Origin: Candidatus Thermosaccharophagus tengchongensis
GTDB lineage: Bacteria; Armatimonadota; Fervidibacteria; Fervidibacterales; Thermosaccharophagaceae
Reading direction: 5' to 3' (one strand)
Assembly: GCA_032161105.1 (NCBI GenBank)
Contig: JAVHTD010000002.1
Length of the DNA: 64,000 nt
Part shown: positions 1 to 64,000 of the stretch, one piece after another
Numbering within the stretch: position 1 is the first letter of the stretch
How the letters are laid out: each line of letters opens with the position of its first letter
Position numbers and translations under genes: made by a program
Notes under the pieces: generated by a model
Databases searched by the model: none
Told to the model about the DNA's origin: nothing
Seen by the model: the letters and a program-made list of their open reading frames with translations, nothing else

Positions 1-1
1 T

Positions 2-799
2 TGCGCTCCAACTGGCGCAACGATACGATTGCTTAACTTCCCGGAAGTGCTGCAGTGGTATATGAAGCGCCTGTTCCCAGTGGAGAGGTATGTCGTTGGC
101 ACAATTCGCAAGTTCAAGCGCGAGATATTTTCCGTTCCACTCCCGAGTGATGCCGTCTTTGATACGATACAGCGCATGTATGCGAATGTGGATGAGATGC
201 GCGACATATTGCTTGACCCGCGGGTGACAACGATACGCCTCGTTCTCAATCCGGAGAAGATGGTCATACAGGAAACGAGGCGCGCTTACACGTATCTTAA
301 CCTCTTCGGCTTTCACACCGATGCCATTATCGCAAACAAGGTCTTCCCCGAGGAGATCACCGACCTATATTTCTCCGAGTGGAAGAAGGTGCAAAAGGCT
401 TACTTGGAGGAGGTTGAGGCGTCGTTTCCGAACCTACCGATATTTAAGGTGAGGTTTTATCGGCACGAAGTCGTCGGTTTAGAGAGCCTCCGCAGAATGG
501 CACATGATACATTCGGCGACAGCGACCCAACCCAAATATTCGCTCAGGATGAACCAATGCAGATAATCAAGGAGGGCAGCAATTATACGCTTGTCCTGAA
601 GCTGCCGTTCGTCTCTCATAGGGAAGTTGACCTCTATCAGAAGGGCGATGAGCTCATAGTCAGGATTGGGAACTTCAAGCGCAACATCATCTTGCCTATG
701 GTGCTCGCTCGCCTTGAAGTGGTTAATGCCAAGTTCGTTGAAGACAAACTCCACATACGCTTTACTGACAAGCGAAGACCAAAATCACACCATCAGTAG
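2..799 (+). CDS. ArsA/GET3-family ATPase with C-terminal HSP20-like domain (5' partial)
   Basis: Frame is open from base 2 and reads CAPTGATIRLL (end of the switch II D-x-A-P-T-G motif); contains LVLNPEKMVIQETRRAYTYLNL and a beta-rich C-terminal ArsA_HSP20-type tail. Confidence 0.85.
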   Translation, partial: CAPTGATIRLLNFPEVLQWYMKRLFPVERYVVGTIRKFKREIFSVPLPSDAVFDTIQRMYANVDEMRDILLDPRVTTIRLVLNPEKMVIQETRRAYTYLNLFGFHTDAIIANKVFPEEITDLYFSEWKKVQKAYLEEVEASFPNLPIFKVRFYRHEVVGLESLRRMAHDTFGDSDPTQIFAQDEPMQIIKEGSNYTLVLKLPFVSHREVDLYQKGDELIVRIGNFKRNIILPMVLARLEVVNAKFVEDKLHIRFTDKRRPKSHHQ

Positions 800-927
800 T
801 GCGGCTTCGGCTGTGAATTCAATGCATCAATGCAAGTGGGTTTAGCTGCGAGCTTAGCACATGGGTGCGAATGGCTTCAGCCACAAGCTTAAGCGTTCCT
901 GAGCGTTACTTACATCGTTTGAAAAAG

Positions 928-2154
928 TTAAGCGCCGAGCCCTGCCGCACCCCTTCTTATGCCCCTTTCACTTTCAATCTTTTGTTGGTAGCCGCTTTGT
1001 CTGTATGCCATAAGCGGGTCAAGTGGGACCCCCATTTCCTCCCGCACAACCATAAGCAGCGGTGTCACATCGGTATTAAACGCATCCTGAAGGATTTGCT
1101 CAGCCATGACAACATCGCATTTTTCCTGTGCGCTGTAAAGTTCGCCTCTCGGGATAAGCAACGCCTTCGCGTATGCGGTTTGGATGTTGATTATGGTCTG
1201 GATCATCTCCTCTATCTTTGGCTTAATGTTTGCTGCCTGATCAACCATGAATGCCACCTTCAAGTTGAGCTCATCTTCAGCGGTGACTATCTCTTTGAGG
1301 ATGAGGAACAACTCATACGGGTTGATGGAGCCTGTTGTCAGGTCATCATCCGCATACTTTCGGTTGTTGAAGTGAAAGCCGCCAAGCTTACCCTCGTCAA
1401 TTAAGAAAGCGACGATGTGTTCAATGTTTGTGCCATGCGGGTGGTGACCCAAGTCAACGAGCACCTTTGCCCTCTCGCCGCACTTTTGCGCGAACACATA
1501 AGCCATACCCCAATCGGCGATGTCGGTGTGGTAAAACGCTGGCTCAAAGAACTTGTATTCAATGAGCATCGTCATGTCCTGAGGCATTGCCTCATATACC
1601 TCCTGCAGGCATTCAATCATGCGGTGCTTGCGTCTCCGAAAGTCATCTTGCCCTGGGTGGTTAGTTCCGTCGGCAAACCAAAGGCTCAAGATGTTTGAGC
1701 CAACTTGCTTGGCTATCTCAATTGAATCAATGATGTGTCTCACGGCACGCTTTCTAACTTCTGCATCTGGGCTTGCTATGCTCCCATACTTGTAGCACTG
1801 GTCCTGAAACACATTTGGGTTCACCGAACCAATCCTTAAGCCGAGTTGCTCTGCGTATTCCTTTACGCCGTCCACTTTGCCATCCGGGAAGTCCCAGAGA
1901 ACATGCACTGCCACCGATGGCGCTACACCGGTGAACTTGTTAACCTGCGCTGCATCCTCAAGCTTCTCATAGATGGTCACTGCTGCGCCGGGTTGATAAA
2001 ATATGCCAAAGCGGGTTCCCGAATCTGCATATGCCCATGAGGGAGTTTCAATTTCAAGCGCCTTAAGCCTCGCCTTCACCGCCTCAATGTCAATTCCCTT
2101 CTCGGCAAGCGTGTCGGCAAGCATTTTGTATTCCTCCTTGTATCGCTTTCTCAT
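928..2154 (-). CDS. rhaI: L-rhamnose isomerase (RhaI type, xylose isomerase-like)
   Basis: Motifs [32 protein letters not shown] and [15 protein letters not shown] at 2154 chosen because GGGGTGA lies upstream. Confidence 0.85.
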
Positions 2155-2384
2155 GCTCTTCACCCCCGAGCTCTTCAATTGCATCAGCATTCATCTGAAT
2201 ACCCCTCACTTCGCGGGTATGCTTGTTTTTCGTGGTGAGTGCAATTCAAGGCGGGTTTAAACGGGTGATCCACGATGTGAGTTTCGCCTACAAACTCGCT
2301 TTGCGGCAATGCCGCTCTTTTTAGTGACTTCGGTCTGGTGTGACGAATTGCAAAAAGATGTTCACATAGCCCCTGCCATTCTGC

Positions 2385-2429
2385 TGGGGAGCCAGCATCC
2401 TTAGATTCACTTGTGATGCTGGCTCCCCA
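2385..2429 (-). terminator. Hairpin, probable terminator downstream of the 2448-3440 gene
   Basis: Perfect 15-bp inverted repeat TGGGGAGCCAGCATC/GATGCTGGCTCCCCA with a 15-nt loop; no clear U-tract. Confidence 0.5.
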
Positions 2430-2447
2430 AAGGTGTTGGAGCAGTCT

Positions 2448-3440
2448 CTACCTTTCAAATGCGGCTTCAAACCTTATCTCCGATGGCTTGAACTGCAACT
2501 TGCGGACAAACTCGCAGGCTTCCTTTGCGCCGTGTTCTCTATCCATGCCGCTGTCTTCCCACTCAACCGAAAGCGGGCCGTTATAGCCTATGTTGTTCAG
2601 AGCGCGAATTATCTCCTCAAAGTTTATCCCGCCCCTCCCCGGTGAGCGGAAGTCCCAACCTCTCCTCGGATCCCCAAACGGCAGGTGAGACGAGAGGATG
2701 CCGCTTCTCCCATCAAGCGTGGTGATGGCATCCTTCACATGCATGTGGAATATGCGATCGGGAAATTCGTAAATGAACTTGACTGGGTCAACGCCCTGCC
2801 AGTGTAGGTGGCTCGGATCAAAATTGAATCCGAACGCCGGATGGTAATCCACAGCCTCAAGGGCTTTCCTCGCCGTGTATAGGTCAAACGCGATTTCTGT
2901 CGGATGAACTTCAAGAGCAAACTTCACACCACATGCCTCAAATTCATCCAGTATAGGCTTCCACACCTGCGCGAACTTCTTGAACCCATCCTCAATCATT
3001 TGCGGCGGCACTGGTGGGAACGGATAGACAAGATGCCATATTGGTGAACCAGTAAATCCGTTTACGACCTGCACGCCGAGGTTTTTTGCAGCCCTTGCTG
3101 TGAGCTTCATTTCCTCAATTGCTCTCTCGCGAACTCCATCCGGATTGCCATCTCCCCAAACATGCTCAGGGAGGATGGCTTTGTGCCGTTCATCAATTGG
3201 ATCAAGCACAGCTTGTCCAGCAAGGTGATTGCTAATAGCCCACACATTGAGACCATATCTTGCAAGGAGCTGCTTTCGCTCCTCGCAATACTTTGGATCT
3301 TCAACGGCTTTGCGCACATCAAAGTGGTCACCCCAACAGGCGAGTTCGAGCCCGTCATAACCCCACTCGCTCGCCTTTTGTGCGAGGGTCTCAAGAGGCA
3401 TATCAGCCCACTGACCTGTGAACAATGTCACCGGACGCAT
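2448..3440 (-). CDS. Sugar phosphate isomerase/epimerase (AP endonuclease family 2 TIM barrel)
   Basis: Metal-binding motifs ALEVHP, FDPSH, HMHVKD and LSVEWED. Confidence 0.85.
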
Positions 3441-3959
3441 CCTTATCCACCTCCCAGTCCCCGTGGTGAGCGGATGTGGTTTACAGTCATGCAGTCAATA
3501 AATATGATGCATTGTGGAGCAGGTTGTGTCAAACGCAGTCCTTTAGTGCATTGTTGCAGCGGATGCTCCAAACCGACGACCGAGCCTTAGTTGCTCTCGC
3601 TAAGTTAAAAAAACCAAGCGGTGCGAAGTGGTTGAATCAGATTTGTTGAGCATATGTTGGTTCATCAACGGTGCGTCCCTTTACAAGGGGATTTGATGAC
3701 GCTAAAATAAAAGCATGACTATGGTGGTTGAGCGTTGGCGTTGTATTGCGCGTTGGTGCTATCTTGAACCACTGCAGGTTTCAATCATGAAAGTTCCAAC
3801 CGCGCAGACAGTGCTCATAGGCAAAGAGTGGCGAAAGGCTTTTAGTGTGTTATCATGCTATGTCGTCAGAGGGCGTGGGAGGCAGCGAATGCAATGCATT
3901 CGCTGCAGGGCGCCTTAAGACGCCGAGATGGAATGTTAATGTGGGCTGCCTCTCTGCTG

Positions 3960-3990
3960 CCCCTCTGGCGTAGCCAGAGGGGTAATTTTT
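3960..3990 (+). promoter_or_regulatory. Terminator-like hairpin in the rpsL leader
   Basis: CCCCTCTGGC-GTA-GCCAGAGGGG followed by TAATTTTTT, about 45 nt before the rpsL start. Confidence 0.5.
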
Positions 3991-4032
3991 TGCGATGCAG
4001 AGTATGCTTAAGCACGAGAGGGTGATTGAAGG

Positions 4033-4452
4033 ATGCCAACAATCAACCAGATAGTAAAGGGTGCCCGTAAGCCGAAGAAACATCGCACAAAGACACCGGC
4101 TCTAAAATACCGTTATAACGCTCTTAAGGGGAAGCTTATATACGACCCGCAAGGTGCGCCGATGTTGCGCGGTGTGTGCATATCGGTGCGAACCATGACG
4201 CCGAAGAAACCGAACTCGGCATTGCGCAAGATAGCAAAGGTTCGCTTAAGCAACAGGCGAGTCATCACTGCTTACATCCCGGGTGTCGGACACAATCTAC
4301 AGGAGCACAGCGTTGTGCTTGTGAGGGGCGGACGAGTTAAGGACCTCCCAGGCATAAGATACAAAGTCGTTAGAGGCGCGCTTGACTGTGCCGGAGTTGA
4401 GGGGAGGAGGAAAGCCCGCTCGGTCTATGGTGCCAAGAGACCGAAATCTTAA
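4033..4452 (+). CDS. rpsL: 30S ribosomal protein S12
   Basis: MPTINQ start; [10 protein letters not shown] and RVKDLPG. Confidence 0.98.
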
Positions 4453-4488
4453 TTTGTGTTACGAATTGATGAAATGAGGTGAAATGGG

Positions 4489-4962
4489 ATGCCAAGGAGA
4501 GGACCAGTTCCGCCGAGGGAAATCCCGCCAGACCCGGTTTACGGAAGTGTGCTCATACACAAGCTCATTAACCAAATCATGCGGAAGGGCAAGAAGAGCA
4601 TCGCAGAGAAAATCATGTATGGCTCGCTGTTGCTGATACATCAACGAACAAAGCGCAATCCGCTTGATGTGCTTGCTAACGCTATACGCAATGTCATGCC
4701 TGTGGTTGAAGTTCGTCCAAGGCGTGTTGGCGGTGCGACATATCAAGTGCCAATGGAAGTTCGCCCAACGAGGCGAGTCAGTTTGGCACTCCGTTGGCTT
4801 GTTCAGGCGGCGAGACAGCGCAAGGGCAGGACGATGGCTCACAGGCTTGCGGATGAAATCATTGATGCTTCTAACAATCAAGGGGGCGCAGTTAGGATAA
4901 AGGAGGAAGTGCACAGAATAGCGGAGGCAAACAGAGCATTTGCTCACTATCGTTGGTTCTAA
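4489..4962 (+). CDS. rpsG: 30S ribosomal protein S7
   Basis: [11 protein letters not shown] and [12 protein letters not shown]. Confidence 0.98.
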
Positions 4963-4969
4963 CGGTGTG

Positions 4970-7147
4970 ATGCGTATGGTAGAAGTTGATTTTGATGGCA
5001 AGTTGCCGCTTGAAATGACGAGAAATATAGGCATAGTTGCCCACATAGATGCGGGTAAGACGACCACGACCGAGAGGATACTGTTTTACACTGGTCGTGT
5101 GCACCGAATTGGGGAGGTTGACGAAGGGACTGCCACGATGGACTGGATGCAGCAGGAGAAGGAACGAGGAATCACAATAACTTCCGCAGCTACGACTTGT
5201 TATTGGAGGAGAAAAATTGGCGCCGACGAGAAAATCTACCGAATTAACATAATTGACACGCCGGGGCATGTTGACTTCACGGCGGAGGTTGAAAGGTCAC
5301 TAAGAGTTCTTGATGGAGCGATTGTGATTTTATGTGGGGTTGGGGGTGTGCAACCGCAAACTGAGACAGTCTGGAGGCAGGCAAACAAGTATAATGTTCC
5401 GAGAATCGCCTATATAAACAAACTTGACAGAAATGGTGCCGACTTTCACTCAGTTGTGCATCAAATGCGGGAGCGATTGAAATGCAAGGCGATCCTCATT
5501 CAAATCCCGATTGGGCAAGGGGAGGACTTTGAGGGTGTCATTGATCTCATTGAATATCGGGCAATTTACTGGGATGACGAACTTGGGACAGTTATGCGTT
5601 ATGAGCCTATACCCGACAGCATAGAGCCGATTGCCGAGATCTTCAGGAAAGCTTTGGTGGAATGGGTTGTGGAAACCGACGATAAATTGCTCGAAAAATA
5701 CCTCGAGGAGGGGACTATTTCCTCGGAGGACTTGCGTGCAGCTATAAGAAAACAAACGCTGCGTGGCGAGATTGTTCCCGTCCTCTGCGGGGCAAGTTTG
5801 AAAAACAGAGGTGTGCAGCCGCTGCTTGACGCCATTGTTGATTTTCTCCCATCACCGCTTGACATAGGTTTTGTTGAGGGTATGAATCCGGAAAATGGGG
5901 AGAAAGTGAGGAGAAAACTGGCAGAAGATGAACCTCTATGCGCCTTGGCTTTTAAGATCCAAACTGACCCGTATGTTGGTCGGCTAACTTACACAAGGAT
6001 TTATAGCGGTGTTCTAAGAAAAGGTGACACAATTAGCAACTTTTCACGGGGATGCAGGGAGCGAGTTGCACGGATATTGCGCATGCATGCCAATTATAGG
6101 GAGGAAATTGAGGAGTGCAGGGCTGGCGATATCGTTGCCCTTGTTGGATTGCGAAATACATACACGGGAGATACGCTTGGGGCACCGGAATGCCCAATTT
6201 TGCTTGAGCGCATTGAGTTTCCAGAGCCAGTCATATTTAGGGCTGTTGAACCGAAAACGAAAGCCGAGGAAGAAAAACTTATGCAGGCACTCTTAAAATT
6301 GGTCAATGAAGATCCGACATTGAGGCTGAGATTTGACAAAGAAACTGGTCAAACCATATTGGCTGGCATGGGAGAGCTACACCTTGAAATAGCTGAGGAC
6401 AGGCTTCGCAGGGAATTTGGTGTCGTTGCTCGCTTTGGTCAACCGCAGGTTGCATATCAGGAAACCGTGTTGAATTCCGCTATTGGCGAGGGCAAGTATA
6501 TTCGCCAGACTGGAGGGCGTGGGCAATATGGACATGCAATCTTGCATGTCCAGCCTTTGGAGAGGGGTAAAGGGTTAGAGTTTGAAGTTGACATTAAAGG
6601 CGGGATAATACCGGAAGTTTTCATACCGGCGATTGAGGCTGGAGTGCGGGAGGCTGCTGATAGAGGGGTGCTTGCTGGATATCCAGTTGTGGATGTTAAG
6701 ATTACTTTAATTGGCGGTTCATATCACGAGGTTGATTCTTCGGAATATGCCTTTAAGCTTGCGGCAATGGAAGCCTTCAAAAATGCGTGTAAAAGGGCCA
6801 CTTTAACCCTTTTGGAACCCATCATGAAGCTTGAAATTGTGACGCCGAAGGAATATGTGGGAGAAGTTCTTGCAGACTTAAATGCGAGGAGGGCATCTAT
6901 CAGAGGGATGAGGGAAGGCGCGGGGGAGATTATCATCGTTGATGCCGAAGTTCCATTAGCAGAGGTTTTTGGATATGCAACTCAATTGCGCTCGCTAACT
7001 CAAGGTAGGGCATCTTACACAATGGAGCCAGAGCGCTATGCACCGGTGCCTCCAGAGGTGGTTAAGCAAATTGTTCTAAAGCGCGGCTATAGCACATTTG
7101 ACATTCTTCCTCATATTGAGGGAAAAACCATTGGCACGCGGGTTTAA
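4970..7147 (+). CDS. fusA: Elongation factor G (canonical)
   Basis: [22 protein letters not shown] and NKLD; follows rpsG; start could be 4970 or 4976. Confidence 0.97.
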
Positions 7148-7164
7148 GGGGGTAAGCGTTTCAT

Positions 7165-7473
7165 ATGGCTGAGGAACGCATCCGAATTAAGTTGAAGGCA
7201 TTTGATCATAAGTTGGTGGATAAATCTGCACAGGATATTGCCAGAGTTGCCCGTGAAACTGGGGCTAAAGTGCGTGGTCCTATACCGCTCCCTACTGATA
7301 GAAAGGTTTGGTGTGTGATTAGGTCACCTTTCATTGACAAGGAATCAATGGAACATTTTGAAATGAGGATTCACAAGCGCTTGATTGACATCATTAACGC
7401 TACAGCCGAGACCATTGAGAGGTTGAGCAAACTTGATTTGCCAAGCGGAGTTGATATAGAAATCAAGCTGTAA
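7165..7473 (+). CDS. rpsJ: 30S ribosomal protein S10
   Basis: [17 protein letters not shown] and HKRLIDI. Confidence 0.98.
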
Positions 7474-7492
7474 ATTTTGGGGGTGTAAGGCG

Positions 7493-8116
7493 GTGATAAA
7501 GTCAATAATCGGGAGAAAAGTTGGTATGACATCCATATTTACCGAAGATGGACAGCATATCCCGGTTACAGTTATTCAAGCCGGACCTTGTTATGTGGTT
7601 CAGCGAAAAGTTGTCCAAAAGGACGGGTATTCTGCGATTCAGCTCGGTTATTTGGCGATGCGCGAAAGAAAGGTGAATAAACCGTTACAAGGTCACTTCA
7701 AAAAAGCTGGATTGCCTCCAATGAAATTTTTGTGCGAGTTCCGTATACCAAATGAGGTAAATGTGGAAGTCGGGTCGGAAATAACGGTTAACTCGTTCAA
7801 GCCCGGCGATGTAGTGAAAGTTACGGGAACCTCAAAGGGTCGGGGATTTGCAGGTGTGATGAAGCGGTGGGGTATGAGTGGTCAAAGGGACTCACATGGT
7901 TCAAGGTATCATCGTCAACCAGCATCACTTGGACCGCAAGGTCCACAGCGAGTGTTCAAAGGGCATAAAATGCCGGGAAGATTTGGGGGAAAAACGGTGA
8001 CTATCCGCGGGTTAACTGTTGTTGGTGTGGATCCTGAAAATCATCTTCTTCTCATAAAGGGTAGCGTTCCCGGATGGAAAGGGAGTTTGGTAAAAATTCA
8101 GGAAGACAAGCCATAA
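7493..8116 (+). CDS. rplC: 50S ribosomal protein L3
   Basis: GRKVGMT, SKGRGFAGVMKRW and IKGSVPG. Confidence 0.97.
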   Translation: MIKSIIGRKVGMTSIFTEDGQHIPVTVIQAGPCYVVQRKVVQKDGYSAIQLGYLAMRERKVNKPLQGHFKKAGLPPMKFLCEFRIPNEVNVEVGSEITVNSFKPGDVVKVTGTSKGRGFAGVMKRWGMSGQRDSHGSRYHRQPASLGPQGPQRVFKGHKMPGRFGGKTVTIRGLTVVGVDPENHLLLIKGSVPGWKGSLVKIQEDKP

Positions 8117-8132
8117 AAGACAGGTGATTGGC

Positions 8133-8762
8133 ATGGACATTCCGGTATACAATCTTGAAGGAGAGCAAGTTGGGATTTATACTATTCCTGACGAGCTGCT
8201 ATCCGTCAAGATTAACAAATCTCTTGTGCACCAAGTTGTTATCTCATATCTTGCTAACATGAGGCAAGGGACACATTCAACAAAAACTCGCAAAGAAGTT
8301 AGAGGTGGGGGCAGAAAACCATGGCCGCAAAAGGGAACGGGTAGAGCAAGGCAAGGGTCTATAAGAGCCCCTCAATGGCGTGGTGGTGGCAAAGTGCATA
8401 CTCCTAAGCCGCTTGATTGGGATGTAAAGATAAACAAAAACATGCGAAAGCAGGCAATAAAAATGGCGTGGATTGACAAAATAAGAAGTAACGATATAGT
8501 TTTGTTGAGCGAACTTGATTTTGAAAAGCCGAAAACAAAGCAGATGTATCGGTTGCTAAAGGCGCTTGGTTTGAGCGACAACAAAGTCCTACTTTTGATG
8601 AGGGAATTTAACCAAAATGTTTTCCTATCGGCAAGAAACCTGCCCAATGTATTTATGCTTCCATATTATCAACCATCAGCATACGATTTGATAAATGCGC
8701 AGAAAATTTTAACAACTTGCGATGTAATGGATAGGATAGTAAAGGAGAGGATTGCATCATGA
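8133..8762 (+). CDS. rplD: 50S ribosomal protein L4
   Basis: RQGTHSTK and KPWPQKGTGRARQGS. Confidence 0.97.
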   Translation: MDIPVYNLEGEQVGIYTIPDELLSVKINKSLVHQVVISYLANMRQGTHSTKTRKEVRGGGRKPWPQKGTGRARQGSIRAPQWRGGGKVHTPKPLDWDVKINKNMRKQAIKMAWIDKIRSNDIVLLSELDFEKPKTKQMYRLLKALGLSDNKVLLLMREFNQNVFLSARNLPNVFMLPYYQPSAYDLINAQKILTTCDVMDRIVKERIAS

Positions 8763-9061
8763 CAAGCATCCGGCGAGATCCATCAAATGTAGTGATACAG
8801 CCAATATTGACGGAAAAAAGTGCAAAGCTGGCAGCTGAGTTAAATCAGTATACATTTAAAGTGCGCTTAGATGCTACAAAGCCAGAAATTAGGCAAGCTA
8901 TTGAAAAGTTATTTAATGTTGATGTTGAGTGGGTCAACACCATGATTGTAAAGGGGAAACCGCGCGGGATGAGATGGCTCAACCGAGGCAGAACATCAAG
9001 ATGGAAGAAAGCGATCGTTAAGGTTAAAGAAGGGCAGAAAATAGGCATATTTGAGGTATGA
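8759..9061 (+). CDS. rplW: 50S ribosomal protein L23
   Basis: PILTEKS and WKKAIV; operon position. Confidence 0.96.
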
Positions 9062-9071
9062 GGTGAGGATC

Positions 9072-9935
9072 ATGCCGATAAGGCTGAAAAAACCGATCAC
9101 GCCTGGACAAAGATTTATGACTGTTTCAACATTTGAAGAGATAACAAAGGATGAGCCAGAAAAATCATTGACTGAAATACTCAAGAAGCACAGTGGGCGA
9201 AATAATCAGGGTAAAGTTACTGTCCGATTCAGAGGCGGTGGGAATAAGAGATTTTACCGCATAGTTGACTTTAAACGAGATAAGGACGGAATCCCGGCAA
9301 AAGTTATAGCGATTGAGTATGACCCGAACAGATCGGCGAGGCTTGCATTGCTCAGATATGCTGATGGAGAAAAACGGTATATACTGTGGCCAGAAGGGGT
9401 GAAAGTGGGGGATATTTTAATGTCCGGGGAAGATGCGGAAATAAAGCCGGGGAATGCCCTACCGCTTGAGAAAATTCCGGATGGAACCTTTATTCACAAC
9501 ATAGAACTTGAGCCGGGTAAAGGCGGACAGCTTGTCAGGGCTGCTGGAACCGCTGCTCAGCTTATGGCGAAGGAAGGGAAATATGCTCATATCAAACTGC
9601 CCTCTGGAGAAGTTCGGTTGATTAATGTGAAGTGCAAAGCAACAATAGGTAGAGTTGGCAATGTTGATCATGAATTGATAGTGATTGGAAAGGCTGGGCG
9701 GGCGAGACATATGGGATGGAGACCACATGTTCGAGGAAAAGCAATGAATGTTGATGATCATCCGCATGGAGGTGGCGAGGGAAAGGCACCAATAGGCATG
9801 GATGCACCGAAATCGCCTTGGGGTTGGAAAACCCTTGGGGTCAAAACGAGAAAGGAGCGAAAACCGTCCAGTAAGTTCATAGTAAAGCGCAGAAGGGTTG
9901 GGTATGGAGATAGAAGATTGAAAGAGCAAAGGTAA
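9072..9935 (+). CDS. rplB: 50S ribosomal protein L2
   Basis: [15 protein letters not shown] and DHPHGGGEG. Confidence 0.98.
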
Positions 9936-9952
9936 CTGCTGGGGGGATCATC

Positions 9953-10237
9953 ATGGGGCGTTCATTGAAAAAGGGTCCATATTGTGACCCTAAATTGCTC
10001 AAAAAAATAAGGGAAATGAACCAAACTGGCGAAAAGCGCGTCATAAAGACTTGGTCGCGGCGTTCCACGATCTTTCCCGAAATGGTTGGACACACGATTG
10101 CTGTTTATGATGGTAGGAGACACATTCCCGTATACATTACTGAAGCCATGGTTGGGCATAAACTTGGAGAATTTGCCCCAACAAGAGGGCATAGAAAGCA
10201 TGGTGAGCCAACCGAACGCTCAACAGCGTTGAAATAG
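9953..10237 (+). CDS. rpsS: 30S ribosomal protein S19
   Basis: RSLKKGP and [11 protein letters not shown]. Confidence 0.98.
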
Positions 10238-10267
10238 CCCATAAGGTGTGGAAAGAGGGATTGAACT

Positions 10268-10609
10268 ATGGAAGTTAGAAGCGTTGGACGATATATAAGA
10301 GTTTCGCCAAGGAAAGCCAGAAGAGTAGCGTGCTTAGTCAAGGGAAAGCGGGTTGATGAGGCGTTAAACATTCTCTTAACAATTCCATCAAAGCCTGCAA
10401 GGTATATTCATAAGCTCCTCAAGTGTGCCGTAGGAAATGCTGAAAATGACTACGAACTGGATAGGGAAAGCCTGTATGTGAAGAATGTAATTGTTGACCA
10501 AGGTCCAATGCTGAAAAGGTGGATACCGAGGGCTCGCGGCAGGGCGGACATGATTCGCAAGCGCACAAGTCATATAACTGTCATAATTCAATCCATTGGT
10601 GAAGATTAG
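10268..10609 (+). CDS. rplV: 50S ribosomal protein L22
   Basis: SPRKAR, PRARGRA and KRTSHIT. Confidence 0.97.
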
Positions 10610-10623
10610 CGGGGGGTAATGTG

Positions 10624-11367
10624 ATGGGGCAAAAAGTCAACCCAATAGGGCTAAGAATAGGCGTAAATAAGGAATGGCTAAGTAAGTGGTTTGCTGATAA
10701 ACAATATCAAGAATATTTGCAAGAAGATTTAAAAATCCGAAATCACATTAAGAAAAAGTTAAAGGATGCTGGCATCCCAAGGATTGAAATTGAGCGAAAA
10801 TCAAGGCTTGTCATCGTAACAATTTATGCTGCCCGACCGGGGATGGTTATTGGACATAGGGGGAGAGGAGTTGAGGAGTTGAAAAAAGAGCTTGAGGAGA
10901 TGACGGGGCGTGAGATGCATATAACCGTCAAAGAGGTGGAGAACCCGGAGCTTGAAGCTCAACTTGTTGCGGAAAATATAGCTCAACAGATTGAGAGGCG
11001 CGTCTCGTGGCGTAGAGCAATGCGCCAGGCGATATTGAGGTCCATGAGCGCTGGTGCACAAGGCATAAAGGTGATTGTCAGTGGGAGACTTGGTGGAGCC
11101 GAACTTGCACGGGACGAAAGCTTGATGGATGGAAAAGTTCCGCTGCACACATTGAGAGCGGATATTGACTATGGCTTTAGTGAGGCGAAAACAAAATATG
11201 GCATGATAGGGGTGCATGTGTGGATTTATCGCGGTGATATCATAGAAAAAGCTGAGGAACGCTTGGTGCTTGCGGCGAGGGCTGGGAAGCCAATAGCGCC
11301 CAGACTCCTCGTCGCAGCCACTGAACTTGAGGAGGAGGCAGAAGATGTTACAGCCGAGGAGGCGTAA
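10624..11367 (+). CDS. rpsC: 30S ribosomal protein S3
   Basis: [11 protein letters not shown] and [11 protein letters not shown]; acidic C-terminal tail. Confidence 0.97.
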
Positions 11368-11767
11368 ATATCGCAAGGAACAACGCGGGGCATGTAGAGG
11401 GAAAGCCACAAGGACAAACACGATCGTAAATGGTGAATTTGCCATTCAAGCGCTCGAGCCGGGCTGGGTTACGGCTCGGCAGATAGAGGCTGCGAGGGTG
11501 GCAATTGCTAACTATGTTCGCAGGGAGGCAAAAGTGTGGATTCGTATTTTCCCATATAAACCTGTGACAAAAAAGCCATTAGAAAGCCGAATGGGTGGCG
11601 GCAAGGGCGACCCGGAGGAGTATGTGGCTGTTGTTAAGCGCGGCACTGTGTTGTTTGAGATTGGGGGAATTAGTGCCGATGTAGCCGTGGAAGCTCTGAG
11701 GAGAGCCTCGCATAAGTTGCCGATAAAAACCCGTATTATTTCGAGAGAGGTGCTTCCGCATGCCTGA
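11345..11767 (+). CDS. rplP: 50S ribosomal protein L16
   Basis: [18 protein letters not shown] and RMGGGKG. Confidence 0.97.
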
Positions 11768-11981
11768 AGAGAAGCGCCGAGAACAGTTGCAGAATCTTAG
11801 ACAGCTTTCCCTTAACGAGCTTTTGAAAGAGCTTGAGGAAACCAGAAAAGAGTTGTTTATGACAAGAGCTCAAGTTGCAACTTTCAGCCAAACTAATGTC
11901 GCTCGAATCAGAATGCTAAAGCGAAAGGTGGCACGCATTCTTACAATTTTGAGGGAAAGGGAATTGCTCGGAATTGAGTAG
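11760..11981 (+). CDS. rpmC: 50S ribosomal protein L29
   Basis: RKELF and ARILTILRE; position after rplP. Confidence 0.93.
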
Positions 11982-12033
11982 GACTCCCCAAAAGTTAAGG
12001 ATAACTTATCCAAGTTGGGAGGAGGAGAAACTG

Positions 12034-12396
12034 ATGGAAATTGAGCGAGGAAAGAGGAAGAAGCGAATTGGTGTGGTTGTAAGCGATAAAATGGACAAAA
12101 CGGTCGTTATAATGGTAGAAAGGCTCGTGAGGCATCCTTTGTATAAAAAAGTTTTGCGCAGGCGGAAAAAATATTATGCTCACGATGAAAACAATGAGTG
12201 CCGCATCGGGGATGTCGTGGAAATTATGGAAACAAGACCTTTAAGCAAGCTGAAAAGGTGGCGTGTAGTTCGCATAATTGAGAGGGCAAAGGTGGCTGCA
12301 CCGATGCCTGCATATGAAGCTAAAGAGGTTGAGGAAGTGGCAGTAACACCACCGGAGCTTTTGGAAGAGCAAAAACTTGAAACTCAGGAGGGGTGA
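12034..12396 (+). CDS. rpsQ: 30S ribosomal protein S17
   Basis: [15 protein letters not shown] and ETRPLSK; acidic C-terminal tail; ATG follows a GGAGGAGG RBS. Confidence 0.97.
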
Positions 12397-12403
12397 GAGT
12401 TTT

Positions 12404-14488
12404 ATGGATCTGATAGAGCCTGAAGCGATTAGGAATGTGGCTTTAATTGGTCAAGGTGGGTCTGGAAAAACTTCTTTGGCGGATGCCATTTTATGGGTTA
12501 CTAACATGGTTGACAGGCAGGGAAAAGTGGAGAGGGGGACGAGCGTTTTTGATTATGAAGAGGATGAAAAGCAAAGGCAGCACAGTATAAATCTCGCCAT
12601 TGGACATTGCAATTGGCGTGGGCATTTGATTAACATAATTGACACTCCAGGTGGAATTGATTTTGTCGGAGATGCATATGCAGCCTTGCGCGCTGTAGAT
12701 GGGGTAGTTCTCGTCTTGGATGCCGGAGAGGGGCTTGAATTTCAAGCGGAGAAATTGTGGGCGAAGGCGGGTGAATATGGACTTACAAGGTTAATCTTTA
12801 TGACAAAGCTGGACAGCGATAAAGCCGATTTTGAGAATCTTTTGTCCCAAGCCGGCGAAAAGCTTGCAACCAAGATTGTCCCTCTAACTTTGCCGCTCGG
12901 TGAGCGATCCGAGCACAGGGGTGTTATTGATGTTATATCTCAAAAAGCGTTTACATTTACGGAGAGGGGCGAACCGTTAGAATGCGAAATTCCGGGAGAT
13001 ATGTCGGAAAAGCTGGCGAAGTATTGGGAGGAAGTTGTTGAAGTTGCTGCGGAAAGTAATGACGAGTTACTTGAGAAATATGTTGAAGGGCATGAATTGA
13101 CGAAGGCGGAAATTATGCAAGGTTTCACAAGAGCTGTGATGTCTGGGGCAGCATCACCAGTTTTATGCGGCTCGGGTGCCAAATGCACTGGGATTCCGTT
13201 CCTTCTCGATTCCATCATCAACTTTATCCCTTCCCCTGTTCAGCGTCCATCAATTGAGGCTAAGACGCCCGGGGATGGGAAGGTGGTTAACATAATTCCC
13301 GACCCAAATAAGCCTCTTGCAGCTTTGGTTTTCAAAACGGTGACTGACCCTTATGTTGGGCGCATCAATTACTTTCGCGTATTTTCCGGGACAATATCGT
13401 CAGATTCTGTCGTGTTTAATGCTAACGAAGGAAGGCGTGAGCGTGTGGGGCAACTCTTTGTTCCTCAGGGTAAAAGCATTGAGTCAATAGGGGTGGCTTG
13501 CACAGGGCAAATAGCAGCAGTTACTAAGTTGGAAGTTACACGAACAGGTCACACGCTTTGTGACGAATCTCATGCGGTGTTGCTACCACCGATAGAGTTC
13601 CCAACTCCTGTAATGGAACTGGCAGTTCATCCCAAAACAAGGGGTGATGAAGACAAGCTCCTCAGCGGTTTGCAAAGGTTGCAAGAGGAAGACGGGGCAT
13701 TTAAGTGGTTCAGGAATAACGAAACTGGCGAGACGATAATTGCCGGTTTGGGAGACTTACATCTTGAAGTTGCAGTTGAGCGCTTAAGGCGGAAGTTTGG
13801 CGCTAATGTTGAGGTCGTTTTGCCAAAGATACCGTATAAAGAGACCATCCGGAAGAAGGGGAGAGGTGAAGGAAGATATATCCGTCAGACTGGTGGCAGA
13901 GGGCAATACGGCGTAGTGTGGCTTGAGGTTGAGCCACTTGAGCGCGGAGAAGGGTTTGAGTTCGTTGATGCCATAGTTGGCGGTGTGATACCGAGTAAGT
14001 TCATCCCATCGGTTGAAAAGGGCGTCGTTGAGGCTATGCAGCATGGAGTTCTCGCCGGTTATCCAGTTGTGGATGTGAAAGTTACATTGTTTGATGGCAA
14101 GCATCATGAAGTTGATTCGTCCGACATAGCTTTCAAAAATGCCGGAGCTATCGCATTTCGCAATGTGATATCACAATGTGATCCTTACCTGCTTGAACCA
14201 ATCATGGAAGTTGAGATAATAGTGCCAGAGGAGAATATGGGCGATATAATTGGAGATTTAAACGGGAAAAGGGGGAGAATACTTGGGATAGAATCCATAG
14301 ACGGAATGCAGAAAATACACGCTTTGGTTCCACTCGCCGAAATGCAGAGGTATGCAACCACTCTGAGATCGCTGACCAGAGGGCGCGGGCAATATTCAAT
14401 GAAGTTCTCACACTATGAAGAAGTTCCTCCACACATTGCTGAGAGGATAATTGAAGAGGCGAGGAGAAAAGCAAGTGAGCAGAAGTAG
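12404..14488 (+). CDS. Elongation factor G paralog (EF-G2 type)
   Basis: Full-length EF-G architecture with deviant GTPase motifs [22 protein letters not shown] and TKLD; domain IV has [10 protein letters not shown] and HEVDSS. Confidence 0.93.
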
Positions 14489-14511
14489 CAAAAGTAAAGG
14501 GGTTGAGTGGT

Positions 14512-14880
14512 ATGATAATGCCGCAGACAAGGCTAAAAGTTGCCGATAACTCTGGAGCAAGAGAGATTATGTGCATTAGAGTTTTGAGGGGCAGAAGTGC
14601 AAGATACGGTAACATAGGTGATGTCATTGTTGCCTCAGTTAAAGATGCCGTCCCCGGTGCAGCGGTTTCTCAAGGGGATGTTGTGAAAGCCGTGATTGTG
14701 AGAACCAAGTATGGAATTAGGCGCCCAGATGGCTCATACTTGCGATTTGACGAAAATGCAGCTGTTATAATAGACCACCAGAATAACCCGATTGGAACAA
14801 GGGTGTTTGGGCCTGTTGCAAGGGAGTTGAGGGATAAACAGTTTCTCAAAATAGTCTCGCTTGCGCCAGAAGTCGTATGA
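14512..14880 (+). CDS. rplN: 50S ribosomal protein L14
   Basis: [15 protein letters not shown] and GPVARELR. Confidence 0.98.
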
Positions 14881-14890
14881 GGTGAGTGGA

Positions 14891-15223
14891 ATGCCAAGTA
14901 TGGGGATAAAAACCGGTGATACAGTAATTGTAATTTCAGGTGTTGACAAAGGCAAGAGAGGAAGAGTAATAAAGGCGATGCCAAGAGAGGGTAAAGTGGT
15001 TGTTGAGGGTGTCAATTTGAGGTGGAAACATCAGCGCTTTCAGAGGACAAGGACTTTGCAAGTTCAAAGTGGGAGAATACAGATCCCTATGCCAATACCG
15101 AGAAGCAAAGTCATGCTCGTCTGTCCGCATTGTGACCGTCCAACTCGCATCAGAAAAGTTTTCACTGCTGATGGGAGAAAGGTTAGGGCGTGCAAAAAAT
15201 GCAGCGAATTGATTGATGAATGA
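14891..15223 (+). CDS. rplX: 50S ribosomal protein L24
   Basis: KOW motif GDTVIVISGVDKGK; C-terminal CPHC..CKKC. Confidence 0.96.
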   Translation: MPSMGIKTGDTVIVISGVDKGKRGRVIKAMPREGKVVVEGVNLRWKHQRFQRTRTLQVQSGRIQIPMPIPRSKVMLVCPHCDRPTRIRKVFTADGRKVRACKKCSELIDE

Positions 15224-15237
15224 CAGGGTGAGCGGAG

Positions 15238-15801
15238 ATGGCGGAAGAGTATAAGCCAAGATTGAAGGAAAAATGGGAAAAAGAGGTTGTGCCCCTCTTG
15301 ATGAAGCAATTTGGCTATAAAAATATCATGCAGGTTCCAAAGCCGATCAAGGTGACAATCAATGTTGGCGTTGGTGATGCTAAAGATGATGCAAAGTATT
15401 TGGATTCCACGATGAAGGAATTGGCGATGATAACTGGGCAAAAGCCAGCATTAAGAAGGGCTAAACGGTCAATTGCCGGATTTAAGTTAAGAAAGGGTCA
15501 ACCAGTCGGCTGTGTTGTGACACTGAGACGAGCCAGAATGTGGGAGTTCCTTGACAGACTAATCAATGCAGCTTTGCCAAGAATTCGGGATTTTAAGGGT
15601 TTGCCTCAGGATGCCTTTGATGGGCATGGCAACTATAACTTGGGAGTTGAAGAGCAATTGATTTTCCCCGAACTTAGTTATGACGATATTGCGAAAGTGA
15701 GAGGCATGAATATCACTATAGTCACAAGCGCAAAGACAGATGAGGAAGCGTTAGCGCTATTGAAAGCCCTTGGTATGCCATTCCGAAATGGAGGAAGGTG
15801 A
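15238..15801 (+). CDS. rplE: 50S ribosomal protein L5
   Basis: [15 protein letters not shown] and FDGHGNY. Confidence 0.98.
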
Positions 15802-15805
15802 TAAG

Positions 15806-15991
15806 ATGCCCAGGAAAGCACTGATTGTCAAGGCGCAAAAAGAGCCAAAATTTAAGGTGAGAAAGGTCAACCGTTGCCAAAGATGTGGGCGTGCGAGGGC
15901 TTATTTTCGCAAGTTTGGGCTCTGTAGAATATGCCTTCGGCAGCTGGCAAGTCAAGGTTTGATACCGGGAGTTAAGAAGGCAAGTTGGTAG
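15806..15991 (+). CDS. rpsN: 30S ribosomal protein S14, zinc-binding type
   Basis: 61 aa; CQRCGR..CRIC and PGVKKASW. Confidence 0.97.
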
Positions 15992-16017
15992 GAACGAAAG
16001 TGGGGTGAATCTATGAA

Positions 16018-16416
16018 ATGCCAGTTACTGATCCAATTGCTGACATGTTAATTCAAATTAAAAATGCAGCACAAGCAAAACTTAATAGGGTGCGGATACC
16101 TGCATCAAATGTTAAACGAGAAATTGCCAGAGTTTTGAAGGAGAACGGATATATTTCGGATTACAAACTTGTCCGAGGCAGGAAACAGGGGATCTTGATC
16201 ATATACCTCCGTTACATTAACGGGAAAAAACCCGTTATAACTGGGGTTAAAAGGGTGAGCAAACCTGGCAGGCGAATTTATGTTAAGGCAAGCGAGATAC
16301 CGAGGGTGCAGGATGGCTTTGGCATTGCTATACTTTCGACTTCACAGGGGATAATGTCTGACATTGAGGCGAGAAAGAAGAAAATTGGTGGGGAAGTTTT
16401 GGCGTATGTATGGTGA
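16018..16416 (+). CDS. rpsH: 30S ribosomal protein S8
   Basis: DPIADML, SKPGRRIY and GGEVLAYVW. Confidence 0.98.
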   Translation: MPVTDPIADMLIQIKNAAQAKLNRVRIPASNVKREIARVLKENGYISDYKLVRGRKQGILIIYLRYINGKKPVITGVKRVSKPGRRIYVKASEIPRVQDGFGIAILSTSQGIMSDIEARKKKIGGEVLAYVW

Positions 16417-16431
16417 CCGGGAGGGGTAAAA

Positions 16432-17007
16432 ATGTCAAGAATTGGGAGAAAACCGATAATAATACCGGATGGGGTAAAAGTGCAGGTGAATGGAAGCACA
16501 GTAATTGTTGAAGGTCCGAAGGGAAAGCTTGAGCAAAGTTTTCATCCAGACATGATAATTCGCAAGGATAATGGTCAAATAATTGTAGAGCGACCTTCTG
16601 ACAACCGTTTTCATAGATCGCTACACGGCTTGACAAGAACTTTGATAGCTAACATGGTTGAGGGGGTAACACAGGGTTTCCAAAAGGTGCTTGAGGTCAG
16701 AGGTATGGGCTATAGGGCTGAATTAATTGGACCAAATAAATTGAGATTGCACCTCGGTTTTTCGCATCCCGTTCATTTTGAGGCTCCGGATGGAATAACT
16801 TTTGAAGTGGAATCCTTCACCCCAACACAACAAAATCAATACCTTGCAGCCAAAATAACTGTGAAAGGTATTGATAAACAGCTTGTAGGTGATGTTGCGG
16901 CAAGAATAAGAATGCTGAGGAAGGTTGAGCCATATAAAGGTAAAGGTATAAGATATGCTGATGAATTTGTTCGCTTAAAGCCAGGTAAGCAGGTAAAAAG
17001 TAAGTAA
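16432..17007 (+). CDS. rplF: 50S ribosomal protein L6
   Basis: MSRIGRKP and [10 protein letters not shown]. Confidence 0.98.
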
Positions 17008-17023
17008 TGAGGTGCTAAGAATT

Positions 17024-17395
17024 ATGGCAGTCAAGTATGAAACGAGAAGTGAACGGAGGAAAAGGAGGCATTGGCGTATACGAAAAAAGATTTTTGGGAC
17101 ACCTGAGAGACCAAGATTGGCGGTTTTTGGCAGCTTAAACCATATTTATGCTCAAGTGATCGACGATACAAAGGGGCACACCATTGTATCAGCATCAACC
17201 CTTGACAAAGAAATATCAGGCAAGGTTAAACATACTGGGAATGTGGAAGCTGCAAAGCTTGTCGGACAGCTCATAGCAAAAAGAGCCCTTGAAAAGGGCA
17301 TAAAGACGGTTGTGTTTGATAGGGGAGGACATGCATATCACGGTCGCGTTAAAGCGCTTGCTGAGGCTGCAAGGGAAGCGGGATTGGAATTTTAG
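17024..17395 (+). CDS. rplR: 50S ribosomal protein L18
   Basis: RPRLAV and [16 protein letters not shown]. Confidence 0.97.
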
Positions 17396-17412
17396 AAAGG
17401 GGAGGAAAAAAC

Positions 17413-18066
17413 ATGGATTTGCAAATGGAAGAAAGAGAGGTGCAATACGAGGAAAGGGTTGTTGAAATAAGGCGCGTTTCAAAAACTCACAAAGGTGGGA
17501 AAAGACTCTCATTTCGGGCACTTGTAGTGGTCGGCGATGGGAAAGGCAGAGTTGGGGCGGCGATTGGAAAGGCATTAACAGTCCCTGAAGCAGTTCGAAA
17601 GGCTTATGAAAAGGCATGCAAGGAGATGATAAGCATTCCATTAGTCGGAGATACAATTCCGCATGAAGTTATTGGTAAAGCTTGCACGACTAAGGTGCTT
17701 TTAAAACCGGCAGGGGCTGGAACAGGAGTTATTGCAAGCAGTCCGGTGAGAGCAGTGATGGATGTCTTAGGAGTTAAAAATGTGCTGACAAAAACATTTG
17801 GCTCAAGAAATAAAGTGAATACTGTATGGGCTACTATTGAAGCATTGAAGCAGCTGCGCTCACCAACAGAAGTAGCGGAGGCACGCGGTGTTAGGTTACA
17901 GGATCTTCCAATTCCCGCAAAGATAAGGAGGAGGCTCATTGAGGATGAATTGGCAATGCGACAAGCCGCACGCGAAGTATTTGAAGCTTCGCTTGAAGAA
18001 AAGCCTGATAGGCTATCCGAAGGATCAGAAAGCAACAGCGAAGGCGCTTGGGTTGACAAGGATTAA
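17413..18066 (+). CDS. rpsE: 30S ribosomal protein S5 with C-terminal extension
   Basis: [17 protein letters not shown] and [10 protein letters not shown]; the tail overlaps rpmD. Confidence 0.95.
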
Positions 18067-18166
18067 TCGCACGGTTATAAAGCCGAATAACCCCAGTGTT
18101 CGTGGTATGGTTAGAAAGATTCAACATTTGCTCGATGTTGAGGAGATTAATGTTGCACAGGAGTGA
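17945..18166 (+). CDS. rpmD: 50S ribosomal protein L30
   Basis: [15 protein letters not shown] and [22 protein letters not shown] upstream of ATG 17945; TTG 17981 is an alternative start. Confidence 0.9.
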
Positions 18167-18172
18167 TGTGGT

Positions 18173-18634
18173 GTGTTAAAGTTAAGTTCTCTTAAGCCAG
18201 CATTTGGCGCAAAGAAAAAACGAAAGCGAGTTGGCAGGGGAATAGCTGCAGGGCAGGGCAAAACTTGCGGTCGTGGGACAAAGGGACAGAAGGCGAGGGA
18301 AAATGTCCCACCATGGTTTGAGGGTGGTCAGACTCCGTTATACAAGCGTGTGCCAAAGTTGCGCGGTGAATCAAAGAAAGCTATGCCGAAGGAGCCGTTC
18401 CGAAAAAACTATGTTTTTGTCAATTTGAAGCAACTTGAGCGCTTTCCGCCAAACACTGAGGTAACGCCTCAGCTCCTGTTAAGTGAGGGTATAATTGACG
18501 AGATTGGCGATGGAGTGCGCATTCTTGGTGAAGGGGAGATAACTAAGCCATTAATAGTCAAAGCTCATCACTTCAGTGAATCTGCCAGGAGAAAAATAGA
18601 GATGGCTGGCGGGAAAGTTGAGGTGATTAAGTAG
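18173..18634 (+). CDS. rplO: 50S ribosomal protein L15
   Basis: [16 protein letters not shown] and FEGGQTPL. Confidence 0.97.
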
Positions 18635-19974
18635 TGCGCCTGCTTGAAAATGTTAAATCGGCGTTAAAACTCCCAGATTTGCGCGCAAGAGTGTTATTTG
18701 TATTTGCAATGTTCGCCATCTACGCGTTTGGAGCACATGTGCCGGTTCCGGGTGTTGATACAAAGGCTTTAAATGAAGCTTTCGCCCAAGGATTTGGCGG
18801 TGGATTGTTGAGATTGATTAACCTCTTTTCCGGGGGCGCTCTCAAAAGGTTTTCCATATTTGCGCTTGGCATAATGCCATATATAAATGCATCAATAATA
18901 ATGCAGTTGCTCGCAGTTGCCATACCATCAATTGAGCAATGGCAAAAGGAAGGGGAATGGGGCAGAAGAAGAATAGCCAAGTTGACAAGGATACTTACGC
19001 TTGTTTCATCCGTTCTGCAGGCGTGGGGGTTCTTGTTCATTTTCCAGCAAACTGGGGCAATAAGGGATGTCCACTTGCTCAATTTAAACAACTGGCGCAT
19101 TGTGCTAACCCTTGCGGCTGGGACAGCCGCATTAATGTGGATGGGTGAATTGATAACAGAGAAGGGTGTCGGAAATGGTGTCTCTTTGATAATATTTGCC
19201 GGAATTATGATGCGACTGCCAACGGATGTCGCCCAAGTCTATGGATTGCTTGCATCTCGTTCTGTTGAGTGGATGAATGTGATCGTTTTATTCGGCTTTT
19301 TCCTGTTAACAGTGATGTTTATTGTCTTTGTGCAGCAGGGGGAGAGGCGCATCCCTGTGCAGTATACACGCAGAGTGATTGGGACAAGAATGATGGGCAG
19401 GACAAGCCATTTACCGCTGCGTGTGAATACAGCCGGAGTTATACCTATAATCTTCGCAATATCGGTGGCTATGTTTCCCGGCACTTTGACATCCATGATC
19501 CCGATTTTTAAGCCTGGAACGGAGATAACATTGCCACTTTTGGGCAAAATTGATATGGGCTCAATTGGCGCTCGCATACGGGAAATTTTCTACCCGGGCA
19601 GCAGCAATATCGGTTTGTTTCTTTACTTCTTGCTCGTCATTGCCTTCACATATTTTTACACGGCTGTTGTCTTTAATCCGTCGGATTTAGCCGATAATCT
19701 GCGTAAATGGGGTGGTGTCATTCCGGGTGTCAGACCGGGTGCACCCACAGTGCATTATATTGACAGGGTGCTGTCAAGAATAACCTTTGGAGGGGCAATG
19801 TTCCTCGGCATAATTGCAATCCTTGAGTTTCTTGTCCCTCACTGGACAGGGTTGCCTTTGTATGACATTGCCGGTGGGACTTCCATTTTGATTGTGGTTG
19901 GGGTCGCTCTTGAGACAATGCTTCAGCTTGAAGCGCAATTGTTGTCTCGGCAGTATGAACGATTGATAAGGTGA
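18634..19974 (+). CDS. secY: Preprotein translocase subunit SecY
   Basis: SIFALGIMPYINASII, GNGVSLIIF and AGVIPIIFA; multiple transmembrane segments. Confidence 0.98.
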   Translation: MRLLENVKSALKLPDLRARVLFVFAMFAIYAFGAHVPVPGVDTKALNEAFAQGFGGGLLRLINLFSGGALKRFSIFALGIMPYINASIIMQLLAVAIPSIEQWQKEGEWGRRRIAKLTRILTLVSSVLQAWGFLFIFQQTGAIRDVHLLNLNNWRIVLTLAAGTAALMWMGELITEKGVGNGVSLIIFAGIMMRLPTDVAQVYGLLASRSVEWMNVIVLFGFFLLTVMFIVFVQQGERRIPVQYTRRVIGTRMMGRTSHLPLRVNTAGVIPIIFAISVAMFPGTLTSMIPIFKPGTEITLPLLGKIDMGSIGARIREIFYPGSSNIGLFLYFLLVIAFTYFYTAVVFNPSDLADNLRKWGGVIPGVRPGAPTVHYIDRVLSRITFGGAMFLGIIAILEFLVPHWTGLPLYDIAGGTSILIVVGVALETMLQLEAQLLSRQYERLIR

Positions 19975-19981
19975 TTTTGCA

Positions 19982-20647
19982 GTGATTAATCTCATTTTTC
20001 TTGGACCGCCGGGGTCGGGAAAAGGAACACAGGCATCTATTATCGCTCGCAAATATAATCTGCTCCATCTCGCTACCGGAGACATATTTCGTGACGAAAT
20101 TCAACGGGGAACCAAACTGGGCAGGGAAGTTGAGGGATACCTGAAAAGGGGGGAACTCGTTCCAGATCATCTGACTGTAGAGGCGCTCAAATCAAGGCTG
20201 GAAATTGGGTTAAGTTCGGGAAAAGATGGGTTTGTTCTGGATGGCTTTCCCAGGACAGATAATCAGGCGAAAGAACTTGACAATTTGCTGAATCGAATGA
20301 ATCTCACATTAACAGCTGTTTTGTTAATTGATGTAGATGAAAGTGAAATTATTCAACGCCTATCCGGGAGAAGAATTTGCCAAAGTTGTGGCTCTGTCTA
20401 CCACATAATTCACAATCCGCCAAAGGTGGACGAAATATGCGATTTATGTGGCGAGAAGCTCGTTCAAAGGGAGGATGATAAACCCGAAATTATCAAAAGG
20501 AGACTGGAAGTTTACCATGAGCAAACGAAACCTGTTATGCTGTATTATGCGGGAAAAGGGCTTTTATATCGTGTAGATGGATCCGGCAGTGTTGAGGAAG
20601 TTGAGCAGAGGATTGAAGAGATTCTGGGTTCATTGAAGAGGGCTTAA
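19982..20647 (+). CDS. adk: Adenylate kinase
   Basis: GPPGSGKGTQ and LDGFPR; zinc LID CxxC..CxxC. Confidence 0.97.
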   Translation: MINLIFLGPPGSGKGTQASIIARKYNLLHLATGDIFRDEIQRGTKLGREVEGYLKRGELVPDHLTVEALKSRLEIGLSSGKDGFVLDGFPRTDNQAKELDNLLNRMNLTLTAVLLIDVDESEIIQRLSGRRICQSCGSVYHIIHNPPKVDEICDLCGEKLVQREDDKPEIIKRRLEVYHEQTKPVMLYYAGKGLLYRVDGSGSVEEVEQRIEEILGSLKRA

Positions 20648-20650
20648 AGA

Positions 20651-21460
20651 ATGCGGCGTATGCTTTGGAAAAAGGGCATAATTTTGAAAGGGGAAGAGGA
20701 AATCAAAAAAATGCGAATTGCTGGCATGATAGTTTACGGGGCATTGAGGGAGATGGCAATGGCTATCCAACCCGGAATAACTCCACTTTACTTGGACAAA
20801 TTGGCGGAGAATTATATAAGGAGATGTGGCGCAATTCCTTCGTTTCTCGGTTATAAGGGGTATCCAGCGTCAACATGTATAGCAGTGAACGAGCAAGTTG
20901 TCCACGCGATACCAAATGATAGACCGCTGAAAGAGGGTGATGTTGTGGGGTTGGATGTGGCTGCATGTTGGGATGGATATCACGCAGACGCAGCAATAAC
21001 AGTCACTGTTGGGAGGGTGAGCGAAATTCACAAAAATTTGGTAAAAACTGCGGCAAAAGCTCTATGGATTGGGATAAAGGAAGCTTCGCCTGGGAAACCA
21101 CTCTCCCGCATCGGTGCTGCGATACAAAATTATGTTGAAACAAGGGGTTTTCATGTGGTTCGTGATTTGGTCGGGCATGGCATCGGAAAAAATTTGCATG
21201 AGAAGCCGGAAGTTCCGCACTACTTTACAAAAATGTTGGATGATATTACCCTTGTCCCCGGAATGACATTTTGTATAGAACCAATGGTAAATGTCGGGAC
21301 ATGTGAAGTGGCATATCTAAGCGATGGATGGACTGTAGTAACGGCTGATGGCAGCTATTCGGCTCATTTTGAGCATACAATTGCTATTACGAGAGAAGGA
21401 GTTGCAATATTGACGCTTGGTCCAAACGATGAAGATGATTTGTGGCGTGTTGAAGATTGA
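20651..21460 (+). CDS. map: Methionine aminopeptidase type I
   Basis: VVHAIP, GHGIG..LHE, IEPM and SAHFEHT. Confidence 0.96.
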   Translation: MRRMLWKKGIILKGEEEIKKMRIAGMIVYGALREMAMAIQPGITPLYLDKLAENYIRRCGAIPSFLGYKGYPASTCIAVNEQVVHAIPNDRPLKEGDVVGLDVAACWDGYHADAAITVTVGRVSEIHKNLVKTAAKALWIGIKEASPGKPLSRIGAAIQNYVETRGFHVVRDLVGHGIGKNLHEKPEVPHYFTKMLDDITLVPGMTFCIEPMVNVGTCEVAYLSDGWTVVTADGSYSAHFEHTIAITREGVAILTLGPNDEDDLWRVED

Positions 21461-21472
21461 GGTGATATTACT

Positions 21473-21688
21473 ATGCCAAGAGAAAAGTTGGAAGTTGAGG
21501 GAGTTGTTAAAGAATGTCTGCCAAATGCGGTGTTTCGTGTAGAGATTGAGGGTGGACATGAAATTTTGGCGCACATTTCCGGGAAGATCAGGGTTCATTT
21601 CATTCGGATAGTTCCGGGGGACAGGGTGAAGGTAGAAATCTCGCCATATGACCCCAAAAGAGGCAGAATAATATACCGACTGAAGTGA
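21473..21688 (+). CDS. infA: Translation initiation factor IF-1
   Basis: [14 protein letters not shown] and [12 protein letters not shown]. Confidence 0.98.
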
Positions 21689-21707
21689 GCGGTTTGAGGT
21701 GAGTTGT

Positions 21708-21824
21708 ATGAAAGTTAGACCATCAATAAAGCGGATATGCGACAAGTGCAAAATAGTTCGTAGGAAAGGGAAGTATTATGTAATTTGCGAAAATCCGAAG
21801 CATAAGCAAAGGCAGGGCAAGTAG
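21708..21824 (+). CDS. rpmJ: 50S ribosomal protein L36 (not in ORF track)
   Basis: Manual translation [38 protein letters not shown]. Confidence 0.97.
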
Positions 21825-21837
21825 GGGGTGATAGCAG

Positions 21838-22215
21838 ATGGCTCGTGTAGCTGGTGTTGAGATACCCGATAATAAGCGCGTGGAAATTGCGTTAACATAC
21901 ATATACGGAATCGGGAGGTCAACAAGCCAAAAGATATTGACAGAAACCGGTATTTCATGGGATAAACGCGTCAAAGACCTCACAGACGAGGAACTCGCTC
22001 GAATAAGGGATTACATTGACCGAAACTTGATAGTTGAGGGAGATCTCAGAAGGAAGGTTGCAGAAGATATAAAACGGCTAATAGACATACGATGCTATCG
22101 TGGGTTAAGGCATCTTAGAGGTTTGCCCGTTAGGGGGCAAAGGACTCGCACAAATGCTCGCACTCGTAAAGGTCCGCGCAAGACAGTTGGTGCTAAGAAA
22201 GGCAGGAGGAAGTAA
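21838..22215 (+). CDS. rpsM: 30S ribosomal protein S13
   Basis: MARVAGV and [18 protein letters not shown]. Confidence 0.98.
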
Positions 22216-22238
22216 CAAAATATCGGGAGGTATGCCAA

Positions 22239-22625
22239 ATGGCTCGTAAAGGTGGACGCTCAAGACCAAAGCGCAGAGGAGTTACCAATGCAATTGCGCA
22301 TATCCAATCAACTTTCAATAACACGATTATCACGATAACTGATTTAGAGGGCAATACATTGTGTTGGGCAAGTAGTGGCACTGTCGGATTTAAGGGAACG
22401 AAGAAAGGGACACCATTTGCGGCCCAAATGGCTGCACAGGCTGCCGGCAGGCGAGCATTAGATATGGGGGTTAAAAACCTGCAAGTTTATGTGAAGGGTC
22501 CCGGTGCTGGGCGAGAGACGGCAGTTAGAGCCCTTGAATCTCTCGGTTTTAGGATTGAATTCGTCAAGGATATAACGCCGGTTCCTCACGATGGGTGTCG
22601 TCCTGCAGGGAGACGAAGGGTATAA
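22239..22625 (+). CDS. rpsK: 30S ribosomal protein S11
   Basis: STFNNT, TPFAAQ and KGPGAGRE. Confidence 0.98.
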
Positions 22626-22648
22626 TCCTCCGAATGTGGTGATGAGTA

Positions 22649-23290
22649 ATGGGCAGATACATTGGACCTGTATGTAGGCTTTGTCGCCGTGAGGGAATAA
22701 AACTGTTCTTGAAGGGGAACAAATGTTTGACGAAGTGCACCCTTGAAAAGCGCCCGTATCCCCCCGGAATTAACCCAGAATTGAGGAGGGTCAAAAAACC
22801 GACGGATTACGGGCTTAGATTGAGAGAGAAGCAAAAGGCCAAGCGCATTTATGGAATGACAGAAGTCCAGTTTAAGCGGTTCTATGAAATGGCAGAGAAA
22901 TTGGCAAAAAAGACGAGGGGGCTTGTAGGGGAGTGTTTGCTTCAATTCCTTGAAAGGCGTTTGGATAATGTCGTATATCGTCTGGGTTTTGCCCTTTCAA
23001 GAAGGCATGCGAGGCAGCTTGTAAGGCACAGACATGTCCTTGTCAATGATAAAGTTGTTGACATTCCCTCATACATCGTTGATGTCGGGGATGTCATAAA
23101 AATAAGGGATAAAAGCAGGGATATCCCGGAAATTCAGGAGGCAATAGAGATGACCGGCAGTTGGTCAATTCCGGCATGGCTGTCAAGAGATGTAAGCACC
23201 TATGAAGGGCGTGTTTTGGCGCTTCCGACGAGGGATCAAATAGATGTCCCAGTCAACGAGCAGCTTATTGTTGAGTTTTATTCCCGTTAG
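22649..23290 (+). CDS. rpsD: 30S ribosomal protein S4
   Basis: CRLCRRE, LERRLDN and IVEFYSR. Confidence 0.98.
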
Positions 23291-23331
23291 TTTAAACCAA
23301 TTGGTGCATGAAGCAAGGAGGAGATGTTGCT

Positions 23332-24309
23332 GTGATAAGCCAACAAACTGAGAGAATGCCCAAAATACGGAAACTAACCGGGGACGAAAAATACGCCCGT
23401 TACGAGATAACACCGCTTGATCCTGGCATGGGCACGACAGTAGGCAGTGCGCTAAGGCGCGTGCTGCTGAATGAAATTCTTGGTGCCGCAGTCACCTTTA
23501 TCAAAATTGATGGAGTTTTGCACGAGTATACCACCATACCAGGCGTGAAGGAAGATGTGATTGAAATGATCCTCAATATCAAGGATTTAGCCATAAAAGT
23601 GACCGATGCAGCTGATACTTCAAGACCACAAAAGGCTTCATTATCGGTTCGCGGGAGGGGCGAAGTGACGGGAGCCGATATTGAAATGCCCATAGGATAT
23701 GAAGTTGTAAACCCAGAACTTCATATTGCTGAGTTAACGGATGAAAGAGCAAAATTATCAATTGAGCTGACAATTGAGGTTGGCAAGGGGTATGCACCTG
23801 CCGATAGAGTTGACAGAAGTAAATTGGAAATTGGTCTCATCCCAATTGATGCCATATTTTCTCCAATAAAGAGGGTGAATTTTATAGTTGAGCCGACAAG
23901 GGTTGGGACTGTAAGTAACTATGAGCGTTTGATACTTGAAGTTTGGTCAAATGGAGCTGTTAATATTGATCAAGCAGTTGTTGAAGGAGCGTGTTTGTTA
24001 ATTGAGCACTTTAGGCTATTCCTTGGGCTTGGGTTACCTCGCACATTTGTGCCGCTTCCAAGTATGGGTGAAAGTATAGGTGAGGTAACGCCAACCGAAG
24101 CATTGCTTGACCGTTCAATTGAAACAATTGGATTGGATAGGAAAGTTGTAAATATTCTTGTTAAAAATGGCATATATACGCTTAGAGATTTGGTGAATAA
24201 AACGGAGAGTGACCTCCTAAATATCCGAGGATTTGGAAGGCAAGCGTTAGTGGAGGTTATGAGGATTTTGGACGGGTTAAAGCTCAAGCTGAAAGAGGAC
24301 AAAAAATAA
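23332..24309 (+). CDS. rpoA: RNA polymerase alpha subunit
   Basis: GTTVGSALRRVLL, HEYTTIPGVKED and IPIDAIFSPI; GTG after AAGGAGGAG (start uncertain). Confidence 0.96.
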   Translation: MISQQTERMPKIRKLTGDEKYARYEITPLDPGMGTTVGSALRRVLLNEILGAAVTFIKIDGVLHEYTTIPGVKEDVIEMILNIKDLAIKVTDAADTSRPQKASLSVRGRGEVTGADIEMPIGYEVVNPELHIAELTDERAKLSIELTIEVGKGYAPADRVDRSKLEIGLIPIDAIFSPIKRVNFIVEPTRVGTVSNYERLILEVWSNGAVNIDQAVVEGACLLIEHFRLFLGLGLPRTFVPLPSMGESIGEVTPTEALLDRSIETIGLDRKVVNILVKNGIYTLRDLVNKTESDLLNIRGFGRQALVEVMRILDGLKLKLKEDKK

Positions 24310-24329
24310 CGAAGGGATGGGGAAAGGTT

Positions 24330-24692
24330 ATGCGGCATCGCAAGGAGCACAAGGGCTTAGGACGCCCATCAGATCAACGAATGGCATTGTTAAAAAATCT
24401 CACTGCGTCGCTTTTCATACATGAACGCATAGAGACAACCCTGCAAAAAGCGAAAGAAGTCCGCCGAATAGCTGAGAAGCTGATCACGATTGCGAAAGAG
24501 GACACAGTTCATTCACGCCGTCTTGTCCGCAGGATGATACCAAACCCACTGCAGCGAAAAGTCGTCAACAAGATATTCAGTGAAATTGCCCCAAGATATC
24601 GCGACAGAAATGGGGGATATACGAGGATTATAAAGACCGGGATAAGAAGGGGCGACGGTTCCCAAATGGCAGTTATAATGCTCGTTGAATGA
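24330..24692 (+). CDS. rplQ: 50S ribosomal protein L17
   Basis: MRHRK and RNGGYTRI. Confidence 0.98.
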   Translation: MRHRKEHKGLGRPSDQRMALLKNLTASLFIHERIETTLQKAKEVRRIAEKLITIAKEDTVHSRRLVRRMIPNPLQRKVVNKIFSEIAPRYRDRNGGYTRIIKTGIRRGDGSQMAVIMLVE

Positions 24693-25534
24693 CACAAAAT
24701 TTTGGAAAACTGAGCCCAAAATTGGCACTCAAGATGGGGAGAGCCAAAAAGCAAGACCAAGAGAGGCATATTATGCTGGTAGTTGAATACGATGGGACGA
24801 ATTTCAGCGGTTTTCAGAGACAACTCAACGCGCGCAGCGTCCAAGAGGTTTTGGAGAGGGCAATTGAAAATGTCGTGAAACATCCAATAAAACTTCAATT
24901 TGCTGGAAGAACTGATGCTGGAGTTCATGCGACATACCAGGTTGTGAAATTTGTCACAAATAGCAAGATGCCAATTAGCGCATTTATTCCGGCAATTAAT
25001 GGCAATTTGCCCGATGATGTTGTGGTCAAATCTGCCAAGGAAGTTGACCCAAATTTTCATCCGCGCTATAGCGCAAGAAGCAGGGTTTATCGTTATTTGA
25101 TTGATAATGGAAAATGCCCATTTGTTTTAACGAGAAGATATGCATGGCACATACCAAAGCGCCTGAATGTTGAGGCTATGCAAGAAGCGGCAAATTATCT
25201 AATCGGGATGCATGATTTTAAATCATTTCACGCCAGTGGCAGCGATCTTGGCAGCACAGTCAGAAGAATATACGGCATAAAATGCGCAAAGAAAGGCAGA
25301 TTTATCTCCATAACAATTGAAGCCAATGCTTTCCTTTACCATATGGCAAGAATAATTGTTGGGACACTTGTGGAGGTTGGACTTGGAAAAATAAAGCCAA
25401 TAGATGTCAAACACATACTTGAGGTGAGGGACAGAAAAGCAGCAGGTCCAACTGCTCCTGCAAAGGGGCTTTGCCTTACAAAAATCAAATACGATGGTCA
25501 AATTTCGGCAAACCGAAAGCAAGAGCAAAATTAG
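24689..25534 (+). CDS. truA: tRNA pseudouridine(38-40) synthase
   Basis: YDGTNFSGFQRQ, GRTDAGVHA and FLYHMAR. Confidence 0.96.
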   Translation: MTQNFGKLSPKLALKMGRAKKQDQERHIMLVVEYDGTNFSGFQRQLNARSVQEVLERAIENVVKHPIKLQFAGRTDAGVHATYQVVKFVTNSKMPISAFIPAINGNLPDDVVVKSAKEVDPNFHPRYSARSRVYRYLIDNGKCPFVLTRRYAWHIPKRLNVEAMQEAANYLIGMHDFKSFHASGSDLGSTVRRIYGIKCAKKGRFISITIEANAFLYHMARIIVGTLVEVGLGKIKPIDVKHILEVRDRKAAGPTAPAKGLCLTKIKYDGQISANRKQEQN

Positions 25535-25602
25535 CCGTGAATTCAGAAAGCGGTGGCTATAACCGCAAATACAGCAGTTGTTATGCTAAAGGGGGTAAGG
25601 AC

Positions 25603-26088
25603 ATGAGAAATTGCACAACATATATCAAACCGGAGCAAGTTAAAAAGAATTGGTATATTGTTGACGCCGCTGGTGTGAGGCTTGGGAGACTCGCAAGTGC
25701 AGTGGCATACCTTTTGATTGGGAAGCACAAGCCACAATGGCAGCCAAATGTGGATGTGGGTGACCATGTCATCGTGATTAACGCGGAAAAGGTGGCTCTT
25801 ACTGGGAAAAAGCTTGATCAAAAATTTCACTACCGCCATTCCGGCTATCCGGGTAATTTGCGGGCATACAGCTATAAGTGGATGCTTCAAAATCGCCCAG
25901 AACAGGTCATAATGCTCGCAGTTGAGCGGATGCTGCCAAAAAACAGGCTTGGCAGGAAAATGATCAAGAAATTGCGTGTTTATCGTGGTTCGGAGCATCC
26001 ACATCAAGCGCAACAACCAATCCCAATTGATATTCGTAAGCTCGAAAAGACGATGCGAATTTCGGACGCAATAGGGGGCGATAGGTAA
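25603..26088 (+). CDS. rplM: 50S ribosomal protein L13
   Basis: WYIVDA, LGRLAS, GKHKP and HSGYPG. Confidence 0.97.
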
Positions 26089-26678
26089 TGATGGGAGAAA
26101 ACCACGAAGAAGTCAAAAATTTGCCCGAAGAGGCATTGGGGGGAATCGCTTCAACTGATGAGGAACACAGCGTAGAGCTACAGCAAGCGGGACTCCCGAG
26201 TGAAGAGGACACAATGCCATCTGTGGAGAAACCGGAAGAGATTGCCCAAGAAATTGGCATTTCTTTGGAGGGAAGAGCGTCTACCTTAGCCCAGCGCTTC
26301 TATGCTACTGGGAGGCGGAAGGAAGCGATCGCAAGAGTGTGGCTAATACCGGGTGGTAAAGGCAACATTATAGTCAACGACACGCCGATTTCGGAATACC
26401 TTTGCAGGTATTCGCTTGTCCGCCATGCTATTGAGCCATTCATAGTCACGCAAACTTTTGGGCTATTTGATGTAAAAGCGACGGCAAAAGGTGGCGGTCT
26501 AACTGGGCAAGCTGGAGCGCTTCGCCACGGCATAGCCAGGGCGCTTGTGGCATACGATCCCTCTCTCCGTCCCATATTGCGGAAGGCTGGACTTTTGACC
26601 CGTGACCCGAGGGTTAAAGAGCGGAAGAAATATGGGAGGAAGAGGGCAAGAAGGGGCTTCCAGTTCCGCAAGCGCTAA
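26088..26678 (+). CDS. rpsI: 30S ribosomal protein S9 with acidic N-terminal extension
   Basis: [21 protein letters not shown] and [14 protein letters not shown]. Confidence 0.97.
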
Positions 26679-26778
26679 TTTTGCATGTGTTGTCACATTG
26701 AAGTTGCGGTAGAATCGTTATCCACCCCTGCAGGATGCTGTTGGCTATGCGAGTAAGGTGAAATTTGCAAGGGGTGGC

Positions 26779-28086
26779 ATGGAGATGGCAAGTTTAGGTA
26801 AGAGCATTGGCAGGTGGTTTTACAAAATTGAGCCGTCAATTTTTTTCGTTTTGATGGCATATTTGGCGGGTATTATTGGGGCGAATGGCGATGTAGTATA
26901 CAAGCTGCATGCCGTTCAAAGGGGTGAAACGCTTAAGTCGGTCGCATCACGCTATGGAATTACAGTTGAACAACTTCGTCACGCCAATAGCAGCCTTAAT
27001 TTTCCCGATAATGAGCCTTTACCTGAGGGAAAAATCCTCGTTGTGCCGCTGCAAAGCACCGGGGTAATTAAGGGCGATACGGAGGAAAGGAGTGCTATTT
27101 CGGAGCCTTCAGCTAAAACGAAGGCGAATGCTTTTTGGGTTTATGAAGCCAAAGATGGAGAGACATTGGAGTCAATCGCAAAAAACTTCAAAATTTCGGA
27201 GAAAATTCTGCACGAGTCAAACAGGCACATCAAAATTGGTGAAACATTGCGAGCCGGTGTGACGGTGTTGATTCCGATTTTGATTGATTACCCTAATAAT
27301 GACCAAAAAGTTCGGGAAAATTCAACCTCAGGACAAGAGCGCATCAGCAGAGCAAACAACAATCTTAATAATCTCAGTGCATCAAAGGTCAATAATGTTG
27401 ACAGAGCTGTAAGTGTTAATTTTCCTCAATACAATCGCGAGTTTCCTCGGAATGAAGGCTTGCAGGCGCTTAATCAAAATTTTGCAGTCATTGGTATAGT
27501 CAAAGCTAAAAGCGCAATTTACTCACTTCCGGGGAAAAATTCGGCTCGCTATTACATATGCCAACCGGGCAAAAAACTCGTGATAGTTGGGAGAAAAAAT
27601 GGGTGGCTTGGTGTGCTAATGGTCAATGGCGCAATAGGGTGGATACAAGAAAATTCGGTCACTTTAACCGATAAAACTTTGACGCTCCCAATGGCGAATA
27701 TGGCGCACTTTGTTAGCTATAACTCGCTTAAATATTCCATCGTCAAAGAAGCAATGCGCTATTTGGGTGTGCCATACAGGTATGGTGGCAACTCAACGGA
27801 TGGCATTGACTGCTCGGCGTTCGTTCAAAGGGTGTATGCAGCATTTGGGATTAAGCTCCCAAGGACAGCGACTGAGCAATTGAAGTATGGGGTGGCGGTT
27901 GATTTAGGCCAAATTCAGCCCGGAGATAGGGTTTATTTTTCAAACGATGGTGTGAGGGCAAATCATTGCGGCATTTACATCGGCGACGGGAAGTTTATTC
28001 ACGCCTCCGGAAGACATGGAAGGGTTACGATAAGTTCCCTTTACGAACCGCGGTATTTTAACACCCTTTTCCGCGTGCTCAGGTAG
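26779..28086 (+). CDS. LysM x2 + SH3-like + NlpC/P60 peptidoglycan endopeptidase
   Basis: N-terminal hydrophobic segment; HAVQRGETLKSVASRYG; YLGVPYRYGG, DCSAF and HCGIYIGDGKFIHAS. Confidence 0.9.
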   Translation: MEMASLGKSIGRWFYKIEPSIFFVLMAYLAGIIGANGDVVYKLHAVQRGETLKSVASRYGITVEQLRHANSSLNFPDNEPLPEGKILVVPLQSTGVIKGDTEERSAISEPSAKTKANAFWVYEAKDGETLESIAKNFKISEKILHESNRHIKIGETLRAGVTVLIPILIDYPNNDQKVRENSTSGQERISRANNNLNNLSASKVNNVDRAVSVNFPQYNREFPRNEGLQALNQNFAVIGIVKAKSAIYSLPGKNSARYYICQPGKKLVIVGRKNGWLGVLMVNGAIGWIQENSVTLTDKTLTLPMANMAHFVSYNSLKYSIVKEAMRYLGVPYRYGGNSTDGIDCSAFVQRVYAAFGIKLPRTATEQLKYGVAVDLGQIQPGDRVYFSNDGVRANHCGIYIGDGKFIHASGRHGRVTISSLYEPRYFNTLFRVLR

Positions 28087-28215
28087 GGGCATAGCCAACC
28101 CTGATGGGAGTTACGCAATTAAGCTCAAAACCGGCTGCCAAGTTGCCCATAATTGCGCGACCTCGGTTCCTGAGCTTGATAAAGCTTCTTCATTTTACAC
28201 ATGGGAGGGAAAAGG

Positions 28216-29265
28216 ATGCCGATCAAAGTTGGCATAGTGGGCGCCACTGGATACACTGGCGGCGAGTTGGTGCGCTTCCTTTTGCATCATCCTGAAGTTG
28301 AAATTGTCCACTTGATGAGGCTGACTTCTGAGGAGGAATTGCCCCTTGAGCAAGTTCATCCACATTTGCGCCAATTATCCGGGCTAAAATGCGTTCCAAT
28401 GGACGAGGCAAAACTGGCAAGTGATGTTCAGGTTGTTTTCCTCGCAGTCCCACATGGGGTTGCCATGACCATAGCCCCGAAATTGCTTGATATGGGCTTG
28501 CGTGTGATTGACTTGAGCGCCGATTTCAGGTTAAAAGACGCCAGCGCATTTGAGTTATGGTATCGTGTGGGGCATAAAGCGCCGCATTTGCTTCAAGAAG
28601 CAGTTTATGGCTTGCCTGAGATTTATCGTGACCAGATACGCAACGCACGACTGGTTGCCAATCCGGGGTGCTACCCAATTTCAGCCATACTTGCCCTCAT
28701 GCCGCTGTTCAAATTCGGCATGGCGAATTCAAATCACATCGTGATTGACAGCAAATCTGGCGTATCTGGCGCTGGCAGGTCAAAGACGACAATTGACTAC
28801 CATTACCCAGAGGTGTTTGGTGACTTCAAACCATATGGAATTGCCACACATAGGCACACACCTGAGATTGAACAGGAACTTTCCTTTATCGCCCAAAGGA
28901 ACATAAGTGTCACCTTTACACCGCATCTTTTACCAGTCAGCCGTGGCATATTGACTACGGCATATGTGCTGCTTAATGAGGGCGTAACTATCTCGCAGTT
29001 GCGTGAGGCTTATATTCTGGCGTATGAAGATGAGCCATTTGTGCGCTTGCTGCCGGAAGGCGTCGCACCGAGGCTTAAGGGTGTTATTGGTTCAAACTTT
29101 TGCGATGTGAACATATTCCTTGACGAACGCTCAATGTGTGCCATTGCCATTTCGGCTATTGACAATCTGGCAAAGGGTGCTGCAAGCAATGCCATACAAA
29201 ACATGAACCTGATGTTTGGGCTTGATGAGCGATGTGGGTTAATGCTCCCTGCACTGTCACCCTGA
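28216..29265 (+). CDS. argC: N-acetyl-gamma-glutamyl-phosphate reductase
   Basis: GATGYTG, IDLSADFR, ANPGCY, SGVSGAG and HRHTPE. Confidence 0.96.
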   Translation: MPIKVGIVGATGYTGGELVRFLLHHPEVEIVHLMRLTSEEELPLEQVHPHLRQLSGLKCVPMDEAKLASDVQVVFLAVPHGVAMTIAPKLLDMGLRVIDLSADFRLKDASAFELWYRVGHKAPHLLQEAVYGLPEIYRDQIRNARLVANPGCYPISAILALMPLFKFGMANSNHIVIDSKSGVSGAGRSKTTIDYHYPEVFGDFKPYGIATHRHTPEIEQELSFIAQRNISVTFTPHLLPVSRGILTTAYVLLNEGVTISQLREAYILAYEDEPFVRLLPEGVAPRLKGVIGSNFCDVNIFLDERSMCAIAISAIDNLAKGAASNAIQNMNLMFGLDERCGLMLPALSP

Positions 29266-29398
29266 AGTGAGCGGAGATGGGAAAGATTTGCCCGAAAATG
29301 CGTGAGTTGTCATCTGCACCCATGGTCATACTTCGGTTCACCTTCGTGAGTGAATGCAATGTGAAAGCCAAACATTGTTGATGAGGAGGCGATGGGTT

Positions 29399-30628
29399 GT
29401 GGGTGATGGGATAACTTTTTTGAGCGATGGCTCCGTGACTACGCCAATTGGATTTGTCGCAGCTGGAGTTCACTGTGGCATCAAGAAGGACGGAAAGAAG
29501 GACTTGGCTTTGATTTATAGCGAGCATCCATGCATTGCCGCCGGGACATTCACAACCAATAAGATGAAGGCGGCGCCAGTTATCGTTACTCAGGAAAATT
29601 TGCGCCCAGCGCGTGCAACTATAAAAGCCATAGTGGCATGCAGCGGCATTGCAAACAGTTGCACGGGTAAAGCCGGCATACTGGATGCGAGACAAATGTG
29701 CGACTTAGTTGCCAAGGCTCTTCAGATACTCCCAGAGCAAGTTGTGGTAGCATCCACTGGCAAGATTGGGTTGCGTCTTCCAATGGATCGTGTTGCAAAG
29801 GGCATAGAGGAAGCCGCAAGGAAGCTTTCGCATGATGGCGGCATTGATGCGGCTCATGGAATTATGACAACCGACACTGTCCCAAAGTATGGTGCTGTCA
29901 AGTTCAAAATCAACCAAACTGAAGTTCACATTGGCGGCATAGCGAAAGGCGCTGGCATGATTGCACCAAAGATGGCGACCATGCTTTGCTTCGTGACAAC
30001 CGATGCCAATATAACCAAGAATTGCCTGAAGAAGGCACTATCAAAGGCTGTTGAGTTGACTTTCAACTCAATCACAGTTGACGGTGACACGAGCACGAAC
30101 GATATGGTAATTGCACTGGCAAACGGTGCTGCAGGCAATGGGCGAATAAACAGCGTCTCAAGCGACGCATACCACATCTTTGAGGAGGCGCTCATTGTGC
30201 TTCTCAGGCACCTTGCTCATGCCATTGTCCGTGATGGTGAGGGCTCGACGAAGTTTGTTGAGATAAAAGTGGAAGGCGCCGTAACGGAGCAGGAGGCAAA
30301 GGCTGTCGGGTTCGCCGTTGCAAATTCAAATCTTGTAAAGTGCGCGCTGTTTGGTGGTGACCCCAATGTTGGAAGAATTGCAGCTGCCGTCGGGAGGGCG
30401 CCGGCGAGGATAAATCCGGAAAAGCTGTGCGTGTGGATTAATGACACATGTGTGATGCGTGATGGAACGGTGATTGAGTTTGATAGGGACAGCCTCCGCA
30501 CAAGCCTTTCAAAAGGCTCGGATGTGTTCATACGAATAGAATTGGGTATAGGCAATGCGAGTTGGACCTTATGGACATGTGACTTGACCTACGAGTATGT
30601 TCGGATCAATGCTGAATACGAAGTGTGA
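29399..30628 (+). CDS. argJ: Bifunctional ornithine acetyltransferase
   Basis: IMTTDT, AKGAGMIAPKMATML, DGDTSTND and RDGEG; GTG start chosen after AGGAGG. Confidence 0.95.
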   Translation: MGDGITFLSDGSVTTPIGFVAAGVHCGIKKDGKKDLALIYSEHPCIAAGTFTTNKMKAAPVIVTQENLRPARATIKAIVACSGIANSCTGKAGILDARQMCDLVAKALQILPEQVVVASTGKIGLRLPMDRVAKGIEEAARKLSHDGGIDAAHGIMTTDTVPKYGAVKFKINQTEVHIGGIAKGAGMIAPKMATMLCFVTTDANITKNCLKKALSKAVELTFNSITVDGDTSTNDMVIALANGAAGNGRINSVSSDAYHIFEEALIVLLRHLAHAIVRDGEGSTKFVEIKVEGAVTEQEAKAVGFAVANSNLVKCALFGGDPNVGRIAAAVGRAPARINPEKLCVWINDTCVMRDGTVIEFDRDSLRTSLSKGSDVFIRIELGIGNASWTLWTCDLTYEYVRINAEYEV

Positions 30629-30777
30629 ACGCTCAATCACACACCGATGCCATTGGCAACTTGAGTTAGTTCATGAAGGCACAAAGGTTAGTCACATCGT
30701 AGCTTCTTCCAATATTAGCCCTTATGCCCTCAATGGCGCATCAAAAGGGTCATCGTTTCTTTAACTCACCTGTTGGC

Positions 30778-31518
30778 TCATCTCAACCCGTTGCCATCCC
30801 AGCCAGAGCCAGTTCGCCACTTGCCATTCACCCAGTTGTCTATAACCGCTTCTGCTGAATACCATTTCACATGCCCATCTAAGAAGAGCACATTTGAACC
30901 ACCCATATGGCGAGCATTTTCAGGCTTCTGCCTATCAGGGTTGCACTTAGCAGCGCAAGTATTCGCATAAGCGACACGCCATGGGCTATTTAGCAGACCA
31001 GAGCAGTCAGCAAATATTGGTGTAACTGAATGTTGGGTCCATACAACCAATCGCTCCTGGTCGCTGGTGCCATTTATGATGCTCTCCATATACCCATATG
31101 ACATCACGAAATCGCTTGGAAGCACACCAGCGTTTATCAAATCATTCACTCCATGGTGCGGTATACTCCCATTTGCACACCCGAATGGAGCTGCACTTGG
31201 ACAAGCCCATATCTGCCAGCTCTTGATGTATGGGAAGAGTGACACCTGCGGTTGAATGTTTGTTTTCGGATCCTTTCGCCAACACCATGTATTAGCTCTT
31301 GGCAACCTTTCATCGTAGTCCTGAGCATACTGCAGCACTGCTAAGCCTATTTGCTTCAAGTTGCTTTGGCATACTGCAGTCCTCGCCTTCTCCCTTGCCC
31401 TCGCAAACACTGGAAACAGAATCGCTGCCAAGATGGCGATTATCGCTATCACCACCAGCAGCTCTATCAGCGTGAAGCCTCTCCAACTCAACTTAAGCAT
31501 TCTACCTGCTCGCTTCAT
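30778..31518 (-). CDS. Prepilin-type N-terminal cleavage/methylation protein, DUF1559 with H-X9-DG C-terminus
   Basis: [60 protein letters not shown]. Confidence 0.93.
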
Positions 31519-31732
31519 TTCACATCCCTCCCTTGAGTTTATTTTGAGCACGCCACATTCAAAGCCTCACAACGCCATCATAACCATCATGTGGCAGCTT
31601 AAAGCTGCCACTAATGCGAACTCTAACTGCATCACCCTCCTTTGGTATGGGATTGACTTCACTCCCACAACCCGGCTTTAGCACAGCACAATTTGTTTGT
31701 AAAGCCTCACATCGCAATCTCGTCAAATGCCT

Positions 31733-32083
31733 GTTCGTAGTAAGCCACGAAGCGTTAGCGAAGTGGCGTTCGTATGACATTATTGACGGCACTTCACTTT
31801 GTTCCGTGCCTCACTACGAACCTTCGCCACAAAGTGAAAGCGGAGTGGCGTTCATATGACATCGTTCGTAGTAAGCCACGAAGCGATAGCGGAGTGGCGT
31901 TCATATGGCATCATTGACGGCACTCCACTTCGTTTCGTGCCTTACTACGAACCTTCGCCACGAAGCGAAAGCGGAGTGGCGTTCATATGACATCGTTCGT
32001 AGTAAGCCACGGAGCGATAGCGAAGTGGCGTTCATATAACATCGTTGACGGCACTTCACTTCGTTTCGTGCCTCACTACGAAC
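31733..32083. repeat. Tandem array of three 89-nt palindromic REP-like units, 131-bp period
   Basis: Units start GTTCGTAGTAAGCCAC at 31733, 31864 and 31995 and end CTACGAAC; the 42-nt linkers are near-identical partial copies of the unit. Confidence 0.9.
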
Positions 32084-32108
32084 CTTTGGACTCATTATCC
32101 GTTTGCAT

Positions 32109-32165
32109 GGGCGGACGATAGTCCGCCCGAAATCGTTCCTTCGGGCGGCTTGCAGCCGCCACTAC
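32109..32165. repeat. REP-like hairpin doublet (GTAG class)
   Basis: GGGCGGAC-GATA-GTCCGCCC, then GGCGGCTTGCAGCCGCCACTAC (reverse complement begins GTAG). Confidence 0.6.
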
Positions 32166-32411
32166 TAAACACGGACACTGGTGAGCTTGAGTTGACTGGG
32201 ATTAGCGTTTCAGTTCCAACGCCCGTGTGCGTAAGATTTGCAAAGCCGTTGGAGGAATGAGCACGCATAAGCCGTAGCAGCGTGAGTGAGGATAGCACCA
32301 TGGAACAGCTGCAATCTGCATCCCGTCATAATTATGAGTCCGAAATGCAACGGGCATCAGCAACGCGATGGTCTATCGGGTGCGCATAACGAATGAGTGA
32401 GGTGAATCACG

Positions 32412-35400
32412 ATGGCGCACAAGTTTGCCTTAAGGCGTGCGTTAGCAGTTGGTTCATCACTTGGTGTGGTATTTGCGGCGCTCCTCATTTACATGCTGGC
32501 TCGCAGCGCAACCTCTGGGACATTGCAGCAAAGTGAGTATTTGCCCTCGCCACTTGAAACCCATCTTATCGGACAGCGTGAGTGGCTTGCTGGCTCAACA
32601 GCATCATTGCGCATCATCGTCCGAAACCATGAGAAGGACGAACCAATCGCTAACGCGCAGGTTAAAGCCTCACTCAAACACGAGGGTGGACAAACGATAC
32701 AGCTCTTCACGGAGCGCACAAATAGGCATGGGACGGTTGAGAGGGCATTCGCAGTGCCATCATGGGCAGTCGGCAGGAATGAACTTGAAGTCAATGTGAA
32801 GACACCAATAGGGGAAGACAAAATCGTTGAAGCGGTCACTGTGCGTGATGAGGTGCGAATCCTGTTAACCACCGACAAGCCGCTGTATCAGCCGTCGCAA
32901 ATCATACACATGCGTGCGCTGTGCCTGAATGCAGCGACTTTGAAGCCGGCATCCAACATGCAAATCTCGTTTGAGGTTGAGGACCCGAAGGGCAACAAAG
33001 TCTTCAGGAAGCGCGAGAGGACATCGCAATTTGGCATTGCCAGCGCAGACTTCCAACTCGCTGACGAAATCAACCTCGGAAACTATACCGTTAGAGCAGT
33101 TGCGCAAACCGCCGATGACAAAGGCGAGCTAAGGAAGGTTGGCGAAGCAACGCAGACCGTCAAAGTTGACCGATATGTTTTGCCCAAGTTCAAGGTTGAG
33201 CTTGAGACATCAAAGCGCTTCTACCTTCCGGGTGAGGAAGTTAGCGGGACGGTTAAGGCGAACTACTTCTTTGGCAAGCCGGTCTCCGACGGCGAGGTCA
33301 TCATCAAGCTTTCAACATTTGATGTCGGTTGGAATCAGATTGCCGAGCTTCGTGGGCACACCGATGGCGATGGAGTTTATAGGTTCAGCTATCGCTTGCC
33401 CGTGCACTTTGTCGGGCTGCCGCTTGAGCAGGGTAAAGCGCTGCTCAGAATTGATGTGCGGGTTACGGACAGGGCTGAGCATGAGGAGCAAATAACCGAA
33501 ACGCTGCCTATAGCGAAAGAGGCAATAAGCATCGTCGTGATACCCGATAGCCAAGCATTTGCAAAGGGCATCCCCAACACGCTTTTCATGGTCACGACAT
33601 ATCCCGATGGGACGCCGGCTAAGGCGAGCATAAAAGCAGTTGGGGATGGAATCAACTGGCAAGGTGAGACGGATGAAGCCGGCATTGCTGAGCTGCAATT
33701 TGTGCCAGCCAAAGAGCCCATCAGCATTACCGTTGAAGCAATTGATAGGCAGGGCAACAGGGGCAAATTGGTGAGGACGATTGAGAGCCAAGTCAGCGAT
33801 GAAGCCATTTTGCTCCGCACAAGTAAGGCAGTGGCGAAAGTCGGCGATGCAATACAGCTGACGGTTCTTTCGCCGAGGCGTGGTGGCACTGTCTACATTG
33901 ATGCAATCAGGGGAAGGCAAACTGTGCTCACCAAGGCGCTTGAGATGAACGGCACGAAGGGCGTCATGCAGCTGGCACTCACCGAGCAGATGATGGGCAC
34001 ATTGACGCTTCACGCATACCGAATAACGAGGACGGGTCAAATTGTCCGTGATACAAAGGTCGTCTATGTCAATCCGGCTGAGGACCTGCGCGTATCCATC
34101 AAGCCGGACAGGGATGTGTATCTTCCGGGCAAGGAGGCGCGAATTGACTTTTCCGTTTCTGACACCTCAGGGAGACCATTGCTTGCAGCGCTCGGAATAA
34201 CCGCAGTTGATGAGTCAGTCTATGCCCTTCAGGAAATGCAGCCGGGGCTTGAGAAGGTTTACTTCACGCTTGAGCGGGAGCTGCTTAAGCCGAGGTATGA
34301 AATTCACGGCTTTGAACCGATAGTGATACTTCGTGAGCCAACAAGACCGATCCCGCTTGAGCGCAAGCAGCCGGCTGAGATTGATGAGAGGAAGCAAAGA
34401 GCTGCGAGGGTGCTGTTTGCTGCGGCAATGCCGGACTTGCACACAATGCATGTGAACACATGGCAGGTGAGGGCACAACAGCTCCGTGAGAAGTGGATTG
34501 AGCATGCCGAGAAGGCTTACACGCGAGTGATGAATGCCCTTGAGCAATATCGCCGGCGCTATGGTGATTACCCGGAGCCAAAGGAAGTTATAGACGCCCT
34601 CATCCGTGAGAGGCTGCTCAGCCGCCAAGATGTGCTTGATCCTTTGGGGAGGGAGTATCGCGTTGAGCTTTTGAGGGGTCGCTTCCTTTCGCTCATCGGG
34701 GCAGGACCGGACGGTGAGTTCGGGACAAGTGATGATGTGAGAATGCCACAGGAGCTTCGGTTGAAATTTCGGCGTGATGTAATTGCTTTGGAGGGAGGAC
34801 CGATTCAAGCGCTTGCGGTTCCCCCGGGAGTTCCGGGAGTTAGAGGAGTTGTAGCCGAAGCCGAAAAAGCCGCAGCATTTGGCGCAGCCGGCGCTGGCGC
34901 GCCTGAGGCGCAGCAAATTCGCATAAGGCAGTTCTTCCCGGAGACGCTTTTGTTCATCCCGCAACTGATCACCGACGAGCGCGGCAGGGCATCGCTCAAC
35001 CTGACGATGGCTGACTCAATCACAACATGGCGGTTGACTGCGATGGCATCCTCTCTCAATGGCTTGCTCGGGAGCGCTGTAGCATCGTTGCGAGTCTTTC
35101 AGGACTTCTTCGTTGACATTGACCTTCCGGTCAGCTTGACACAGGGGGACGAGGTCTCAATACCAGTTGCGATTTACAACTACTTGCCGGCTGCTCAAAC
35201 TGTGCGCCTGCAACTTCAACCCGAAGATTGGTTTGAGCCGCTGAGCAGCATTGAGCAAACTGTGAGGATGAACGCCGGCGAAGTTGGCGTGGTTAGATTC
35301 CCGATACGGGTTAAGGCGCTCGGGACGCACAGCATGACAGTGGTCGCTCGTGGCGAGAAGATGAGCGACGCAATAAAGCGCCAAGTGATGGTTGTCCCAA

Positions 35401-37037
35401 ACGGCAAGGAAGTCTGGCAGTCAATTAGCGACACGCTCAAAGGCAGCACAAGGAAGGTCGTGAAGATACCGCCGCAGGCGATTGATGACGCCTCAACGAT
35501 ACTTGTGCGCGTTTACGGTGGCGGGTTCAGCCAAGTCGTTGATGGCTTGGATAAACTGCTCCGCATGCCGTTCGGATGCTTTGAGCAAACCTCTTCCGTC
35601 ACATATCCGAATGTGCTCGTCCTTGATTACATGAAGCGCACAAGGCAAATCAACCCAGAGATACAGATGAAGGCTGAGCAGTATATCAACTTGGGCTATC
35701 AGCGCCTGCTCACATTTGAGGTCAAGGGTGGCGGCTTCTCATGGTTTGGCAATCCGCCGGCACATGAGGTGCTAACCGCATACGGGCTAATGGAGTTCAA
35801 TGACATGAGCAAGGTCTTTGAGATTGACGGGCGTGTGATAGAAAGAACTGCCAAGTGGCTCATCTCAAGGCAGCGTCAAGATGGCTCTTGGGAACCACCG
35901 AAGGAAGGGATTCGTGAGGGCGTCATAAACCGGCAGACGGATGTGATGCGAACGACGGCATACATTGCTTGGGCACTCACAGAGGCGTTGGCGAGCGTCT
36001 CTGATGCGGAAGTGAAGCGCTCAATCGGAAGGGCGATTGATTACATGATGGGACAGCGGGTTGAAGGCGTTGAAGATGCCTATGCGCTCGCTGTGATTGC
36101 GAATGCGTTTGTCGGTTGGGATAGGGACAACCCTGTTACGGGACGATTGATTGAGAGGCTCGCCAACATGGCTATCGTTGATGGTGATTCAGCCTATTGG
36201 CGCACGAGTGCGCCCACATTCACACACAGCAAAGGGATGACGGCTGACCTTGAGGCGACGGCGCTTGCCGCATATGCATTGTTGAGGGCTCGCTCGCATC
36301 CGGATCTTGTGAGCAAGGCTTTGACATACCTCGTCAGGAACAAGGACGCTTTCGGCACTTGGCACAACACACAGGCAACCGTTTGGGCGCTTAAGGCGTT
36401 GCTGCTTGCGACTGAGGGCGCAACGAGCGAGATTGATGCTCAAATCACCATACGATGCAACGGGATGGAAGCAGCGAAGCTGCGTATCACGCCAGAAGAT
36501 AGCGATATCGTTCGCCAGGTTGACTTGAAGAAGTTCGTAAGGGAGGGCGATAATGAAATCGCTATTGACTGGCAGGGCAAAGGGAGCGCAATCTATCAAA
36601 TCGCATCACGGTTCTACTTGCCTTGGGATCTGATTCGGGGCGAGGAGAAGGAGCCGCTTGATGTAAGCGTTGATTACGACAGGCGTGAGCTGTCAGTCAA
36701 CGACATCGTCAAATGCACGGTGAGGGTGAAGAACAACCAACCGATGACGGCGAAGATGGTCATCGTTGATGTTGGCATACCGCCCGGCTTCCAAGTCATC
36801 TCCGAGGACTTGGCAAAGCTCGTGGAACAGAAGGTCATACAAAAGTTCAACCTGACTGGGAGGCAGGTTATCGTCTACCTTGAGGAGGTGCGCTCGCAAA
36901 GCACCGTGATAATTTCGTATCGCCTGAGGGCGACTTGCCCGATCAGGGCGAGCTCTGGCGCTGCTGCTGCCTACGAATACTATGCACCTGAGGAGACACG
37001 CGTTGAGGCAAAGCCAGTGAGGTTGGTTGTGAAGTGA
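32412..37037 (+). CDS. Alpha-2-macroglobulin family thioester protein with internal GspG-like domain
   Basis: N-terminal hydrophobic segment; TDKPLYQP, YVLPKF, AVDESVYAL, IRQFFPET and DSITTW; thioester GCFEQ at 35574-35588; C-terminal AYEYY. Confidence 0.92.
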   Translation: MAHKFALRRALAVGSSLGVVFAALLIYMLARSATSGTLQQSEYLPSPLETHLIGQREWLAGSTASLRIIVRNHEKDEPIANAQVKASLKHEGGQTIQLFTERTNRHGTVERAFAVPSWAVGRNELEVNVKTPIGEDKIVEAVTVRDEVRILLTTDKPLYQPSQIIHMRALCLNAATLKPASNMQISFEVEDPKGNKVFRKRERTSQFGIASADFQLADEINLGNYTVRAVAQTADDKGELRKVGEATQTVKVDRYVLPKFKVELETSKRFYLPGEEVSGTVKANYFFGKPVSDGEVIIKLSTFDVGWNQIAELRGHTDGDGVYRFSYRLPVHFVGLPLEQGKALLRIDVRVTDRAEHEEQITETLPIAKEAISIVVIPDSQAFAKGIPNTLFMVTTYPDGTPAKASIKAVGDGINWQGETDEAGIAELQFVPAKEPISITVEAIDRQGNRGKLVRTIESQVSDEAILLRTSKAVAKVGDAIQLTVLSPRRGGTVYIDAIRGRQTVLTKALEMNGTKGVMQLALTEQMMGTLTLHAYRITRTGQIVRDTKVVYVNPAEDLRVSIKPDRDVYLPGKEARIDFSVSDTSGRPLLAALGITAVDESVYALQEMQPGLEKVYFTLERELLKPRYEIHGFEPIVILREPTRPIPLERKQPAEIDERKQRAARVLFAAAMPDLHTMHVNTWQVRAQQLREKWIEHAEKAYTRVMNALEQYRRRYGDYPEPKEVIDALIRERLLSRQDVLDPLGREYRVELLRGRFLSLIGAGPDGEFGTSDDVRMPQELRLKFRRDVIALEGGPIQALAVPPGVPGVRGVVAEAEKAAAFGAAGAGAPEAQQIRIRQFFPETLLFIPQLITDERGRASLNLTMADSITTWRLTAMASSLNGLLGSAVASLRVFQDFFVDIDLPVSLTQGDEVSIPVAIYNYLPAAQTVRLQLQPEDWFEPLSSIEQTVRMNAGEVGVVRFPIRVKALGTHSMTVVARGEKMSDAIKRQVMVVPNGKEVWQSISDTLKGSTRKVVKIPPQAIDDASTILVRVYGGGFSQVVDGLDKLLRMPFGCFEQTSSVTYPNVLVLDYMKRTRQINPEIQMKAEQYINLGYQRLLTFEVKGGGFSWFGNPPAHEVLTAYGLMEFNDMSKVFEIDGRVIERTAKWLISRQRQDGSWEPPKEGIREGVINRQTDVMRTTAYIAWALTEALASVSDAEVKRSIGRAIDYMMGQRVEGVEDAYALAVIANAFVGWDRDNPVTGRLIERLANMAIVDGDSAYWRTSAPTFTHSKGMTADLEATALAAYALLRARSHPDLVSKALTYLVRNKDAFGTWHNTQATVWALKALLLATEGATSEIDAQITIRCNGMEAAKLRITPEDSDIVRQVDLKKFVREGDNEIAIDWQGKGSAIYQIASRFYLPWDLIRGEEKEPLDVSVDYDRRELSVNDIVKCTVRVKNNQPMTAKMVIVDVGIPPGFQVISEDLAKLVEQKVIQKFNLTGRQVIVYLEEVRSQSTVIISYRLRATCPIRASSGAAAAYEYYAPEETRVEAKPVRLVVK

Positions 37038-37041
37038 TGCT

Positions 37042-37857
37042 TTAAAGCTCCACATCCCTCGGTGCGAGTGAGAGAACGCCCCTTAGGATGCCTATGAGCG
37101 TCGTGTTCGGTGGCAGGGCCACCTCCAAACTGATATATTGCGGCTTTGATAGCTTTGAGAGCTCCGCAAAGAATTGGTGCCAGTTGATGCAGCCCCTCCC
37201 CGGGGGCAAATGCAGATCTTCAAAACCATCGTTATCGTTCCAATGAATGATGATCAAATGCGGTGCGAGGGTGTGCAGCGATTGTATCAATCCCTCAGCG
37301 CTTATGTTCGCATGACCGGTATCAAGGCACACCTTTAATCGCTCGCTCGACACGCTCGCAACCAGCTCAATTAGCTCTGAGGAGCTGTCACCGATGGCAA
37401 TCGGAGTGAGGTTTTCAACGGCGATGATGACATTGTATTTTTCCGCCCACTCAATGAGCCTTGCGAGGCTATCAATTGATGCCCTCAGGGCTTCCTCACG
37501 CATACCAGCATCGTGCAATCTTCCCCCGGGGTGCACAACAACGACGCTCGCACCGATGGCTCTCGCCACTTCAATTGCGCGCCTGTGTGCAGTGATGGCT
37601 CGTTGCCTGTGCGAATGGTCTAAGCTGCTCAAATCGTATTGTCCGCCGTATGGCGCATGCAATGCACAAGCTTGAACGCCATTCTTATGCAACGCAGCGC
37701 TGAGAGCACTCACTTCAGCTTCGTCAAAGAAGTTGAAGTGGTGCTCGCCATCAGCCCAAACTTCAATTGAGCTTGCTCCTTCCTTCGCGAGCTTGTGAAT
37801 GTAGCGTGACAGGCGCACGCCATGAAACATTGATGAACAAACTATCAAGCGCATCAT
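37042..37857 (-). CDS. Sugar phosphate isomerase/epimerase family protein
   Basis: ALHAP, VVHPG, AVEN, LDTGH and HWNDN..DLH. Confidence 0.82.
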   Translation of the reverse strand: MMRLIVCSSMFHGVRLSRYIHKLAKEGASSIEVWADGEHHFNFFDEAEVSALSAALHKNGVQACALHAPYGGQYDLSSLDHSHRQRAITAHRRAIEVARAIGASVVVVHPGGRLHDAGMREEALRASIDSLARLIEWAEKYNVIIAVENLTPIAIGDSSSELIELVASVSSERLKVCLDTGHANISAEGLIQSLHTLAPHLIIIHWNDNDGFEDLHLPPGRGCINWHQFFAELSKLSKPQYISLEVALPPNTTLIGILRGVLSLAPRDVEL

Positions 37858-38109
37858 CGCTCCCTTCTCGGCTTTCCCATTTGCACCCGTGAGGGCATCA
37901 CCGTTCCATTATGCCAAAGTTGGGGACAACGATGAATCTGAAGCGAATGTCAACTCCGACCTATTCACCGTAAGCATCGCAAACTGTGCCGCCTTGCAGG
38001 ACCGAAGGGCATTTCTCACTCAACCTTTTCCCTTCCATTCCCCATTGGTGCCACGCTGCACACTATTATGCGGGGTCAATACAATAAGTGCAAAGTGGGG
38101 TGTGCGCAG

Positions 38110-39129
38110 TTGAGTGCGTTAAACGGCTTATGCAAAATTGATCTAAGCGCCAGAGTTGGGCGATTGACATTGCGGACGCCAATCATACTGGCATCAGGTT
38201 GTTGTGGCTACGGCTTTGAACTTTTGAGGGTGAACGACTTCCCGTGGGAGGATGTCGGTGCGCTTGTGCTAAAGAGCGTAACCGTGAAGCCGAGGTCTGG
38301 AAAGCCGCCACCAAGGGTTGCCGAGGTCACCGCCGGAATGTTAAACGCCATCGGCGTGCAAAATGAGGGCATAGATGCGTTTATGGAAAAGGTTGTCCCG
38401 AAGCTGAGCGAACTGCCATGCACGGTCATCGCGAGCATCATAGGTGAGACGAAGGAAGAGTATGGGGTGCTCGCTGAAGCCATGAGCAAGTGCAATAGCA
38501 TAGCAGCCATTGAGGTCAACATATCCTCACCGAACATAGAGCGTGGCGGAATTGAGTTTGGGGTTGACCCGGATGCAGCTGGTGAAATCACGAGGCTCGT
38601 CAAGGGGCTATCTGATAAAGATGTGTGGGTGAAGCTCTCACCGAATGCCCATGACATTGCACTCATTGCGCAGAGGTGCGCCGAAGCCGGGGCTGATGTC
38701 CTCGTGCTCACAAACACAGTTCCCGCAATGGGTCTTGATATGCGCTCCTTCCCTCCAAAGCCGTTGCTTGGGGCGGTTGTTGGTGGTTTATCAGGTCCGG
38801 CTATAAAGCCGATAGTCGTCCGCAAGGTGTATGAGGCGGTGAGGCAGCTGCGCAAAATGGCGGTGAGCACTCAAGTTGTAGCATCTGGCGGTGTTTGGAG
38901 GGGGCATGACATCATTGAATATCTCTCAGTTGGAGCGGTTGCTGTGCAGGTTGGGACGCTGCTTTTGCACGATGTGCATGCGCCAAGGAGACTGCGCATT
39001 GAGCTTGAGCAATATGCGCAATGGGTGTATGGACTCACGGGCGATGAGAAGTGGCTGCGCATATCAAGTTATATCGGGTGTGCATTGCAAGCGTGTGAAT
39101 CATGGGGGGGTGTGAATGATGAGGGTTAG
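38110..39129 (+). CDS. pyrD: Dihydroorotate dehydrogenase (family 1-like)
   Basis: ILASG, MLNAIG, EVNISSPN, VKLSPN, GGLSGPAIKP and AVQVGT; start uncertain. Confidence 0.88.
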   Translation: MSALNGLCKIDLSARVGRLTLRTPIILASGCCGYGFELLRVNDFPWEDVGALVLKSVTVKPRSGKPPPRVAEVTAGMLNAIGVQNEGIDAFMEKVVPKLSELPCTVIASIIGETKEEYGVLAEAMSKCNSIAAIEVNISSPNIERGGIEFGVDPDAAGEITRLVKGLSDKDVWVKLSPNAHDIALIAQRCAEAGADVLVLTNTVPAMGLDMRSFPPKPLLGAVVGGLSGPAIKPIVVRKVYEAVRQLRKMAVSTQVVASGGVWRGHDIIEYLSVGAVAVQVGTLLLHDVHAPRRLRIELEQYAQWVYGLTGDEKWLRISSYIGCALQACESWGGVNDEG

Positions 39130-39829
39130 TTGCCCTCACAGGTGGGATGTGACGCCTGAGGAGGCTATTGAGATACAGCGCCAATTAGCCCCGCAGGTCA
39201 TTGATGAAGATGTTGTGCCCGACCTGTTGTCATCGGCACGCTATGTTGCAGGCGTTGATGTCCATCAGGCTGCGGATGGGAAGATGAGAGCTGTCGTATG
39301 CGTGCTCACCTTCCCATCGCTCACGGTTGAGGAATATGCCGACGCCGAGGTTGAAGTCTCGTTTCCATACATTCCGGGATTGCTCGCCTTCCGTGAGGGT
39401 CCGGCAGTGCTTAAGGCGTTTGAGAAGCTCAATGTGACTCCCGACTTCATACTTTGGGATGCACAGGGGAGGGCTCACCAGAGGCGTCTTGGACTTGCCT
39501 CGCAGATGGGCTTAATCCTTGACATACCATCGGTGGGGTGCGCAAAGAGCATCCTGTATGGCGAATGGACTGAGCCGAGGGATGAGGTCGGCGCTTGGAC
39601 TCCAATCATTGACCCGAAAGATGGCGATATCATCGGCGCAACGGTGCGCACAAAGAGGGGCGTTCAACCGGTGTTCGTCTCAATTGGGCACAAGGTCAGC
39701 TTGGAGACAGCCATTGAGCTCGTGCTCAGATGCTGCGCGGGATATCGCATACCAGAGCCACTGCGCTGCGCGCATAAGCGTGCGAAGGAACAACCAAAGG
39801 AGCAAAGCGAACAGCTCAGCTTGTTCTAA
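39116..39829 (+). CDS. nfi: Endonuclease V
   Basis: AGVDV, FPYIPGLLAFRE, GCAKS, PVFVSIGH and YRIPEPLRCAH. Confidence 0.93.
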   Translation: MMRVSCPHRWDVTPEEAIEIQRQLAPQVIDEDVVPDLLSSARYVAGVDVHQAADGKMRAVVCVLTFPSLTVEEYADAEVEVSFPYIPGLLAFREGPAVLKAFEKLNVTPDFILWDAQGRAHQRRLGLASQMGLILDIPSVGCAKSILYGEWTEPRDEVGAWTPIIDPKDGDIIGATVRTKRGVQPVFVSIGHKVSLETAIELVLRCCAGYRIPEPLRCAHKRAKEQPKEQSEQLSLF

Positions 39830-39894
39830 TGGCATTGCTCGCCCTTTAACATCGGCATGGTGGAGGTGCTATCCCACTGGGCAGGCTCACAGCT

Positions 39895-41571
39895 GTGCTC
39901 CTTATGCTCGTGTCCCTGTTTGGGTTGTGCATCAGGTTGGCTATAGCGTGGCAGCCATATGACTGGCTCATACGCACTGGCTCATTCGGCGATGATGCAT
40001 GCTACTATGCGGCGATAGCGCATAACATAGCAAAGGGCAACGGAGCCACAACTGATGGAATACATACGACCAACGGATTTCAGCCGCTGTGGGCATTCAT
40101 GCTCGTCCCAATCTACGCCTTGGGAGCTTCAAAGGAGAGCGCCATCAACATCGCAATGACAATCCTCGCCACCTTCAGCGCCTTAACTGGATTGGTGCTG
40201 TTCCTTTTGGCAAAGCGGCTGTGGGATGAGCGTGTTGCGCTGTGGGTCTCCTTCTTCTGGATGACATCGCCGACCGTCTTGAGGCAGTCACTCAATGGCA
40301 TGGAAACTGGTCTTTATGTCTTCATGCTTTCCCTCGCATCGCTGCTCATCATCTGGCATAGTTCTCGTGCGAGACAGACGGCATTTGAAATTGTCGCCAT
40401 CGGACTTGTGCTCGGTTTGGTTGTCTTGAGCAGGGTTGATGGGATGCCATTTGCGCTTGCTGCCGTGCTCTCATGCGCAATCAATCCGGCGACATGTGGG
40501 TATGCCGGCGGCAATGTTTCAACTGCACAACCGTTCAAATGCGCTCATCCCTCTTTCATTGATTCACCGCTTATTAGGCTCTCGGTCATCCTGTTTGTGT
40601 TCTTGGTGACGCTTTCACCGTGGCTCATTTATAGCCTTGTCACCACCGGAAAGCTCATCCCCGAGAGTGGCAGTGCTGTGCGTTACCTATCGCTCGCATA
40701 CATTGGTGCTATTGATGAGGGCGTTACATGGCGTGTGCTGCGCCATTCATTAGCCCAGACTGCTTCAACGCTGCTGAGAGCGCAGCAGTGGAGCTTTATC
40801 AAGTCCCGCATCGCCTGCATCGTTGGTGAGCAAATGATGGCAATTCTGACCATCACCCTGCTGTCATTGGCACTGCCAACCCTGTTTTGGCTTGTGCGCG
40901 TCGGCTGCTTTCGGGTGGCTGTATGCAAGTTGCGGGTAATGCTCAAGTTGTGGTTTTGGATTGTCCACGCAATTGCGCTCTTGCTCGCATACTCGCTATA
41001 TCAGTTTGGCTGGTGGTTTTTCCCGCGCTACTTCTTCGCCGTCGTTCCCCTCGGCATTATTGCCGGTTCACTGCTTGTTGAAGCGCTTCGCTTGAGCTTG
41101 GAAGGGCTTTCCCGCAATAGCCGATTGAAACCCCTTCCAAAGCTTTTTGTGGTAGCCGTTGTGCTCATGCAGCTTGCCCAACTCAGCATCGGCTGGCATT
41201 ACATGCAAGCACGCATGTTCGGAGCATTTGAAGAGTATTTGAATGTGGCGATGTGGCTCAGGGGACACATCCCGCAGGACGCTCGCATAGGCATGTTTCA
41301 ATCCGGGACAGCAAGCTACCTATCTGAGCGCACAGTTATTAACCTTGACGGTGTAGTCAACGGAGAAGCCTTGAAGGCAATGCTCAATGGACAGATGCTG
41401 AATTATGTTGCGTCACAGGGCATATCATATATTGCAGATTGGGACGAGTTGATCCAGCTGTTGCTTGTCGGGCGCTCGCCGAGGGAGGAGCTCTCAAAAT
41501 GGAAGCTCATTCGGCTTCGGAAGGGAGAGATGTCCGTTTACAAACTTGTGAGGAGCGTAGACAGCAAGTGA
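39895..41571 (+). CDS. Polytopic membrane glycosyltransferase (GT-C/ArnT-like)
   Basis: DDACYY..A in the first loop, TNGFQPLW, NGMET and many transmembrane helices; C-terminal INLDGVVN; start uncertain. Confidence 0.7.
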   Translation: MLLMLVSLFGLCIRLAIAWQPYDWLIRTGSFGDDACYYAAIAHNIAKGNGATTDGIHTTNGFQPLWAFMLVPIYALGASKESAINIAMTILATFSALTGLVLFLLAKRLWDERVALWVSFFWMTSPTVLRQSLNGMETGLYVFMLSLASLLIIWHSSRARQTAFEIVAIGLVLGLVVLSRVDGMPFALAAVLSCAINPATCGYAGGNVSTAQPFKCAHPSFIDSPLIRLSVILFVFLVTLSPWLIYSLVTTGKLIPESGSAVRYLSLAYIGAIDEGVTWRVLRHSLAQTASTLLRAQQWSFIKSRIACIVGEQMMAILTITLLSLALPTLFWLVRVGCFRVAVCKLRVMLKLWFWIVHAIALLLAYSLYQFGWWFFPRYFFAVVPLGIIAGSLLVEALRLSLEGLSRNSRLKPLPKLFVVAVVLMQLAQLSIGWHYMQARMFGAFEEYLNVAMWLRGHIPQDARIGMFQSGTASYLSERTVINLDGVVNGEALKAMLNGQMLNYVASQGISYIADWDELIQLLLVGRSPREELSKWKLIRLRKGEMSVYKLVRSVDSK

Positions 41572-42404
41572 GGAGGGCATCATGCCCTTGGTGCGATTAC
41601 GCCGATTGGTCTCCATTGATCATTGATGATGGCATCCCAGTAGCCAAATGCAGGTGCTGCGGTGTAGCCTTCGCGGTCGTCGTCCCAACAATTCAATACC
41701 TGCGTGAGTATTACACGGAGCAGTTTTCAGATGAGCGCTACTGGGAGAGGGAACTTTCCTCGGCTCGCCCGTGGCTGCACAGGCGCTTGCTCGCGAGGAT
41801 AATGCGATATAAGCCGAGCGGAACGCTGCTTGATGTCGGCTGCTCATTTGGCTTCTTCATCAACATGGCAAGGCAATTCGGATACAGCGTCATCGGTGTT
41901 GAGATAAGCGAGCCGGCGGCAAACTACGCACGCAACAAACTCGGGTTGAATGTCCTCTCAGGAACGCTTGAAGACGCATGCCTTGAAGATGAGAGCGTTG
42001 ATGTTGTCACTTTGGTTGATGTGCTTGAGCACATCCCTGAGCCGATGGCGACACTGCGCGAGATAAGGCGATTGCTGCGCAGCGGTGGCTTGCTTGTCGT
42101 CCGTGTTCCGAACTTCAAGTTCCATTGGCTCAAAACACTCCTTCTGAGGGCGCTCAAGAGGCGCAACTTCATCGGGCTTGACTCGCGCAACCATATTAAT
42201 CACTTCACCGTTGATGCTTTGACAAAGGGCTTGCACCGGCTTGGCTTTGAAGTGATTGATGTGTTCCCCGGCGCACCGAACATCTACCGAAAGTGGCTAT
42301 TTGATGCCGTGCGAGTGGCTTATTGGGCGATGGCGGTTGCTTTAAAAGTGGCGCTTGGAATTCAGGTCGGGAACAGCATTGAGGTCTTCGCAATGAAGCG
42401 TTAA
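41568..42404 (+). CDS. Class I SAM-dependent methyltransferase with N-terminal CxxC pair
   Basis: CPWC..CRCC, LLDVGCSFGFF and DVLEHIP; GTG overlaps the upstream TGA. Confidence 0.85.
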   Translation: MRRASCPWCDYADWSPLIIDDGIPVAKCRCCGVAFAVVVPTIQYLREYYTEQFSDERYWERELSSARPWLHRRLLARIMRYKPSGTLLDVGCSFGFFINMARQFGYSVIGVEISEPAANYARNKLGLNVLSGTLEDACLEDESVDVVTLVDVLEHIPEPMATLREIRRLLRSGGLLVVRVPNFKFHWLKTLLLRALKRRNFIGLDSRNHINHFTVDALTKGLHRLGFEVIDVFPGAPNIYRKWLFDAVRVAYWAMAVALKVALGIQVGNSIEVFAMKR

Positions 42405-42406
42405 AG

Positions 42407-43843
42407 ATGCAGATGGCGTCGGTGGTGATGATGGTGCAATCTCAAAGAGGCTCAAAGCGGATATGGCGCTGGCATCGCATCTTGCCATACATGCTGCTTG
42501 TGCAGGATGCGCTCCTCACCCTCGGTGGGTTTGTGATTGCCTATCAGTTGCGTTTCTTCGGCATAGTAGCCAAGTGGTTCCCACCGCATCAAGGCATACC
42601 ACCGATGAGCATTCACACCGGCTTTATAACGCTTCATGTGCTCGCGTGGTTAAGTTGCCTGCACTTCGTGGGGCTATACAGGCGATACCGTGAGAGGTAT
42701 GCGGTGGATGAGTTTTATAGCGTCCTGATAGCCGGCTTCATTGCGAGCATAATCGTTGGAACGCTCGCAATGCTGTTGCGCTATCAATGGTTATCTCGCA
42801 TTGTCTTCGTGATGGCTGAAGTTCTGACAGCCATAATGGTCAGCGTTGGGAGGATGATTTTCAGGGCGCTTGAGCGGGCTCTTTGTCACCTTGGTGTTTG
42901 GATTGTGAATGTCGCCGTAGTTGGAACCGGCGCTGAGCGTTTCGCCGGGCAACTCGCAGCATGCTACGGGTGCAATGTGATTGGCGTTGTGGAAACCGAT
43001 GAGCCAACACACTGTCGTGCTGGCGAGCTGTGGCGGAAACTTGAGGATAAGCTATCGGGGATGAGCGAACTTGATGAAGTCATCGTTACCGAGAGTTCCC
43101 TCCCAGACGATGTGCTAATGCAGTTGCTTGATTGGGCTGAGGGACGCCGGATAAATGTGCGCCTGATGCTCAGCTTGATTGATGTCATCAAGCGCAGGGG
43201 GCAGTTTGAAGAGATTGCCGGAATGCCCTCCGTGACAGTCAGGAGGCTTCCTTTGCACACTTGGGGCGCATTCGTCAAGCGTCTAATGGACATCATATTG
43301 TCATTGCTACTGCTCATCATCTTCGCCATCCCGATGATAGTCATAGCGGTGTTGATAAAGCTCACTTCTCCCGGGTCTGTGCTTTACCGTCAAGAGAGGG
43401 TTGGACATGACGGGAAGGTGTTTGTGATGCTCAAGTTCAGAACGATGTATGAGGGTGCCGAGGATGAGACTGGACCGGTTTGGGCTAAGCCGAATGACCC
43501 ACGCTGCACGCCAGTTGGGAGGGTGCTCAGGAGATTGAGCTTGGATGAATTGCCGCAGCTGTTCAATGTCCTCAAGGGCGAAATGTCGCTTGTCGGACCG
43601 AGACCGGAGCGCCCATACTTCGTTGAGAAGTTTGCCCAACACATCCCACGATACATGGAGCGCCATAGGGTCAAAGCTGGCATAACCGGTTGGGCGCAGG
43701 TCAATGGGCTTCGAGGCGACTGCCCAATTGAGGAGCGCACAAAGTATGACCTATACTATGTTGAGAACTGGTCGCTTTTGCTTGACCTCAAGATCCTCGT
43801 CAAGACCGCATTTGAGGTGCTCTTCCACAAGGGGGCATATTGA
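42407..43843 (+). CDS. Undecaprenyl-phosphate sugar phosphotransferase (WcaJ/WbaP family)
   Basis: Hydrophobic N-terminal region; KRLMDI, KFRTM, DELPQLFNVLKGEMSLVGPRPE and GITGWAQV. Confidence 0.92.
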   Translation: MQMASVVMMVQSQRGSKRIWRWHRILPYMLLVQDALLTLGGFVIAYQLRFFGIVAKWFPPHQGIPPMSIHTGFITLHVLAWLSCLHFVGLYRRYRERYAVDEFYSVLIAGFIASIIVGTLAMLLRYQWLSRIVFVMAEVLTAIMVSVGRMIFRALERALCHLGVWIVNVAVVGTGAERFAGQLAACYGCNVIGVVETDEPTHCRAGELWRKLEDKLSGMSELDEVIVTESSLPDDVLMQLLDWAEGRRINVRLMLSLIDVIKRRGQFEEIAGMPSVTVRRLPLHTWGAFVKRLMDIILSLLLLIIFAIPMIVIAVLIKLTSPGSVLYRQERVGHDGKVFVMLKFRTMYEGAEDETGPVWAKPNDPRCTPVGRVLRRLSLDELPQLFNVLKGEMSLVGPRPERPYFVEKFAQHIPRYMERHRVKAGITGWAQVNGLRGDCPIEERTKYDLYYVENWSLLLDLKILVKTAFEVLFHKGAY

Positions 43844-43874
43844 GCCATCAGTGGTGAGAGTGTGAGGCTGCAGC

Positions 43875-45044
43875 ATGAGGAAAGATCCGCTGCTTCGTTC
43901 GGCAGATAGGCACATAGGCATCATAGCCCTTCACTTGCTTGCGTTGGTAAAATGGGCGCAGCCAAGGCTGCACGGTGAGTCAAACAAAACGCTGCTCATA
44001 AAGTTTGCTGGCATGGGTGACATCATCTTGCTCAAGCCAGTGATTGATTCCATCAGGCAGCGCAGCTGCGCTTCTCTCCACTTTTTGACATCGCCGAACA
44101 TGCGCGAGGTCGTTGAATACCTTGAGCTGGCGGGAGATGGTGCAATTCACGATGTTGATTTTGGCAGGTGCGTTTCTCGTCCCGGTGAATTGCTCGCTTT
44201 GATTATGGGGCTGCGCCGTGAGCGCTTTCGTGCCGTGATTGATTTTGAACAATGGATGCGCATAAGCGCCATTGTATCATTCCTCTCTGGGGCTGAGTTG
44301 CGTTATGGATTCTCAACTCCCATGCAATACCGCCACGCGCTGTATACGCATTTCGTTGCCTACAGCTTTGACCAGCATACACTCACATCCTTTGCCCGCC
44401 TTGCCTCGGTGTTTCTCGGAAGCGACATCGTGAGTGAGGTGCACTCAGGTTTCGTCGGATGCATATCACCGCAGGCAAACGAGATTGAAAGGGTTCACCG
44501 TCTCCTCATGCTGGCTGGATGGCGCGGCAAAGCTCAACCTGTGGCAATCATACATCCGGGATGCGGGTTTGGCGGTGAGCCGAGGATGTGGTTGATTGAG
44601 GGTTATGCTGAGGTGATACGCAGGCTGAGCAGGCACGGCTTTTTCATCGCCCTGACCGGTGGCAAAGATGATGTAGCTTTCAGTGAGCGCCTTATGCAAT
44701 TGGTCGGGTGCTACGGAGCATTGAATCTTGCCGGAAAAACAACCTTTGCTGAGTTGGCAGCGCTCGTCAGCATGGCTAAATTTGTGGTGTGCCCAAATAC
44801 TGGCATAATGCATCTTGCCTGTGCGATTGGGACGCCAACGGTGGCATTGCATGGCCCTACAAACCCGGTTCAGTGGCGTCCATTGGGTGACATGCACAAG
44901 GTTGTTCAAGCAAAGTTGCATTGTGTTCCGTGTTTGCGATTGGGGCATGATTACAAGTGTAGCGATTATCGGTGTATGCGCACGATAACGGTTGAGATGG
45001 TCTGGAGCGCAATAGAGGAGTTGCTCAACGGAGTGGGTGCTTGA
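43875..45044 (+). CDS. Glycosyltransferase family 9 (heptosyltransferase-like)
   Basis: GMGDII, IHPG, NLAGKT, TGIMHLACAIGTPTVALHGPT and C-terminal CxPC..C. Confidence 0.88.
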   Translation: MRKDPLLRSADRHIGIIALHLLALVKWAQPRLHGESNKTLLIKFAGMGDIILLKPVIDSIRQRSCASLHFLTSPNMREVVEYLELAGDGAIHDVDFGRCVSRPGELLALIMGLRRERFRAVIDFEQWMRISAIVSFLSGAELRYGFSTPMQYRHALYTHFVAYSFDQHTLTSFARLASVFLGSDIVSEVHSGFVGCISPQANEIERVHRLLMLAGWRGKAQPVAIIHPGCGFGGEPRMWLIEGYAEVIRRLSRHGFFIALTGGKDDVAFSERLMQLVGCYGALNLAGKTTFAELAALVSMAKFVVCPNTGIMHLACAIGTPTVALHGPTNPVQWRPLGDMHKVVQAKLHCVPCLRLGHDYKCSDYRCMRTITVEMVWSAIEELLNGVGA

Positions 45045-45122
45045 GCGGCAATTCGTATCCCGAAGTTGCATGCGTGGCATGAACGATGTGGTGAGCAACG
45101 ACTGCGTGCGGAGGTGGTGGCT

Positions 45123-45959
45123 ATGCATATCGGCTTTTACACTGCTCCATTTCGTGAAGAGCCGTTTGAGAGGGTGGTTGAATTTGCGAAGCGAGCCGGC
45201 TTTCAGGCTCTTGAAGTTGTTTGTGGCGTCGGCTCAGGGCACATTGATGCCCAGCAGGTTATCCGCACCGGTGGTGGCAAGGTGAGGCAGTTGATTGAAT
45301 CGTCTGGACTCCAGATATCGGCGCTTGCAATGTATGGTAACACGCTTAACCCCAACCCGGATGAAAGGAGGCGTTTCTTGCTTGCCCTCCACAAGGCGAT
45401 AGATGCGGCGGCAATCTTGGGTGTTGAAGTTGTGTGCACCCTCGCTGGGATGCCAATGCCTAACAAGACCAAGATGCAAACGATTGAGGAGGACGCTCCA
45501 AAGGCGTTTAAAAGGCTGTGCGAGCACGCCGCTGAGAAGGGCATCAAGATAGCGCTTGAGAATTGGTATGCGACCAACCTGCAATCGCTCAGGCACTGGG
45601 ACCGATTCTTTGAGGTGGTCAACTATGACAACATCGGGTTGAACTTTGACCCATCGCACCTCGTCTGGCAGGACATTGACTACATGTATGCCGTTGAAAG
45701 GTTCTCCAATCGCATATTCCATGTGCACGCAAAGGATACGGCAATACTTTGGCACAGGAGAAGATACATCGGCAACCAAGAGCATGGTTGGTGGCGATAT
45801 GTCATCCCCGGCTTCGGTGTAATTGATTGGGGGCAACTGATCGGGTTGCTCAGGAGCAACGGTTACAACGGCGTGTTGAGCATTGAGCACGAGGATGCGG
45901 CTCTGCCGAGGGAGGAGGGATTGATTAAAGGGCTGGCATACTTGCGCCAGTTCGTTTGA
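45123..45959 (+). CDS. Sugar phosphate isomerase/epimerase family protein
   Basis: [18 protein letters not shown] and SIEHED. Confidence 0.85.
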   Translation: MHIGFYTAPFREEPFERVVEFAKRAGFQALEVVCGVGSGHIDAQQVIRTGGGKVRQLIESSGLQISALAMYGNTLNPNPDERRRFLLALHKAIDAAAILGVEVVCTLAGMPMPNKTKMQTIEEDAPKAFKRLCEHAAEKGIKIALENWYATNLQSLRHWDRFFEVVNYDNIGLNFDPSHLVWQDIDYMYAVERFSNRIFHVHAKDTAILWHRRRYIGNQEHGWWRYVIPGFGVIDWGQLIGLLRSNGYNGVLSIEHEDAALPREEGLIKGLAYLRQFV

Positions 45960-46030
45960 GCTGCTGGAGCGCCATCGGTAATGCCCCCCATGAAATGACG
46001 ATGGATTGACGGGGAACGGTGAAGCTAACC

Positions 46031-48301
46031 TCAACCCGACATGAGTGCCATGACGATGCGCTCCGGTGTCATAGGCAATGTCGTTATTCGCTTCCCGATG
46101 GCATCGGTGACTGCATTGGCGATTGCTGCGAGCGTCGGAACGATTGATGGCTCCCCAACGCCCTTTGCGCCATAAGGTCCATCCGGGTTCGGCACTTCAA
46201 CTATGACCGGCTCTATCTCCGTTGCATCGGAGCATGTCGGGAGAAGGTAATCGGCAAGCGTAGTGTTAGCCACTTTCCCATCGTCGGTATACCTGTAGCC
46301 CTCCATTGTTGCCCAACCTATGCCTTGCATTACTGCGCCGTGTATTTGTCCCTCAATCGCGAGCGGATTAAGCGCCCTACCCACATCCTGAGCAGCTATG
46401 TAGCGCAATACCCTAACCTTGCCCGTCTCCAAGTCAACAGCCACCTCAGCAAGCGCAACGGTATATGCCGGACGAGTTGGCATCCAAGCAATGCTATGCG
46501 AGCCATGCAAAGGTCCATATTCGGCGATGCATGCTCTGCCAAGCTCCGTATAGCTCACCCTTTGGCTCGGGGCACCTTTGATGTGGATGCACTCCTCACC
46601 GAGCTCAAGTTCTTTTACATCAACCCCGAGTATCTTTGCGGCTGTTTGGAACATGCGCTCACGCAGCTGCACAACAGCATTAAAGACTGCCATGCCGCTC
46701 GTATAAGCCACCCTGCTGCCGCCAGTTTGATGGTGCCAAGGGACTGAATCTGTATCTCCGACTACCACCGTCACTTTTTCAATTGGCACTCTCAACTCTT
46801 CGGAGACGATTTGAGCAAATAGTGTGTTTGTGCCGGTGACATCGCATGAGCCGGTGATGACTTGGAATGTGCCATCCTCGTTCAGCATAACGGTTGCGCT
46901 TGAATATCCCGAATAGTTTGTCCACTCACCGCACGCTAATCCCCTCCCAACTTTCCAGTTACCTACTCCGAGCATCTTCAAAGCCCCTTGCGTTGGTGCG
47001 CTCCCATTGAGGTGACTTGTTGGCGATGTCGTGCGCATGGACGCTGTTGAGCGTGCCTGCGTCTTAGCGGCATGCTCCCTCAATGCTTGCAGTGTCTCCT
47101 TGAACCCGATCTTGGGCAGCGGCACTCCGTCAATTGATGTGTCGCCCTCCTCAACGGCATTTCTCATGCGCAGTTCCCAAGGGTCAATTCCAATCTCTCT
47201 GGCGAGCATGTCCATGAGTGATTCCCTGACGAACGCCATTTGCGGTGCATCCGGCGCCCTATATGCCCCCGGCGCGGGCTTGTTCGTATAAACGCCATAT
47301 GAGCGAATCCTATAACTCTTCAAGCGATATAGCCCGCGCAAGCGCACCGATGCGCCAATGTAACCGCTCACTCCGCCATCCCAAAATACTTCGGCATCAA
47401 GTGCCATGAGTGTCCCATCACTCTTTGCACCGAGGCGCGCACGCGCATAGCATGCTGGCGCTGGATGCGAGTCAAGCAGGACCTCGGTTCTATCGTCAAT
47501 GACTTGAACTGGGAGGCCGGTCTTTAAGGCGAGGAGCACGGCAACCGGCTCGGTATAAACCTGTGTGTTCCTTCCGCCGAAGCCGCCACCGATGAAAGTC
47601 GGTATGACTTTGATGCAGTGCAGCGGCAACCCGAGCATCCTCGCGGTCAGTGAACGCACTTGGAAGTGACCCTGCGTGCTCGTCCATACCTCAACTTTTC
47701 CGCCGCCAACTGGGCGCGCAATGCATGCATGAGGCTCAAGATAGCTCTGATGCACCGATGGGACATAGAATTCGCCCCCCACAATTACATCGGAGGAGCG
47801 CATCATCTCGTCAACATCACCGCTGACAAACTCACGGTATCGCGAGATGTTCCTGAGCGGTCTGCCGCTGGCGTCTCGGACATCTTCAAACTTACCGCCG
47901 ATGAATGCGCATGGCGCATCCGGCTTTATGGCTTCGCGCACATCGGTGACAGCTGGGAGCGGTTCATACTCAACTCTGATTGCCTTAATCGCCTCAAGCG
48001 CAGTTTGAGCATCGTCCGCAGCTACAGCCGCTATCTTCTGACCGTGGAAGCGCACATAATCTTTGGCGAACAGCCCACCGTTTGGTGCATCGTCAGCTGT
48101 GACAATTGCCCTCACTCCCTTTATCTGCATAGCCTCAGTTATGTCTAAGCGAACTATGCGTGCATGCGCGCAATCGCTCCGCAGAATCTTACCATGTAGC
48201 ATTCCCGGGAACTGAACATCGGCACCATATCTCGCCCTGCCAGTCACCATCGCCGGTGCATCAATGCGAGTTGCACGCTCACCTATTCCACTTATCCCCA
48301 T
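46031..48301 (-). CDS. Xanthine dehydrogenase family molybdopterin-binding large subunit
   Basis: YLEPHAC, IGGGFGG, AYRAP, GQIHGAVMQGIG and GAKGVGEP. Confidence 0.9.
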   Translation of the reverse strand: MGISGIGERATRIDAPAMVTGRARYGADVQFPGMLHGKILRSDCAHARIVRLDITEAMQIKGVRAIVTADDAPNGGLFAKDYVRFHGQKIAAVAADDAQTALEAIKAIRVEYEPLPAVTDVREAIKPDAPCAFIGGKFEDVRDASGRPLRNISRYREFVSGDVDEMMRSSDVIVGGEFYVPSVHQSYLEPHACIARPVGGGKVEVWTSTQGHFQVRSLTARMLGLPLHCIKVIPTFIGGGFGGRNTQVYTEPVAVLLALKTGLPVQVIDDRTEVLLDSHPAPACYARARLGAKSDGTLMALDAEVFWDGGVSGYIGASVRLRGLYRLKSYRIRSYGVYTNKPAPGAYRAPDAPQMAFVRESLMDMLAREIGIDPWELRMRNAVEEGDTSIDGVPLPKIGFKETLQALREHAAKTQARSTASMRTTSPTSHLNGSAPTQGALKMLGVGNWKVGRGLACGEWTNYSGYSSATVMLNEDGTFQVITGSCDVTGTNTLFAQIVSEELRVPIEKVTVVVGDTDSVPWHHQTGGSRVAYTSGMAVFNAVVQLRERMFQTAAKILGVDVKELELGEECIHIKGAPSQRVSYTELGRACIAEYGPLHGSHSIAWMPTRPAYTVALAEVAVDLETGKVRVLRYIAAQDVGRALNPLAIEGQIHGAVMQGIGWATMEGYRYTDDGKVANTTLADYLLPTCSDATEIEPVIVEVPNPDGPYGAKGVGEPSIVPTLAAIANAVTDAIGKRITTLPMTPERIVMALMSG

Positions 48302-48417
48302 GAGCGCTTCACCTCGGCGTCCGCAGCTCAATCAAAGCATGAGACGACGAAGTAGCAACGGCATGACAGAATGATAGCGAGGGTGAGGCGACTTGGGCAA
48401 ATACGGCGCAGGTGGTG

Positions 48418-49662
48418 ATGTCAATGGCGCTCCACGAGCGCGACAGGACCATATTGAGGGATCTCGCAAAGAGGCTCGCTGAAATAGCTTCCCACCCATC
48501 TCAATCGGAGAAGAGGGAGCTATGGCGCCGCTTAAACAGGCTTGAGCCAGTCCGCCCAATGGTGCTCCTTTGGAATGAGACATGGCATGAGAATAAGGAT
48601 GAGATTGAACTCCAGTGCGAGGATGAATTTGCTCGGCAGCAGGAGTGGCAGTTGCGCACGCGGCTTTACCACTTTGAGCACATGCCAGATGATCATGTCT
48701 ACGAGGCGAAGGTTTATTGCCCGATAGCCATTAGGGTCAGTGATTACGGAATAGCTGCGGATGTGGAGAGACCGCAACATGAGTTCGGTGCTGCACGCTT
48801 TAAGCCGGTCATAAGCGAGAACGATGACCCAAGCATGATAAAGATGCCGGAGGTGACCATTGACTGGGAAGCGACCGAGAGGACATATGAGCAATTGTGC
48901 GAGATATACGATGGGATACTCTCGGTGGAAAAGCGCGGTGTCATTGGGCACTGGTTCGCAATCATTGACCAGTTTGTCCAGTGGCGCGGCATTGAGAACA
49001 CATTCGTTGACATGATTGAGCGCCCCGAATGGCTTCACAGTTGGTTTCAAAGGATGACTGATTGGCATCTTTCGCTCCTCGAGCAGTATGAGAGGCTTGG
49101 ATTGCTCTCACTCAACAACGGCGCCAATTATGTCGGACCGGGTGGACTTGGATTTACGGATGAGCTACCGCAGCCGGATTTTGATGGCATTAATGTGCGC
49201 GCAAAGGATCAATGGGGACACGCCACCACGCAGATATTCGTTGATGTCTCACCGGCAATGCACGAAGAGTTTGCCCTACGCTATGAGCGTCAATTCCTGT
49301 CGCGGTTCGGACTGGCAAGCTATGGATGTTGTGAGCCACTTCACCACAAGCTTGATGTAATAAAGAGAGCCATACCAAACTTGAGGCGGGTGAGCGTAAG
49401 CCCTTGGGCTGATGTCGGTAAGGCTGCAGAGGGCTTGGGTGACAAATACATCATGTCGCTCAAACCCAACCCGAGCATATTCAGCATTGAGCATTGGGAC
49501 ATTTCGCTTGCCGAAAGAAAGTTGCGTGAAGCCCTTGAGAGGGCAAGAGGCTGTGTGGTTGAAGTAATCATGAAGGATTTGCACACATGCCGAAGGCAAC
49601 CGCAGAGGATGTGGGAGTGGGTTAGGATGGCTATGAGGGTGGTTGAGGAATTTGCGAGATGA
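48418..49662 (+). CDS. Uroporphyrinogen decarboxylase/MtaA-CmuA-like TIM barrel protein, function unknown
   Basis: WRGIENTFVDM, VSPAMHEEF, YGCCEPL, RRVSVSPW and MKDLHTC. Confidence 0.6.
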   Translation: MSMALHERDRTILRDLAKRLAEIASHPSQSEKRELWRRLNRLEPVRPMVLLWNETWHENKDEIELQCEDEFARQQEWQLRTRLYHFEHMPDDHVYEAKVYCPIAIRVSDYGIAADVERPQHEFGAARFKPVISENDDPSMIKMPEVTIDWEATERTYEQLCEIYDGILSVEKRGVIGHWFAIIDQFVQWRGIENTFVDMIERPEWLHSWFQRMTDWHLSLLEQYERLGLLSLNNGANYVGPGGLGFTDELPQPDFDGINVRAKDQWGHATTQIFVDVSPAMHEEFALRYERQFLSRFGLASYGCCEPLHHKLDVIKRAIPNLRRVSVSPWADVGKAAEGLGDKYIMSLKPNPSIFSIEHWDISLAERKLREALERARGCVVEVIMKDLHTCRRQPQRMWEWVRMAMRVVEEFAR

Positions 49663-49683
49663 ATGCAGTGGCAATGGTGCAGC

Positions 49684-51384
49684 TTAACGGCTGCTCAGGT
49701 ATTCCTCAAGCCCGTTAAAGATGGCAAGCGCTATCTTCTCGCGAAATTGTTCGCTCATGAGCAGAGCTCCATCGGTGGGATGATTGAGGTAGCACGCTTC
49801 AACGAGGACGGAGGGGACATTTGTGTTGCGCAGCACATAAAAACGCCTTTCCCTAATTCCGTTGTCGGGCAGACCGAGTGCTGCTATTAGGTTCCTGTGA
49901 ATCGCCTCAGCAAGCGGTTTACTCTGCGGCGTGAAGTAGTATGTCTCGGTCCCAGACTTAGCCCCGGGAGTTGGAAATGAGTTGAGATGAATGCTGACGA
50001 AGGCAGCGGGGTTTAACTTGTTGGCGATGTATACCCTATCCTCAAGCGAGACATAGTAATCGCCATAGCGTGTCATCGTAACGGTTGCGCCGGAGTTCGT
50101 CAGCATGCGGTGCAATCTCAATGCTATGTCAAGCGTGAGTTCCTTCTCAACAAGCCTTCTTTGAAACATACCAGCGGGGCTAATTGCGCCCGGGTCTTGT
50201 CCACCATGTCCGGGATCAACGACGATGCTTGTGCCGGCTAATGGGCTTGTGCCGAGCTCCACTGTCAGCCCATCGCCAGTTTGCCTTTCCATCACCCTAT
50301 AGCGAACTGGCTTGAAAAGCTCAAAGACGACTCTCGCCACAGTCTCGCCATCAATCTCCGGGGTGCCAACTCTCACCTCCTTGATCATCTCATTCTTTGG
50401 CACTTCTTGAGCACCCAATGGCAATGCCAGCTCTGCCCCACGAAAGTCAACAACGATCCTGTATGGGTTGCTGAGTGTGAATGTGCGATACCTTAGCGCG
50501 CCCTCAGTTGATATCACTCCCCTGACGACGCCATCGGCTGATTCAACTTTAACTGAGTTGATCTTCGCCCTCCCCTCGGCAACCCTTTTCACTTTCGCAT
50601 CGCGAACGACGAGCGCCACTTTCCGTGTCATCCCGCGCTCGTCTTTTGTGGTGGTGTCCTGAAATTCAAGTTTCACATCGGTATCAAGCACGACCCTTGC
50701 AATCGGCGGTGTGAGCGAATATTGCCCCACACGAACACGCTCAATTGAACCCTTTCTCCCAACGACCTCACCTTGCATCTGTGGCGTAATAGCGCAGTGG
50801 GTTGCATCAACATAAATCCTCTCGGGCGCGCTCAGGCGGTTGATGCTATAGGTTATTGGCGCACTGAACGATATCTCAACTTGCCAACCATCCCCAAGCG
50901 GCTTGACTTCCACTGGCAGAAGCTTCGCACACACATACACAGTTTTGGTTGCGTCATCATGCTTGAAAGACAAGTTGAGGAGTTCGCAGAGCGCCTTCAG
51001 CGGGATGAACAGGTTGCCATCAATAACAGTTGGTGCTATTGCGAGCGCCCTCTTCTCGCCGTTAACCAACGCACATTGAGCGTTGGCATACATTTCCACT
51101 CGCTTACCGTCGCGCCATTTCATTACGACTTTCTCCCGCTCCACAAGCTCAACCTCATCTGACAACCACTTAAGCCAATCCCCAACCGATACAAGCGCCT
51201 CATCACCAGACCATGTGCATGTAAGTTGACCGGCGTCATTCCCGAGGACGAAAATATGCATGCTTTCGGTGCTACCTGAAGGAAGCGCGCCGGCGAAAGC
51301 CGTTAAGAGGGCGCAAATGAGGAGCAGCGGCATCCGGTGATGCTCTTGGTGGGAGGCGTTAGATGGATTGCAGCGGTGCTCCAA
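49684..51384 (-). CDS. N-acetylmuramoyl-L-alanine amidase with copper-amine-oxidase-N-like and AMIN domains
   Basis: VVDPGHGGQDPGA, EKE, FVSIHLN and SVLVE; AMIN-like PERIYVD and PYRIVVDF; TTG start after GGAGGAGG (ATG 51333 is an alternative). Confidence 0.88.
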   Translation of the reverse strand: MEHRCNPSNASHQEHHRMPLLLICALLTAFAGALPSGSTESMHIFVLGNDAGQLTCTWSGDEALVSVGDWLKWLSDEVELVEREKVVMKWRDGKRVEMYANAQCALVNGEKRALAIAPTVIDGNLFIPLKALCELLNLSFKHDDATKTVYVCAKLLPVEVKPLGDGWQVEISFSAPITYSINRLSAPERIYVDATHCAITPQMQGEVVGRKGSIERVRVGQYSLTPPIARVVLDTDVKLEFQDTTTKDERGMTRKVALVVRDAKVKRVAEGRAKINSVKVESADGVVRGVISTEGALRYRTFTLSNPYRIVVDFRGAELALPLGAQEVPKNEMIKEVRVGTPEIDGETVARVVFELFKPVRYRVMERQTGDGLTVELGTSPLAGTSIVVDPGHGGQDPGAISPAGMFQRRLVEKELTLDIALRLHRMLTNSGATVTMTRYGDYYVSLEDRVYIANKLNPAAFVSIHLNSFPTPGAKSGTETYYFTPQSKPLAEAIHRNLIAALGLPDNGIRERRFYVLRNTNVPSVLVEACYLNHPTDGALLMSEQFREKIALAIFNGLEEYLSSR

Positions 51385-51489
51385 TAGTGCCCCTCCTCCC
51401 AACCCAGTGATGCATTATGGCTTTAACTGTGCTGCATTTGCCCGCTTGAGTTTGAGGATGTATCGGCGCGATGGATAGGGAAAGCAAAT

Positions 51490-51842
51490 TGGTGGAGGCG
51501 GCGGGAATCGAACCCGCGTCCGCTGAGCCCTCAGCGCTGGCATCTACAAGCTTAGCTCGCCTTTTGTTTCTCCTCGCTCAGTCTCCGGCGAGCGGGATAC
51601 TGAGCGAGACAGCTCACATCAAACTTAGTGGCGGCTATGTGAGCGCTCACCGCCACGCAGCCGGCTTATCTGACGCCTTGTCCAGCACCGCCGGCGAGTG
51701 CCAGCAAGGCGTGCCGCCTTCAATTAGGCAGCCAGAGCAACAGGCTCGGCATTTATCTTTCTTGCGCGTTTTTTACGGGACTCGCGCCCACCCGGCTTGC
51801 CGCCAGCACCTTGACACTCAGCGTCGAGCCCATTTCGCCCCC
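51490..51842 (-). ncRNA. ssrA: tmRNA
   Basis: 5' GGGGGCGAAATGGGCTCGAC; 3' GGACGCGGGTTCGATTCCCGCCGCCTCCACCA; tag ORF after ATAAAT at 51750-51724 encodes AEPVALAA*. Confidence 0.95.
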
Positions 51843-51948
51843 GCTATAAGGCAATTAAAAGCGCCCAACAGCTTTCACATTGCCATCTCTTATTCTACCG
51901 CATTAGCTCGGCTTGTAAACTTTAAGGCTGACGGATTCACGCCGGAAG

Positions 51949-52932
51949 CTAAAGTTTGATTGGCTTGCCCAACTTGGCTGACTTGTGTGCCGCCTCAATG
52001 ACGCGCACGACCTCCCTTGTCTCTTCTGGCTTGACGATCAGCTCGCCGCCGCGAAGCAACACATCCGAAATGTTGCGATAATAGTCAACCCAATCGCCAC
52101 GCACGCTCTCAATTTGCATTTCAACCGGCATGCCGTCCACAACAGTTGAGACCTTAGCCCTCTCATTCGGGTCAAACGACTCTTTCACGAGAGTGCCCTT
52201 TGTCCCGAGGACACGCCAACGCGCCCTTTGGATGCGCGAAAGGTTTGAAAGCTCAATGTTGAACAGGACGCCGTTGTCAAACCGAAGCCATACTTGAGAG
52301 TGAGTTTCAACCTCAACATCCCAATGCCTGTAGTGCAGGTTTGCAAAGACCCATTCAGCATTCGCCTTTACAAGCTGCAGGGCTTGATCAACGAGGTGAG
52401 CACCCCAGTCGTAAAGCATTCCGCCACCATGCTTCCTCAGCGAGCGCCATCCGCCGGGCTTGCCATAGCCGCCAACGCATGACTGAAATTCAAACGGCTC
52501 ACCTATTAAGCCGGATTCGCATATCCGCTTCACAGTTAAATAGTCGCTGTCCCAGCGCCTGTTCTGGAATACAGATAGCAACACGCCATTTCGGTCACGG
52601 GCTTCAATCATCTTATCGGCTTCCTTAACGCTCAGACACATGACCTTCTCAACGATGCAGTGCCTCCCGGAGTTCATAACCTGCACCGATAACGGAGCGT
52701 GCGTATCATGAGGCGTGACGAGCACTACGAGTTCAATCTCCTTATCGCCCAGTGCCTCATCCAATCTCTCATAACCTTTTACGCCTTGTTCTTCAACTGC
52801 CGCCCTCAATCTTCCCGGATCAATGTCGCACACTGCGACAAGCTTTAGCCCGTCAACTTGCTTTATTGCCTCACAATGAAACTTGCCCATCCCGTATCCC
52901 ACTACGCACACGCCTATTTCATTCCCCATCAT
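51949..52932 (-). CDS. Gfo/Idh/MocA family oxidoreductase
   Basis: VVGYGMG, TPHDTH, VEKVM, FQNRRWD and GGMLYDWGAHLVD. Confidence 0.9.
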   Translation of the reverse strand: MMGNEIGVCVVGYGMGKFHCEAIKQVDGLKLVAVCDIDPGRLRAAVEEQGVKGYERLDEALGDKEIELVVLVTPHDTHAPLSVQVMNSGRHCIVEKVMCLSVKEADKMIEARDRNGVLLSVFQNRRWDSDYLTVKRICESGLIGEPFEFQSCVGGYGKPGGWRSLRKHGGGMLYDWGAHLVDQALQLVKANAEWVFANLHYRHWDVEVETHSQVWLRFDNGVLFNIELSNLSRIQRARWRVLGTKGTLVKESFDPNERAKVSTVVDGMPVEMQIESVRGDWVDYYRNISDVLLRGGELIVKPEETREVVRVIEAAHKSAKLGKPIKL

Positions 52933-52970
52933 CCCTTCACCTCCGCGCTTCATTGTCCTCCTGCAAAGCC

Positions 52971-54971
52971 TCACTTCGCTTGCACGGTGATGAGCGAAAA
53001 TTCATACGGCGCGAGCTTGCGTTTCGCTTCACCGAAGTCAGTTTGCACCGATATTGCCGATGCCGACCTTGATGCGTTGAACAGGGCTATGAAGTCACCA
53101 TACCATAGCGCTATCACGCCATCAATCGTTGCGAAGGTGGTAAGCCCTCGCCACATCCTGAATGGAGATATGGCTCGCCGTGTTGAAGGGGCATATCCGG
53201 AGATGTTGAGAGCGACATCCGATGCGATGAGCGCAAAGCCCCTCTCGCCAATCGTTGCTATCGGCAACCACATAACGATGCCGTCACCGATTCGCTTAGC
53301 CAGACTTGTGTATGCCTCTTTCAACACATCGCTTTTTATGTGCGCGACTTGAGTTGCATCTGAGAGAGCTGTAGGGAGTGCCCTTAAGATTTCCGTGCGC
53401 CCAGCGGCATCATTTGTGAGCAGCCTCCTTCCGATGGCGCTTGAGCCAGCTATATCAGTCCACACGCTTTCGGAGCCGATGAGCAACAGTCCGCCCCTCT
53501 CAACCCAACTCAAAATGCGTTCCAGAAGTGTTTGACTGAACACCGATCCAACTGGCACAATTAGCGCTCTGTAGTCCTCAATCGCCCCATCACAGGCAAG
53601 ATGCTCATCAATCAAGTCGCATGGGAGAACATCGCAAATGCTCATCATGCACCTTGCGAAGGCGACCCGCAAGCTTGGATCAATGGCAAGCGAAACACTC
53701 GGAAGGAGCACGGCGACATCGGTCAAATGCCTGCGCTCCGGGATGACAAACTCTCCGTCCAATACCATCTGTAAAAGAGCTTGCAGATTGTTGAAGCTGA
53801 TGGCGACCGAGCTGGGCTGAAGCAAAGCCGAAGTGAAAGCTTGAAACCCGACAGTGCCGCTCCCATCAAGGAGGATGTTTGAGCGCCAATCAGCTGCCGC
53901 ATCATTTGGGCGCAAATCGCAAATCTTATCCACACCGTAAACTTCACACGATGACAGCAGCATGGCTGCATTGATCAATGGCATGTTTGCGTTGACCCTT
54001 ATGAATGCGCCGCCATCGGCGGATATGGCTCTTGCGGTCATGGTCATAAACCAGCTTGCAAACGGCACCGGCGTTGTTGGCACGGCAATGCACAATTTTG
54101 CCCCGGCAAAGGCTTCCCTCATATGGTGCAGAAGTTGGGAGACAAACTGCGCATTCTCAAAACCATACCAGTTGATGAAGTCAATCCAGTGACGCCGCAC
54201 GCCAGATGGGGAGTTAACCACATCCTCGCTGCTTCGCTTTATCGGGTAATCAATCTCTTCCCACGAGGTGTGCTTTGTTCCCCAAGCCTTGTTGAGCGCA
54301 CTCAGTGTGAGATAGCGAGACCTGATGTAACGCACGAATGAAAGCCTTGCGTAGTTGTCGCCACACCAAAAATCGTATGACATCACTTCGTCAGCTTTGA
54401 GTGTGCTCAAAGTTGGCACATCAAGCTGCGGCACATGAATTGTGACCATGCTAACCTTGTCGGCGAAGTGCTTTGAGAGCAGCTTTAGTGCCTTTGCACA
54501 CGCTTGCATCGTCTGCGGAGCAAACGGCGATGGTGATTCTGAAGCCCTTCCGGTTATGACGAGAAGGCTATTTGGCAGCCTCTCATTAACAAGCTTTGGC
54601 AGCTCATCAAGGTTGATTGAGATTGCGCCCGCAATCCCAAGACGCCTTGAATGGCGCACTAACTCGGCAACCTTGTTGAGCGTTGCGGAAACTTCCACCC
54701 CATCATCGTGCGCCCTCAACTCAAACTCAGCTATGCCATCAATCTTCAAACCCTCCAGAGCAAACTCCTTGAGCGTCTCTGCCAACTTCGTTACGCTCGC
54801 CGAATCTGCGGGTAGCTTCACAATTACGCGGATGGCTTTGTGGCTTTCGGAACTTTGCGCAGCATGCATTGCGCTCATCGGAACCAACGGGAGCAGCATT
54901 GACGCCATCAGCCAAATTGAGCGCATCATTGCAAGTCCGAAGTTGCGTGTGGCGTTCATGGCGCACATCAC
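52971..54971 (-). CDS. Exported GH42 (beta-galactosidase)-like protein, divergent
   Basis: Signal-like N-terminus; YIRSRYLTLSALNKAWGT..SWEEI; C-terminal trimerisation-like YRALIVP..WVERGGLL. Confidence 0.55.
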   Translation of the reverse strand: MMCAMNATRNFGLAMMRSIWLMASMLLPLVPMSAMHAAQSSESHKAIRVIVKLPADSASVTKLAETLKEFALEGLKIDGIAEFELRAHDDGVEVSATLNKVAELVRHSRRLGIAGAISINLDELPKLVNERLPNSLLVITGRASESPSPFAPQTMQACAKALKLLSKHFADKVSMVTIHVPQLDVPTLSTLKADEVMSYDFWCGDNYARLSFVRYIRSRYLTLSALNKAWGTKHTSWEEIDYPIKRSSEDVVNSPSGVRRHWIDFINWYGFENAQFVSQLLHHMREAFAGAKLCIAVPTTPVPFASWFMTMTARAISADGGAFIRVNANMPLINAAMLLSSCEVYGVDKICDLRPNDAAADWRSNILLDGSGTVGFQAFTSALLQPSSVAISFNNLQALLQMVLDGEFVIPERRHLTDVAVLLPSVSLAIDPSLRVAFARCMMSICDVLPCDLIDEHLACDGAIEDYRALIVPVGSVFSQTLLERILSWVERGGLLLIGSESVWTDIAGSSAIGRRLLTNDAAGRTEILRALPTALSDATQVAHIKSDVLKEAYTSLAKRIGDGIVMWLPIATIGERGFALIASDVALNISGYAPSTRRAISPFRMWRGLTTFATIDGVIALWYGDFIALFNASRSASAISVQTDFGEAKRKLAPYEFSLITVQAK

Positions 54972-57304
54972 ACCGCCTTTAACTTCACTATCGTAACTCC
55001 AACACCACCCTCACTTGGTGGCGCAAGCTCAAACGATTCCACATGCACATGCTTTTTCAGCAGCTCGTGCACGGCTTGACGGAGCTTGCCCTGCCCCTTT
55101 CCGTGAATTATGCTGACGGATTTGTGCCCGGCTAAAAATGCGTCGTCAAGGAATTTGTCAACGAGCGGGAGAGCCTCTTCCACCGTCTTCCCAATAATGT
55201 TCAATTTGCTCGGTGCAGAGAGCATTTTGCGCATGCGCAGCGCAGCTGCGAATGTCCCTGATTCCGACTTTCGCTCACCATGCGCCGCTTGAACCTCGCT
55301 CATGGGCACCCAAAAGCGCATCCCATCTGCTTCAATGAGCACTTGCTCAGCACTCTCCCTCACATCAATCACAGTCCCATATACCCGTATCTTTGGCACG
55401 AACACTCGCTCACCAACATTGGGCAGGTGAACAGCTTTAGCCCTGCCGTGAGTTTTTGGGGTGAATTCCCGCTTCAACTCTGCAAGGCGCCTGCGGAGCT
55501 TCTCGGTCACCACGCCCTCTTTGGCTTGCCTGCGCATCTCTTTGAGGATGGCTTCAATCTCATCGCTTGCACGCTTGATGATGTGCAATGCTTCCTCTTG
55601 TGCTTGTCTCAACACCAGCTCCCGTTCGTCATTCAGCTTTGCAAGCTCGCTCTCGTAGCGCTCAATGAGCGAGCGCAAGCTTTTTCTCTCTCCCTCAAGA
55701 GCTGCGAGCTCCGCCTCTAACTTGCCCCTTTGTATTTCAACCTCCCTGAGCGCCCTCTCCCATTCGGCAAATTTTGACTCCCTATATCGCTCCGCTTCCT
55801 CAACAACATCGGTTGGCATTCCGAGCCTCCTTGCTATGATGAGCGCGTAACTTGAGCCCGGTGAGCCCATAACGAGCCTGTAAGTTGGTTGCAGTGTTTG
55901 CAAGTCAAACTGCATTGATGCGTTCATGAACTTCGGATGCGCTTGCGCGAACGCTTTTACCTCACCAAGGTGAGTTGTGCAAACCACAACTGCACCGGTT
56001 TCGCACAGCCTCATCAGTATCGCCTTTGCCAGAGCAGCGCCCTCTTCAGGGTCTGTTCCGGCACCGAGTTCGTCAATCAAGAGGAGGGTTCTTTCGTCAG
56101 CTTGTTTAATCATGTTCACTATGTTGAGCACATGCGATGAAAATGAGCTCAAGCTCAGCTCTATGCTTTGCTCTTCACCTATGTCGGCAAACACCTTTTC
56201 AAAGACCCGTATGCGTGAACCCTCCCTCGCCGGTATGTGCATGCCAGACTGCGCCATAAGTGTGAGCAAGCCAACCGTCTTAAGCGTGACGGTTTTACCA
56301 CCCATGTTTGGACCGGTTATGACGAGCACATTGAAATCGCCACCAACATGAACATCAATTGGCACAGCTGCATCACCGAGCAATGGGTGGCGGGCACCAA
56401 GAAGCACCGTTGTTCCGTTTGGGTAAACTTCGGGTTCAACGCACTTCGTCTCACGGGAGAACTCAGCGAGGGCAAACAGCATGTCAATGTGCGCTATGGC
56501 TTGCATCGTCCGTCTGATTTCATGAAGCGAAGCAACCACATCATCAGTTAAGCTGCGCAGTATCCTTTGAACTTCTCTCTCCTCATCCAGTTGCGATTCT
56601 CGCAGCTCATTCCCCAGCTCAACTATGCTTTCCGGTTCAATGAAGAGTGTGAGCCCAGAGGATGACTTGTCATGCACAACGCCTCTTATTGCATGCCTGT
56701 GGGACGATTTGATCGGTATGCAGTATCGCCCACCTCGGAGCGTGACGATTGGCTCCTGAATCACATGTTGCATCCTTGGTTCAGCGAGCAATGCGTGTAG
56801 CCTTCCCAAGATTGCCTCACGCAATGAGCGTATGCGCTCCCTTACATGGCGCAGCCTTTGCGATGCGCCATCAACTACATTCCCCCTTTCATCAATGCAC
56901 GACCGCACTCGTTGAATAAGCCATCTCAAGTCGCTTATCTCCCCGGAGAGGGTTGCCAACGGTTCTGGCAATTCACCGTGCCTCTCAAGCTCAACCTTGA
57001 CATCAAGCGCTGCCGACAGCGATGCAGCAATGGCGAGCAGCTCCTCTGGCTCAAGCAAAGCACCGGAGCTTGCACGCTCAAGTTCGCTGCGGATATCCCT
57101 CACTGCGCCAATTGGTGGTATGCCATTCCTCTCAAGCCATCTTCGCACCGAGGTTGTTTCACCGAGTCGCCTTTTGACTTCATCAAAGCAAGTTGATGGC
57201 TTCAAAGAGGCGATAAGTTCCCTGCCGAAGTTTGTCCGAGCGTGAGAGCAAACCATTCCGACGACTTTATCAAACTCAAGCAAGCTCAACACTTTCTCAT
57301 CCAT
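54968..57304 (-). CDS. mutS2: MutS2 family ATPase with C-terminal Smr domain
   Basis: LEFDKV, ITGPNMGGKT, DIGEEQSI, DELGAGTDP, TTH and IIHGKGQGKLR. Confidence 0.95.
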   Translation of the reverse strand: MDEKVLSLLEFDKVVGMVCSHARTNFGRELIASLKPSTCFDEVKRRLGETTSVRRWLERNGIPPIGAVRDIRSELERASSGALLEPEELLAIAASLSAALDVKVELERHGELPEPLATLSGEISDLRWLIQRVRSCIDERGNVVDGASQRLRHVRERIRSLREAILGRLHALLAEPRMQHVIQEPIVTLRGGRYCIPIKSSHRHAIRGVVHDKSSSGLTLFIEPESIVELGNELRESQLDEEREVQRILRSLTDDVVASLHEIRRTMQAIAHIDMLFALAEFSRETKCVEPEVYPNGTTVLLGARHPLLGDAAVPIDVHVGGDFNVLVITGPNMGGKTVTLKTVGLLTLMAQSGMHIPAREGSRIRVFEKVFADIGEEQSIELSLSSFSSHVLNIVNMIKQADERTLLLIDELGAGTDPEEGAALAKAILMRLCETGAVVVCTTHLGEVKAFAQAHPKFMNASMQFDLQTLQPTYRLVMGSPGSSYALIIARRLGMPTDVVEEAERYRESKFAEWERALREVEIQRGKLEAELAALEGERKSLRSLIERYESELAKLNDERELVLRQAQEEALHIIKRASDEIEAILKEMRRQAKEGVVTEKLRRRLAELKREFTPKTHGRAKAVHLPNVGERVFVPKIRVYGTVIDVRESAEQVLIEADGMRFWVPMSEVQAAHGERKSESGTFAAALRMRKMLSAPSKLNIIGKTVEEALPLVDKFLDDAFLAGHKSVSIIHGKGQGKLRQAVHELLKKHVHVESFELAPPSEGGVGVTIVKLKAV

Positions 57305-57426
57305 GCCTTCCAAACCCTCTCAATTGATGAGATGGTTTAGGCGCAGCCCAAGATGCTTAGCCCTTATGCAAGTAAACATTCGTGTATGACAGCCATGGTA
57401 GAAAGGCAGCAGCTGATATGTCGGCT

Positions 57427-58239
57427 TTAATCCTCAACCCAGTATGCTAACCATCGGGTGTATGGTTCAAGGTCATCATATCGGCTTGGTCGTTCCCATT
57501 GAATTTCAATGTGGCGTGTGAGCCTATGTTGAAGGAGCATTTCAAGTGCTTCAGGGGATAGCTCAACGCCTCTTGGGTTCGTCCCCTTGGGTGGCATTTT
57601 CAAATATCGTTCTCTGCCGAGGAGTTGAAACACTTCCCTTTGGGCACTGACTGGGATGGCAAATAATCCGCCTTTGTCATTCCACCGTATGACAACGATG
57701 AGCAAGTCTGAACGCGGCTCATACTCCCTCACAAAGTTCTCAACCTTTATCCAGTCAACCGTCCAAACGAGCTTTATAGCTGGGATGCTTTTGGATCTTG
57801 CAGTGACAGTCTTGATTGAGACTGGCTTTCCGAAGAGAGTTACATCTGCTTCAGGGAAGTTTGGTGGTGTGTTCACATTAACGGCTGAGCGTCCGAATTT
57901 GTATATCAGCATTGAGATGAGTATCTGTTCCCTGAGCACACCCACCTCCATCCCAACTCTACCAGCACGGGATGCCTGTTGTTCGGCGATGTGAAAAAGC
58001 AGCGGCAGCTTCCGTTTGATTCGCTCGTTGAAAGACTCATCATCAAGCAAACAAGTTATATCACGCTCTTTCGAGCCTATCTTACCGCTGTATGGCGCGG
58101 GCGTTTTATCGCTCGGCTTGTCATAAAATGCCGATGCGGCGTTGAATGATATTCCAAGCAGTAGCGTGAGAAGGACGAGCAACAGGTGGATTTGCATTGG
58201 CTTAGCAATACGCCTGCCTTGCATGTCTGTGGCAATCAT
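57427..58239 (-). CDS. ThaI-family type II restriction endonuclease-like protein with N-terminal signal peptide
   Basis: KLPLLFHIAE..SRAGRVGMEVGVLREQILISMLIYKFG, EADV, VSIKT, KLVWTVD and GTNPRGVE resemble ThaI-family PD-(D/E)xK nucleases as I recall them; RRIAK-LLLVLLTLLLGISF-NAASA leader. Confidence 0.75.
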   Translation of the reverse strand: MIATDMQGRRIAKPMQIHLLLVLLTLLLGISFNAASAFYDKPSDKTPAPYSGKIGSKERDITCLLDDESFNERIKRKLPLLFHIAEQQASRAGRVGMEVGVLREQILISMLIYKFGRSAVNVNTPPNFPEADVTLFGKPVSIKTVTARSKSIPAIKLVWTVDWIKVENFVREYEPRSDLLIVVIRWNDKGGLFAIPVSAQREVFQLLGRERYLKMPPKGTNPRGVELSPEALEMLLQHRLTRHIEIQWERPSRYDDLEPYTRWLAYWVED

Positions 58240-58538
58240 GCCAACCACTCTCCGTTTTGTGCGCTGAGCACAATTTTTAAATGCAACTTGCACCGTTGAA
58301 GTGAATTCGTAAACTGTGGGTTGATGGACTCCAATAGCTTCCTAACGGTTCATTGCCTTCGGCTCAACCAAATAGGGCATGGAAGCGATAAAAGGCGAAT
58401 GCAGTAAAGGTCTCGCACCTAAGCGAGTTCACAGTTACTATCCCTATGGCAGCTTACCTTTGCATGCTACCATTGTAGCTCCAAAAGGATTCGCAGTCAA
58501 CTGCGTGACTCCAGCACTGTTTGAGAGTGGCGATCAAG

Positions 58539-58745
58539 ATGGTTGAGGAGTATGCTTCAAAGTTGAAGGAGATTGCCGATGGTAGGAAGACGGCGAAAGA
58601 TTTCATTGCCGATGAGGTGAAGGAGGAAACATCAACGGTAGGAGAGCTTTTGCGTCTTTTCCGTGAATTGCTGGAGAGGATGGAGCGGTCACATAGAGAG
58701 GAAGGTGGTGAGGGGGAAGAGGGACGACCTTTGACTGAGGTGTAA
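58539..58745 (+). other. Short charged helical ORF, probably a gene fragment
   Basis: Glu/Lys-rich 68-aa ORF with protein-like composition; no motif recognised. Confidence 0.3.
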
Positions 58746-59079
58746 GGGAAGCAAAAGTTGCTATTCGGAGTCGGCGTTACAGATTACAGTCTAAACCCTG
58801 TGGGATGAGTTAAGCTGCTCATGGTTATGTGGTTTGGCGCTCGGTGATTCGGTATCAACCAGTGGCTAAAGCTATAGCATGAGGTGGAATGCGCAGTCCG
58901 TAAATGCTCAATGTATAACTTGCAACGCTAAATGGGCTGTCCATCTCATCGTCCTTAGCCAGTGGTCATTGACGAAAAATTTTGGCACTGAATCCATGTG
59001 GTGATAATGTGCACGGAAATTGGCTTGCGCAGTATTCATACAGGACACAAAATTTTGACACAGGGGTGAATTTTCAGGG

Positions 59080-59340
59080 AGGCGAGAACTCTGGAAGCGG
59101 TCGTTAACTTGCTTGATAGATTTTTGGATTGGCTCTATCGCTGCTTCTTTCGTTGGCGAGAGTTAAGGGGGCTTTACGAAAGCGCTATCGGGCGTGCAAG
59201 AGGCGATGAGGCATTGAAAAGGCAGAGTTGGAAATGTTGAGGCAATGGCTTGAAGATGACGCAAAAACGGTAGGGGCACTGATTGGCATCGGTGGGCAAG
59301 GGAAAACCTACTTGGCGGCAAAGTTTGCAGAAAATGGAAT
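59080..59340 (+). pseudogene. Remnant of a STAND/NB-ARC-type P-loop NTPase
   Basis: ELEMLRQWLEDD..VGALIGIGGQGKTYLAAKF Walker A; the upstream segment is in another frame; the reading frame runs into palindromic repeat DNA. Confidence 0.6.
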
Positions 59341-59469
59341 GCGCCCGAAAGGAAGCGGGCGGATTTTCATCCGCCCATACGAAAATTTCATCATCAACTT
59401 TGGGCTAAAGCCATAGAATGGGGTGCATTACTGCACCAACTTTGTGGTTCACTGCGAAGGGCAAGAAAG

Positions 59470-59554
59470 GTTCGTAGTAAGGCACGAAGCGTTAGCGGAG
59501 TGCCGTGAAAAACAGAAACGCCACTCCACTTTCGTTTCGTGGCTTACTACGAAC
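59470..59554. repeat. Single palindromic element of the same family as the 31733 array
   Basis: GTTCGTAGTAAGGCACGAAGCGTTAGCGGAGTG...CGTGGCTTACTACGAAC. Confidence 0.85.
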
Positions 59555-59617
59555 AAAAGAGGCTCGTAGTGAGTGCCAAAGAAAATGTGTTGCATGAGTG
59601 AATGAAATGAGATGTGC

Positions 59618-59672
59618 GTAGGGGCGCATGAAATGCGCCCGCAAAAAGCGGGCAGATTTCATCTGCCCCTAC
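59618..59672. repeat. GTAG-class REP doublet (REPIN-like)
   Basis: GTAGGGGCGCATGAAATGCGCCCGC-AAAAA-GCGGGCAGATTTCATCTGCCCCTAC; degenerate copy at about 59339-59380. Confidence 0.8.
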
Positions 59673-59847
59673 CGATTCGTTAAAAATGTGCCAGAAAGAA
59701 ACGGCAGAAACGCTCAACCAACAACTCACAACGCTCAAAGCATCGCATCATCCATGCCACTGGCTTTAGCCAGTGGTTGATGACGAAGCTTATGAGCGCC
59801 AATGGCAGCAATGCTAAAATTCATGGTGGAGTATAAACCTTGTCCTT

Positions 59848-60405
59848 GTGAGTAAGGGGGGACATTTCTCATGGTGCTCGGAGGAGGGTGAAACTCAACT
59901 TGCTCCGATTAAGCCGAGATTGCTTGTCGTTGACGATGTGCCCGATTTTTTGGAAGCGCTAAAGGAAAACTATCCAGAATGGGAATGGCATTATGCAGCG
60001 ACGGTGGAAGAAGCGGAAGAAGTTATTGAGCGAGAGAGACCGCATTTGGTTTTGATTGACACATGCCAAAGCGTTGAAAATCCGATGGATGTGAAAGGGT
60101 TGGAGATTTTGCGCCAACTGAAGAACCGTTTCCCACAGCAGGAGATGGTTATGGTGACATCTCAACCAGTTGGATTTGAGGAGACCAGAGAAGCATTCCG
60201 CAGCGGCGCCTACGATTACTTGTGGAAACCGCCAGAGGAATCCATCCTTAGGCAAATCGTGAGGCTTTTAGTGGAGCGAGAGGAGCAGGAGCGAAAACTG
60301 GCTTACCAGCAAACTTTGCTCAAGCGCTATTGGTTGGGTTACGAAATTCAAGTTGAGCCAGAACGGGCTGAAGTGATTTACAAAACACCAAGTTCTCCTG
60401 CCTAA
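59848..60405 (+). CDS. Response regulator receiver-domain protein, possibly a fragment
   Basis: LLVVDD, LVLID, MVTS and YDYLWKP; no output domain recognised. Confidence 0.7.
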   Translation: MSKGGHFSWCSEEGETQLAPIKPRLLVVDDVPDFLEALKENYPEWEWHYAATVEEAEEVIERERPHLVLIDTCQSVENPMDVKGLEILRQLKNRFPQQEMVMVTSQPVGFEETREAFRSGAYDYLWKPPEESILRQIVRLLVEREEQERKLAYQQTLLKRYWLGYEIQVEPERAEVIYKTPSSPA

Positions 60406-60809
60406 GGCTGTAGAAATGGCTTTAGCCACAAGTGAGCTTTGCATGCTTTTGTTCTGCAGATTTTTGTCAACCCTCTGTAATGCAAATTTTCAGTCTGCCT
60501 GTGCGAACCAAAACATGTGCTATATTTACCCGAACGAAAGATTAGCCTTGGCATTCAGCCGCACAGCACTCCCACCCTGCATCAAAGGAAAAGGAAGAAG
60601 CCAAAGAGGGTATAGTTGAATTTGAGGGGCGAATTTTCAATAGGGAGGCTAAAAAGGTGCATGGGTGAAATTTTGCGATGGTGCACGGGAAAATGCTTCT
60701 ACGCCAAATTTTACTTGGCTTGATGAAGACACCAGTAGTGCCATGGTATGGCGTGAAGGTTGAAGCCTATCAGCGTCTGTGAACAACTTGGTGGTGGGTG
60801 AAGACCAAA

Positions 60810-63800
60810 ATGCCATTTGCAATATTTCGCAACCTCTGTCCAAACTGCGGCGGACACATAAATGCCGAGCGATTGGAATTAGGGCTTGCGTGTGAAAATT
60901 GCCTACAAATTGGCGATTTGAAGAAAACGGAGTCCATCCAGCAGCCACTGTGCGAACTTTTGAAGAGAGAAAACAACCTACGGAATTACCGCTGGGTTTG
61001 CTACTTGCACGAGACCGAAAAAGCATTTGAGGACTTTTTCCGGCGCCACCTCGGTTTTGAACTTTGGTCGCTTCAGAGGGTTTGGGCGAGGCGGGTGCTT
61101 TTGGGCGAAAGTTTCGCACTTATCGCACCAACGGGCGTGGGCAAAACCACATTCGGAATCTCAATGGCTCACTTCCTGCACGGAACCGCATACATTATCG
61201 TCCCGACAAGGATGCTCGTTGAGCAGGTCGCTGAAAGGTGTCAAGCCTTCGGGAACAAAAAGGTTGTCGCCTATTTGGGGCGGGCGAGAGAGCGGAAGGC
61301 AATTGAATCGGGCGACTACGAAATTCTCGTCACGACCAGCATGTTCCTTGCAACGAGTTTTGACTTGCTCAACGGGCGGCGTTTTGACTTCGTTTTCGTT
61401 GACGATGTTGATGCACTGCTTAAATCTGGGCGCAATGTTGACAAAGTCCTGAAATTGCTCGGTTTCTCCGACGAGGAAATTGAAAACGCATGGGCTCAAG
61501 TGACCAAAAAAGTGCCAGCCATTGCGGCGGTGAGTGAGGAATCCGAAGAAGTTGAGGAAACCGAAGACATTTTTGGTGAAGCAGAAGAACAGGAAAGTGA
61601 ACTTGAAACTCCCTCGTCCCTCGCCCCTCGTCCCCCGTCCCGCCCGAAGGGCATCCTTGTCGTTTCATCAGCAACTTTGCGACCGAGAACGAAGCGGGTT
61701 GCTTTGTTCCGAACTTTACTTGGTTTTGAGGTCGCTCCCGTTAGAGTCACCGTCCGCAACATTTGCGATGCTGTCAAGTGGGTTAAGGACTTTGAGGACG
61801 CAAAGCGCCAACTTGTCCGTTGGGTTAAACTGCTCGGTGATGGCGGGCTTGTGTTCGTTTCTGGGGAATTAGGGCGAGATGGTGTTGCGGAAATCACTTC
61901 CCACTTGAGACGGGAAGGCATCGCCGCTGCGCCTTACGATGACTTGGACTTAGAGGCATTTCGGTGCGGCGAAATCAAAGTCGCTGTCGGAATAGCGATC
62001 CCGACCAACGCTTTGGTTCGCGGCGTTGACTTGCCTGAAACAATTCGCTACGCCATCTTCGTTGATGTGCCCAAAATCAGTTTCCCACTGACAACTGATG
62101 ACCCGCGCAACTTTGTTGGGCTTTTATTGGCTTTGCGGGAAGTGAGCGATGACAAGGCTCGCATTGACGCCTATTTGTCAACGATGCGCCAATACCGCTA
62201 CCTTCGCCCCGACCAACCTTTGCCGAGGCGAGTTCAGGAAATCGCCGATTATCTGAGGCAGCAATTTAGCGACGAGCAAGTTTTGGCGAAACTTGAAAGT
62301 GCCGAGACTGTAACTTTGCACCGCCGCAACGGTCAATTTTTCGTCACATTCGGCGATGCGGCAAGTTACTTGCAGGCTTCAGGTCGGACATCCCGCCTTT
62401 TTGCTGGCGGAATAAGTCGCGGCGCGAGTTTGATCCTCGCTTGGGACAAAAAAGCCTTCAACAGTTTGCTACGAAGGCTTAGGCTCTTTTACGATGAGGT
62501 TGAGTTCGCCAACGCCGACGAGGTGGACTGGAAGACGGAATTGCGCAAAGTTGATGAAGACCGACAGCGCATCAAATCCTTGCTATCCGTAGGGGCAGTT
62601 TCAGTCGCAGCGAAAGAGACCCGCCCGGAAATTCGCACAACGCTTGTCATCGTTGAATCGCCGAACAAGGCTCGGACAATCGCTCACTTCTTCGGGACGC
62701 CGCAACGGCGAATCATCAATGGCTTGTCAGTTTGGGAGGTCACAACGGGAGACAGGCTTCTCGCCATTACAGCATCGCTCGGTCATGTTTTTGACTTGGT
62801 TGAGCGTGAGGGAATTTACGGCGTCCTTCAACTTGACAGCCAATTCGTGCCTGTCTACGGCTCAATCAAGTCATGTCCCAATTGCGGTGAGCAAACAACT
62901 GAGGAAACTTGTTCTTGTGGCAAGCCGCCAGAGAGGGACAAGTTAACGCTGATTCAAGCGTTGCAGAGGGTTGCCGTTCAATTTGACGAAATCGTGATTG
63001 CCACTGACCCAGATTCAGAAGGCGAAAAAATCGGTTACGATTTGATGGCTGCGCTCAAGCCTTTCAATCCGAACATCGTCCGAGCGGAATTCCACGAAGT
63101 CACGAGGCGCGCCTTCACTCAAGCCCTTCAATCGCCGCGAGAGATTGAGCGAAACCTTGTCAAGGCACAAGTGACGAGGCGAATTCTTGACAGGTGGGTT
63201 GGGTTTGAGTTATCGCGACGGCTTTGGCAAGTTTTTGACCGTTATGACCTTTCTGCTGGACGGGTCCAAACCCCTGTCCTTGGCTGGGTTATAGAGCGGA
63301 CGGACTTGTCGCGTCAAAAGAAGGCACGCATCATTGTCCAACTCGCTGACCCCAAATCCAAAACCCAAATCCAACTCACCTTTGAACACGAGAATATCCC
63401 GCAAGCCCGGAAGTTGTTTGAGCGGTTGGAGCAAGCAAAACTCAGCGTCAGTGAAATCGGAGAAGAAATTGTCAACCCGCAACCACCTTACAACACGGGA
63501 ACGCTACTTGCCGATGCCGGTTCGTTCGCATCGGCAACTCAGGTGATGGATGTTTTGCAGGATTTGTTTGAGCGAGGTCTCATCACCTACCACCGAACCG
63601 ATAGCGTTCGCGTTTCCGATGCCGGTTTGAAAGTTGCTGAGGAGTTGTTGAAGGAGCGTTATGACCCGTCGCTGTTTCAACCGCGCCGTTACGGAACCGA
63701 AGGTGCCCACGAATGCATTCGCCCAACCCGTCCCTTGACAGAAGACGATTTGAGGCTTTGGCTTTCCGCAGGTCGCGTCTCCCTTGACAACCCAAGCCTT

Positions 63801-64000
63801 GCCTTGCGAATTTACGGCATGGTTGTGCGCAGGTTCTTGGCATCGCAAATGAAACCTGCAAGGGTAAGGAAAGTCAAGGTCACTTTGCAGTTGGGCAATT
63901 GGCAGCACGAATGGGAAGTTATCGCCGAGGTCATTGAGGAAGGTTTCCATCGTGTCTTTCCGCTTCGCGTTCAACCTGTTACGCCCGAGATGAAAGTTGT
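60810..64000 (+). CDS. rgy: Reverse gyrase (3' partial; not in ORF track)
   Basis: Manual translation: MPFAIFRNLCPNCGG..CENC zinc finger, APTGVGKT, VDDVDA, VSSAT, RGVDLP, IVESPNKA (Toprim), ATDPDSEGE, SAGRVQ and ITYHRTDS (catalytic Tyr at 63588-63590, same frame as the start). Confidence 0.96.
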   Translation, partial: MPFAIFRNLCPNCGGHINAERLELGLACENCLQIGDLKKTESIQQPLCELLKRENNLRNYRWVCYLHETEKAFEDFFRRHLGFELWSLQRVWARRVLLGESFALIAPTGVGKTTFGISMAHFLHGTAYIIVPTRMLVEQVAERCQAFGNKKVVAYLGRARERKAIESGDYEILVTTSMFLATSFDLLNGRRFDFVFVDDVDALLKSGRNVDKVLKLLGFSDEEIENAWAQVTKKVPAIAAVSEESEEVEETEDIFGEAEEQESELETPSSLAPRPPSRPKGILVVSSATLRPRTKRVALFRTLLGFEVAPVRVTVRNICDAVKWVKDFEDAKRQLVRWVKLLGDGGLVFVSGELGRDGVAEITSHLRREGIAAAPYDDLDLEAFRCGEIKVAVGIAIPTNALVRGVDLPETIRYAIFVDVPKISFPLTTDDPRNFVGLLLALREVSDDKARIDAYLSTMRQYRYLRPDQPLPRRVQEIADYLRQQFSDEQVLAKLESAETVTLHRRNGQFFVTFGDAASYLQASGRTSRLFAGGISRGASLILAWDKKAFNSLLRRLRLFYDEVEFANADEVDWKTELRKVDEDRQRIKSLLSVGAVSVAAKETRPEIRTTLVIVESPNKARTIAHFFGTPQRRIINGLSVWEVTTGDRLLAITASLGHVFDLVEREGIYGVLQLDSQFVPVYGSIKSCPNCGEQTTEETCSCGKPPERDKLTLIQALQRVAVQFDEIVIATDPDSEGEKIGYDLMAALKPFNPNIVRAEFHEVTRRAFTQALQSPREIERNLVKAQVTRRILDRWVGFELSRRLWQVFDRYDLSAGRVQTPVLGWVIERTDLSRQKKARIIVQLADPKSKTQIQLTFEHENIPQARKLFERLEQAKLSVSEIGEEIVNPQPPYNTGTLLADAGSFASATQVMDVLQDLFERGLITYHRTDSVRVSDAGLKVAEELLKERYDPSLFQPRRYGTEGAHECIRPTRPLTEDDLRLWLSAGRVSLDNPSLALRIYGMVVRRFLASQMKPARVRKVKVTLQLGNWQHEWEVIAEVIEEGFHRVFPLRVQPVTPEMKV
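61611..61641 (+). repeat. Heptamer tandem repeat inside the reverse gyrase gene
   Basis: CCCTCGT CCCTCGC CCCTCGT CCCCCGT CCC, read in frame as PSSLAPRPPS. Confidence 0.75.

Follow-up and report, generated by a model that had tools for sequence, protein, structure and literature searches.

Described bacterial macroglobulins are of the Escherichia coli type and structurally unlike the animal proteins, according to the passages of PMC9156758 that treat them. The same passages suggest that E. coli-type alpha-2-macroglobulins (A2Ms) may use extra N-terminal MG domains for shielding. For monomeric A2ML1 they propose covalent capture together with steric hindrance by LNK residues, the N-terminal bait and glycans, and they present LNK residues and N-terminal bait residues in the protease cavity as steric shields. 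LNK and bait form a single insert in MG6, where complement proteins have the anaphylatoxin domain (passages of PMC9156758). The calcium ligands of the pseudopilin GspG are D117, T122 and D125 in the portions of PMC3396595 and PMC13081927 that list them; the latter assigns the calcium site to stability and the alpha3-beta1 loop to secretion specificity.

Here we describe a gene in a window of 64,000 nucleotides (the whole stretch of DNA that was analysed) from Candidatus Thermosaccharophagus tengchongensis. It encodes an A2M with the head of a GspG pseudopilin inserted between LNK and bait. A literature search, with subscription journals and supplements outside its range, found no description of a GspG head in the LNK-bait slot of an A2M.

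Results

The host gene encodes an animal-type thioester protein

The following features of the gene were assigned:
32412..37037, plus strand: gene for a metazoan-type A2M/thioester protein of 1541 aa, with MG1-MG8, CUB and TED (Pfam, model)
32442..32498, plus strand: hydrophobic N-terminal segment, residues 11-29, putative signal peptide or signal anchor (hydropathy and motif scan only)
34077..34211, plus strand: MG6a, first half of the split MG6, about residues 556-600 (boundaries by analogy with A2ML1, passages of PMC9156758)
34212..34454, plus strand: LNK region, about residues 601-681, partly helical, low-confidence at 644-652 (predicted model)
34926..34946, plus strand: RQFFPET, residues 839-845, start of MG6b
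35574..35588, plus strand: thioester motif GCFEQ, residues 1055-1059 (Cys1056, Gln1059)
35913..35915, plus strand: Arg1168, aligned with the CD109 His and the A2M Asn
36645..37034, plus strand: MG8 / receptor-binding-type domain at the protein end, with no C345C domain (Pfam)

Pfam recognises MG2, MG3, MG4, A2M_BRD, A2M, TED and A2M_recep in the 1541-aa protein. The A2M_BRD match at residues 468-606 covers MG5-MG6a and, despite its name, is not the bait. No lipobox motif was found at the N-terminus by motif scan. The AlphaFold model of residues 46-1000 (pLDDT 86, pTM 0.77) has a confident MG ring.

The best PDB sequence matches are members of the metazoan A2M family, namely A2M (E 1e-71, 245 bits), CD109 (E 3e-69, 237 bits) and A2ML1 (E 5e-61, 210 bits). 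Representative structures are human A2M 6tav/7von, CD109 8s3o/9fx3, A2ML1 7q1y and Anopheles TEP1 2pn5. By fold, the model of residues 46-1000 matched CD109 9fx3 first; CD109, C3 and C4 were best and ECAM was at rank 49. The protein has in common with metazoan A2Ms the MG ring, LNK and a disordered bait inside MG6, and the CxEQ motif. It differs from them in the folded pseudopilin head between LNK and bait, in Arg1168, in the N-terminal hydrophobic segment and in being bacterial.

E. coli YfhM/ECAM is likewise bacterial and shares the thioester and the MG/TED layout, whereas the lipobox, the extra N-terminal MG domains and the pbpC neighbour of the E. coli type are absent here. BLASTP against YfhM gave 51 bits at 22% identity, a bit score that is not strictly comparable with those of the A2M search; in a comparison made with one program, CD109 reached E 1.5e-20 and YfhM E 2.6e-4. 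Another A2M-like gene of the genome, probably divided between the ends of two contigs (G000:C28:29545-32862 and G000:C33:3-1466), has a CxEQ motif and a short slot without insert, and is closer to the E. coli type.

In the A2M/complement family a His directs the thioester to hydroxyls, and the CD109 His and A2M Asn tune thioester specificity. The thioester motif GCFEQ is intact, as an earlier note on this DNA had read it, and its Cys is present in all 117 relatives that cover the position. Unlike complement, the protein has Arg1168 where the hydroxyl-directing His is expected; among 121 relatives this column holds Ala in 82, His in 23, Arg in 9, another residue in 2 and a gap in 5. It further differs from C3, C4 and C5 in that a cysteine-free pilin fold replaces the anaphylatoxin domain, the long bait is kept and C345C is missing. 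By analogy with A2ML1 and CD109, it is probably an exported, monomeric thioester protease trap of this animal design.

A GspG pseudopilin head lies between LNK and bait

Two further features fill the space between LNK and MG6b:
34455..34742, plus strand: GspG pseudopilin-head-like domain, residues 682-777 (Pfam, profile, fold comparison)
34743..34916, plus strand: disordered Ala/Gly/Pro-rich bait, residues 778-835 (model; median identity 13.8% across relatives)

The order of domains is LNK, GspG head, bait and MG6b, and the head is in frame between AVDESVYAL (residues 598-606) and RQFFPET, that is, between the two halves of MG6. The earlier note had placed a pilin-like segment at 34500..34745, adjoining the bait. 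The segment is real and does lie between LNK and the Ala/Gly/Pro-rich stretch; the module is slightly larger, 34455-34742. It consists of a long amphipathic helix, a short helix, a DxWG-type turn, a beta hairpin and a calcium loop. MNALEQY starts at 34530, DPLG is at 34638-34649 and the GPDG..GTSDD loop at 34701-34736.

The homology to GspG that had been proposed was borne out by Pfam, by an insert profile and by fold. PF08334 (T2SSG) scored 25.5 bits (E 1.5e-5) on the cut-out piece, against a cut-off of 21, and 17.3 bits, below the cut-off, within the whole protein; it matched 21 of 34 aligned inserts at E<=0.01. When a profile of the 34 inserts was compared to the PDB, the eight best matches were all GspG chains (best E 3.1e-9), and the alignment runs from the helix to the calcium loop. 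Against the genome's own GspG the profile gave an hhalign probability of 95. Searched over 17,570 six-frame genome ORFs, it matched only the A2M gene 32412-37037 and the real GspG (E 2.5e-4), the next match being at E 2.3.

The head was predicted with mean pLDDT 80 in a model of residues 658-784, and with block means of about 78-93 within the model of residues 46-1000. Foldseek with the 658-784 model returned major pseudopilins at all of ranks 1-10 (best E 0.015, none <=0.001). VIA-align over 48,161 chains placed EpsG 4lw9 at the top (Z 9.1, rmsd 3.3, 95 aligned) and PulG 5wda second (Z 8.3), followed by type IV pilins with Z of 6.4 or lower. Other searches gave less: single-sequence phmmer against the PDB reached GspG at E 1.4 only, TIGR01710 (cut-off 88.85 bits) scored 14.2, and an ESM Atlas search gave no usable match.

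A DUF1559 prepilin was rejected as the donor of the head (hhalign probability 5, compared with 95 for GspG). Mere convergence of the calcium loop was ruled out, because the GspG match spans helix to loop. Residues 682-777 are a GspG-head homologue and not a pilin. The layout is partly visible in databases, since PF08334 is among the precomputed domains of 12 of 120 listed relatives (only these) and two cluster members carry the source name 'pseudopilin PulG'.

The head keeps calcium ligands and has lost pilus features

The loop was assigned as follows:
34701..34736, plus strand: predicted calcium-binding loop, PERCAL-type

The calcium-loop signature recognised in the earlier note was confirmed at the level of sequence, where D767, T772 and D775 match GspG D117, T/S122 and D125. 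The head keeps these ligands and would bind calcium. Conservation of the columns in 121 proteins is near complete (D767 in 120, T772 in 117, D774 in 121, D775 in 121). GPDGEFGTSDD fits the PERCAL motif, G-x-D-G-x-x-[GN]-[TN]-x-D-D, as worded in the relevant part of PMC3396595. Unlike plain PERCAL, the loop comes with a whole GspG head; loop-only repeat proteins are separate matches.

With GspG/PulG/EpsG (PF08334; 3g20, 4lw9, 5wda) the domain shares helix, DxWG turn, hairpin and calcium-loop ligands. It differs in being an internal domain, behind a charged helix, with no prepilin cleavage or N-methylation site and no hydrophobic helix; no hydrophobic segment was found in the readable head slots of the scanned proteins. 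About 12 residues of the alpha3-beta1 loop are also missing: the specificity loop (residues 69-83) falls in a 12-residue gap of the profile against 3g20, 29jd and 1t92. The GspG salt bridges of E44/D48 with R87/R88 align to M707/E711 and R738/Q739, with the 87/88 mapping uncertain as it lies beside the gap. In the 121 proteins these columns vary (707: D46, R20; 711: E36, Q31, R26; and, subject to the same uncertain mapping, 738: R47, K29, E23; 739: S33, R30). By column counts in the same proteins, conserved head positions are core and calcium residues, and surface positions vary. The head cannot be a pilus subunit because it is without methylation site, hydrophobic helix and specificity loop.

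The genomic setting does not connect the gene to pili

The neighbours of the A2M gene are a DUF1559 prepilin and a TIM barrel on the opposite strand:
30778-31551, minus strand: DUF1559 prepilin-type gene, one of about 35 in the genome

Such prepilin genes are scattered over the genome. A link to the upstream prepilin gene was rejected, as 3 of 44 loci, including one from a close relative, have prepilin motifs, and no neighbouring gene is conserved across loci. Unlike GspG, the A2M gene lies outside the T2SS operon, which is on another contig with its own GspG. Upstream of the A2M gene, at 31733-32125, a 131-bp unit with 23-nt inverted arms is present three times in tandem; this repeat is a dispersed, REP- or MITE-like element, given its 59 BLAST matches on 12 genome contigs. 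No Rfam match was found within 28000-42000, and no promoter or terminator pattern upstream of the A2M gene.

The earlier note had suggested that the pilin fold serves as a docking module for pili, or as a decoy for pilus-targeting proteases or phages. The GspG homology is true, the genome has a T2SS operon besides its many prepilins, and GspG is found in 108 of 123 carrier genomes, all of which would fit such roles. GspG is found as well in 177 of 278 non-carriers, and the genomes are related and not independent, which leaves a mild association between A2M carriage and GspG among related genomes. Moreover, none of five carriers (96-98% complete, chosen for having no TIGR01710 match) yielded a free PF08334 protein; the one match was the insert itself. 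The lost assembly features, with salt-bridge positions variable as far as the uncertain mapping allows, and the rarity of prepilin neighbours argue against a dock.

The bait next to the head occurs as two alleles

The bait contains the following feature, which starts 16 bases after the head:
34758..34889, plus strand: 132-bp bait cassette with two same-length diverged alleles (4 of 4 metagenome runs; 3 of 6 cluster mates with the other allele)

The model of residues 46-1000 has pLDDT <50 at residues 791-832. In 121 proteins the bait is 43-168 aa long (median 62). Median identity of relatives to the 1541-aa protein is 35% for the head, 38% for MG1 and 30% for MG4, against 13.8% for the bait. 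Differences were also counted within nine 90% clusters, using the 64 of 93 listed members that have all anchors. The head differs least (0.94%) and the bait most (6.83%), with the remaining regions at 1.2-1.9%. Three of the six mates in the protein's own cluster differ at 35 of 59 bait residues, whereas the 96 residues of the head have 0-1 differences. It is the variable disordered stretch after the head, and not the head itself, that forms the bait. The proposal of a pilin fold in the trigger region therefore holds in that the head is beside the bait, and fails in that the head does not replace it.

Metagenome contigs were examined from four runs of four studies, picked from 13 runs that contain the locus and representing hot-spring populations; none of the listed runs containing the locus is an RNA dataset. 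A single bubble at 34758-34889 was present in 4 of 4 runs, while the head itself had point changes only. Allele depths were 18.9/20.1, 4.2/4.59, 216/116 and 315/257, where contig depth gives a rough share of alleles only. As the sum of the two is close to the depth of the flanks, paralogy was ruled out as the cause of the bubble, and the gene is single-copy with two bait alleles side by side. None of the six frames of the bait yields the second allele, which excludes inversion or frameshift as its source. No silent bait copy was found by tblastn or blastn in the genome (assembly 97% complete, 44 contigs), and no telling repeats at the cassette ends. In two of three congeners the DNA match is likewise interrupted at the bait, and in the third it is confined to sequence downstream of the bait.

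We infer that balancing selection keeps the bait polymorphism, and its presence in several hot-spring populations suggests an ongoing conflict with proteases. Diversification would be expected of a decoy, but here the bait is what varies and no region is as constant as the head. Because the head is near-constant and the adjacent bait exists in two versions, the head is more likely a lid or arm than a decoy. Together with the points raised above on docking, this makes a pilus dock, or a decoy aimed at phages or pilus-targeting proteases, highly improbable.

The head is near-universal in the family and repeatedly multiplied

A query of LNK plus head matched 130 of 401 genomes of the phylum, or 123 after removal of seven weak matches, and a query of the MG6b-TED core matched 123 of 401. 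In 44 GTDB loci (Armatimonadota, Planctomycetota, Acidobacteriota and Myxococcota by record titles) the calcium loop was found by pattern in 38 and as a variant in one, and five end before the loop. The head is present in 121 of 121 proteins of the first search; a relative (P0086) is encoded by the cultured Fervidibacter sacchari. Of 30 loci from the phylum to which the Myxococcota genome G401 belongs, 29 have a readable slot, and all 29 keep a diverged head module. The loci of that phylum (L091-L119) have strongly acidic baits.

The insert profile gave 6645 matches in 1.84 billion representatives. Among the best 150 of these, a list that favours repeat-bearing proteins, 117 are A2Ms with one (13), two (25), three (73) or four (6) heads in the slot. 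Some of the remaining 33 are signal-peptide proteins that consist solely of three heads. P0222, P0230, P0231 and P0282, for example, are about 275 aa long, with a signal-peptide-like start, three tandem GspG heads and no prepilin motif; the head thus exists as a free-standing repeat module. Some three-head members (P0304, P0312) are without the thioester Cys. Additional slot cargo was seen among P0094, P0108 and P0243, with a dockerin after the head or CarboxypepD_reg after three heads, and L024, L030 and L040 have long helical expansions before the head.

In a quick tree of 63 cores, with a very long branch as root and the incomplete-core rows P0218, L012, L024, L030, L040 and L077 left out, proteins with the head lie on either side of the deepest split that has good support, and for this reason the insertion of the head looks old. 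The head module is near-universal in the clade, in four phyla and in one to four copies.

An old passenger, retained only because an unfolded head next to the bait would be cut too early, would agree with conservation confined to fold-determining residues and with the tolerance of the slot. We consider it very improbable, as the head was found in every first-search protein and every readable slot of the G401 phylum, has been multiplied repeatedly, and no clade member with a plain short slot was seen.

Sister genes have membrane helices in the slot

Six of the 12 weak matches fetched are same-family genes whose slot has 2-5 predicted membrane helices and no head (L077:1696-7097, L078:1-5583, L079:1056-6664, L081:1044-6559, and also L080 and L083). 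The thioester motif was not found in L077. In four of the six, the final slot helix matches the DUF1559 prepilin N-terminal helix (E 1e-15 to 9e-5), and an ECF-type sigma gene is directly upstream of four of the six. These four sigma-linked sisters begin with an anti-sigma-like zf-HC2 domain, recognised by Pfam in three and by its motif in the fourth. The sigma-linked sisters are possibly a protease-sensing signal system.

A search with one membrane-helix slot returned only five proteins, four with zf-HC2. The combination of zf-HC2 with GspG heads was found in 3 of 69 N-terminally complete representatives: P0215, P0295 and P0338 have zf-HC2, a membrane helix, A2M and three to four GspG heads in one protein. 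It was found in 0 of 95 closer relatives and is absent from ORF 32412-37037. The membrane forms occur at several places on the 63-core tree. Since these forms, with their DUF1559-type helix, are scattered, pilin parts entered the slot more than once.

These sisters bear on a further explanation, in which the slot tethers the trap to an envelope component, a surface polymer or a partner and the N-terminal half stays put after cleavage. The membrane helices, the dockerin or CarboxypepD_reg of other relatives and the secreted tri-head proteins would all be in line with attachment, and tandem heads would add avidity. The column counts reveal no evident conserved surface patch, however, there is no conserved neighbouring gene, and the protein already has an N-terminal hydrophobic segment. 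The membrane forms, moreover, are derived and scattered and may be repurposed. Attachment is unlikely as the role of the head.

The C3 anaphylatoxin domain contacts MG3 and MG8. By analogy with the domain layout in the passages of PMC9156758 cited above, the slot of the GspG head corresponds topologically to the position of that domain. The head might accordingly brace MG3/MG8 as a lock that holds the thioester closed as long as the bait is uncut. Its presence on both sides of the deepest split in the sampled family and the best matches of the MG ring model (CD109, C3 and C4) would suit a lock. Against it, about 60 residues of disordered bait separate head and MG6b, as in trap-type A2Ms, the head is absent from sisters with an intact thioester, and a copy number of one to four is hard to fit with one precise interface. 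We regard the lock as quite improbable.

Discussion

The best reading of the head is as a co-opted, calcium-stapled structural module that is neither bait nor pilus part. Tentatively, and with confidence somewhat short of even, we favour its being a calcium-stabilised lid or bait-presenting arm that would shield the trapped protease, because it sits at the LNK/bait junction and would stay on LNK after the bait is cut. Export, calcium binding, trapping and the lid role are what we infer by analogy. A protease would cut the disordered bait (778-835), the C-terminal bait segment would retract after the cut, and the thioester would open and link to the protease; capture would be amine-directed, the thioester-directing His being absent. 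Lying N-terminal to the cut, the head would remain joined to LNK. As a rigid, protease-resistant arm or lid it would hold out the bait and then help to wall in the captured protease, the job proposed in A2ML1 for flexible LNK, N-terminal bait residues and glycans.

In favour of the lid, the model of residues 46-1000 shows the protein to be without extra N-terminal MG domains. The conserved core and calcium residues, the variable surface and an identity like that of MG1 and MG4 point to bulk over a specific partner, and the slot tolerates one to four heads, helical expansions and further folded domains. The membrane helices of the six sisters, the dockerin and the three-head-only proteins count against the lid and point to attachment or binding. 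The higher frequency of GspG in carriers, which are kin and not independent, also counts against it.

In a wider and distinctly unlikely reading, this would be a separate, animal-like bacterial thioester family that acts as a platform of innate defence and sensing. Proteases would drive balancing selection on its bait, the slot would hold a pilin-built counterpart of the anaphylatoxin domain, and in some lineages zf-HC2/ECF sigma wiring would turn protease attack into transcription.

Judged from its sequences, the bacterial family follows the animal A2M design and appears to be common, with about 123 of 401 sampled genomes of the phylum and three other phyla. The pseudopilin head is reused outside pili as a repeatable module with predicted calcium binding. 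The two bait alleles are a ready variant pair for specificity assays. A folded domain at the anaphylatoxin position is a natural test of protease shielding by a monomeric trap, and the family informs how bait-type and complement-type triggers relate.

Follow-up and report, generated by a model that had tools for sequence, protein, structure and literature searches.

A ThaI-family restriction endonuclease with a putative export leader and without an adjacent methylase gene in thermophilic Armatimonadota

Type II restriction enzymes are regarded as cytoplasmic proteins, lethal to the cell without a partner methylase. The window analysed here, a stretch of 64,000 nucleotides of contig JAVHTD010000002.1 from Candidatus Thermosaccharophagus tengchongensis (assembly GCA_032161105.1), raises the question of how such an enzyme can be tolerated when its gene has no methylase on either side and begins with what looks like an export signal. 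An earlier note on this DNA, made from the letters alone, had described the gene as that of an orphan ThaI-like endonuclease with a Sec signal peptide, and had proposed that export would account for the missing methylase. The gene and its enzymatic part are the following:

57427..58239, minus strand: leader-bearing ThaI-family endonuclease gene, 270 aa plus stop, from an ATG (ORF list and translation)
57430..58050, minus strand: ThaI core for catalysis and DNA recognition, residues 64-270, whose first codon is the internal TTG (PF15514, 3NDH)

The longest frame of this ORF begins at GTG 58293 and encodes 288 aa. For the 270-aa protein, PF15514 (ThaI) was the sole Pfam match (E 1.3e-62, 211.6 bits with a cut-off of 25), residues 64-269 spanning positions 1-203 of the 203 in the profile, that is, its full length, and the NCBIfam profiles gave no match. 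The sole match among solved structures was R.ThaI (PDB 3NDH, E 3.5e-56), again over residues 64-269. These two results provide the profile comparison of the core with ThaI which the earlier note had proposed, and the core motifs from which it had recognised a ThaI-like nuclease were confirmed as well, since they coincide with functional residues of the solved enzyme. Passages of PMC3025569 describe ThaI as cleaving CG/CG, with Glu54, Asp82 and Lys93 as catalytic residues, Met47 intercalating into the CG steps, and Glu48, Lys104, Trp107, Asn169 and Arg171 contacting the bases. When these positions were mapped through the 3NDH alignment and followed in an alignment of 19 protein sequences (A1), the catalytic residues were found as E104, D132 and K143, invariant throughout, while Met47, Glu48, Lys104, Trp107, Asn169 and Arg171 corresponded to M97, E98, K156, W159, N221 and R223, respectively, all of them conserved and invariant or nearly so. 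In terms of motifs, GMEVG..LRE holds the ThaI residues M47, E48 and E54, EADV holds E80 and D82, SIKT holds K93, and WTVD holds W107. Since the functional residues of the solved ThaI are kept, the core is, as far as its sequence can tell, a bona fide ThaI-family enzyme in which everything known to determine activity and specificity for CGCG is retained, and it is apparently catalytically active.

Moreover, selection maintains the protein. Between congeners the core shows a dN/dS of 0.05-0.09, which means strong purifying selection, and in a comparison of four hot-spring metagenome assemblies the population variants within the gene were all synonymous (3/3), many more variants being found in the upstream spacer. 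A metagenome scan with the protein returned a single locus, which belongs to the same species and is 99% identical, and added no contexts for the database homologues P0002 and P0004 considered below.

Ahead of this core lies a leader of about 63 aa, which is composed of four parts:

58192..58239, minus strand: leader n-region, MIATDMQGRRIAKPMQ, residues 1-16, basic and net positive (R9, R10, K13)
58144..58191, minus strand: leader h-region, IHLLLVLLTLLLGISF, residues 17-32, hydrophobic
58129..58143, minus strand: c-region N-A-A-S-A, residues 33-37, with the candidate signal-peptidase site A-S-A/F
58051..58128, minus strand: disordered linker rich in P, S, K and T, residues 38-63, terminating in a conserved DITC

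The leader reads as had been claimed, with its basic, hydrophobic and A-x-A parts followed by a P/S/K linker: RRIAK occupies residues 9-13, NAASA/F residues 33-38, and the P/S/K-rich stretch runs from residue 39 to about 59. AlphaFold2 (AF2), applied to the alignment, predicted a helix at 14-39, disorder at 40-57 (pLDDT <50) and a confident core. The extension is present in six sequences of a large protein database (P0001-P0006, 265-273 aa), the source labels of P0003 and P0006 being Armatimonadota and Fervidibacterota. Their leaders are only 23-60% identical to one another; all six retain a net-positive n-region (+2 to +4) and a polar linker, with a run of 11-16 hydrophobic residues between them. 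At L008, L009 and L010, the other leader-bearing loci described below, the hydrophobic 13-mers of the leaders score 2.55-2.69. Small residues at -3/-1 occur as A-S-A/F in the window and as A-F-A/T in L009 and L010, with weaker sites in P0002-P0004. A positive n-region followed by an h-region of about 10-20 residues, a feature of Sec-type signals and anchors, is present in 6/6 homologues, and the distribution of charge along the leader favours a predicted N-in/C-out topology.

Two other ways of leaving the cell were considered for this protein. Tat signal peptides carry a conserved twin-arginine motif, and export by Tat was rejected because RR is not conserved, being found only in the window and P0006 and being absent from P0002-P0005. 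Polymorphic toxins with REase-fold domains, in turn, have a large N-terminal delivery region and an adjoining immunity gene; this architecture was rejected as well, the protein being a single domain of 270 aa with mutS2 and non-coding DNA as its neighbours.

Ordinary members of the ThaI family begin about 7 residues ahead of the core (MSSRLIE...). The in-frame open stretch ahead of the core is 60-97 codons long at the four leader-bearing loci and at most 47 codons, usually 7-20, at 77/77 other ThaI loci, and for this reason the long open leader frame exceeds chance. The leader had no other match in the rest of its own genome, and a search of the ESM Atlas with residues 1-63 gave no usable match. 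A hydrophobic extension of 29 aa is also found at an unrelated locus of a Thermoplasmata archaeon (L020), yet there an adjacent methylase is present. A search of the organism's genome for solute-binding proteins, as a source of its own signal peptides for comparison, found only one match.

Two elements upstream of the ATG bear on the translation of the leader:

58250..58253, minus strand: GGAG, a Shine-Dalgarno-like (SD) motif 10 nt ahead of ATG 58239
58273..58280, minus strand: possible -10 element TTAAAAAT, read from a block upstream of the start conserved in four congeners (DNA alignment A2)

The homologous ATG is preceded by GGAGG 9 nt upstream in L009 and L010 and by GGAG in L008, an SD motif thus standing ahead of the upstream start in 4/4 congeners. 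The conserved block with the TAAAAT-like element stands about 30 nt ahead of the start codon in these four (alignment A2); a scan for consensus promoters and terminators gave counts at chance level and did not call the TTAAAAAT element. The GTG at 58293, which begins the longest frame, is an unlikely start, as it has no SD and would place the conserved upstream block within the ORF. Taken on these signals, the leader is very probably translated. The opposite reading, which the earlier note had itself raised, is that the internal TTG (residue 64, LLDDESF) serves as the start codon, the leader is not made and the gene encodes an ordinary solitary cytoplasmic ThaI. In its favour, the Pfam profile and the ordinary members begin near this point (about 7 residues earlier), and the core-start codon is TTG in the window, L009 and L010. 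Nevertheless, it is CTG in L008, where no ATG, GTG or TTG occurs between the hydrophobic segment and the core and no alternative start is found nearby, and no SD precedes it in the window, L008 or L009, a weak AAGG being seen in L010 only, as against an upstream start with SD in 4/4. Furthermore, the leader frame is open, the hydrophobic pattern is kept in 6/6 homologues, and pN is lower than pS in 5/5 leader pairs; L009/L010, the one leader pair with clearly unsaturated dS, gave a leader dN/dS of 0.22, which is looser than that of the core and not neutral. The evidence therefore runs contrary to the internal start, which we regard as most improbable.

The relation between the leader and the methylase was followed across 81 loci, that is, 80 ThaI loci from the contigs of one genome per species plus the window, whose neighbouring ORFs were clustered. 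One family of about 300-320 aa, made up of PF01555 N4/N6 DNA methylases with an SPPY motif, adjoins ThaI at 76/81 loci, in 71 of them immediately downstream and on the same strand. The five loci without an adjacent methylase are the window, L008, L009 and L010, which are the four leader-bearing ones, and L066, whose contig ends 214 nt past the gene, so that linkage is not assessable there. An adjacent methylase is found, in all, at 0/4 leader-bearing loci and at 76/76 assessable leaderless ones. A class-wide search of 24 genomes of the Fervidibacteria located the leader-bearing gene in 4/4 species of the window's genus; in the sister family a leaderless ThaI occurs in 7/20 genomes, with an adjacent ThaI-type methylase in 7/7 and a hydrophobic extension in 0.

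A tree of 90 core sequences recovered the leader-bearing genes as monophyletic (99*), with a long stem (0.48), and placed them within a starred set of 20 rows (97*) together with 13 leaderless rows, 12 of them from Armatimonadota/Fervidibacteria and one labelled Chloroflexota. This grouping points to a single origin of the leader-bearing ThaI inside the lineage, probably from a resident restriction-modification (R-M) system. The co-variation of leader and methylase loss which the earlier note had suggested checking is thus present, in that the leader tracks with the lack of an adjacent methylase (4/4 against 76/76), but it represents one evolutionary event only, since the four leader genes form one clade.

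The immediate surroundings of the gene are also well defined:

54968..57313, minus strand: mutS2 (MutS_V + Smr), 114 nt downstream on the same strand, kept at the four leader-bearing loci
58294..59847, no strand assigned: repeat-rich non-coding spacer of 1.55 kb, upstream, absent from the compact arrangement of L010

All four leader-bearing loci show the gene, then mutS2 and then a protein of about 660 aa, the gap to mutS2 in the congeners being about 26-170 nt (about 26-30 nt in two genomes). The regions upstream of mutS2 in five genomes of the sister family were not syntenic and held no ThaI. On the other side of the gene, the longest ORF in 58294-59847 has at most 74 aa; a search of this spacer for a methylase remnant with the HMM of ThaI-linked methylases found none (best 2.3 bits), and an Rfam scan of 57000-61000 gave only a sub-threshold mir-627 match, on a hairpin repeat. 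The statement that no DNA methyltransferase flanks the gene was therefore borne out, with mutS2 downstream and no methylase signal upstream. As for the neighbours named in the earlier note, mutS2 stands, whereas the "decayed DNA" is repeat-rich non-coding sequence with no demonstrable decayed gene.

CGCG, which had been called frequent throughout the window, is so in absolute number but is half-depleted relative to expectation: 134 sites were observed in the 64 kb against about 247 expected from base composition, and the whole genome holds 7302 sites, with an observed/expected ratio of 0.49. Such a depletion suggests that the chromosome has been exposed to a CGCG cutter, in the past or at present. 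ComEC and DprA are present in the genome; this is uninformative, because both are near-universal in the controls.

A cognate methylase could, however, be encoded at a distance. The window's genome (G000; 2.74 Mb in 44 contigs, 97.4% complete) contains one ThaI gene. A search of it for a C5 methylase found none, and PF01555 gave six matches. With the HMM of ThaI-linked methylases no ThaI-type methylase was found in the 44-contig assembly, the best match scoring 218 bits, as compared with a family median of 562 bits and 409 bits for the lowest apparently full-length member; this match is 41-47% identical to the family and forms a convergent pair with a BsaWI-like endonuclease. Since the ThaI-linked methylases are 70-86% identical across many phyla, an assembled orthologue in G000 would not be missed. 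A large protein search with the methylase of the congener G001 returned a highly conserved family, with no member assignable to the window's species. Other N4/N6 methylases of G000, of unassigned specificity, lie at C19:38-1258 and at C34:18414-19139, the latter cut by the contig end.

Each of the congeners G001, G002 and G003 possesses an unlinked ThaI-type methylase, 85-100% identical to that of locus L016 and under strong purifying selection (dN/dS 0.03-0.045). In G003 it adjoins a leaderless ThaI that a TGA and a frameshift have disrupted; in G001 and G002 it is solitary, with an aminotransferase beside it and no ThaI in the vicinity. These three genomes contain no intact ThaI-family nuclease other than the one with the leader. 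G000 was searched for the aminotransferase neighbourhood seen in G001 and G002, which was absent, the best match being 37% identical. The congener methylases sit on short contigs of about 4-14 kb, and for this reason the absence of a methylase from the 44-contig assembly of G000 is weak evidence; a true absence from the window's genome is suggestive, not secure. The earlier note had counted a CGCG methylase elsewhere in the genome against its proposal: a ThaI-type methylase is present, and selected, in 3/4 congeners, and the window's own genome yielded none.

The simplest account of a basic-hydrophobic-polar leader, an unchanged and selected core and a lost linkage would be that the nuclease domain has moved out of the cytoplasm. 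The explanation which we consider best, and to which we give an even chance of being right, is that this ThaI nuclease is exported by Sec or tethered to the membrane and acts on extracytoplasmic DNA. In the ancestor of the genus, within the thermophilic Armatimonadota of the class Fervidibacteria, the gene would have been copied from a resident ThaI R-M system, uncoupled from the methylase gene, set upstream of mutS2 and extended at its N-terminus by a signal peptide or signal anchor of the Sec type, followed by about 25 aa of flexible linker. The positively charged n-region would remain in the cytoplasm and the hydrophobic helix would enter the membrane; the nuclease domain would be translocated, either to be released into the periplasm by cleavage at A-S-A/F or to stay attached to the inner membrane on its outer side. 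At that location it would cut unmethylated double-stranded DNA at CGCG, its possible targets being incoming transforming DNA or environmental DNA. As the chromosome would be out of reach of the exported nuclease, we propose that the adjacent methylase would no longer be needed. What the sequences show is the family to which the protein belongs, its intact functional residues, the conserved leader with its translation signals, the lost methylase linkage and the purifying selection; export, topology, leader cleavage, enzymatic activity and biological substrate are what we infer.

The main rival to export is a separated R-M pair, in which the nuclease acts on cytoplasmic DNA and an unlinked m4C methylase of the ThaI type shields the chromosome; in G000 this methylase would have been missed through incomplete assembly, or would have undergone non-orthologous replacement. 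The selected methylases of G001-G003 (dN/dS 0.03-0.045) fit this reading, as does the fate of their leaderless partner, deleted in G001 and G002 and broken in G003, and separated systems are documented in passages of PMC3488263. In G000 itself, the methylases of unassigned specificity and the CGCG ratio of 0.49 point in the same direction. Nevertheless, a 97.4%-complete assembly contains no ThaI-type methylase, although the family is conserved and easily detected, and a cytoplasmic domain needs an N-out topology, yet the n-regions carry +2 to +4 in 6/6 homologues. Moreover, a separated pair gives no reason for a hydrophobic leader and a disordered linker, both absent from the 76 ordinary members. 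We hold it to be possible but doubtful. It is improbable, in our judgement, that the protein is made but is no longer a double-strand CGCG cutter, being instead a DNA-binding or nicking factor co-opted together with mutS2, or normally silent, so that no protection would be needed. This idea draws on the site directly upstream of mutS2, on the same strand, in 4/4 genomes, on the long stem (0.48), which suggests a functional shift, and on the inactive REase homologues cited in passages of PMC3488263. Against it, all the catalytic, intercalating and base-contact residues of ThaI are kept, and the core dN/dS of 0.05-0.09 reflects selection on the whole domain; the linkage to mutS2 is absent in the sister family and may therefore just mark the insertion site.

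The exported nuclease and the separated methylase can also be combined, as an R-M system split by the cell envelope, with a CGCG nuclease that is periplasmic or attached to the outer face of the inner membrane and a cytoplasmic m4C methylase which marks the DNA of kin. The nuclease would then cut incoming DNA while it is double-stranded, as transforming DNA is at this stage only, and the unlinked methylase of the three congeners would let released or kin-derived DNA survive uptake. This combination we judge unlikely; if it were true, the window's species, where the methylase has apparently been lost, would demonstrate that exporting the nuclease does no harm to the chromosome of the same cell.

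Were the nuclease indeed exported, export would represent a further solution to the problem of solitary restriction enzymes, and this would point to sequence-specific DNA cutting as a periplasmic or cell-surface activity of thermophiles, with possible roles in uptake control, nutrient DNA processing or defence. The mature domain is also a candidate thermostable CGCG cutter. A search of the open-access literature for restriction endonucleases located outside the cytoplasm, whether exported, periplasmic, secreted or extracellular, brought up only papers on solitary restriction endonucleases and no exported type II enzyme, and a wider search added nothing pertinent, the older subscription literature lying outside this coverage. 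In the 1980s, EcoRI was reportedly claimed to be envelope-associated on the basis of immuno-electron-microscopy.

Among known systems, R.ThaI of Thermoplasma acidophilum (3NDH; PF15514; a type IIP PD-(D/E)XK enzyme cutting CG^CG) shares full-length homology with the core described here, together with the same E/D/K triad, the intercalating Met and all the base-contact residues. Unlike R.ThaI, the present protein has a 63-aa leader, formed by a hydrophobic helix and a linker, and no adjacent methylase; and whereas the canonical ThaI cassette is a mobile R-M system, here the position beside mutS2 is fixed across a genus. The gene also resembles the solitary REases and separated R-M systems of Ershova et al. 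2012 (PMC3488263), being an REase gene without a linked methylase, with an orphan match elsewhere in 3/4 congeners. Passages of that paper predict 57 separated systems among 272 solitary REase genes, and explain solitary enzymes by a methylase encoded far away, by lack of activity or expression of the enzyme, by absence of sites, by protection through the nucleoid, or by repair. They do not mention export, and the text of PMC3488263 has 0 occurrences of 'signal peptide', 'secret', 'periplasm' and 'membrane'; unlike the solitary REases described there, the present protein bears a conserved export-type leader.

With respect to its predicted architecture, the protein finds its counterparts among membrane-anchored nucleases. 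Bacillus subtilis NucA, according to parts of PMC8262900, has an N-terminal transmembrane helix and a periplasmic nuclease domain and helps the uptake of transforming DNA, and Staphylococcus aureus Nuc2, according to parts of PMC3994088, is a membrane-anchored ecto-nuclease with an N-terminal helix or signal anchor and its domain outside the cytoplasm. Streptococcus pneumoniae EndA is described as a membrane-anchored ecto-nuclease as well, and all three act on incoming or environmental DNA. The three would share the arrangement predicted here, with an N-terminal helix or anchor and a nuclease domain outside, the likeness being one of functional analogy. NucA, Nuc2 and EndA have unrelated folds and are not sequence-specific, whereas the domain placed behind the leader in this case is that of a sequence-specific type II enzyme.

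In one of the three congener genomes other than that of the window's own species, G003, the leaderless ThaI is broken while the adjoining methylase is intact (L016 5001-5700, the same locus as L099 and L110): the invariant Trp near the C-terminus has become TGA, and the residues beyond it lie in a different frame. In the other two, G001 and G002, the same methylase is solitary and adjoins a DegT-type aminotransferase.

In the window's own genome (G000) lie the following:

G000:C5:77921-79356 (L002), a convergent, overlapping methylase/endonuclease pair.
G000:C15:62552-63085, a truncated N4/N6 methylase fragment of 177 aa, corresponding to the N-terminal half, with SPPY present.

The former comprises a 264-aa N4/N6 methylase (SPPY), the nearest relative in this genome of the ThaI-linked methylases, together with a 221-aa BsaWI-like endonuclease (PF18643, 5.3e-10), and forms a restriction-modification system of its own. 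The latter shows 48% identity to the ThaI-linked methylases across 117 aa and looks like a decayed methylase. Counts of 4-bp palindromes over the whole 2.74 Mb, window included, gave only 23 sites for CTAG, 32 for GTAC, 79 for ACGT, 344 for TCGA and 436 for GGCC, so that these five are nearly missing genome-wide (observed/expected 0.008-0.038), a scarcity that amounts to very strong restriction-site avoidance; the depletion of GATC (0.36) and of CGCG (0.49), the ThaI site, is milder.

The surroundings of the gene within the window include the following:

52971-54971, minus strand, a 666-aa protein downstream of mutS2, overlapping the mutS2 stop.
59334-59672, a dispersed repeat of 341 bp.
59470-59554, a hairpin element, its arms of 37 nt (complementarity 84%) enclosing a loop of 11 nt.
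59848-60405, a small response regulator.
60798-63998, plus strand, continuing past the window end, a reverse gyrase with zinc finger, helicase, Toprim and topoisomerase domains.

The 341-bp stretch has a second copy, 92.7% identical, at G000:C8:107134-107470, which shows that the upstream spacer consists in part of a dispersed repeat. The hairpin element, with which a sub-threshold Rfam match to mir-627 coincides, occurs in dozens of copies over at least 9 contigs of the genome, some of them in tandem with a spacing of about 130 nt (one array lies at around window 31730-32090), and its depth is about 100-fold higher in metagenome contigs. The reverse gyrase agrees with a hyperthermophilic host. 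The 666-aa protein keeps its position after mutS2 in all four congeners, has a signal-like N-terminus and gives weak glycoside-hydrolase 14/42 matches, under or barely reaching the curated cut-offs.

A second ThaI gene with an extension, unrelated to the leader-bearing one, was found in a Thermoplasmata archaeon record:

L020 10-705, a ThaI gene whose signal-like extension of 29 aa consists of MKKIHIK and a hydrophobic segment.

This gene keeps its adjacent methylase, and no canonical start was found at -7; the case is ambiguous, as the ORF starts only 9 nt from the contig edge. Across phyla, the ThaI-linked methylases are much more conserved than their endonuclease partners, protein searches giving 70-86% identity among the best 120 matches for the former and only about 45-58% for the latter.
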